In this document: positions 1 to 34,977 of the stretch, one piece after another | Layout: every line of letters starts with the position of its first letter | How positions within the stretch are numbered: position 1 is the stretch's first letter | Origin: Thermoleophilia bacterium | GTDB taxonomy: Bacteria > Actinomycetota > Thermoleophilia > Gaiellales > Gaiellaceae | Reading direction: 5' to 3' | Assembly (NCBI GenBank): GCA_025936595.1 | Contig: JAICTB010000001.1 | Coordinates: 1-34,977 of the forward strand | Length of the DNA stretch: 34,977 bases | Notes under the pieces: generated by a model | What the model was told of the DNA's origin: nothing | Seen by the model: the letters and a program-made list of their open reading frames with translations, nothing else | The model's database searches: none | Translations under genes and position numbers: made by a program

Positions 1-678
1 GCCACGTGGGGCGTGCGGCTCGGGTGGCTCGCACAGACCGCGCTCCTCGGGGCGCAGGCGGCGCACGCGGGCGCCTTCCCCTGGTCGACCTGGGCCGGCT
101 CGCTCAACCTGTTCGTCTGGCTCGTCGTCGGCGCGTACCTGATCTGGGGCTGCCGGCCGCGCTACCGGCTGCTCGGTCTCGCCGTGATGCCGCTCGCCCT
201 CGTGCTCTTTGTCGTCGCGCGGATCGGCGGCGGCACGCGCGCGGGCGCCCACTCGAGCGACGGCAACCTCTTCCTCGTGCTGCACGTCGGCTTCGTGCTC
301 GCGGCGTTCGCCGGCTTCACGCTCGCCGCCGCGCTCGCCGGCCTCTACCTCTGGCAGGAGCGCCGGCTGAAACGGCGCGCCGCCGACATCCTGCGCCTGC
401 GCCTGCCGCCGCTCGCCGCGCTCGAGCGGCTGGCGTCGCGCACGATCGCCGTCTCCCTTCCGCTCCTGACGCTCGGTCTCGTCGCCGGCATAGTCCGCCA
501 GCGCGAGCGGGGAGGCTCGATTGACGCGCTCGAGGTGCTCACCGTCCTGACGTGGATCGTCTACGGCGGCTTCCTCGCGGTCCGCCCGACGGGTCGCCGC
601 GCCGCGTACCTCGCCGTCTGCGGCTTCGCGCTCGTGATCGTCGCCCGCCTCGCGCTCGCCGGAGGTCACTTCACATGA
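1..678 (+). CDS. Cytochrome c assembly family membrane protein (CcsA/HemX-like); 5' end probably cut by the window edge
   Basis: Frame 1 is open from base 1, with no stop before the GTG at 13. The product is polytopic and hydrophobic. Its C-terminal segment TWIVYGGFLAVRPTGRRAAYLAVCGFALVIV resembles HemX/CcsA-type proteins. The stop TGA 676-678 overlaps the hemA ATG (ATGA). A hemX-like gene next to hemA is known from Bacillus hem operons. Confidence 0.65.
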   Translation, partial: ATWGVRLGWLAQTALLGAQAAHAGAFPWSTWAGSLNLFVWLVVGAYLIWGCRPRYRLLGLAVMPLALVLFVVARIGGGTRAGAHSSDGNLFLVLHVGFVLAAFAGFTLAAALAGLYLWQERRLKRRAADILRLRLPPLAALERLASRTIAVSLPLLTLGLVAGIVRQRERGGSIDALEVLTVLTWIVYGGFLAVRPTGRRAAYLAVCGFALVIVARLALAGGHFT

Positions 679-1874
679 CTCTGTCGTTGGTCGGTCTCTC
701 GCACCACGTCGCGCCGGTCGAGCTGCGCGAGCGTGTGACGCTCGGGCTCGACGCCTCAGCGGAGCTCGCGCGCTCGCTCGGCGACGCGGTCTGCCTCTCG
801 ACGTGCAACCGCACGGAGCTCTACCTGGCGGACGTCGACGACGAGCAGGCGCTCGCCGCCCTCGGCGACCTTGCCGGTGAGCCGCTCGACGGTGTCGCCT
901 ACCGGCTGCACGAGGACGCCGCGGCGCTGCATCTGTTCCGCGTCGCGGCGGGCCTCGACTCGCTCGTGCCCGGCGAAGGGGAGATCCTCGGCCAGGTGCG
1001 CAGCGCGTACGAGGCCGTCGCACCGGGGCCGCTGCTCGACCGTGTCTTCCGCCAGGCGCTGGCGGTCGGCAAGCGCGTTCGCACCGAGACGGCGATCGGC
1101 GAAAGCCCCGCTTCCGTGTCGTCGGCCGCCGCGGCGCTCGCCGCGCAGGTGTTCGGCGATCTGCGCGGCCGCCGGGTCCTCCTGATCGGCGCCGGCCGGA
1201 TCGGCGAGCTCGCCGCGGGGAACCTCGCCTCGCGCGGCGCCGAGATCGCGTTCGTCGCGAACCGCACGGCGGACGGCGCACGCGAGCTCGCGCAGCGCTT
1301 CGGCGGCGCGGCGCTCACGCTCGACGAGCTCCCGGCGCGGCTCGGCGAGGTCGACGTCGTCGTCTCCTCGACGAGCGCGCCCGAGCCGGTGCTCGTCGCG
1401 GGCGACGTGCCGGCGAAGCGGCGTGCGCCGCTCTTCTTCATCGACATCGCGGTGCCGCGCGATCTCGATGCGGCGATCGCCCGCCTCGACGGCTGCTTCC
1501 TCTACGACATCGACGATCTCGAAGCCGTCGTCGCCGAGACGCTCAGCGGGCGCCGCGCCGAAGCGGAGCGCGCAGAGCAGCTTGTCGCCGAGGAGGCCGA
1601 GCGGTTCCGCGCATGGCGTGCGTCGCTCGACGTGGTGCCGGCGATCGCATCGCTGCGTGCGCACGCGGAGGAAATTCGTGCCGCCGAGCTCGCCAAGCTG
1701 AACGGCCGCGTCAGCGACGACGAACGCCGGACGCTCGAGTCGGTGACGGCGCAGATCCTGAACAAGCTCCTGCACCTCCCGACGGTGCGGATGAAGGATG
1801 CCGCGGTCGGCGCCGACGGCGCCGCGTACGCAGACGCGGTCAGGCACCTCTTCGGCCTCGAAGACGATGTCTAG
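675..1874 (+). CDS. hemA: Glutamyl-tRNA reductase
   Basis: The 399-aa product starts MTLSLVGLSHHVAPVELRERV. It contains CLSTCNRTELY (catalytic Cys motif), a GEGEILGQV segment and the NADPH-binding LLIGAGRIGELAA. I chose the ATG at 675 inside the longer 552..1874 ORF because it overlaps the upstream stop and matches the usual HemA N-terminus. Confidence 0.93.
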   Translation: MTLSLVGLSHHVAPVELRERVTLGLDASAELARSLGDAVCLSTCNRTELYLADVDDEQALAALGDLAGEPLDGVAYRLHEDAAALHLFRVAAGLDSLVPGEGEILGQVRSAYEAVAPGPLLDRVFRQALAVGKRVRTETAIGESPASVSSAAAALAAQVFGDLRGRRVLLIGAGRIGELAAGNLASRGAEIAFVANRTADGARELAQRFGGAALTLDELPARLGEVDVVVSSTSAPEPVLVAGDVPAKRRAPLFFIDIAVPRDLDAAIARLDGCFLYDIDDLEAVVAETLSGRRAEAERAEQLVAEEAERFRAWRASLDVVPAIASLRAHAEEIRAAELAKLNGRVSDDERRTLESVTAQILNKLLHLPTVRMKDAAVGADGAAYADAVRHLFGLEDDV

Positions 1875-1883
1875 GAAGCTCGT

Positions 1884-2714
1884 GTGCTGATCCGGATCGG
1901 CTCCCGCGGCTCCAGGCTCGCGCTCACGCAGGCCGAGCAGGCTGCGGCGGCGCTCCGGCGCGACGGCGTCGAGGTCGCGCTCGTGCCGATGACGACTGCC
2001 GGCGATCGCGACCGCACGAGCCCGTTCGGGCAGATCGGCGAGCGCGGCGTCTTCGTGAAGGAGATCGAGGAGGCGCTGCTCGCCGGGCGCATCGACGTCG
2101 CTGTCCACTCCGCGAAGGACATGACCTCGACCGACACGGCCGGCCTCGTCGTCGGCGCGTTTCTCGAGCGCGACGATCCCCGCGACGCGCTGGTCGGCGC
2201 GGACGCGATCCGGCCCGGGATGCGCATCGGCACCGCGTCGGTTCGCCGGCGCGCGCAGCTGCTCGCGCTCGAGCCGACGCTCTCGATCGAGCCGATGCGC
2301 GGCAACATCGACACACGCCTGCGCAAGCGTCAGGAGCGCGGCCTCGACGCGATCGTCCTCGCAGCGTGCGGGCTCGACCGGCTCGGGCTGCAGGACGAGA
2401 TCGGCCTGCGCCTCGATCCGGAGCAGATGCTTCCCGAAGCGGCGCAGGGCGCGCTCGCGCTGCAGGTGCGCGCGGGAGAGGAGGAGCTCGTCACGTCTGT
2501 CGACGACGCCGAGACGCGCCGACGCGTCGAGCCGGAGCGGCAGTGCGTCGCGATCGTCGGAGCCGGCTGCCTCGCGCCCGTCGCGGCCCACCACGACGGG
2601 ACGACGCTGCACGCGCTGATCGCGGACGAGGACGGCGCGTGGATCGAGCGGCGCTCGGGCGACGATCCGGTCGCGCTCGCGGAGGCGCTCGCCGGGCTCG
2701 CCGCTGCGCGATGA
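1884..2714 (+). CDS. hemC: Hydroxymethylbilane synthase (porphobilinogen deaminase)
   Basis: The 276-aa product starts (GTG)LIRIGSRGSRLALTQA and contains TTAGDR, GVFVKEIEEALL, AVHSAKD and RGNIDTRL motifs. An AGGAAG Shine-Dalgarno lies 5 nt upstream of the GTG at 1884. Confidence 0.93.
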   Translation: MLIRIGSRGSRLALTQAEQAAAALRRDGVEVALVPMTTAGDRDRTSPFGQIGERGVFVKEIEEALLAGRIDVAVHSAKDMTSTDTAGLVVGAFLERDDPRDALVGADAIRPGMRIGTASVRRRAQLLALEPTLSIEPMRGNIDTRLRKRQERGLDAIVLAACGLDRLGLQDEIGLRLDPEQMLPEAAQGALALQVRAGEEELVTSVDDAETRRRVEPERQCVAIVGAGCLAPVAAHHDGTTLHALIADEDGAWIERRSGDDPVALAEALAGLAAAR

Positions 2715-3352
2715 AGGTGATCGTCACGCGGCCGCGCGCCCAGGCGCGGCCGCTGGTCGAGGCGCTCCAGGCACTCGGAGCCGAGGTCGCCGAGTGCCCG
2801 CTGATCGAGATCGAGCGAACCTCCGACGATCCGGTCGACGCGGCCGGGTACGACTGGGTGGTCGTGACGAGCCCGAACGGCGCGGACGAGATCGCGCGGC
2901 GCGGCCGCAACCTGCCGCCGGTCGCGGCCGTCGGCCCGGGTACCGCGGAGGCGTTGCGTGCGCACGGCATCGAGCCCGCGTTCGTCCCGCTCGAGTCGTC
3001 GCAGGACGGCCTCGTGCGCGAGTTCCCGCGGCCGGCCGGGCGGGTGCTTTTCACCGCGGCCGAGGGCGCGCGCCTCACGCCGGTCGAGGAGCTCGGCGCG
3101 GACTTCGTCCCGCTCTACCGGACGCGGCTGCTCACGCCGGAACCGCCGCCGGGCGACCTCGTCGTCCTCGCCTCGGGCTCCGCCGCCCGCGCCTACGCGG
3201 CCGTCGGCGGCACCGCGCCCGCCGTCAGCATCGGCCCGGAGACGACGCGCGTCGCGGAGACCGTCGGGCTGACCGTCGCCGCGGAGGCGACGACACACGA
3301 TCTCGCAGGGCTTGTCGCGGCCGTGCGCGATCTGATGGAGTCCCGCCCGTGA
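2711..3352 (+). CDS. hemD: Uroporphyrinogen-III synthase
   Basis: The 213-aa product starts MKVIVTRPRAQARPLVEALQALGAEV and contains WVVVTSPNGA, as in the HemD family. The ATG at 2711 overlaps the hemC stop (ATGA). The position after hemA-hemC also fits. Confidence 0.85.
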   Translation: MKVIVTRPRAQARPLVEALQALGAEVAECPLIEIERTSDDPVDAAGYDWVVVTSPNGADEIARRGRNLPPVAAVGPGTAEALRAHGIEPAFVPLESSQDGLVREFPRPAGRVLFTAAEGARLTPVEELGADFVPLYRTRLLTPEPPPGDLVVLASGSAARAYAAVGGTAPAVSIGPETTRVAETVGLTVAAEATTHDLAGLVAAVRDLMESRP

Positions 3353-4149
3353 GCGTCATCACCTTCATGACCGATTTCGGGCTCGAGGACGACTTCGTCG
3401 GTACCTGCCACGGCGTGATCGCCGGCATCGCCCCGGAGGCGCGGGTGATCGACGTCACGCACGGGATCGCGCCTCAGGCGGTGCTGCAGGGCGCGCTCGT
3501 TCTTCGGAACACGACCCCGTACATGCCCGCCGGCGTGCATCTCGCCGTGGTCGATCCGGGAGTGGGCGGCGACCGCCGCGCGATCGCCCTGCGGACGAGC
3601 GACGGCCGCGTGTTCGTCGGCCCCGACAACGGGCTGCTGACGCTCGTCGCCGACGAGCTCGGCATCGATGCCGCCCACGAGCTGACGGCCGAGCGCTACC
3701 GCCTGCCGGACGTCTCGCACACGTTCCACGCCCGCGATGTCTTCGCGCCCGCCGCCGCGCATCTCGCCGCGGGCGTCGAGCTCGCGGAGCTCGGGCCTTC
3801 CCTCGACCCCGCGGAGCTCGTGCGCGTCGTCGTGCCGGATCCCGAGCTCGGCCGATCGCAGATCTCGGCGACGGTGCTCAGCGTCGATCGCTTCGGCAAC
3901 ATCGCGACGAACGCACGCCGGAAGCACCTGGACGCCCTCGGCCTCGAGAACGGCGACCAGGCGGAGGTGCGCGTCGCGCTCGACCGCTACTACGCGGTCG
4001 TCGCCGGCACGTTCGCCGATGCGCCGACCGGAGAGCTGATCCTCTACGAGGACTCCTCGGCGCTCGTCACGCTCGCGATCAGCCTCGGCGACGCTGCGAG
4101 GCTCACGGGCGCGGGCGCCGGCGACGAGCTCAGGATCGTCACCGGATGA
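3349..4149 (+). CDS. SAM hydrolase / SAM hydroxide adenosyltransferase family protein (DUF62)
   Basis: The N-terminus VSVITFMTDFGLEDDFVGTCHGVIAGI is the hallmark DUF62 start, and VVDPGVGGDRRAIAL and GPDNGLLT motifs follow. The GTG at 3349 overlaps the hemD stop (GTGA); an alternative ATG lies at 3367. Confidence 0.85.
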   Translation: MSVITFMTDFGLEDDFVGTCHGVIAGIAPEARVIDVTHGIAPQAVLQGALVLRNTTPYMPAGVHLAVVDPGVGGDRRAIALRTSDGRVFVGPDNGLLTLVADELGIDAAHELTAERYRLPDVSHTFHARDVFAPAAAHLAAGVELAELGPSLDPAELVRVVVPDPELGRSQISATVLSVDRFGNIATNARRKHLDALGLENGDQAEVRVALDRYYAVVAGTFADAPTGELILYEDSSALVTLAISLGDAARLTGAGAGDELRIVTG

Positions 4150-4751
4150 CCACCGGCCAGCGCTTCGCACGCCTCGTCGCCTCGACGGTCGTGCGTGCGC
4201 CGTTCCTGTGGCGCTTCTTTCGCGGCAGCCTGACGCGTATGTTCGACCGGCTCGCGCCGGAGTGGGATGCGACGCGCATCGACCGCGCGAAGCTTGCGCC
4301 GATGGTCGCCGCGCTCGAGTCGCTTCCCGACCCGCCGCTGCGCGTTCTCGATGCCGGCACCGGCAGCGGCGCCGTCGCGCGGCTCGCGGCGGAGCTCTTC
4401 CCCGGCGCCCAGGTGACCGGCATCGATGCGTCCGCAGGCATGGTCGCCGAGGCGCGTCGGCTTGCGAGCAGCGAGCGGGAGCGGTACGAGGTCGCCGACG
4501 CCTCCGACCTGCCGTTCCCGGACGCGAGCTTCGACCTGGTGACGCTGAACAACATGATCCCGTTCTTCGACGAGCTCGCGCGGGTGACGGCGACGGGCGG
4601 TGCCGTCGCCGTCTGTTACACGCGCGGCGCCGAGACCCCGATCTGGGTCCCGCTCGCGCGCGTGCGGCGGGAGCTCGAGCGGCGCGGCTTCGCACACGTC
4701 GGAGACTTCGCAGTCGGTCCGGGGCTCGCACTCCTCGCCCGCAAGGAGTGA
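4146..4751 (+). CDS. Class I SAM-dependent methyltransferase
   Basis: The 201-aa product contains the motif I sequence VLDAGTGSGAVA and the post-I sequence VTGIDASAGMVAEA. The ATG at 4146 overlaps the upstream stop (ATGA). Confidence 0.8.
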   Translation: MTTGQRFARLVASTVVRAPFLWRFFRGSLTRMFDRLAPEWDATRIDRAKLAPMVAALESLPDPPLRVLDAGTGSGAVARLAAELFPGAQVTGIDASAGMVAEARRLASSERERYEVADASDLPFPDASFDLVTLNNMIPFFDELARVTATGGAVAVCYTRGAETPIWVPLARVRRELERRGFAHVGDFAVGPGLALLARKE

Positions 4752-4770
4752 CGGCTACACTTCCGCGCGC

Positions 4771-4843
4771 GGCGAGGTAGCTCAGTTGGTAGAGCACACG
4801 GCTGAAAACCGTGGTGTCGCCGGTTCAAGTCCGGCCCTCGCCA
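4771..4843 (+). tRNA. tRNA-Phe (anticodon GAA), no encoded CCA
   Basis: A cloverleaf can be read directly from the sequence. Acceptor stem is GGCGAGG/CCTCGCC, the D-arm is GCTCAGTTGGTAGAGC, and the anticodon stem CACGG/CCGTG carries the loop CTGAAAA. The T-arm is GCCGG TTCAAGT CCGGC and the discriminator is A at 4843. Confidence 0.95.
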
Positions 4844-6046
4844 TTGGACGGGCACCGTCGCATCGAGTGGGCGCGCCGGCACATGCCGGTGCTCGCGCGG
4901 CTGCGCGACCGGCTCGGAGACGGCGCACTGCGCGGCCGGAGACTCGCAGTCGTCGTGCACCTCGAGGCGAAGACCGCGTGCCTCGTGCTCGCGCTGCAGG
5001 AGGCGGGCGCGACGGTCGTCGCGGCGGGCTCGAACCCGCTCTCGACGCAGGACGCCGTCGTCGCGGCGCTCGCCGAGCGCGGGGTCGAGGTGCACGCGCG
5101 GCACGGTGTGTCGCAGGAGGAGTTCACGGCCGACCTCCTGCGTGTCGCGGAGTCGGGTGCTGAGCTCGTGATCGACGACGGGCTCGAGCTGACGCGCCGC
5201 ATGGCCGAGCACCGGCCCGACCTGTACGCGCAGCTCCGCGGCGTCAGCGAGGAGACGACGACCGGTGTCGCCCGGCTCCGAGCGCTCGAGGCCGAAGGCC
5301 TGCTCGGCTTCCCCGCCGTCGCCGCGAACGACGCACGCTGCAAGCACCTGTTCGACAACGTCTACGGCACCGGCCAGACCACGCTGACCGCGATCCTCGC
5401 GCTCACGAACGTGCTCGCCGCCGGTCGCGGGTTCTGCATCGTCGGCTACGGCTGGGTGGGGAGGGGGCTCGCGAAGGCAGCGCACGGTCTCGGTGGGCGT
5501 ATCACCATCGTCGAGATCGATCCCGTGCGTGCGTTGACCGCGCACATGGACGGCCACAACGTCGCACCGCTCGCACGCGCCCTCGAGGACGCGGACGTCG
5601 TGATCACCGCGACGGGCCTGGTCGAGGCACTCGACGCGTCGTCGTTTGCCCACCTGCAGGACGGAGTCCTGCTGGCGAATGCCGGTCATCACGATCGCGA
5701 GATCGACGTGCCGGCGCTCGCCGCGCAGGCGGACGAGACGATCGAAGCGCGGGCGAACGTGACGACCTACGTGCTCGGCGACCGGCGGGTGCACGTGCTC
5801 GCGGGCGGCGCCCTCGTCAACATCGCCGGGCTCGACGGCAACCCGATCGAGATCATGGACCTCTCCTTCTCGGTGCAGGCGCTCTCGATCCACACGCTCG
5901 CTTCCGGGGAGCTGCCGGCCGGGGTCAACGAGTTTCCCGCCGAGCTCGACGACCTGATCGCACGCACGAAGCTCGAGACGCTCGGGATCGAGCTCGACGA
6001 GCCGACGGAGGTGCAGGAGCGCTTCCGCTCCGCCTGGATGGTCTAG
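4844..6046 (+). CDS. ahcY: Adenosylhomocysteinase (short archaeal/Thermotoga-type)
   Basis: The product contains GSNPLSTQD, EETTTGV, CKHLFDNVYGTGQT and the NAD-binding IVGYGWVGRG. The annotated start is the TTG at 4844, giving LDGHRRIEWARRHMPVL, a typical short SAHH N-terminus. The other in-frame starts, GTG 4811 and 4814, lie inside the tRNA, so the start remains uncertain. Confidence 0.88.
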   Translation: MDGHRRIEWARRHMPVLARLRDRLGDGALRGRRLAVVVHLEAKTACLVLALQEAGATVVAAGSNPLSTQDAVVAALAERGVEVHARHGVSQEEFTADLLRVAESGAELVIDDGLELTRRMAEHRPDLYAQLRGVSEETTTGVARLRALEAEGLLGFPAVAANDARCKHLFDNVYGTGQTTLTAILALTNVLAAGRGFCIVGYGWVGRGLAKAAHGLGGRITIVEIDPVRALTAHMDGHNVAPLARALEDADVVITATGLVEALDASSFAHLQDGVLLANAGHHDREIDVPALAAQADETIEARANVTTYVLGDRRVHVLAGGALVNIAGLDGNPIEIMDLSFSVQALSIHTLASGELPAGVNEFPAELDDLIARTKLETLGIELDEPTEVQERFRSAWMV

Positions 6047-6418
6047 TTAGCTGCGCCCCTGGGCGATGCGGTCGACGAGGCCGCGGGCCATCTCGTGCTT
6101 CTCGAGCACGGCGTCGGCGCCCGCCTCGCGGGCGGCGCCGTGCAACCTCGGATCGGCGTCTCCGGTCAGGACGATCAGGCAGATGCTCGGGTGGTCGCGG
6201 CGCAGCCGCGCGAGCGCCGAGATGCCGTCGAGAAGCGGCATGTGCAGATCGATCACCGCGGCGTCCGGGCCGAGCTCGTCGGCCAGCTCGATCGCCTCCA
6301 ATCCGTTGCGCGCGGCAGCCACGACGGCCAGCTCGGGCTGGCGGTCGATCAGGGCGCGAAGCGATTCGAGGAAGAGCGCATCGTCGTCCGCGAGCAACAC
6401 CTTGATCGGGCCGTCCAT
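6047..6418 (-). CDS. Stand-alone response regulator receiver domain protein (CheY-like)
   Basis: The 123-aa product starts MDGPIKVLLADDDALF and contains DAAVIDLHMPLLDG (phospho-acceptor Asp region), then LIVLTGDAD. No output domain is present. The ATG at 6418 was chosen inside the long 6047..7204 ORF. Confidence 0.85.
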   Translation of the reverse strand: MDGPIKVLLADDDALFLESLRALIDRQPELAVVAAARNGLEAIELADELGPDAAVIDLHMPLLDGISALARLRRDHPSICLIVLTGDADPRLHGAAREAGADAVLEKHEMARGLVDRIAQGRS

Positions 6419-6428
6419 CGGAGTTGCG

Positions 6429-6434
6429 TAGATT
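6429..6434 (+). promoter_or_regulatory. Putative -10 hexamer TAGATT for a leaderless arginase mRNA
   Basis: A TAnnnT-type hexamer ends 8 nt before the A of the arginase ATG at 6443. No Shine-Dalgarno fits in the 24-nt divergent spacer. No convincing -35 lies at canonical spacing. Confidence 0.3.
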
Positions 6435-6442
6435 CTTCCAGC

Positions 6443-7348
6443 ATGGATGCTCCGGAAACTCCGCGGGCGGTCGCGGTCATCGGCGCCGGGCTCGACCTCG
6501 GCGCGGGACGACGCGGCGTCGACATGGGGCCGTCGGCGATCCGCTACGCCGACCTCGAGGCGCGCATTCGCGCGCTCGGGCGCGACGTCGAGGATCGCGG
6601 CGACATCCCGTCGCCGGTCCCGGAGGCGATCGGCGAGGGCGAGCCGGACGCGCGCTACCTCGCGGCGATCCTGCACGCGTGCGAGCGCGTCGCCGCCCTC
6701 GTCGGCGAGGCCGACCGCCAGGGGCTCCTCCCGCTCGTGCTCGGCGGCGATCACTCGATCGCGATGGGCACGCTCGGCGGGATGGCGGAGACGCGCGGTC
6801 CGGGCGCTGTGCTCTGGATCGACGCGCACGGTGACCTGAACCGGCCGAGCACCTCTCCGACCGGCAACGTGCACGGCATGCCGCTCGCGGCTGCGTTCGG
6901 CGTGGCCGGCGACGCGTTCGCCGCGGCCGCCTACCCGACGCCGTCCGTGGAGCGCGCCGCGCTCGTCGGCGTCCGCTCGCTCGACCCGGGCGAGCGCGCG
7001 CTCGTCAAGGAGCTCGATGCGCGCGTCTTCACGATGAGCGAGATCGACCGCCGTGGCGCGGACGAGGTGGTCGAAGAGGCGCTCGCGTTCGTCTCCGGTG
7101 CCGCCTTCGTGCACGTCAGCCTCGACCTCGACGCGGTCGACCCGATGTTTGCGCCGGGGGTCGGAACGCCCGTCCGCGGCGGTCTCTCCTACCGCGAGGC
7201 GCACCTCGCCCTGGAGCTCGTCTCCGAGTCAGGGCTGCTCGACTCGCTCGACGTGGTCGAGGTGAACCCGATCCTCGACCGCGAGAATGCAACGGGCACG
7301 CTCGCTGTCGAGCTCGTCGCGAGCGCGCTCGGCGCGCGAATTCTCTAG
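6443..7348 (+). CDS. rocF: Arginase
   Basis: The 301-aa product carries the ureohydrolase Mn-binding motifs LGGDHSIAMG, IDAHGDLN and SLDLDAVDP. The arginase-type segment TSPTGNVHGMPLA is also present. Confidence 0.9.
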   Translation: MDAPETPRAVAVIGAGLDLGAGRRGVDMGPSAIRYADLEARIRALGRDVEDRGDIPSPVPEAIGEGEPDARYLAAILHACERVAALVGEADRQGLLPLVLGGDHSIAMGTLGGMAETRGPGAVLWIDAHGDLNRPSTSPTGNVHGMPLAAAFGVAGDAFAAAAYPTPSVERAALVGVRSLDPGERALVKELDARVFTMSEIDRRGADEVVEEALAFVSGAAFVHVSLDLDAVDPMFAPGVGTPVRGGLSYREAHLALELVSESGLLDSLDVVEVNPILDRENATGTLAVELVASALGARIL

Positions 7349-7707
7349 TCGCCCCGGACGGCGAGCCGCAGGTGCAGGACGCCCTTGCGCGGCACCCGCG
7401 CCCGAGACGGCGTCACCTGCCCGGTCAGGGGCGGCGGCGCGGCCGCGATCGTGTACGCCCCCGGCGGCAGCCGGAGCGCGAACGATCCGTCCGCGTGCAC
7501 GCGCGCCCGCACCGGCAGGCGGCCCGCGTGCGTGAAGACGACGAACGCCCCGACGATGCGCGGGTCGCACGGCTCGCCCGGGAAGCAGGTCACGGCGACG
7601 GAGCCCCGGTCGAGGATGCCGCGGACGTTCGGGACAGATGTTCTCGCCGCCGCGGTGCATGCGGCGATCGCTGCGACCACGACTGCGAGCAGCGAGAGGC
7701 GAATCAC
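7345..7707 (-). CDS. Small lipoprotein / secreted protein with a carboxypeptidase-regulatory-like beta domain
   Basis: The N-terminus MIRLSLLAVVVAAIAAC has a lipobox-like IAAC. The later DGSFALRLPPGAYTI resembles a CarboxypepD_reg strand pattern. It is convergent with arginase, with a 4-nt overlap. Confidence 0.55.
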   Translation of the reverse strand: MIRLSLLAVVVAAIAACTAAARTSVPNVRGILDRGSVAVTCFPGEPCDPRIVGAFVVFTHAGRLPVRARVHADGSFALRLPPGAYTIAAAPPPLTGQVTPSRARVPRKGVLHLRLAVRGD

Positions 7708-7731
7708 CAGCCGGAACCGTAGCCGAGACGG

Positions 7732-7761
7732 CTCGGGGCCGGCAGTGCTGCCGGCCCCGAG
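7732..7761 (-). terminator. GC-rich perfect hairpin downstream of the BNR protein gene
   Basis: CTCGGGGCCGGCAG (7732-7745) and CTGCCGGCCCCGAG (7748-7761) are perfect 14-nt inverted arms. The hairpin lies 22 nt beyond the stop of the 7783..11745 gene. No U-tract follows, which is common in high-GC genomes. Confidence 0.5.
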
Positions 7762-7782
7762 CGTCCCTGCGCCTGTCCCCGG

Positions 7783-10700
7783 CTACGAGCCGAAGAAGCC
7801 CATCACGCGTTGGACGAGGTCTGCCTTGTCGGTCGCCGATCCATATGCCTCCAGCGGGAAGGCGAGGAAGACGACCTTGTAGCTGCCGCTCCCACCGTCG
7901 AAGGAGAGCGCGTCCGTCGCGGACGAGTCGTCCGTGAAGGCAGCCGCCGCCGTGCCGTTCGGGGTGATCTGATCCTCGAACGCGGCGTTCAGCACGCTGT
8001 GGTCGAGGGGCACGGTGCCGATGCCGTCCGTGACCGGGCTGCCGGTCACGCCGTGCACCGCGTCGGTCGCCTGGTCGTTCTGCGTCTCCGACCCGTCCCA
8101 GTCGATGTGCAGGTAGTCGTGGACGAACGCCGTCGTCCCCGCAGCCTGGTCGAGGATGTCCTGCCCGCTCATGAGCAGGTTCCCGCCGCCGTCGAGGAAC
8201 GACTTGAGCACGCCCTCGTACGGCGTCACCGGGCCCGGATACGAGTTGCCCGTGAACCAGACGACGTTCGTGTGCGCGTTCAGCAAGCCCGAGGGCAGGT
8301 CAGGGCTCGTCGCGAGATCCCAGACGCTGTAGTCCACGCCGTCGGCGTCGAGCGCCGCCTTGTAGAGCGGCTGGACGTCCGGGGCGTTGCCGTCCTCGTC
8401 GACGAGCAGCGTGTCCTTCGTGACGGCGATCGTCGTCACCGTCCCGCTTGCGGTGACGGCCGAGGAGCCGACCGACGTCGCGGTGACCGTCGCGGTGCTC
8501 GTGTCGCCGTCGCTTGCAGAGGACGGGACGTCGACCATGACGCACACGTCCGCGGAGCCGCCGGCGGGCACGGTCGGTGTGCTCGCCGACTCCGTCGTGC
8601 ACGTCGAGTCGAGGAACCTCACCGGGTACGTGCCGCCCGAGCTCGACAGCGTGTAGCTGTCGTCGGTGAAGCCCTCGTTCGTGATGGTCACGTGGTAGGT
8701 GGCGCTTTCACCTGCGCGCGCGCCGTCTGTCTGGGCCGCCGGAGCGAGCGTTGCGGCGAACGCCGGAGCGAGCGCGGTCGTGACCGGCGAGCCGGTCGTG
8801 AACGGCCCCTGCGCAGAGGTGACGCGGACGCCGTCGTTCACGATCGACGTCACCTTCTTCTTCAACGCAGACGAGATGTTCAGCGTGAGGGTCACGGAGG
8901 TGCTCTCGCCCGCCGGGATCGTCAGATCCGACCAGGTAACGACGCCCGAGGTGCTCGTACCGCCGTTGTCGGCGGAGACGAAGGTCGTGTTCTCGGGAAG
9001 CGGGTCGGTGATCGTGACGCCCGTGGCGTCGGCATTGCCGATGTTCCGGACCGTCAACGTGTAGGTCAGGTTGCTCGACGGGCCGACCGGGACGCCCGCA
9101 TCCGCCTTCGAGACGACGAGCGCGGGAACGGGCGACGAGGTATCGGCGAGGCGGAACGCGCCCCGGCCGTGCGTGCCCGCGACGAGCGTGCGGTGCAGCG
9201 GGTCGAGGTCGATCTGCCAGGTCGCGACGACCGGCATCCCCGATCCGAGCGGAACCCAGTGCCCGCCGCCGTTGTAGGTCACGAACGTGCCGACGTCGGT
9301 CGCCGCGTAGATCGTGTTCGGGTACGACGGGTCGAGCACGAGCGAGTTGACGGGAACGTCCGGCAGGTCGCTGGTGATGTTCTGCCAGCTGGCTCCGCCG
9401 TCGACCGTCTTGAAGACGTGTCCCCGGGTCGTCGGCGTCGCCTCGTCGTAGCCGTTGTACGCCGCGTAGGCGATCCGGTAGTTGCTGCGGTCGACTGCGA
9501 ACCAGGAGACCGGCCGCGCCGGGAGGCCGTTCTTGTTGCTGTTCACCTTCACCCACGTCGGGTCGTCGGCGGTCTGCGCGTCCGGGCTGACCCAGACGAG
9601 GCCGTCGAGCGTGCCGACATAGGCGGCGGTCCCGCCGCCGACGCCGATCGCGGAGATCGCACAGGCCCGTGCCCCGTTCGGGGCGGTGCCGGTGCACCCG
9701 GTCGTGAGGTCGGGGCTGATCGTCTGCCAGCTCACGTCCGCGGCCGAGGCCGTCCGCGCGTTGTCCGTGCGGTAGAGCCGGTACGTGCCGAGGAAGAGCT
9801 GGCTCGGGTTCAGCTGGTTGAGCGTCCACGGGACGTAGAACTCCGAGCGGTCGCTCAGGTCGATCCCCTTCTCGATGAACTGGTTCGAGAAGAACTGCGC
9901 CCCGCCGTCCGTGTACCGGTACGGCGAGATGCCGAAGTACGTGCCGTAGACGAAGCACGCCGGCGCGAAGCCCGGGAAGTCCGGTGAGCAGGCCGGATCG
10001 GGCGTCGGGTCGACGAGCACCTGCCCGCCGTCGCCGCTCGCGACGTCGAACCAGGTGTTCGAGCCGCCGGACTTGCGGAGCGTGCCGTTGTCCTGCGTGC
10101 CGCCCCAGACCCGCGCGGGGAGCTGCGGGACGGTTGCGATCGAGGTGAACTGGCCGATTGCGAGGTTCGTGCGGTGAATCACGCCGGCGGTGTCGGGGTC
10201 GACCGTCCCGTTCAGGTTCTCCCAGTCGGTCGAGGAGAGACCGTCGGCCGCGGTCGGCCGGCCGCCACGGTCGCTGCTGAACTCGACGCCGCCGTCGTTG
10301 CCGATCAGCACGTGGTCGGGGTTCGCCGGATCCATCGCGAGTGCGTGGAAGTCCGGGTGCAGGTCCCAGCCCAGGTTCACCCACGTCGCCCCGCCGTCCG
10401 TCGACCGGAAGATGCCGCCCGACGGCGGGTGCATGTCGTAGCCGAACGAGCCGCCGGCATAGACGACGTCCGGGTTCGTCGGGTCGACCTCGATCACGTT
10501 GTCGTAGAAGCACTGCGTCGTGCAGTAGTCCTCCACGTTGTCGAGATCGTTCGAGCCGGTGCCCGTCTGGGTCCAGCTCGCCCCGGCGTCCGTCGACTTG
10601 AAGACCTCACCCGGATGATGCTTGCCGCTCGCGTCGTTCCAGTCGAAGCCGGCATAGAGGACAGCTGCGTGCGCTGCCGAGGGATGCGAGATCGCGATCG

Positions 10701-11745
10701 AGAACCGGGTCAGCGCCCCGGCGTAGTCGACGCCTGTGGGGAGCCCGTTCATGATCGGCGCCCACGTGGAGCCCCCGTTCGTGCTCTTGTAGATCGCGTC
10801 GCCCCAGAAGGACGCGTAGAGGATGTTGTGGTTGAGCGGGTCGATCTCGAGGTCGGTCGCGCCGTTGGTCTCCGACACCTGCTTGAGCAGGTTCCAGGTC
10901 GTCCCGCCGTCTTTCGACTCCCAGATGCCGAAACGGGAGTGGACCGGCGGCGAGACGCGGTGCGCGCCGCCGCGGCCGCGGAGCACCGCGGCGTACAGGT
11001 GGTTCGCGTCGGTCGGGTCGACGACGATGCGCGCCACCGAGACGCCGACGAAGTAGTCGCCGGAGATGTGTGCCCATGTGCTGCCGCCGTCGACCGAGCG
11101 GAGGATGCCGTCGCCGAACTGGCTGTCGCCCGAGAGCGCGCCTTCGCCCGTGCCGGCGTAGACGATCGAGTCGTCCGACGGCGCGATCGCGAGCGCGCCG
11201 ATCGCGAGCGATTCCTGGTCGTCGCTGCGCGGCGACCACGTCCCGGTCCCCGGGTCGTAGAGCCAGATGCCGCCCTGCGCGGCGCCGAGGATGAACTGAC
11301 CGGTGGAGGGCCTGATCGCGAGCGCGCCGATCCGGCCGGCCATCGCCGAGAAGGAATTGTCGCTGCGCTCGACCTGCACGATCGGGTTCGGCCCGACCTG
11401 CGACCATCCGCCGTTGAACGTGTGCGGCCCGTCGCCCGGGAAGGTGACCTTCTTGAGCTTCGCGGCGGCCTTCGCCGCCCCGGCCCGCAGCTGTCCGACC
11501 TGCGTGATGTCGAGCGGGCGGTCACCGGCGGTCTTCTGCCCCGAGACCTCCGCATCGAGCAGGAGGAGGCGCTGCTCGGCGTTCTCGTCCCCCTCGAGCG
11601 GCTTTGCGCCTGCGCGCAGGATCGGCGTGTCGCCGCCGACGCCTCCGACCGCGATGGCGGCCGCGGCAAAGCTTGCAAACAGGACTCCGGCGACAAGGCT
11701 TGCGCCGATGCCGCGCCGGAACGTCCGTAGGACTGATCTCGACAT
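7783..11745 (-). CDS. Large secreted BNR/Asp-box repeat protein with DUF11-like and CARDB/NEW3-like Ig-type domains and an uncharacterised C-terminal domain
   Basis: The 1320-aa product starts at the ATG at 11745, preceded by GGGAGGGGAG. The signal-like N-terminus is MSRSVLRTFRRGIGASLVAGVLFASFAAAAIA. Seven Asp-box-like motifs are present: SVDGGSTW, SKDGGTTW, STNGGSTW, STDAGASW, STDGGATW, TVDGGASW and TYNGGGHW. The segment LTYTLTVRNIGNADATGVTITDPLPENTTFVSA is DUF11-like. Confidence 0.85.
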   Translation of the reverse strand: MSRSVLRTFRRGIGASLVAGVLFASFAAAAIAVGGVGGDTPILRAGAKPLEGDENAEQRLLLLDAEVSGQKTAGDRPLDITQVGQLRAGAAKAAAKLKKVTFPGDGPHTFNGGWSQVGPNPIVQVERSDNSFSAMAGRIGALAIRPSTGQFILGAAQGGIWLYDPGTGTWSPRSDDQESLAIGALAIAPSDDSIVYAGTGEGALSGDSQFGDGILRSVDGGSTWAHISGDYFVGVSVARIVVDPTDANHLYAAVLRGRGGAHRVSPPVHSRFGIWESKDGGTTWNLLKQVSETNGATDLEIDPLNHNILYASFWGDAIYKSTNGGSTWAPIMNGLPTGVDYAGALTRFSIAISHPSAAHAAVLYAGFDWNDASGKHHPGEVFKSTDAGASWTQTGTGSNDLDNVEDYCTTQCFYDNVIEVDPTNPDVVYAGGSFGYDMHPPSGGIFRSTDGGATWVNLGWDLHPDFHALAMDPANPDHVLIGNDGGVEFSSDRGGRPTAADGLSSTDWENLNGTVDPDTAGVIHRTNLAIGQFTSIATVPQLPARVWGGTQDNGTLRKSGGSNTWFDVASGDGGQVLVDPTPDPACSPDFPGFAPACFVYGTYFGISPYRYTDGGAQFFSNQFIEKGIDLSDRSEFYVPWTLNQLNPSQLFLGTYRLYRTDNARTASAADVSWQTISPDLTTGCTGTAPNGARACAISAIGVGGGTAAYVGTLDGLVWVSPDAQTADDPTWVKVNSNKNGLPARPVSWFAVDRSNYRIAYAAYNGYDEATPTTRGHVFKTVDGGASWQNITSDLPDVPVNSLVLDPSYPNTIYAATDVGTFVTYNGGGHWVPLGSGMPVVATWQIDLDPLHRTLVAGTHGRGAFRLADTSSPVPALVVSKADAGVPVGPSSNLTYTLTVRNIGNADATGVTITDPLPENTTFVSADNGGTSTSGVVTWSDLTIPAGESTSVTLTLNISSALKKKVTSIVNDGVRVTSAQGPFTTGSPVTTALAPAFAATLAPAAQTDGARAGESATYHVTITNEGFTDDSYTLSSSGGTYPVRFLDSTCTTESASTPTVPAGGSADVCVMVDVPSSASDGDTSTATVTATSVGSSAVTASGTVTTIAVTKDTLLVDEDGNAPDVQPLYKAALDADGVDYSVWDLATSPDLPSGLLNAHTNVVWFTGNSYPGPVTPYEGVLKSFLDGGGNLLMSGQDILDQAAGTTAFVHDYLHIDWDGSETQNDQATDAVHGVTGSPVTDGIGTVPLDHSVLNAAFEDQITPNGTAAAAFTDDSSATDALSFDGGSGSYKVVFLAFPLEAYGSATDKADLVQRVMGFFGS

Positions 11746-11814
11746 GTTCTCCCCTCCCGTGGGGGAGCGGTGGTCATGCCTGCCCAAACCGCCCCCAAGG
11801 TCTGCGTCGCGGCA

Positions 11815-11843
11815 CTTAATGCACCTCGTGCGGGTGCTGTCAA
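11815..11843 (-). promoter_or_regulatory. Putative sigma-70-type promoter of the BNR protein gene
   Basis: On the minus strand there is a perfect -35 TTGACA (11843-11838), a 17-nt spacer and then ATTAAG (11820-11815), which is a weak -10. This would give a 5' UTR of about 65 nt. Confidence 0.35.
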
Positions 11844-11865
11844 GCGACAACTGTCGGCTCGGGGC

Positions 11866-13119
11866 CTACGTTTCCTCGCCGTTGCCGGACGGTGTGTAGA
11901 AGACGGTCCCCTTGAGGTCGTCGGGGAGGCAGTCGACCTCGAAGCCCGCGGGGTCCTCGTGCGGATAGATGTACCCCGTCCCGCGACCGAGCTTCTTCGC
12001 GCCGGGATACGCGGCCGAGCGGAGCGCGGCCGGCGGCGTCAGCGCACCGCGCTCGCGCACGGCCTGCGTCGCCTTGCCGATCCCGACGTAGGACGCGTTC
12101 GACTTCGGCGCGCGTGCGAGATAGACCGCCGCCTGCGCGAGGTTGAGCCGCGCCTCCGGCAGCCCGACGTGCTCGACCGCCTGCGCCGCTGCGACGGCGA
12201 CGAGCAGCGCCTGCGGATCGGCGTTCCCGATGTCCTCGGAGGCGAGCACGATCATCCGGCGCACGATGAAGCGTGCGTCCTCGCCGCCCTCGAGCATCGC
12301 GGCCAGGTAGTACAGCGACGCCTGGACGTCGCCCGCGCGCGTCGACTTGATCCAGGCCGAGATGAAGTCGTAGTGCTTGTCGCCGCCCTTGTCGTAGGCG
12401 AGCGGCCGCTTGCGCGCGGCGTCGTCGACGTGTCGCGTCTCGAGCGGCAGCCCTTCGGCGCGTGCGGTCTCCACGGACAGCTCGAGGATGTTCAGCGCGT
12501 TGCGCGCGTCGCCGCCCGCGCGTGTGGCGATCAGCTCGCCGACGTCCGGGGGCACCTCCGCCTCGAGCGTCGCCGCGCCTCGCTCCACGACGTCGCGCAA
12601 GGTCTCCGCCGAGTGCGGCTCGAGCTCGTAGATCTGCGTACGCGAGAGGAGCGCCGAGTTGACCTCGAAGTACGGGTTCTCGGTCGTCGCGCCGATCAGC
12701 GTCACGAGCCCTTCCTCGACACCGGGCAGCAGCGCGTCCTGCTGGGCCTTGTTGAAGCGGTGGATCTCGTCGAGGAAGAGGATCGTCCGCCGTCCGCTCG
12801 CGCCGAGCAGCTCCCGGGCGCGCTTCAGGACGTCGCGTACGTTCGCGACTGTCGCCGAGACCGCCGACAGCTCCTCGAACTCCGCGCCGGTCGTCTGCGC
12901 GACGATCCGGGCGAGCGTCGTCTTCCCCGAGCCCGGCGGGCCGAAGAGGATCATCGAGGGGACGCGGTCGTTCTCGATCGCGAGCCGCAGGGCGCGTCCC
13001 CGGCCGACCACGTGCTCCTGGCCGACGAACTCGTCGAGGCTCGACGGGCGTAGCCGTTGCGCCAGCGGCGCGGAGGCGCCCAGGCGCCGGCCCGCAGCCT
13101 CGCTGAAGAGGTCGCCCAT
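11866..13119 (-). CDS. rarA: Replication-associated recombination protein A (AAA+ ATPase, MgsA/WRNIP1 family)
   Basis: The 417-aa product starts MGDLFSE and carries Walker A GPPGSGKTTLA, Walker B LFLDEIHRFNK and ATTENPYFEV. The C-terminal MgsA helical lid contains HYDFISAWIKSTRAGDVQASLYYLA. Confidence 0.92.
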   Translation of the reverse strand: MGDLFSEAAGRRLGASAPLAQRLRPSSLDEFVGQEHVVGRGRALRLAIENDRVPSMILFGPPGSGKTTLARIVAQTTGAEFEELSAVSATVANVRDVLKRARELLGASGRRTILFLDEIHRFNKAQQDALLPGVEEGLVTLIGATTENPYFEVNSALLSRTQIYELEPHSAETLRDVVERGAATLEAEVPPDVGELIATRAGGDARNALNILELSVETARAEGLPLETRHVDDAARKRPLAYDKGGDKHYDFISAWIKSTRAGDVQASLYYLAAMLEGGEDARFIVRRMIVLASEDIGNADPQALLVAVAAAQAVEHVGLPEARLNLAQAAVYLARAPKSNASYVGIGKATQAVRERGALTPPAALRSAAYPGAKKLGRGTGYIYPHEDPAGFEVDCLPDDLKGTVFYTPSGNGEET

Positions 13120-13128
13120 GGCAGAAGT

Positions 13129-13899
13129 ATGCTGCGGAGCGTGAGCGACGTGTGGGGCGCCGGCACGTACGAGCGGGTTGCTGCTCGGCTCGCGCCGGTG
13201 CAGGACCAGCTCGTGAACCTGCTCGAGGTCGGCGACGGCGACCGCGTTCTCGATCTCGCGACCGGCACGGGCGAGGTCGCCTTCCGTGCGGCGCGCAGAG
13301 GCGCGATCGTGTCGGCGATCGACAGCGCCGTCCCGATGCTCGAGAAGGCGCGGGCGAGCGCCGCGGAGCAGGGCCTCGACGTCTTGTTCGAGCTCGGCGA
13401 CGTCGAGTATCTGCCGTTCGAGGACGGCTGCTTCGACGTGCTCGTCTCGAACTTCGGCCTCGTCTTCGCGCCCGACCATGCGAACGTCGCCGCGGAGCTC
13501 GGCCGCGTCGCGTGCCCGGGCGCGAGGCTGGGCTTCTCGGCGTGGAAGCCGAACCGCAAGCTCGGCGAGCTCTACCGGCGCTTCACCGAGGAGCCGATCG
13601 AGGGGCGCGAGGTCTACGAATGGGGTCGCGAGGACCACGTCGAGGACATGCTCGGCGACGATTTCGAGCTCGAGTTCGAGGACGGCACGCTCTGGCTCGA
13701 GGCGGAGTCCGGCGAGGAACTCTGGAGGCTCTTCTCCGAGTCGGCCCCGCCGGTGATCGCGCTGCTCGCGCGGCTCGACGCAGCGCAGGGCGCCGAGTTC
13801 CACCAGGCGTTCGTCGAGCTGTACGAGAGCTACCGCACCGCGGACGGCGGCGTGCGCGCGCCGCGGCGCTACCTGCTCGTGCTCGGCACGCGACGATGA
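13129..13899 (+). CDS. Class I SAM-dependent methyltransferase (Methyltransf_11-like)
   Basis: The product contains VLDLATGTGEVA (motif I) and FDVLVSNFGLVFAPD. The annotated start is the ATG at 13129; an alternative is the GTG at 13141, which lies 7 nt after a TATGCT -10-like hexamer. Confidence 0.8.
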   Translation: MLRSVSDVWGAGTYERVAARLAPVQDQLVNLLEVGDGDRVLDLATGTGEVAFRAARRGAIVSAIDSAVPMLEKARASAAEQGLDVLFELGDVEYLPFEDGCFDVLVSNFGLVFAPDHANVAAELGRVACPGARLGFSAWKPNRKLGELYRRFTEEPIEGREVYEWGREDHVEDMLGDDFELEFEDGTLWLEAESGEELWRLFSESAPPVIALLARLDAAQGAEFHQAFVELYESYRTADGGVRAPRRYLLVLGTRR

Positions 13900-15176
13900 C
13901 GGAGGTCGTCGGCCTCCTCCAGCGCCTGATCCGTCTCGACACGACGAACCCGCCCGGCAACGAGACCGCGGCGGCCGAGCTCCTGCGCGAGTACCTGGAG
14001 GCCGCGGGTGTGGAGTGCGCGCTCCACGCCCGCGTTCCCGAGCGCGCGAACCTCGTCGCGCGTATCCGCGGAACCGGCGACGGGCCGTCGCTCGCGCTGC
14101 TCTCGCACACCGATGTGGTGCTTGCCGATGCGGCCGAATGGGAGCGCGACCCGTTCGGCGGCGAGCTCGCCGGCGAGGAGGTGTGGGGCCGCGGCGCGCT
14201 CGACATGAAGGGCGAGGTGGCCGCGTCGGCGGTCGCGCTCGCGACGCTCGCGCGTGCAGGCTGGCGAGGCTCCGGAGACCTCATCTTCGTCGCGGCCGCC
14301 GACGAGGAGGTCGGCGACGGCTTCGGGCTGCAGTGGCTCGTCGAGGCCCGTCCCGACGCCGTGCGTGCGGACTTCTCGCTCAACGAGGGCGCGGGCGACC
14401 GCGTCGAGCTCGGCGGCCGGGTCCTCTATCTCTGCGCGACGGCGGAGAAGATGAGCTCGCCGTTCTTGCTGCGCGTGCACGGCCGCAGCGGGCATGCGTC
14501 CATGCCGTCGATCGGCGACAACGCGCTCGTCAAGGCCGGGCCGCTCGTGGCCCGCCTCGGCGCGTTCGACGTCGAGCCGCAGCTGATTCCCGAGGTCGAG
14601 GGCTTCCTGACGGCGCTCCTCGGCGCGGTTCCTCCCGCCACCGACGCGCTCGCCCGCGCGCGTTCGATCGCGCCGCTCGCCGGCGAGCTGATCGAGCCGC
14701 TCCTCGGCATGACCGTCTCGCCGACGAGAGCGCGCGCCTCCGACAAGCGCAACGTGATCCCCGCGCTCTGCGAGATCACGGTCGACGTCCGGCTCCTGCC
14801 GGGGCAGACGCCGGAGGAGGCCGAAGCGGCGCTGCGTGCCTGGCTCGGCGACGGCGACTACGAGCTCGTCAACACCGAGCGGCAGGGCGGCACGCGCTCG
14901 CCGATCGGCGGCCCGCTCTGGGACGCGGTCGAGGCGTTCGTCGAGGAGGAGGAGCCCGGCGCGCGGCCTGCGCCGATCTGCGTCGCCGGGTTCACCGACT
15001 CGCACTGGCTGCGCGAGGCGTTCGGCACCGTCGCCTACGGCTTCTTCCCGTCGCGGGCGCTCGACTCCGAGACCGCGGCGCGGCTGATCCACTCGGCGAA
15101 CGAGCGCGTGCCAGTGAGCGACCTCGAGCTCGGCGTGCGCTTCTTCCAGCACGCAGCACGCTCCGTCTGTGCTTGA
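13896..15176 (+). CDS. M20/M25/M40 family metallo-hydrolase (ArgE/DapE/Abg-like)
   Basis: The 426-aa product starts MTEVVGLLQRLIRLDTTNPPGNE and contains LLSHTDVV, WGRGALDMKG and AADEEVG metal-ligand motifs. The ATG at 13896 overlaps the upstream stop (ATGA). Confidence 0.85.
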   Translation: MTEVVGLLQRLIRLDTTNPPGNETAAAELLREYLEAAGVECALHARVPERANLVARIRGTGDGPSLALLSHTDVVLADAAEWERDPFGGELAGEEVWGRGALDMKGEVAASAVALATLARAGWRGSGDLIFVAAADEEVGDGFGLQWLVEARPDAVRADFSLNEGAGDRVELGGRVLYLCATAEKMSSPFLLRVHGRSGHASMPSIGDNALVKAGPLVARLGAFDVEPQLIPEVEGFLTALLGAVPPATDALARARSIAPLAGELIEPLLGMTVSPTRARASDKRNVIPALCEITVDVRLLPGQTPEEAEAALRAWLGDGDYELVNTERQGGTRSPIGGPLWDAVEAFVEEEEPGARPAPICVAGFTDSHWLREAFGTVAYGFFPSRALDSETAARLIHSANERVPVSDLELGVRFFQHAARSVCA

Positions 15177-16194
15177 GCTGCACGACCCGCGGGGCGCGTT
15201 CGAGACGCTCGAGGAGTACCTCGCCGCCGAGCTGCGCGACGGTCTCGTGGCCGACGTCTATCTCGGCTACGGCCTCTCGGAGCCGCTGCGCCGCGAGTCG
15301 CGGCCGGCGCCGCCGGAGCCATGCCGGCTGCCGCTTCTCGCCGCCCGGGTGCGCCCTGCGTATGAAAGTAACAGTCTGTTACAAGCTCCGTTTTCCGTGG
15401 CGGAGTGGCGTTCCAGCTGGACGCCGGACGACTACGCCCGTGCGATCGCGGAGGTGCGCGCCGCGATCAGGCGCGGCGACGTCTACCAGGTGAATCTCGT
15501 GCAGCACCTGTCCGCGAGCTTCGACGGCGACGCGGCAGGCCTCGCGACTGCGCTCGCGCCGCTTCGCCCGCTGCATCCGCGCCCGCTGCTTGGCGAGGAC
15601 TGGTCGATCGTCTCCGCCTCGCCGGAGGTCTTCCTGTCGCGCCGCGGGCGGACGCTCTCGACGCGGCCGATCAAGGGCACGCGGCCGCTCGGCGAGGACG
15701 TGGACGACGCGAAGGACGCGGCCGAGCACGTGATGATCGTCGACCTCGAGCGCAACGACCTCTCGCGCGTCTGCGCCCCCGGCTCGATCCGCTGGCCCGA
15801 GCTGATGGCCCAGCATGAGCTCGCCGGCGTGACGCATCTCGTCTCGACCGTCGAGGGCGATCTGCGGGACGGCGTCGGGCTCGCGGAGATCCTCCGGGCC
15901 ACCTTTCCCGGCGGCTCGATCACCGGCGCGCCGAAGACGGCGGCGATCGACCAGATCGCGCGGCTCGAGCCGGTCGGCCGCGGCGCGTCGATGGGCGCGC
16001 TCGGAACGGTCATCCCGAACGGCGACTTCGAGCTCGCGCTGACGATCCGGACCTTCGCCGTCGCGGACGGCCGGATCCACCTGTGGGTGGGCGGCGGGAT
16101 CGTCTGGGACTCCGATCCTGAGGCCGAGATCGAGGAGTCGTGGGTCAAGGCGCGCCCCCTCCTCGCGGCCGCCGGCGGGCTCGTCACGGCATGA
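15169..16194 (+). CDS. pabB: Aminodeoxychorismate synthase component I (chorismate-binding enzyme), short form
   Basis: The product contains GDVYQVNLVQ, SASPEVFL, RPIKGTRP, EHVMIVDLERND, FPGGSITGAPK and GGGIVWDSDPEAE. The GTG at 15169 overlaps the M20 gene end by 8 nt. Confidence 0.85.
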   Translation: MLELHDPRGAFETLEEYLAAELRDGLVADVYLGYGLSEPLRRESRPAPPEPCRLPLLAARVRPAYESNSLLQAPFSVAEWRSSWTPDDYARAIAEVRAAIRRGDVYQVNLVQHLSASFDGDAAGLATALAPLRPLHPRPLLGEDWSIVSASPEVFLSRRGRTLSTRPIKGTRPLGEDVDDAKDAAEHVMIVDLERNDLSRVCAPGSIRWPELMAQHELAGVTHLVSTVEGDLRDGVGLAEILRATFPGGSITGAPKTAAIDQIARLEPVGRGASMGALGTVIPNGDFELALTIRTFAVADGRIHLWVGGGIVWDSDPEAEIEESWVKARPLLAAAGGLVTA

Positions 16195-16976
16195 CGCTCC
16201 TCGCGGTCGCTGTCGCCGGGCGCGGTCTCGTCGATCCGGCCGAGCCGGTCTTTCGCGCCGACGATGAGGCGCTCCTGCGCGGCGCCGTCGCGTTCGAGAC
16301 CGTGCGCACGTACCGCGGCAGGCCGTTCCTGCTCGACCGCCACGTCGCGCGCTTCCACTTCTCGATCGGCGCCCTCGCGCTGCCGCCGGCCGGCGGCGTC
16401 GAGGAGCTCGTCGAGCTCGTCGTCGCGGTCGCGCCCGCCGATCACGTCCTGCGGCTCTACCGCACCGGGGAGGTGCTCGTCGCGACGGCGGCAGCGCTGC
16501 CGGACGGGCTCGAAGAGCTACGGGCGCGGGGAGTGCGGCTCGCGAGCGTCGACATCGGCGCGCCCGCGCCGCTCCTCGCGGGCGCCAAGACGACGAGCTA
16601 CGGCGAGGCGCTCGCGGCGCGGCGCGAGGCCGAGTCTGCCGGGGCGGACGAGGCGCTCCTCGTCGCCGGTGGGCTCGTGCTCGAGGCGGCGACGGCCAAC
16701 GTCTGGTGGCGACGCGGCGACCGCGTGTTCACGCCTGCGACGCGCGCGGGCGTGCTGCCCGGCGTCACGCGCGAGCTCGTGCTCGAGCTGGTGGAGGCGC
16801 GTGACGGCGCGTTTCCGGTCGAGGAGCTCGCGGCCGCCGACGAGGCGTTCACCACCTCGTCGATCCGGGAGGTGATGCCGGTCGTCGAGCTCGACGGGCG
16901 GCCCGTCGGCGACGGACGCCCCGGACCGCTCGCAGCGCGGCTGCAGGCTGCGCTGCGGCTACGCTCCGCCTCGTGA
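16191..16976 (+). CDS. pabC: Aminodeoxychorismate lyase / class IV aminotransferase
   Basis: The 261-aa product contains AFETVRTYRGRPFLLDRHVARF, AKTTSY, ADEALL, GVLPGVTRE and TTSSIREVMPV, a fold-type IV PLP pattern. There is an ATGA overlap with pabB. Confidence 0.8.
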   Translation: MTLLAVAVAGRGLVDPAEPVFRADDEALLRGAVAFETVRTYRGRPFLLDRHVARFHFSIGALALPPAGGVEELVELVVAVAPADHVLRLYRTGEVLVATAAALPDGLEELRARGVRLASVDIGAPAPLLAGAKTTSYGEALAARREAESAGADEALLVAGGLVLEAATANVWWRRGDRVFTPATRAGVLPGVTRELVLELVEARDGAFPVEELAAADEAFTTSSIREVMPVVELDGRPVGDGRPGPLAARLQAALRLRSAS

Positions 16977-17752
16977 AGGAACGCGTCCGGCTCGGAGGCA
17001 TGGCGCTCGCGAACGGCGTGCTGGTGCACGGGCCTCGCGCCTGGGCCTGCGCCGTCCGTACCGACGAGGGCGAGCTCAAGGTCGTCGCCCGCCGCAAGCG
17101 GTTTCGCGCCGCGCAGGTCTCGAGCCCGGTCCTGCGAGGCCCGGCGAAGATCGCCGAGGTGTTCGCGCTCCTGCCGCAGGTGAAGCGCGCGCTGCCGGAG
17201 GCTCTCCTGCCGATGCAGCGGCCGGGCGTGCTGGTCTCGATGCTCGGCACGGCGTTCGCCGTGCAAGGCGTCAGGCGCTCTGCGCTGCGCCCCGTCGCGC
17301 GCGAGCTTCTGTCGACGGGCCTGTCGCTCGCGCCGGCGGCGCTCGCGCTGCGCGGCGGCGACCTCGCTTCCTATCACGGCGCCGAGCACGTCTCGATCGG
17401 CACGTACGAGCACGGCACGACGCGACCGAAGGAGCACGAGCGGTGCGGCTCGCACCTGATCGGGCCGATGCTCCTGACGACGGCGGCGGGGAACCTCGTC
17501 GCCGAGCGCATGCCGGAGCGGTACCGCCGCGGTGCGCGCGCCGCCGGCGCGTTCGGCGCGATCGCAGCCTCCGTCGAGATCTTCGGTTGGATGACGCGCC
17601 ATCCCCGGCATCCGCTCGCCCGCGCGCTCGCGAAGCCGGGCCACGAGCTGCAACACCGGCTCGGGACGCGTGAGCCGAGCGAGGCCCAGCTCCAGGTCGC
17701 CGACGCCGCGCTGCACGCGTGTCTGGAGCTCGAGCTTGACGACGACACGTAA
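16973..17752 (+). CDS. DUF1385 domain protein (YqhQ-like)
   Basis: The 259-aa product contains GGMALANGVLVHG and the YHGAEH motif, followed by hydrophobic C-terminal segments. There is a GTGA overlap with pabC. Confidence 0.78.
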   Translation: MKERVRLGGMALANGVLVHGPRAWACAVRTDEGELKVVARRKRFRAAQVSSPVLRGPAKIAEVFALLPQVKRALPEALLPMQRPGVLVSMLGTAFAVQGVRRSALRPVARELLSTGLSLAPAALALRGGDLASYHGAEHVSIGTYEHGTTRPKEHERCGSHLIGPMLLTTAAGNLVAERMPERYRRGARAAGAFGAIAASVEIFGWMTRHPRHPLARALAKPGHELQHRLGTREPSEAQLQVADAALHACLELELDDDT

Positions 17753-18812
17753 GCGCCTCGACCCGGCGGTCTTCGACTTGCCGGTGGAGAAGATGCGCGC
17801 CGGCTGGTACACCGACGCGTACTTCAACTACACACGCGAGGCCCTCCGCTACGACGGGCTCGAGCCGCACGTGGTCATGCAGGTGTTCCAGAAGCGGCAC
17901 GCCTACCTCGGCGGCATGGACGAGGCGATCGCGATCCTCAAGCTCTGCGCCGACGACTTCGATGCGCTGACCGTCAACGCGCTCTACGACGGCGACCCGA
18001 TCGAGCCGTACGAGCCGGTGCTGACGATCGAAGGCGACTACACGACCTTTGCGCATCTCGAGACGGTGTATCTCGGCACGCTCGCGCGGCGCACGCTGAT
18101 CACGACCAACGTCGTCAACGTGCTGCGCGCCGCGAACGGCAAGCACGTCATCTTCATGCCGGCCCGTCATGATCACCATCGCGTCCAGACGGGCGACGGC
18201 TACGCCGCCTACGTGGCCGGGCAGATCGTCGGCGCACCGGTCGGCGTCACGACCGACGAGCAGGCCTCCTGGTGGGGCGGGATCGGCCTCGGGACGGTGC
18301 CGCATGCGTTGATCGCGGCCTACGGCGGCGACACGGTTGCCGCCGCGAAGCACTTCGCCGACTGGGCGCCGGAGGACATGAACGTGACCGTGCTCGTCGA
18401 CTTCGAGAACGACTCGGTGCGGACCGCGCTCGAGGTCGCCCGCGCGCTCGGGCCCCGCCTCTGGGGCGTGCGCCTCGACACGTCGGAGTCGCTCGTCGAC
18501 CAGTCGCTCTGGAACGAGCTCGGCGACTTCCGCCCGACCGGCGTCAACCCCCGGCTCGTGTGGAAAGTGCGTAGGGCGCTCGACGCCGCCGGGTTCGGCG
18601 AGGTTCGCATCGTCGTCTCCGGCGGGTTCACCGTCGAGAAGATCCACGAGTTCGAGGAGGCAGGCGTCCCCGTCGACGCGTACGGCGTCGGCTCCTCGCT
18701 GATTCGCGGCTCGAACGACTTCACCGGCGACATCGTCCTCACGGACGGGAAGCCGTCGGCGAAGGTCGGCCGGCACTACCGGCCGAACCCGCGGCTCGAG
18801 CTCGTCACGTGA
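17736..18812 (+). CDS. pncB: Nicotinate phosphoribosyltransferase family protein
   Basis: The product contains FDLPVEKMRAGWYTDAYF, MDEAIAILK, GTVPHALIAAYGG and RLDTSE motifs. The start is uncertain. I chose the TTG at 17736 because homologues begin upstream of the FDLPVEK segment; the next ATG, at 17793, would truncate that segment. Confidence 0.82.
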   Translation: MTTTRKRLDPAVFDLPVEKMRAGWYTDAYFNYTREALRYDGLEPHVVMQVFQKRHAYLGGMDEAIAILKLCADDFDALTVNALYDGDPIEPYEPVLTIEGDYTTFAHLETVYLGTLARRTLITTNVVNVLRAANGKHVIFMPARHDHHRVQTGDGYAAYVAGQIVGAPVGVTTDEQASWWGGIGLGTVPHALIAAYGGDTVAAAKHFADWAPEDMNVTVLVDFENDSVRTALEVARALGPRLWGVRLDTSESLVDQSLWNELGDFRPTGVNPRLVWKVRRALDAAGFGEVRIVVSGGFTVEKIHEFEEAGVPVDAYGVGSSLIRGSNDFTGDIVLTDGKPSAKVGRHYRPNPRLELVT

Positions 18813-19417
18813 GACGCATTCTCTGGGACGTCGACACGCAGGCTGACTTCGTCGAGCCGTCGGGGAAGCTGTATGTCCCCGGTGCTGAGCTGGCGCGGCC
18901 GGCGATGGCGCGGCTCGTCGAGGCGGCGCGCGCGGCGGGACTGCCGCACGTCGCATCCGCGGACGACCACGAGCTGACCGATCCCGAGATCTCCGCAGAG
19001 CCCGATTTCGAGGCGACCTGGCCACCGCACTGCCTGCGTGGGACACCGGGTGCGCTGCGCGTCCCGGAGACCCTGCAACGCGACCCGGTCGTGCTCGGCG
19101 AGACGCCGGTGCCGGGCTCGTGGCTGCGCGGGGGCGAGTTCCTGCTCCTGAAGAAGACGTATGACCCGTTCACGAACCCGAACGCGGAGGCGCTGCTCGA
19201 GCTGCTCGATCCCGACGAGATCGTTCTGTTCGGGGTCGCCTCGGACGTCTGCAACGACGCGGCCATTCGCGCCCTGCGCGCGCGGGGACGGGCTGTCACC
19301 TACGTCGAGGAGGCCTCGCGCGGGATCGACGAGGCGCGCACCGCTGCCTGCACGGCGGCCTGGCGGGATGTGGGCGTCCGCTTCGCTGCGCTCGACGAGC
19401 TGACGGCCGAGCTTTAG
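18809..19417 (+). CDS. pncA: Nicotinamidase / isochorismatase-family cysteine hydrolase
   Basis: The product contains WDVDTQADF (catalytic Asp), WPPHCLRGTPGA (nicotinamidase metal/oxyanion motif), LLKKTYDPF (Lys) and GVASDVCNDAA (catalytic Cys). There is a GTGA overlap with pncB. Confidence 0.82.
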   Translation: MRRILWDVDTQADFVEPSGKLYVPGAELARPAMARLVEAARAAGLPHVASADDHELTDPEISAEPDFEATWPPHCLRGTPGALRVPETLQRDPVVLGETPVPGSWLRGGEFLLLKKTYDPFTNPNAEALLELLDPDEIVLFGVASDVCNDAAIRALRARGRAVTYVEEASRGIDEARTAACTAAWRDVGVRFAALDELTAEL

Positions 19418-19427
19418 GTTCCGGCTG

Positions 19428-20972
19428 GTGCTGCCGATGCGTCCCTCGATGCTCGTCGGCTTCGACTTTGTGCAGTGGGCAAGTGACTTCACGACAACGT
19501 GGATACCACTGCTCTTCTTCTTCCTCATGTGCGTCGTCGTCTGGCTCCTCTGGAAGACGGTCAAGCTCATGCCGCGCGTCAAGCCGATGGAGATCACGCC
19601 GGGCAGCGCCTCCGCGGTCACGTGGGCCGACGTCGCCGGCCTCGACGAGGCGAAGGAGGAGCTGCAGGAGATCGTCGACTTCCTGCGCAACCCCGAGCAC
19701 TTCGAGTCGCTCGGCGCGCGCGTGCCGAAGGGCATTCTCTTCCACGGGCCGCCCGGCACGGGCAAGACGCTTGCCGCGAAGGCGATTGCAAACGAGTCCG
19801 GCGCCCGCTTCTATGCGCAGAGCGCCTCGGCGTTCGTCGAGATGTTCGCCGGCCTGGGTGCCGCCCGCATCCGCAAGCTCTTCGAGGAAGCGCGGAAGAA
19901 CGCGCCGTCGATCGTCTTCATCGATGAGCTCGATGCCGTGGGCCAGGCCCGGAGCGGGCATTCGTTCAACCGCGAGCAGGATCAGACGCTCAACCAGCTC
20001 CTCGTCGAGCTCGACGGCTTCGGGCAACGCGAGCAGGTGGTCGTGATGGCCGCCTCGAACCGCCTGCAGGATCTCGACCCCGCGCTCCTGCGGCCCGGCC
20101 GGTTCGACCGCCAGATCTTCATCCAGCCCCCCGACCTGAAGGGTCGTCGCGCGATCCTCGGCGTGCACATGCGCGGCAAGCCGCTCGGGGAGGACGTGGA
20201 CATCGACGCCATCGCGCGCCAGACCGCAGGGCTCACCGGCGCCGACCTCGCGAACATCTGCAACGAGGCGGCGATCTCGGCCGGGCGCAAGGACCGGCCT
20301 GCGCTGACGCAGGCCGACTTCGACTACGCGCTCGAACGAGTGGTCGCGGGCCTGCAGCAGCGCCGCGTCGTCACCGACAAGGAGAAGCGGATCCTCGCCT
20401 ACCACGAGGGCGGGCACGCGCTCGTCTCGCATCTCGTCGGCAACCAGCCCGAGAAGGCGACGATCATCGCACGCGGGACTGCGCTCGGCTACGTGCTGCA
20501 CCTCCCCGAGGAGGAGCGGTACCTCGAGACGAAGGAAGAGCTGCTCGCCTGGATGGTGATGGCGCTCGCCGGACGCGCCGCGGAGGAGCTCGTCTTCGGG
20601 CGGGTCACGAACGGCGCCGCCAACGATCTCGAGAAGGTGACCGCGATCGCCCGCGCCATGGTGTTCGAATGGGGCATGGGCGAATCGGTCACCTCACGCA
20701 CCATGCGCGCCGACAACTATGCGTTGTCCGAGGAGACGAAGCGCCTCCGTGACAGCGAACAGGCCCGGTTGACCGACCACGCCTACGAGGAGGCGCAGCG
20801 CCTGCTGTCGCACCACCGCGTCGCGCTCGACCGGATCGCCGCCGCGCTCCTCGACCGGGAGACGCTCTCCCGTGACGAGCTCGTCGAGCTCTTCCAGGAC
20901 GTCGAGCCCGACTCTCGCTCTGCCGAGACCGTCGGCGTCGTTCGCGCCCTCGGCGCCGATCCGACCGGGTAG
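19428..20972 (+). CDS. ftsH: FtsH-family ATP-dependent zinc metalloprotease, N-terminally minimal paralogue
   Basis: The product carries Walker A GPPGTGKT, Walker B IVFIDELD, the SRH segment AASNRLQDLDPALLRPGRFD and the zinc motif HEGGHAL. Only one hydrophobic segment (WIPLLFFFLMCVVVWLLW) precedes the AAA module. The start is the GTG at 19428 or the ATG at 19437. Confidence 0.9.
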   Translation: MLPMRPSMLVGFDFVQWASDFTTTWIPLLFFFLMCVVVWLLWKTVKLMPRVKPMEITPGSASAVTWADVAGLDEAKEELQEIVDFLRNPEHFESLGARVPKGILFHGPPGTGKTLAAKAIANESGARFYAQSASAFVEMFAGLGAARIRKLFEEARKNAPSIVFIDELDAVGQARSGHSFNREQDQTLNQLLVELDGFGQREQVVVMAASNRLQDLDPALLRPGRFDRQIFIQPPDLKGRRAILGVHMRGKPLGEDVDIDAIARQTAGLTGADLANICNEAAISAGRKDRPALTQADFDYALERVVAGLQQRRVVTDKEKRILAYHEGGHALVSHLVGNQPEKATIIARGTALGYVLHLPEEERYLETKEELLAWMVMALAGRAAEELVFGRVTNGAANDLEKVTAIARAMVFEWGMGESVTSRTMRADNYALSEETKRLRDSEQARLTDHAYEEAQRLLSHHRVALDRIAAALLDRETLSRDELVELFQDVEPDSRSAETVGVVRALGADPTG

Positions 20973-20983
20973 CCTCCGCCTGC

Positions 20984-21379
20984 GTGAGCGGGCTCCACCA
21001 TGTCGGGATTGCGGTCGACGACCTCGACGCCGCGATCGCCAACTACGAGGCGCTCTTCGGGGCCTCCGTCGAGCATCGCGAGACCGTTCCCGACCAGGGT
21101 GTCGAGGCGGCATTGCTCCGCGTCGGCGGCTCGCGTGTCGAGCTGCTTCGCCCCCTCGAGCCGGACACTCCCGTGGGGCGGTTCCTCGCCAAGCGCGGGC
21201 CGGGCCTCCATCACGTCGCCTTCGAGGTCGCCGACGTGGCAGCCGAGCTCGCCCGCCTGCGCGCTGACGGAGTGCAGCTGATCGACGAGGAGCCGCGCCA
21301 GGGGCTCTTCGGGTTGCAGGTCGGATTCGTCCACCCGGAGGCGACCGGCGGCGTTCTGGCAGAGTTCGTCGGACGATGA
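20984..21379 (+). CDS. mce: Methylmalonyl-CoA epimerase (VOC family)
   Basis: The 131-aa product contains LHHVGIAVDDLDAAI, PVGRFLAKRGPGLHHVAFEV and GVLAEFV. The start is a GTG at 20984. Confidence 0.85.
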   Translation: MSGLHHVGIAVDDLDAAIANYEALFGASVEHRETVPDQGVEAALLRVGGSRVELLRPLEPDTPVGRFLAKRGPGLHHVAFEVADVAAELARLRADGVQLIDEEPRQGLFGLQVGFVHPEATGGVLAEFVGR

Positions 21380-21609
21380 CGCAAATCGACCGCATCAGGA
21401 TCGAGATCGCCTTCGACGGCACGCAGGTGCTGTCCGTCCTCGTGCCGCAGCAGACGGCGGAGGATCTCGACCGTGCCCTCGCCGGCGACCACGACAGTTC
21501 GTATGCCTTCGAGGCCGAGGATGGGCGCTACACGATCGCGCTTCGCCGTGTGGTGTACGTCAAGCGGTTTGCGCGTGAGAGCCGTGTCGGCTTCGGCGCG
21601 GCTGCCTAG
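21376..21609 (+). CDS. DUF3107-like small protein
   Basis: The 77-aa product shows the pattern IRIEIAF...TAEDLDRAL...EAEDGRYTIALRRVVYVKRFARESRVGFG. By eye this matches the actinobacterial DUF3107 layout. There is an ATGA overlap with the epimerase gene. Confidence 0.6.
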   Translation: MTQIDRIRIEIAFDGTQVLSVLVPQQTAEDLDRALAGDHDSSYAFEAEDGRYTIALRRVVYVKRFARESRVGFGAAA

Positions 21610-21650
21610 CCGGGTTAGCGGCGATACCTCGCGGGGCACCAATTCGACGT

Positions 21651-22235
21651 ATGAGCGAGACGGCCCTCGGGAAGAAGCAGAGTGAGACCCAGCGCGTCCG
21701 CGGTCTCGTCGACCGCGCCCAGCAGGGCGACCGTGGCGCACTGGAGGAGCTGTACCTCATCCACTTCGACCGCATCTACAGCTACCTGCACGTCAGCGTC
21801 GGCAACCGCCACGACGCGGAGGACCTGACGACGCAGACGTTCCTGAAGATGCTCGAGAAGATCAACAAGTTCCGCTGGCAGTCGGCGCCGTTCTCGGCGT
21901 GGCTCTTCCGGATCGCCCACAACCTCGCCATGGACCATTTCCGTGCGACTCGCCGCTGGCAATCGGAGGAAGAGCCGCCCGAGCCCGAGCCCGACGACAC
22001 GACCTCGGCCGAGGCCGGCGCGCTCGAGTCGATCGGCCGCAGGTCGATGCTCGAGCTGATCGAGGACCTTTCGCCCGAGCAGCAGCAGGTGCTGACCCTG
22101 AAGTTCGTCTTCAACTTCGCGAACGCCGAGGCGGCGACGATCCTCGGCAAGACCGAGGGCGCGATCAAGTCGCTGCAGCATCGCGCTCTCGCATCGCTGC
22201 AGAAGCAGCTCGAGAAGCGCGAGTCCGCCGGGTAG
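21651..22235 (+). CDS. ECF-type RNA polymerase sigma-70 family factor
   Basis: Region 2 reads DAEDLTTQTFLKMLEKINKF...FSAWLFRIAHNLAMDHFR. Region 4 reads LSPEQQQVLTLKFVFNFANAEAATILGKTEGAIKSLQHRAL. Confidence 0.88.
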   Translation: MSETALGKKQSETQRVRGLVDRAQQGDRGALEELYLIHFDRIYSYLHVSVGNRHDAEDLTTQTFLKMLEKINKFRWQSAPFSAWLFRIAHNLAMDHFRATRRWQSEEEPPEPEPDDTTSAEAGALESIGRRSMLELIEDLSPEQQQVLTLKFVFNFANAEAATILGKTEGAIKSLQHRALASLQKQLEKRESAG

Positions 22236-22248
22236 CTACCCTCCGCGC

Positions 22249-23172
22249 GTGGCACTCGAGGTCGGCATCGTCGGCCCGTCCGGCGGCGGGAAGACATCGC
22301 TCTTCACCGCGCTCACGAAGACGGGCGGCGGCGAGTACGGGAAGACGAACGTCGGCATGGCGCCGATCGCCGATGAGCGCCTGCACGCGCTCGCGCGAGT
22401 CGTGAAGGCCCGGAAGATCACGCCTGCGACGATCCGCGTGCAGGATGTCCCGGGCTCGGGTACCGCCCAGCTCGGCAACCTGCGCCAGGTCGACGCCCTG
22501 CTCGTCGTCCTGCGCGGGTTCGGCTCCGGCGCGACGCCGGACGACGACCTGGAGAACTTCAAGCTCGAGCTGCTCGTCGCCGACCGGGACCACGTCGAGC
22601 GGCGGCTCGAGCGCGTCGAGAAGCAGGCGAAGTCGGGCGACGCGAAGGTGCGCGCCGAGCTCGACGAGCTCCGCAAGGTGCTCGCGCACGTCGATGCCGG
22701 CGGAGCGCTCTCCGACTACCCCGGATCGCTGCCGGGCGAGCTCGAGCCGCTGACGACGAAGCCCCTGATCGCCGTCGTGAACGGCCCGGGCGGCATCGAC
22801 CTGAAGCTCGAGGCTGAGCTGGCCGAGCTGCCTGACGAAGACGCGGAGGCGTTTCGCGACGGCAGCGAATCGGCGCTGGACGAGATCGCCGGACGCCTCG
22901 CCCGCTCGCTGGACCTCGTCACGTTCTTCACGGCCGGCGAGCAGGATACGAGAGCCTGGACGCTGCGCAACGGCCAGACCGCGCTCGATGCCGCCGGAGC
23001 GATCCACACCGACATCGCGCGCGGCTTCATCCGCTGTGAGGTCGTCAACTGGCAGGACCTCGTGACCGCCGGCTCGCACGCCGAGGTAGCCAGGCAGGGG
23101 AAGCAGGGACTGGAAGGCAAGACCTACATCGTCCGCGAGGGCGATGTGCTGAACATCCGGTTCAACGTCTGA
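22249..23172 (+). CDS. ychF: YchF/Ola1-family ATPase, short divergent form
   Basis: The P-loop is GIVGPSGGGKTSLF. The C-terminal TGS-like region FFTAGEQDTRAWTLRNGQTALDAAGAIHTDIARGFIRCEVV...GKTYIVREGDVLNIRFNV closely follows the YchF pattern. It is 307 aa, against about 360 aa for typical YchF. Confidence 0.82.
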   Translation: MALEVGIVGPSGGGKTSLFTALTKTGGGEYGKTNVGMAPIADERLHALARVVKARKITPATIRVQDVPGSGTAQLGNLRQVDALLVVLRGFGSGATPDDDLENFKLELLVADRDHVERRLERVEKQAKSGDAKVRAELDELRKVLAHVDAGGALSDYPGSLPGELEPLTTKPLIAVVNGPGGIDLKLEAELAELPDEDAEAFRDGSESALDEIAGRLARSLDLVTFFTAGEQDTRAWTLRNGQTALDAAGAIHTDIARGFIRCEVVNWQDLVTAGSHAEVARQGKQGLEGKTYIVREGDVLNIRFNV

Positions 23173-23202
23173 CACGTCCCCTTGGTCTGTGTGTCGTCCC
23201 CG

Positions 23203-23242
23203 CACAGGTGACCACCTGTGGGTACGCACAGGTGCACACCTG
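23203..23242. terminator. Two tandem related palindromes in the convergent ychF/eamA spacer (candidate bidirectional terminators)
   Basis: The first is CACAGGTG-AC-CACCTGTG (23203-23220). The second is CACAGGTG-CA-CACCTG (23227-23242). Both lie between two convergent stop codons, and no U-tracts are present. Confidence 0.4.
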
Positions 23243-23244
23243 GG

Positions 23245-24075
23245 TCAGACGCTGATCAGGACGACGCCTGTCAACGTCAGCACGATTCCCGCCTTCTGCA
23301 ACGGCGCGACGCTCTCCCGGAGGACCGCGGCCGCGAGCAGCACCGTCACGATCGGATAGAGCGACGCCAGCACGGCGGTGAGGCTGACGAGACCGTGGCC
23401 GGACGAGGCCGCGAAGAGGGCGTTCCCGAGGGTGTCGCCGATCCCGACGGCGCAGACGATTGCGAGCTCCTTCGGCCGGAGCTTCAGCGTCGGCGGCCGT
23501 TTCGCCGTGACGACTCCGGCCATCAGGACGAGCGCCGTGACGCGGAAGACGAATGACGCCCACCAGAAGTCGACCTTCCCTGCCGCGTGCATCCACGGAA
23601 AGTAGAAGCCGAAGCCGAGTGCTGCGAGCAGCGCGAGACCCACGCCGGCGGCGACCCGGTGTGACCCTTCGTGGTGCTCGATCGACGCGAGCCCAACGCC
23701 TGCAAGCGCGCAGGCGATGCCGACGATCTGCGGCGCGGAGGGGTGGTCGCCGGTCACGATGCCGAAGACGACGGGGATGATCGCCGAGACGCCCGCGATC
23801 GGTGCGACGACGCTCATAGCACCGGCGAGCATCCCCCGGTAGTACGCGAAGAGGCCGAGCATCCCGCCGAGCGACGCGAGGATCGCGAACAGCACCGGCC
23901 AGCCTCGCGGGCCCTCTCCTCGGACAGCCACCGCGAGGGCGATTGCCGCAACGCCGCCGACCTGCGCCCAGAAGAGAACGCGTATCGAGCCGAGCGTGCG
24001 GCTGAACAGCGGGCCTACGAAGTCCGCGACCCCCCATGCCAGGCTCGCGCCGAGCGCGAGGAGGAGCGGCGTCAA
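23245..24075 (-). CDS. EamA/DMT-family transporter
   Basis: The 276-aa product is polytopic with about 10 hydrophobic segments and starts (TTG)TPLLLALGASLAWGVADF. The TTG start overlaps the upstream stop (TTGA). Confidence 0.82.
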   Translation of the reverse strand: MTPLLLALGASLAWGVADFVGPLFSRTLGSIRVLFWAQVGGVAAIALAVAVRGEGPRGWPVLFAILASLGGMLGLFAYYRGMLAGAMSVVAPIAGVSAIIPVVFGIVTGDHPSAPQIVGIACALAGVGLASIEHHEGSHRVAAGVGLALLAALGFGFYFPWMHAAGKVDFWWASFVFRVTALVLMAGVVTAKRPPTLKLRPKELAIVCAVGIGDTLGNALFAASSGHGLVSLTAVLASLYPIVTVLLAAAVLRESVAPLQKAGIVLTLTGVVLISV

Positions 24076-24884
24076 TCGACTCTGCGCGTGGCGGCGATCG
24101 CGTCGAGCTGGTTGGCGTGGTAGAGCACCGCCGCCTCGGCAGTGCGGGCGGCGCGTCCGTCGTGGTGTGCCGCGACGCAGTGGAGAAGCTCCGCGAGCTG
24201 GCCGGTGCTCAGGCCGTCGGCTCGCTCTTCGATCAGCCGCAGGCCGAGGTGCACGTGACCGAGCAGCCGTCCTTCGTCCGTGGCCGTGAAGGCCGGCCCG
24301 CGGCCGAGCTCGAGCGTCCGACCCACGTCGTGCACGAGCGCCGCGGCGAGCAGCAGCTCGGCCCGCAGGCGCGGATGGAGCTGTGCCGTCTCGCGGCAGA
24401 GCGTGGCCACGCCGACCGTGTGCTCGAGCAGCCCACCTGCATAAGAGTGGTGGTCGTCTGCAGTGGCCGGGTAGGCAGCGAGCTCGCGGTCGGCGAGCAC
24501 CGCGCGCACGGTCGCCGCGAGGCCCGGATGCGAGATCTCGGCGACGAGGAACTCCAGGAAGCCGGCGAGCTCGTCCTCGTCGCGGCGAAGCGCCGGAGTG
24601 AGCGACGCGGGGTCGACCTCGGTCGCCTCGAGCGAGCGGATGTCGAGCTGCAGCCGGTCGCGAAACTTCTCGACCCGGCCGAGCACCCGCACCGCGTCGC
24701 CCTCGCCGAACCGCGCGTCGAGCAGTTCGACGTCCTTCCAGACCCTTGCCTGAATCTGCCCCGTCGCGTCGACGAGCTCGAGCGCCAGGTAGGACGCGCC
24801 GGACTTCGTGCGGAGCTTGCGCTTCGAGCGGACCGCGTACACGGCCTCGACGACCCGGTCCTCTGCCAGCTCCGCGATCGACAT
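24072..24884 (-). CDS. OB-fold plus HD-domain phosphohydrolase (YhaM-like 3'-5' exoribonuclease family)
   Basis: An N-terminal OB-like segment (KSGASYLALELVDATGQIQARVW) is followed by an HD domain (HHSYAGGLLEHT and LVHDVGR). Confidence 0.75.
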   Translation of the reverse strand: MSIAELAEDRVVEAVYAVRSKRKLRTKSGASYLALELVDATGQIQARVWKDVELLDARFGEGDAVRVLGRVEKFRDRLQLDIRSLEATEVDPASLTPALRRDEDELAGFLEFLVAEISHPGLAATVRAVLADRELAAYPATADDHHSYAGGLLEHTVGVATLCRETAQLHPRLRAELLLAAALVHDVGRTLELGRGPAFTATDEGRLLGHVHLGLRLIEERADGLSTGQLAELLHCVAAHHDGRAARTAEAAVLYHANQLDAIAATRRVD

Positions 24885-24893
24885 GCGGCCAAT

Positions 24894-25577
24894 CTACCCT
24901 CGCGTCCAGATGCGGAAGCCGGCCGGATCGTCATACCCGTCGGCGATCTCCTCGAGAACGACCGCCGCGTCCTTGCGCCGCCACCCGAGCGCGCCGGCAA
25001 GGTCTGCGGCGGTCAGCTCGCCTGCGTGCGCGAGCACGATCGAAGCGAGCTCGCGGCGGGCGTCCTCCCGTGCCAGACGACGCTTCGGCAGCTTCCACTT
25101 TCGCGCCGTCAGATCGTGCGCGAGCGTCCCCCAGGTGCTGCCCTCGTGGACGAGATGCGATGTCGTGAGGACGAGCCGGTGGTGGAGCGAGGCGATGGAA
25201 CGATCGACCTCCTTCTTCCCGAGCCCCGTTACCTCGCGGAGCTGCGGACCGGTCAGCGGGCCGAGCTCGCGGATCGCCCCCGCGACCGGGTCGTCCTCGT
25301 CCGGCTCACCGTTCGCGGCTGTGAGTGCCGGGAGGAGACGCGGCGCGACGCAGGCGACCGAGCGTGCGAGATGCCTGCCGACGCACGCGAGGCCGCGGCC
25401 GGGAAGCTCGTCCTTCGCCCACCAGAAGAAGTTCATCTCCTCGCTCTCCCAGACGGTCTCCTGGAGGCCCGATACCTGCTCCCAGAGCGACGGCAGCACG
25501 ACGTCGGCTTTCGGGAAGAGCAGCGCGAGGCCCACCCTGTCGATCCACGCCGCTGCCCGCGGCACCGTCCTGATCAC
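24894..25577 (-). CDS. Hypothetical protein, possible short winged-helix (YcaQ/AlkZ-like) protein
   Basis: The 227-aa product contains GLALLFPKADVVLPSLWEQV and FFWWAKDEL, which recall the N-terminal half of the HTH_42/YcaQ family. It is about half the usual length. The start is a GTG at 25577. Assignment is by eye only. Confidence 0.5.
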   Translation of the reverse strand: MIRTVPRAAAWIDRVGLALLFPKADVVLPSLWEQVSGLQETVWESEEMNFFWWAKDELPGRGLACVGRHLARSVACVAPRLLPALTAANGEPDEDDPVAGAIRELGPLTGPQLREVTGLGKKEVDRSIASLHHRLVLTTSHLVHEGSTWGTLAHDLTARKWKLPKRRLAREDARRELASIVLAHAGELTAADLAGALGWRRKDAAVVLEEIADGYDDPAGFRIWTRG

Positions 25578-25595
25578 GCTGTCTAGTCTGACGGA

Positions 25596-26627
25596 GTGCC
25601 CGTCGTCGAGCCCTTTCGCGCGCTTCGCTATGACACCGGGGCGGCGGGGCCGCTGGAGACGCTGGTCGCGCCGCCGTACGACGTGATCTCACCGCAGCAG
25701 CGCGAGTCGTATCTCGCGCGAAGCGCGTACAACGTCGTCCACCTGACGCTGCCGGACTCGGAGGAGCAGGCGGCGCGCGACCTCACCGACTGGCGTGCGC
25801 GCGGCGTGCTCTCGCAGGAGCGCGAGCTCTACTGGTGGGTCGCACAGGACTACGTCGGCCCCGACGGCGTAGCACGCACGCGCGAAGGCTTTGCTGCGTC
25901 TGTGCCCGTCACGCCGTACGGAGCCGGGGACGTGCTTCCCCACGAGCGCACGCACGCCGGCCCGAAAGAAGGGCGGCTCCGCCTGCTGCGCGCGACGCAG
26001 ACCCAGCTCGAGCCGATCTTCCTGCTCTACGACGCGCCGCCCGTCTTCGCGCGCCCGGAGACGGAGCCGGCGGTCGACGTCGAGGAGAGCGGTGTGCGCA
26101 CGCGCATGTGGCCGGTCGAAGGCGGCGCGGAGACGCTCGAGACGCCGCTCCTGATCGCCGACGGTCACCACCGGTATGAGACCGCCGTCGCCTATCGCAC
26201 CGAGAACCCCGCCGCGACGCACACCTTCGCGATCCTCGTCTCGTCCCGGGCGCCGGGGCTCGAGATCTTCCCCACGCACCGGATCGTGGAGCAGGTCGGA
26301 GATGTTCCCGGCGAGCGAGTCGATGGTCCGGGCGACGGCGTCACGCTTTACCGCGACGGCGTCTACACCCGCGTCGAGAGTGGCGACGACTTCGGACCGC
26401 GGGTCGTCGAGTCGTTTGCACCAGCGGGCGTCTCCTACACGGCGTACGCCGACGAGGCAATCGCCACCGTGGACCGCGGCGACGCGGACGCGGCTTTCCT
26501 GCTGCAGCCCGTGACGGTCGAGCAGGTCGCGCGCTTTGCGCGCGCGGGCGAGACGATGCCGCAGAAGTCGACGTTCTTCTTCCCCAAGCTCACCTCCGGC
26601 CTGCTGTTTCACCCCGTTGACGCCTGA
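25596..26627 (+). CDS. DUF1015 domain protein
   Basis: The N-terminus (GTG)PVVEPFRALRYD and the segments APPYDVIS, VLPHERT and LIADGHHRYETA are hallmark DUF1015 motifs. Confidence 0.85.
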   Translation: MPVVEPFRALRYDTGAAGPLETLVAPPYDVISPQQRESYLARSAYNVVHLTLPDSEEQAARDLTDWRARGVLSQERELYWWVAQDYVGPDGVARTREGFAASVPVTPYGAGDVLPHERTHAGPKEGRLRLLRATQTQLEPIFLLYDAPPVFARPETEPAVDVEESGVRTRMWPVEGGAETLETPLLIADGHHRYETAVAYRTENPAATHTFAILVSSRAPGLEIFPTHRIVEQVGDVPGERVDGPGDGVTLYRDGVYTRVESGDDFGPRVVESFAPAGVSYTAYADEAIATVDRGDADAAFLLQPVTVEQVARFARAGETMPQKSTFFFPKLTSGLLFHPVDA

Positions 26628-27405
26628 TTGGCTTTCGCTCTGCCGCGCGGCGCGCGGCGACGTGGCGCGCGTGCTGACGGAGCTGCCGGGACGTGCCGAG
26701 CGGGAGCCGGTCGTCGGCGCGGGCGAGGGTGGCGACGACACGACTGCGATCGACGCGGCGGCGGAGCAGGTCATCCTCGACCGCTTTCGCGGCGAGGACG
26801 TGAAGCTGGTGAGCGAGGAGGTCGGCATGCTCGGCAACGGCCAGTGGACCGTGGTGATCGATCCGATCGATGGCTCGCTGAACGCGAAGCGCGGCATCCC
26901 GTTCTTCTCGATCTCGATCGCCGTCGCCGACGGCGACACGATGGATGACGTCGTCTTCGGCTACGTGCACGACTACGGCACAGGCGAGGAGTGGACGGCG
27001 ACGCGCGGCGGCGGCGCCTTGCTGAACGGCCGGCCGCTGACCGAGCGGCCGAAGGACGAGCTGGAGATCCTCTCCTTCGAGGCGACGACGCTCGAATACG
27101 TGACGGAGAACGCCGCGCGCTTCACCGGTGTTGCGCACCGGCTGCGCATCATGGGCTCGCTTGCGATCACGCTCTGCCATCTCGCGGCCGGACGGGTGGA
27201 CGGCGTTGTCTCGTTGAAGGCGGCGCGGTCCGTCGACATCGCTGCGGCACAGTTGCTCGTCCGCGAGCGCGGCTTTTGCATCCAGCTTCCCGAGGCGCCG
27301 CCGTTCGGCTCGGCGCCGCTCGACCTCGCCGCACGTTCACGCGTCGCCGCAGCGGGCAGTGAAGAGCTGTGCAGGAGCCTCGCGACAGCGCTTACGAGCG
27401 GATAA
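26617..27405 (+). CDS. Inositol monophosphatase / FBPase family protein
   Basis: The product contains VSEEVG, VVIDPIDGSLNAKRG and a WTVVIDPIDG-type metal motif, with MGSLAITLCHLAAGRVDG later. The TTG at 26617 gives MTPDWLSLCRAA; the start is uncertain. Confidence 0.82.
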   Translation: MTPDWLSLCRAARGDVARVLTELPGRAEREPVVGAGEGGDDTTAIDAAAEQVILDRFRGEDVKLVSEEVGMLGNGQWTVVIDPIDGSLNAKRGIPFFSISIAVADGDTMDDVVFGYVHDYGTGEEWTATRGGGALLNGRPLTERPKDELEILSFEATTLEYVTENAARFTGVAHRLRIMGSLAITLCHLAAGRVDGVVSLKAARSVDIAAAQLLVRERGFCIQLPEAPPFGSAPLDLAARSRVAAAGSEELCRSLATALTSG

Positions 27406-28148
27406 GGATCGGCTGCTCAGGCTGGAACTACGCGCACTGGCGGAACGGGGTCTTCTACCCGCCGCGGCTTGCGGCGAAGGAGTGGCTTCGCTTCTATGCC
27501 CGGAGCTTCGACACCGTCGAGGTGAACACCACCTTCTACCGGCTACCCCGCGCGTCGAGCGTCGCGCGCTGGGTCGCCGAGTCGCCGCAGGGCTTCGCCT
27601 TCGCGGTGAAGGTCAGCCGCTACATCACGCACACCAAGCGCCTGCTCGAGGTGCCGCAGCACCTGCCGCTCCTCTACGAGCGGATCGCGCCGCTTCTGCG
27701 CTCGCCGAAGCTCGGCCCGCTCCTGTGGCAGCTCCCGCCGACGTTCAAGGTCGACCTCGACCGTCTCGCGAGTGCGCTCGAGCACCTGCACGACGGCCGC
27801 CGGCACGCCTTCGAGTTCCGCCACGAATCGTGGTTCTGCGAGGAGGTCTACACCCTCCTGCGCGAGCACCGGGTGGCGCTCGTGATCGGCGACCGGCCTC
27901 AGGTCGACGCGTTTCAGGCGCGCGAGCTGACGGCCGACTTCACCTTCGTCCGTTTCCACAGCGGCACGCGCGGGCGGAACGGCAATTACTCGCACCGCGA
28001 GCTGGACGAGTGGGCGGAGCGGCTTGAGCGCTGGTCACGCGACGCCGAAGTCTTCGCGTACTTCAACAACGACTGGGAGGGATTCGCGATCGAGAACGCC
28101 CGCTACCTGAAGGCGCGGCTCGGGCGCTTCGCTAGGCTCGAGGCATGA
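27369..28148 (+). CDS. DUF72 domain protein
   Basis: The product contains IRIGCSGWNYAHW, FDTVEVNTTFYRLP, FAVKVSRYITH and FEFRHESW. The GTG at 27369 is the only in-frame start upstream of the conserved N-terminus and overlaps the IMPase gene by 37 nt. Confidence 0.82.
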   Translation: MQEPRDSAYERIRIGCSGWNYAHWRNGVFYPPRLAAKEWLRFYARSFDTVEVNTTFYRLPRASSVARWVAESPQGFAFAVKVSRYITHTKRLLEVPQHLPLLYERIAPLLRSPKLGPLLWQLPPTFKVDLDRLASALEHLHDGRRHAFEFRHESWFCEEVYTLLREHRVALVIGDRPQVDAFQARELTADFTFVRFHSGTRGRNGNYSHRELDEWAERLERWSRDAEVFAYFNNDWEGFAIENARYLKARLGRFARLEA

Positions 28149-29206
28149 TCACGCGCGAAGAGATCCTGGCTGCGCTCTCCAGGGTGATCGATCCCGAGCT
28201 GCGCCGCCCGGTGACGGAGCTCGACATGGTGCGCGACGTGTCGATCGACGGGTCCGAGGTCGCGGTGACGATCGCGCTGACCGTCGTCGGGTGCCCGCTA
28301 CGCTCGAGCTTCGAGGATCAGGTCGCCGAGCACGTCGGAACGCTCCCCGCGGTGTCGAAGGTGACGCTCCGCTTCGACGTGATGTCGCCCGACGAGCGTG
28401 CGGCTCTGACGACGAAGCTGCGCGGCGACGTCGAGACGAAGGGCATCAAGATCTCGCCGCGGACGCGGGTGCTCGCGGTCGCCTCGGGTAAGGGCGGCGT
28501 CGGCAAGTCGTCGCTCACCGTCAATCTCGCGGCGGCGCTCGCGCAGCAGGGGCACGAGGTCGGGATCATCGACGCCGACATCTACGGCCACTCGATCCCG
28601 CACATGCTCGGCATCCAGCGGAAGCCGGTCGTCGTCGACAAGATGATCGTGCCGCCGGTCGCGCACGACATGCGCCTCATGTCGATCGGATTCTTCCTCG
28701 ACGACAACCAGCCGGTGATGTGGCGCGGCCCGATGCTGCATCGTGCGCTGGAGCAGTTCCTGCAGGACGTCCACTGGGGCGAGCTCGACGTACTCGTCGT
28801 CGACATGCCGCCCGGCACCGGCGACGTCTCGATCTCGCTCGGCCAGTTGCTGCCGCGCGCGGAGGCGATCGTTGTCACCACGCCGCAGCCGCTCGCGCAG
28901 GAAGTCGCCTCGCGCGCCGCGACGATGGCGCAGAAGACGGGCATGCGTGTCGTCGGGGTGATCGAGAACATGACCTCCGACGTCTTCGGCGCAGGCGGCG
29001 GCGAGCGGCTCGCGAACGAGCTCGGCGTGCCGCTCCTCGGGAGCGTCCCGCTCGACGCGCGCGTGCGCGAAGCCGCGGATGCCGGCGAGCCGCTCGTCAC
29101 GCGCGATCCCGACTGCGAGCCGGCGCAGGCGATCCTCGCGATCGCGCACGCCATCGACGAGAGCCGCGCCGGCGGCTTCACACGCACGCTTCCGCTCGTC
29201 TCGTAG
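28145..29206 (+). CDS. mrp: Mrp/NBP35/ApbC-family Fe-S cluster carrier ATPase
   Basis: An N-terminal DUF59-like segment (ILAALSRVIDPELRRPVTELDMV) is followed by the deviant Walker A VASGKGGVGKSS and then DMPPGTGD. There is an ATGA overlap with the DUF72 gene. Confidence 0.92.
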   Translation: MITREEILAALSRVIDPELRRPVTELDMVRDVSIDGSEVAVTIALTVVGCPLRSSFEDQVAEHVGTLPAVSKVTLRFDVMSPDERAALTTKLRGDVETKGIKISPRTRVLAVASGKGGVGKSSLTVNLAAALAQQGHEVGIIDADIYGHSIPHMLGIQRKPVVVDKMIVPPVAHDMRLMSIGFFLDDNQPVMWRGPMLHRALEQFLQDVHWGELDVLVVDMPPGTGDVSISLGQLLPRAEAIVVTTPQPLAQEVASRAATMAQKTGMRVVGVIENMTSDVFGAGGGERLANELGVPLLGSVPLDARVREAADAGEPLVTRDPDCEPAQAILAIAHAIDESRAGGFTRTLPLVS

Positions 29207-29212
29207 CAGCCG

Positions 29213-29875
29213 TTGGCTGCGGCGGCGTTCTTCGATCTCGACCGGACCCTGATCCGCCGCTCGTCGGTGCTGGCACTGGCGGGATCGTTCCGTCAGCGCG
29301 GGCTGATCTCCCGCCTCGACCTTGCGAAGTCGGCGTTCTGGCAGGTGCTATTCGTGCTTCGCGGCGCAAGCGCCGAGCGGGTGCGCCGCGCGTCGGAGGA
29401 CGGCATGAAGATCCTCTCGGGGTTCACGGTCGAGGACATGCAGGCCCTCGTGGGCGACGCGATGGAGCCGGTGCTCCGCCCGCTTGTCTACGACGAGCCG
29501 CTGCACCTCGTCCGGCGGCACCGCGAGCAAGGCGAGCGCGTCTACATCGTGTCGGCGACCTTGCAGGAGATCGTGCAGCACATCGCCGACGACCTCGGCT
29601 TCGACGGGGCGATCGGCTCGACCTGCGAGATCGCCGACGGTGTCTACACGGGCCGCTCCCTCCGTGCGGCGCACGGCGAAGGGAAGGCCGAGGCGATCCG
29701 CGAGCTGGCGACGGTGGAGGGCCTCGACCTCGCCGCGTGCACCGCGTACTCGGACTCCCACACCGACGTGCCGTTCCTCGAGGCGGTCGGGCATCCCGTC
29801 GCGGCGAATCCAGACCGGAAGCTGCGCCGGATCGCGCGGAGGCGCGGATGGCCGGTGATTCGATTTGCGTCCTGA
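29213..29875 (+). CDS. HAD-IB family hydrolase (SerB-like)
   Basis: The product contains FFDLDRTL (HAD motif I), IVSATL (motif II), and KAEAI and YSDSHTDVPFL (motifs III/IV). The start is a TTG at 29213. Confidence 0.85.
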   Translation: MAAAAFFDLDRTLIRRSSVLALAGSFRQRGLISRLDLAKSAFWQVLFVLRGASAERVRRASEDGMKILSGFTVEDMQALVGDAMEPVLRPLVYDEPLHLVRRHREQGERVYIVSATLQEIVQHIADDLGFDGAIGSTCEIADGVYTGRSLRAAHGEGKAEAIRELATVEGLDLAACTAYSDSHTDVPFLEAVGHPVAANPDRKLRRIARRRGWPVIRFAS

Positions 29876-30611
29876 GGAGGCGCGCCCGCGGCTCGCGGCG
29901 CTCGGCTTCGGGCCTGAGGACACCGAGACGCTGGCGGCGCACTTCCTGGACGCGGAGGCGCGCGGCCAGCTCGGACACGGCCTCTCGCGGATCGAATGGC
30001 TCGAGACGTGGGAGGCGATCGACACCGGGGCGCGGCCCCATCGGGTCGTAGCGGAGGCGGGATACGAGCGCTGGGACGGGAACGGGGCGCTCGGCTACCT
30101 GACGCTCGGCGCCGTCGTCGCTGCACAGCTCGCTGCTCCCCCCGAGCGTGCACGGCTCGCGGTCTGCTCGAACACGTTTCCGACCGGCTCGCTCGGCTAC
30201 TGGGTGCGGCAGCTCGCCGACGGCGGGCTCGTCGCGCTGCTGACGGCGACTTCGCCGCGCCGCCTCGGCCCTCCCGGGGGCGGCGAGCCGCTCGCGGGGA
30301 CGAACCCGCTCGCGATCGCCGTTCCGTCCTCCGACGGCCGCCCGATCGTCGCCGACGTTTCGATGGGCGCGGTCACGTACGGCGCTGTGCTTGCGGGTCA
30401 CGCGCAGCCCGAGGAGCTCGTGCCGTTCGGCGGGCCGCAGGCGCACAAGGCGTTCGCACTGGCCGTCGGCCTCCAGCTCGTCGTGGACGCGTTGAACCCT
30501 GCGGACGGCTTCGGAGCGGTACTGCTCGTCGCGCGGCCGGAGGCCGACCCGGTGCCCGCGCTCCGGGAGCTCGCAGGTGTGGTACGTCTACCCGGTGACC
30601 GGAGCGCCTAG
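29865..30611 (+). CDS. Ldh_2 (malate/L-lactate dehydrogenase 2) family oxidoreductase-like protein, short
   Basis: The product contains LDAEARGQLGHGLSRI, GTNPLAIAVP and HKAFALAV, which follow the Ldh_2 family pattern. It is 248 aa, against about 340 aa typical. The TTG start overlaps the HAD gene by 11 nt. Confidence 0.65.
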   Translation: MRPEEARPRLAALGFGPEDTETLAAHFLDAEARGQLGHGLSRIEWLETWEAIDTGARPHRVVAEAGYERWDGNGALGYLTLGAVVAAQLAAPPERARLAVCSNTFPTGSLGYWVRQLADGGLVALLTATSPRRLGPPGGGEPLAGTNPLAIAVPSSDGRPIVADVSMGAVTYGAVLAGHAQPEELVPFGGPQAHKAFALAVGLQLVVDALNPADGFGAVLLVARPEADPVPALRELAGVVRLPGDRSA

Positions 30612-31212
30612 GAACCTCTTCGTAGGCGGGACCGACGGCAACGAGCGGTTGACGGCCGCCACCGCGGTCGTCCTGCTCGTGCTGCTCGCCGCGGAGGGCG
30701 CGACGATCCTCGCGATCGGGCGGCTGCTGCTGCCTCATATCTTCCTCGGGTTCCTGTTGATTCCGCCGGTGCTGCTCAAGCTCGCGAGCACCGGCTGGCG
30801 CATGCTGCGCTACTACGGGCACGCCGACGAGTACGTCCGCCGCGGCCCGCCGGCGATGCTGCTCCGTGTCCTCGTTGCGCCGATCACCGTTCTCGCAACG
30901 ATCGTCTTGTTCGGCAGCGGCGTCGCGGTGGTTGCGCTCGGCCGTGAGGGACTGCTGCTCGGCGTGCACAAGGTGAGCTTCATCGTCTGGTTCGCGGCGA
31001 TGTCCGTCCATGTCCTTGCGCACGTCCTCGAGCTGCCTCGTCTGATCGCCGTCGACTGGTGGAGGCAAGACCGCCTCGGCGGGCGGCGCTTGCGTCAGGT
31101 GGTGGTGGCGGGAGCGCTCGTCGCCGGGCTCGCGCTCGCGTTCGCGACGTTGCCGCTGGTCGATCACTGGCAGGACCGCGTCACCGCGGTCGCGGGATTC
31201 GACGCGTACTAG
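30577..31212 (+). CDS. Hypothetical integral membrane protein (about 4 TM)
   Basis: Hydrophobic segments flank conserved-looking NERLT, LKLASTGWRMLRYYG and GVHKVSFIVWF stretches. The start is ambiguous: GTG 30577, GTG 30595 or TTG 30649. Confidence 0.55.
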   Translation: MWYVYPVTGAPRNLFVGGTDGNERLTAATAVVLLVLLAAEGATILAIGRLLLPHIFLGFLLIPPVLLKLASTGWRMLRYYGHADEYVRRGPPAMLLRVLVAPITVLATIVLFGSGVAVVALGREGLLLGVHKVSFIVWFAAMSVHVLAHVLELPRLIAVDWWRQDRLGGRRLRQVVVAGALVAGLALAFATLPLVDHWQDRVTAVAGFDAY

Positions 31213-31826
31213 CCCGGGAAGCCGGGCTCGCCGCGGATCGACGCGAAGTCGGAGTCGGCTCGCGCTCGTTCGGCCCACCTCGGGTCGAGCTCGACCGCTC
31301 GCTGGAGATGCAGCAGTGCGTCGAGTCGACGTCCGCCGCGCGTCTCCATGCAGGCCAGGTTGTACAGCAGCGCCGGATGATCGGGGTCTTCCGCGAGCGC
31401 CTCCTCGTGGATGCGGATCGCGTCGTCCCAGCGCTCCTCGCGCGCGGCGGGCACCGCCGCGAACATCGCCTCCCACGGCGAGACGACGAACGGCTCGCCG
31501 GGCAGGCCGCCCAGCGCGAGCACGAGCGTGTCGTCGTCGAGCGCGACGGCGCCGCGCCGGAGCGACGGCTCGCGAACGAACACGAGCTGCCCGGGGGCGA
31601 GCTCGTGCTCGTTCCCGTCGACGGTGAACAGGGCGCGCCCGCGCAGCACGAGGTAGATCTCCTCGTGCCCCGAGGATTCGCTGTGCTCCTCCACGACCTG
31701 CGCACCCGCCTCGCGCGCCGTGTAGGCATTGACACCGAAGGCGCGGATGTCGAACGCGCGGCGGATCGGCCGCCAGACGAAGCCGTCCGGCATCTCGATC
31801 CGGTCGAGCTCGTCGACGTGACGCAC
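31209..31826 (-). CDS. Cupin domain plus C-terminal TPR-like helical domain protein (paralogue 2)
   Basis: The cupin core is FGVNAYTAREAGAQVVEEHSESSGHEEIYLVLRGRALFTVDG. The tail is ALLYNLACMETRGGRRLDALLHLQRAVELDP. The GTG at 31826 was chosen by alignment with the upstream paralogue, and GGAG lies about 11 nt upstream. Confidence 0.62.
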   Translation of the reverse strand: MRHVDELDRIEMPDGFVWRPIRRAFDIRAFGVNAYTAREAGAQVVEEHSESSGHEEIYLVLRGRALFTVDGNEHELAPGQLVFVREPSLRRGAVALDDDTLVLALGGLPGEPFVVSPWEAMFAAVPAAREERWDDAIRIHEEALAEDPDHPALLYNLACMETRGGRRLDALLHLQRAVELDPRWAERARADSDFASIRGEPGFPG

Positions 31827-31897
31827 GCCGATCCCCGCTCCGGCGGCGGCAAAGCCGCAGCCTGCGCTCCTGGGCGGCTCCGTCGAGCCTACGCCGC

Positions 31898-32539
31898 TCA
31901 ACCGACGAGCTCCGTGAAGCGTGGATCGTCGCGGAGCCCGTCGAAGTCGCTGTCGCCCGCTGCGTAGTCGCGCGCACTGCGATCGAGCTCGATCGCCCGA
32001 CGCAGGTGGCCGAGCGCCGCATCGCTGTCGCCGGCGAGCGCCTCGTAGCACGCGGCGTTGTAGGCGCCTTGCCACGCATCCGGGTCACGTGCGACCGCCT
32101 CGCGATAGAGGGCGCGGCCTCCCTCGGGATCCCCCGCGTGCAGATGCGCATACGCGACGTAGAAGTCCTCCCAGCCGGACGGCTCGAACGCCTCGCCGGG
32201 CTTGGCGCCCATCGCGAGGACCATCGTTCCCGGCTCGAGCGCGCTCGCTTCGCGCAGCGTTCCCGGTGGGGCGTGCACGAGCGTCCCGACCGGCGCGACG
32301 AACGTCTCGTCGCCGAGCGTGAACCGCGCCTGGCCCCGAAGAACGACGTACAGCTCCTCCGCGCCGTCCGTTTCCCGGTGGCGCTCGATCACCTGATCGC
32401 CTGCCGCAGGCCCTTCCCAGACGTTGATGCCGAACGGACGGAATCCGAGCCGACGGCGCAGCGGACGGAGCACGTACGACGCGCTCGTCGACGGATAGCG
32501 GTCGAGCTCGTCGATCGAGAGGACCTCGTAACTGCTCAT
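31898..32539 (-). CDS. Cupin domain plus C-terminal TPR-like helical domain protein (paralogue 1)
   Basis: The product starts MSSYEVLSIDELDRYP. The cupin core is FGINVWEGPAAGDQVIERHRETDGAEELYVVLRGQARFTLG and the tail is GAYNAACYEALAGDSDAALGHLRRAIELD. The ATG at 32539 overlaps the DUF1028 stop (ATGA). Confidence 0.7.
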   Translation of the reverse strand: MSSYEVLSIDELDRYPSTSASYVLRPLRRRLGFRPFGINVWEGPAAGDQVIERHRETDGAEELYVVLRGQARFTLGDETFVAPVGTLVHAPPGTLREASALEPGTMVLAMGAKPGEAFEPSGWEDFYVAYAHLHAGDPEGGRALYREAVARDPDAWQGAYNAACYEALAGDSDAALGHLRRAIELDRSARDYAAGDSDFDGLRDDPRFTELVG

Positions 32540-33381
32540 CGCGCGCGCAGCTCCGCGAGCACGACTGGGTCGACGCGCTCGATGCCGGCCACTCGCTCCT
32601 CGAGGTTCTCGGTTCCCGCCCATGCGGCGAGCGCCGCAGCGAGCTCTCCGTCGTACCCGAGGCGCCGCAGCCGCTCCTCCAGCTCCGCGCGCAGCGCGTC
32701 GTCAACCTCGAGCCATTCGGCGCGCGGCGTCTTGCCGAAGAGGAGCGCGTGTATGTCATGCAGGCGCACGAGCTCGCTCACAGGCTGTGCGTGGTCGTCG
32801 ACGCGCAGGTCGACCAGCACGTCGCTCAACCCCGCATAGCCTTCGTCGCGCTCGACCACGAGGAGCGCGGCCGACTGCTGCCCGCGACGGTCGCCTCCGG
32901 CCGCCTGCGCTGCGGCCAGGCACTCGAGCAGCCGCTCCGCGAGGGGGCGGCCGCCGGTCGCGGTGAAGGTCCGCGCAAGGGCTCCAACCGTCTCCTCGCC
33001 GACGAGGATGTTGCCCTGCGCCGCGAACTCCGGCCCCGTCAGGCCGCCCGCCCAGTCCATGCACGCAGCGCCGGTGTACGTCGCGCTGCCGCCGGTTGCG
33101 TCCACCACTCCGAGCTGCCGCTCGTCGCGGCCGTCGTCCGCCTCGGTCAGCCGCGCGACGACCTCCGAGGCGGCCAGGCCCTCGCGCAGGAGCGCGAGCC
33201 CGGCCGGGCCGTAGCGCGGGTTCGCGTAAGCCTGCGTCGCGATCGCGCCGACGCCCGGCTCCGCCCACGGCACGACCGATCCGACCGCGAGGAACTTCGA
33301 CTGCGTCGCGACGCCCCACTGCCCGGCGTCGAGATCGCATGCCGCGATCGAGTACGTGGCGACGATCGGCTGTTCAGCCAT
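32536..33381 (-). CDS. DUF1028 (Ntn-hydrolase fold) protein with a C-terminal peptidoglycan-binding-like extension
   Basis: The N-terminus MAEQPIVATYSIAACD has the TYSI motif. The product also contains GVATQSKFLAVGSVVPWA, GAIATQA, GGDRRGQQSAALLV and a C-terminal helical tail. Confidence 0.82.
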   Translation of the reverse strand: MAEQPIVATYSIAACDLDAGQWGVATQSKFLAVGSVVPWAEPGVGAIATQAYANPRYGPAGLALLREGLAASEVVARLTEADDGRDERQLGVVDATGGSATYTGAACMDWAGGLTGPEFAAQGNILVGEETVGALARTFTATGGRPLAERLLECLAAAQAAGGDRRGQQSAALLVVERDEGYAGLSDVLVDLRVDDHAQPVSELVRLHDIHALLFGKTPRAEWLEVDDALRAELEERLRRLGYDGELAAALAAWAGTENLEERVAGIERVDPVVLAELRAR

Positions 33382-33640
33382 AGGTGAGCTCTGTCAGGTC
33401 GAGGTCGAGGAGCGCCGGGTCGCCGACGAGCGCCACCGCCACCTCCGGCCGGGCGAGCGCCGCCTTCACCTCGTCCGCGGTCGCGGCGCGCACGGCAACC
33501 GGGCGCCCTTCCGCGTGCGCGGCGCGAAGCGCATCGGGATCCAGCCCGTCGAGGACGAGCGCGCCTTCGAGCTCGAGCTCCCCTTCGAGCGCGATCTCGG
33601 GCACGCGGCGCCCGGTCGCACCGAACCAGCGCTCTCTCAA
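33374..33640 (-). CDS. Small hypothetical protein (88 aa if TTG start)
   Basis: This is the only plausible coding part of the 488-aa ORF 33374..34840. Third-codon positions are GC-rich, as in the neighbouring genes. The TTG at 33640 overlaps the MBL gene stop (TTGA), and its own stop overlaps the DUF1028 start by 8 nt. An alternative GTG start would give about 75 aa. I recognised no family. Confidence 0.4.
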   Translation of the reverse strand: MRERWFGATGRRVPEIALEGELELEGALVLDGLDPDALRAAHAEGRPVAVRAATADEVKAALARPEVAVALVGDPALLDLDLTELTYG

Positions 33641-34317
33641 AGCTGCACCGAGTCGCCGGGCTCGATCCGCTCGACCTGCGCCTGGGTCAGCTCGGCGAGC
33701 CGCTCCGGCGTTCCCGTGAGGAGCGGGAAGGTTCCCCAGTGGCAGGGCACGCAACGCGGGTGGCCGAGCAGCTCGAGCGCCAGTGCGGCTTCCTCCGGGC
33801 CCATCGTGTAGTGGTCGCCGATCGGCAGCACCGCGACGTCCGGCTTGTACAGGCGCGCGATCAGCGCCATGTCGCCGAAGACGCAGGTGTCCCCCGCGAA
33901 GTAGATCGACTTGCCGTCGGCGCGGACGACCATGCCTGCCGCGTCGCCGCCGTACGAGCCGTCGGGGGCCGAGCCGGAATGGAAGGCGTTCGTCATCGTG
34001 AACCGCACGCCCTCGACTTCGACCGTGCCGCCCTTGTTGAAGCCGATCGTCTTGTCCTCGTCGCCGCCGTTCGACCCGAGCCAGCCGGCCAGCTCGACCA
34101 TTCCGACGACGGTGCAGCCGAGCTTCTTCTGCAGCTCGGCGGCGTCGCCCGCGTGGTCGCCGTGGCCGTGCGTCACGACGATCGCGTCCGCCCGGTCGGG
34201 GTTCTTCTCGGCGTCGGGGCAGGTCGGGCCCGAGAGCCACGGGTCGACGTAGATGCGCTTGCCGCCATCGGTGTCGAGACGGAACGACGCATGTCCGAGC
34301 CAGGTGAGTGTCGCCAT
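33637..34317 (-). CDS. UPF0173-type metal-dependent hydrolase (metallo-beta-lactamase fold)
   Basis: The product starts MATLTWLGHASFRL and contains THGHGDH (the HxHxDH motif), GDTCVF and PCHWGTFP. This is the typical UPF0173/YtkL-like layout. Confidence 0.88.
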   Translation of the reverse strand: MATLTWLGHASFRLDTDGGKRIYVDPWLSGPTCPDAEKNPDRADAIVVTHGHGDHAGDAAELQKKLGCTVVGMVELAGWLGSNGGDEDKTIGFNKGGTVEVEGVRFTMTNAFHSGSAPDGSYGGDAAGMVVRADGKSIYFAGDTCVFGDMALIARLYKPDVAVLPIGDHYTMGPEEAALALELLGHPRCVPCHWGTFPLLTGTPERLAELTQAQVERIEPGDSVQL

Positions 34318-34388
34318 CGAAATCCTTTCGCTCGAGTGCCGACGCGAGCATAGAAGGACCGTCCGAGCCGAGAGAGAAGCTACGGGCG

Positions 34389-34763
34389 ATGGGTCGTCGC
34401 GTCCTCGCTGCTCTGCTCACGGTCGCCGCGGGGTTCGCCGACGCGCACGGCGCGCACGGTCTTGCGTTCGATGCGCTGCTCGGCGCGATCCCCTTCGCGG
34501 CGGTGTCGTCGCTGGTGGCCTTCGGCGCGTACCTCGATCGCCGCGAGGACACGGTCGCCGGCCTGCAGGCGCTCCTGTGGACACTGTCGCTCGCGCTCCT
34601 CGTCCTGTCGTGCGCCGCGCGCTCGCCGGCGACGGAGGTGCAGACGCTCCCGCCGCTCGGCTGGTCGGCGCTCGTCGCCTGTCTCGGCGTCTTCGCGATC
34701 AAGGCCTGCGTCGGCGCCGCGCCCTTCCTCCGCCGCCTGGCGCTGCATCCCGCAAAGCCCTGA
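34389..34763 (+). CDS. Small hypothetical membrane protein (about 4 hydrophobic segments)
   Basis: The 124-aa product starts at the ATG at 34389 (MGRRVLAALLTVAAGF). Codon third positions are GC-rich. It is divergent from the MBL gene across a 71-nt spacer. Confidence 0.5.
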   Translation: MGRRVLAALLTVAAGFADAHGAHGLAFDALLGAIPFAAVSSLVAFGAYLDRREDTVAGLQALLWTLSLALLVLSCAARSPATEVQTLPPLGWSALVACLGVFAIKACVGAAPFLRRLALHPAKP

Positions 34764-34813
34764 GCCGCGCCCCCGTCCGAGGCGCTATGTCCAGTCCGGA
34801 CATCACGGGGTCT

Positions 34814-34977
34814 GGAGCTCATCTCACAATGACCAGCCATGTCGCCTGGCCGCGCTGCGCGGCACGAGGCTGTGTCCTCAGTCGCCCCGATAGCTTCGGC
34901 TATCGGGGCTCCCTGCGTCCTTGCCTCGCACCGCGCAGCGCACCCAGATCAACGGGCGTCATTGTGAGACGAGCTCC
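34814..34977. repeat. 164-nt three-stem imperfect palindrome (candidate structured ncRNA with 6S-like architecture, or a MITE-like palindromic element)
   Basis: The outer arms 34814-34833 and 34958-34977 pair at 19/20. The middle arms 34846-34870 and 34923-34947 pair at 21/25. The apical stem 34884-34894 / 34899-34909 pairs at 11/11 around a TTCG loop. A 13x13 non-complementary internal loop separates the middle and apical stems. The region is non-coding. Confidence 0.6.

Follow-up and report, generated by a model that had tools for sequence, protein, structure and literature searches.

A long hairpin in an uncultured Gaiellaceae genome is very probably a MITE with the ends of an IS5-family insertion sequence

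The window, i.e., the whole stretch of 34,977 nt that was analysed, ends in a long hairpin downstream of a gene encoding a 124-aa membrane protein (34389-34763, plus strand), which served as the anchor for finding the locus in relatives. A tRNA gene at 4771-4843 (plus strand; 74.7 bits to RF00005) was the sole Rfam match in the whole window at gathering thresholds. The hairpin is built of three stems, all of which a sequence-only reading had located correctly: an outer stem, in which 34814-34833 is 95% complementary to 34958-34977; a middle stem, whose left arm (34846-34870) is 84% complementary to its right arm (34923-34947); and an apical hairpin (34884-34909) with a perfect 11-bp stem (34884-34894/34899-34909, read from the sequence) and a TTCG loop. 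The mismatches of the middle stem become G.U pairs on the minus strand. RNA folding of the 164 nt gave -107.1 kcal/mol for the plus strand (z-score of -11.7) and -129.5 kcal/mol for the minus strand (z-score of -14.8), and 0 of 200 dinucleotide-preserving shuffles per strand folded as well on either strand. The hairpin is far beyond chance. The same reading had the stem end at the window edge, but an independent assembly (L001; GCA_025928635.1), which extends 18 nt past the window end with the tail ...GAGCTC-CAG-ACACGCGCGCGAGATC, revealed another 4 bp of pairing (GTCT/GGAGCTC...GAGCTCC/AGAC).

Both strands of the 13x13 bubble between the middle and apical stems had been seen to carry GTCCT in the same sense, and this pentamer proved to belong to a 9-nt direct repeat, read from the sequence on the plus strand, with copy 1 (CTGTGTCCT; 34870-34878) on the left bubble strand and copy 2 (CTGCGTCCT; 34913-34921) on the right. 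The repeat is conserved in all copies of the element; in the copy at locus L027 (see below), read in orientation A, the better-folding strand, it is a perfect 10-mer, AGGACGCAGG, on either side of the apical hairpin. Since direct repeats cannot pair with each other, a repeat of 9 to 10 nt on both arms keeps the bubble unpaired. It is possibly a duplication that arose when the apical hairpin, of ~35 nt, entered the loop of a palindrome both shorter and older; alternatively, it could be a pair of protein-binding sites. Whichever origin applies, the bubble is no evidence for an open-promoter mimic.

The exact 124-aa product was found on 12 contigs, and the protein has 761 homologues, some of which are named Gaiellaceae or Thermoleophilia by their sources. 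Every contig of the element locus stops inside or just after the hairpin, which is expected if assemblies break at a repeat. In relatives whose protein is 97% identical (L009 to L016), the gene is separated by 41 nt from a convergent nuoN-like gene (Proton_antipo_M); the spacer to the same convergent gene is 10 nt at 90% identity (L017 to L020), and at 77% identity (L021) it is 191 nt and filled by a different tandem palindromic repeat. None of these three sets contains the hairpin, and therefore it is a lineage-specific insertion in the window. The relatives also lack the short target unit described below, so they offer no clean empty site. The repeat of L021 (4376-4566; JGI 3300062838) consists of ~3.5 tandem copies of a ~55-nt unit, GGCAACCGGGTTCASGCCTTTCCGTCACGAACCCGGTTCCGCTGCGC, with an inverted repeat of its own, and it seems that palindromic repeats land recurrently in the convergent spacer that separates the 124-aa gene from nuoN. 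The 18 nt past the element (CAGACACGCGCGCGAGATC; L001, 10589-10607) have no clear match to the nuoN 3' end of the relatives; this mismatch and the unequal CTG/CAG triplets around the element may reflect a rearrangement between element copies at the window site.

When metagenomes were scanned with the 20-mer of the arm, six loci were obtained (L022 to L027), and five of them hold further copies of the element, all with unrelated flanks and three from one sample (Ga0308176). Full copies are present in L025 (5316-5479) and L026 (7508-7671), both 97% identical to the window copy, and in L027 (305-467), which is 85% identical; the copy in L022 is 98% identical and cut by the contig end. L023 (1167-1246) carries an internally deleted derivative of 80 nt that has kept both terminal repeats and the right half; its left half, bubble and apical hairpin are gone. 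Both orientations occur among the copies, and the full copies in L025 and L027 lie inside contigs with normal flanks on both sides. The terminal arms of 19 to 20 nt are 95% complementary in the window and 100% complementary in L025, L026 and L027. With six loci from a metagenome scan, the copy number per genome may be low. In the genome collection, the arm 20-mer had 1 match, with ~9 expected by chance (an estimate that assumes uniform composition). This match, in Arthrobacter terrae (L008), was discarded: it falls within a copper-resistance-type ORF, at the 3' end, and a partner arm is missing. Parts of the interior searched on their own were found neither elsewhere in the window nor in any fetched locus, and the element gave no match by BLAST against plasmids and phages and none in the viral contig scan.

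The element proper comprises the 162 bp between the flanking triplets (34815-34976; GAGCTC...GAGCTC), and orientation A corresponds to the minus strand of the window. It carries no gene and no transposase. A plus-strand frame that starts at an ATG in the terminal repeat (CAATGAC; 34829-34977) is open through the whole element; by hand translation, the equivalent ATG frame on the other strand meets a stop after 20 codons, and the indels of the L027 copy would break the plus-strand frame.

The sixth locus, L024, which comes from another metagenome than the window, pointed to the origin of the ends. Here, what comes after the 19-mer GAGCTCGTCTCACAATGAC is not the palindrome but sequence that codes for the C terminus of a transposase, and the stop codon of the transposase lies within the repeat (...E-S-L-stop, GAG TCA TTG TGA). 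The left terminal inverted repeat of the window element (GAGCTCATCTCACAATGAC; 34815-34833, plus strand) matches the right end of this insertion sequence (IS) (693-711) in 18/19 positions, and the right terminal inverted repeat (34958-34976, minus strand), whose reverse complement is GAGCTCGTCTCACAATGAC, matches it in 19/19. The left end of the IS agrees with the MITE arm in 11/19 positions (manual count). Judged by these matches (19/19 and 18/19), both MITE arms are of the IS right-end type. The interior of the element has no similarity to the IS, its coding region included. The IS encodes a 134-aa DUF4096 ORF and an overlapping DDE_Tnp_1 ORF, and its transposase matched PF01609 with an E value of 4e-21 and PF13340 with one of 1e-23; the two ORFs cover positions 2-111 and 101-257 of the NCBIfam model NF033580, "IS5 family transposase," which matched the second ORF with 126.3 bits (cutoff, 110). 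Transposases 76 to 79% identical to that of L024 are encoded in elements of ~0.9 kb (about 900-930 bp), whose right end reads GA..GGTCTCACAATGA(C/T) and whose left end differs (GAACCGGT....AATGAAGGGACC); the core of the family end, GTCTCACAATGA, is present in four further IS relatives.

To the left of the element, 34787-34811 is the left part of a short repeated unit, ATGTCCAGTCCGGACATCACGGGGT, that holds the left half of a palindromic target, and it is followed by the triplet CTG (34812-34814), a putative 3-bp target duplication. On the right, position 34977 is the first base of the triplet CAG; the remainder of the triplet and the right half-target ACAC lie beyond the window, in the L001 tail. 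The triplets are identical in 4/8 insertions of MITE and IS, namely CAG/CAG around the IS of L028 and CTG/CTG around the IS of L031 and the MITEs of L025 and L027; the other four differ by one base: CTG/CAG around the window MITE, where the central base differs, CTG/CAG and CTG/CGG around the ISs of L030 and L024, respectively, and CTG/CTT around the deleted MITE of L023. Direct repeats are known to decay with time (PMC10969869). Outside the triplets, the halves of the palindrome, GGKGW and WCMCC, were always found. An uninterrupted target unit, CATGTCCATTTCGAACATCACGGGGTCTGACCCC, is present in L026 (7391-7425), as a paralogous unit ~90 nt upstream of the L026 copy, and was used as a model of the empty site: when the element and one triplet are removed from the window, the remaining ...ACATCACGGGGTCTGACAC... 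is colinear with the intact unit, ...ACATCACGGGGTCTGACCCC....

The same kind of target is used by the ISs. The IS of L028 sits at GGTGA-CAG-IS-CAG-TCACC, and nine further exact copies of the 13-mer GGTGACWGTCACC surround it (1030-1095 and 2067-2211), with an expectation of 0. These 13-mers are arranged two by two, with a repeated linker (CGATGTACACG...ATGAAAGCC) in an array that resembles REPs or BIMEs, and the IS has split a tenth copy. In L031, a second and more distant IS5-family element (1182-2047) lies beside the first IS; it starts with GAGCTGCTAACACATTGAAGC, is again preceded by GGGGACAG and encodes DUF4096 on the minus strand. Targets of one and the same kind thus accumulate related ISs. 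The target palindrome GGKGTCWGACMCC had 0 matches in the 35-kb window, by which we discarded it as a common repeat of this genome. The left flank together with the arm, GGGGTCTGGAGCTCA, resembles Tn3-type ends (GGGGTCTGACGCTCA), but a Tn3-family end was rejected: its GGGGTCTG portion is not constant among the copies and is a piece of the target palindrome, and the associated transposase is of the IS5 family.

Multiple copies, identity of the ends with those of an IS, absence from the relatives and flanking triplets inside a palindromic target together lead us to conclude that the hairpin is, with high confidence, a 162-bp non-coding MITE in a Gaiellaceae genome, whose ends match an IS5-family IS and which was probably moved in trans. 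A palindromic MITE had already been named as an alternative in the sequence-only reading, and the IS5-family arms, the flanking triplets and the internally deleted derivative support it. Measured against a working definition of MITEs taken from PMC10969869 and PMC3184786, every feature that a sequence by itself can display was found, the target duplication in part. The element would move as follows. Both 19-bp ends are copies of the right terminal inverted repeat of an IS5-family IS of ~0.9 kb with two (frameshifted) ORFs. Most likely, an IS of this type located elsewhere in the genome would supply the DDE transposase, which would bind both ends and move the element in trans. Insertion would then take place into the centre of the short palindromic target (GGKGWC-W-GWCMCC) and leave CWG on both sides, as a putative 3-bp duplication. 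The element is otherwise a near-perfect palindrome, and consequently any transcript or single DNA strand that contains it is predicted to fold into a long hairpin. Its mobility, like the role of that particular transposase, is a matter of what the copies, ends and flanks suggest. We class the element as a new family of MITEs, a selfish repeat of an ordinary type, from an uncultured member of the Gaiellaceae.

The two strands of the MITE are not equivalent. A wobble asymmetry noticed in the window, 6 G.U pairs on the minus strand versus 1 on the plus strand, turned out to be kept in every full copy. Orientation A folded as RNA with -129.5 kcal/mol in the window, -125.7 kcal/mol in L025, -126.0 kcal/mol in L026 and -119.1 kcal/mol in L027 (6, 4, 5 and 3 G.U pairs, respectively), and the opposite orientation, B, with -107.1, -107.8, -106.4 and -102.8 kcal/mol (1 G.U pair each). 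In all four, A was better by 16 to 22 kcal/mol, by virtue of the G.U pairs, and DNA parameters for single strands gave about -70 (A) versus -60 (B) kcal/mol. The G.U pairs of orientation A fall into nine distinct alignment columns. All of the one-sided transition differences between copies (5/5) keep a G.U pair in orientation A, and the pairs that are broken are broken by transversions. Over the five sequences, 98.2% of the cells in the alignment are paired; this value drops to 30 to 42% when the partners are slid by 1 to 3 columns. Pair changes on both sides were seen three times, all in L027, and 6/500 shuffles reached three; one of the changes, in the apical hairpin of L027, is G-C to A-U. 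It seems, then, that one single strand of the element is under constraint or that mutation in the master copy was asymmetric. The asymmetry had been read as a hint of selection at the RNA level and of a gene on the minus strand; the asymmetry itself stands and does suggest a single-strand constraint or bias, but an RNA gene is not what follows from it.

A further possibility, which would add to the MITE reading rather than replace it, is that one orientation of the MITE, or of its master copy, was put to use or selected as a single-stranded structure. This could be, for example, an RNA hairpin in 3' untranslated regions with an effect on mRNA stability or with cleavage by a double-strand-specific RNase, as reported for ERIC and Correia elements. 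The better fold of orientation A as RNA and as single-stranded DNA in all four full copies, its nine G.U columns next to the one G.U pair in B folds, the 5/5 retained wobbles and the three two-sided changes (6/500 shuffles) are in line with it, as is the position of copies in intergenic spacers beside gene ends; MITE transcripts whose stable stem-loops affect mRNA stability are documented (PMC3184786). However, most wobbles were inherited from one master copy, which leaves few independent events, and a mutational strand bias in that master copy would yield the same pattern. Moreover, neither a promoter-like nor a terminator-like signal was seen, nor a T-run behind the stem, and orientation A is antisense to the upstream gene in the window and sense to both neighbours in L025, so orientation and transcription are inconsistent in these few cases. 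We therefore regard co-option as unlikely, if still worth considering. Somewhat more doubtful is a stronger version, in which the element family was selected as a folded single strand, a mobile RNA or single-stranded DNA module (e.g., one that an RNase recognizes or that regulates its own transposase or the mRNAs next to it), and in which an IS5-family lineage also evolved insertion into palindrome centres. Sequence-specific insertion into the centres of REP-like palindromes has so far been described for the IS3 and IS110 families.

Readings that dispense with an IS5-derived MITE fare far worse. A palindrome over its whole length, placed among short REP-like palindromes, could be a REPIN-type element, i.e., two inverted REPs moved by a RAYT tyrosine transposase. 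But the arms agree exactly with the end of a DDE-type IS5-family element, even where this end overlaps the stop codon of the transposase, the short REP-like palindromes serve as target and do not form the arms, the insertions are flanked by CWG triplets, and no RAYT gene was present among the fetched loci; we consider a REPIN very improbable. Less credible still is the single-copy structured RNA gene that the sequence-only reading had put forward, such as 6S RNA, an open-promoter mimic that binds RNA polymerase. Its outline of closing stem, central bubble and terminal stem, its length of about 165-170 nt and the better folding of one strand do recall 6S RNA (RF00013). A search of 34600-34977 against Rfam release 15 (4,227 families) on both strands, however, returned nothing at an E value of ≤10, RF00013 included. 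In addition, the hairpin is absent from the same locus in the three sets of close relatives, and it is multi-copy, with five further copies in unrelated flanks and an internally deleted derivative among them; these are the very observations that had been named in advance as speaking against a functional RNA. The arms are identical to the terminal repeat of an IS, and the bubble is a direct repeat. The stems of 6S RNA are irregular, unlike the near-perfect ones of ≥20 bp seen here. A retron msd, an IS110 bridge RNA, an integron attC site and a single-strand origin had been considered from the shape alone and were dropped on account of the IS5 end identity and the multiple copies. Finally, an assembly artefact or replicon end, be it an inverted chimera at a contig end or a hairpin telomere, would fit a hairpin that ends at the last base of the window and a locus at which all contigs stop, but it counts as refuted, since independent assemblies share the sequence, L001 runs 18 nt further, the copies in L025 and L027 lie inside contigs with normal flanks, and the window start lies inside a gene and has no inverted repeat in common with the window end. 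The end of a linear replicon or phage was set aside likewise: the window starts within a gene, and the arm occurs at the hairpin alone.

The MITE reading is of practical use in annotation: although it is very stable, this 165-nt hairpin of an uncultured soil actinobacterium is to be annotated as a MITE and not put forward as a new RNA gene. The reading also accounts for the breaks in assemblies of this lineage at the hairpin, and it documents a pair of IS5-family IS and MITE in Gaiellaceae; no description of the mobile elements of this lineage was found in the literature searched. What remains curious is the insertion into palindrome centres by an IS5-family lineage, the architecture with two right ends and the strand asymmetry of the pairing.

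Insertion into the centre of short repeated extragenic palindromes is a trait that the L024-type IS and its MITE share with ISPpu9 (IS110) and with IS1397 and ISKpn1 (IS3), which belong to other transposase families. ISPpu9 is described in PMC12288879 as an insertion in REP sequences, and ISKpn1 and palindromic units are cited in PMC3184786. A literature search, not an exhaustive one, yielded no report of REP-palindrome insertion by an IS5-family element.

The architecture of the L024-type IS resembles that of the IS427 group. Published elements of this group have 832-865 bp, inverted repeats of 13-21 bp and direct repeats of 2 or 4 bp, and their two ORFs overlap with a frameshift (PMC3281130). 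We compared size (800-1000 bp), ORF layout (two frameshift-joined ORFs) and direct repeats (2-4 bp), and the IS is IS427-group-like in size, ORF layout, ends and short repeats: it has ~0.9 kb, two ORFs that overlap and jointly span a single IS5 transposase model, terminal repeats of ~19 bp that start with GA and short flanking repeats. It differs in its triplet of 3 bp (CWG), compared with the 2 bp common in the Paracoccus examples, and in that it strongly prefers a palindrome of 13 bp as target; the window element, moreover, has no transposase of its own.

The closest parallels to the window element are the palindromic bacterial MITEs ERIC, Correia/NEMIS, Chunjie and QMITE2, the features of which are described in PMC3184786 and PMC10969869. 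Like them, it falls into a size range of about 100-250 bp, ends in inverted repeats with short (here putative) direct repeats beside them, lacks a transposase, is intergenic near gene ends, has size variants that arose by internal deletion and would give transcripts predicted to form very stable long stem-loops. It has no sequence similarity to any of them, nor an Rfam family, and it is G+C-rich, whereas MITEs are typically AT-rich and insert into AT-rich regions according to a 2024 review (PMC10969869). From the known palindromic MITEs, it is set apart by having both ends from the same (right) IS end, by inserting into the centre of a G+C-rich palindrome and by its host, an uncultured member of the Gaiellaceae.
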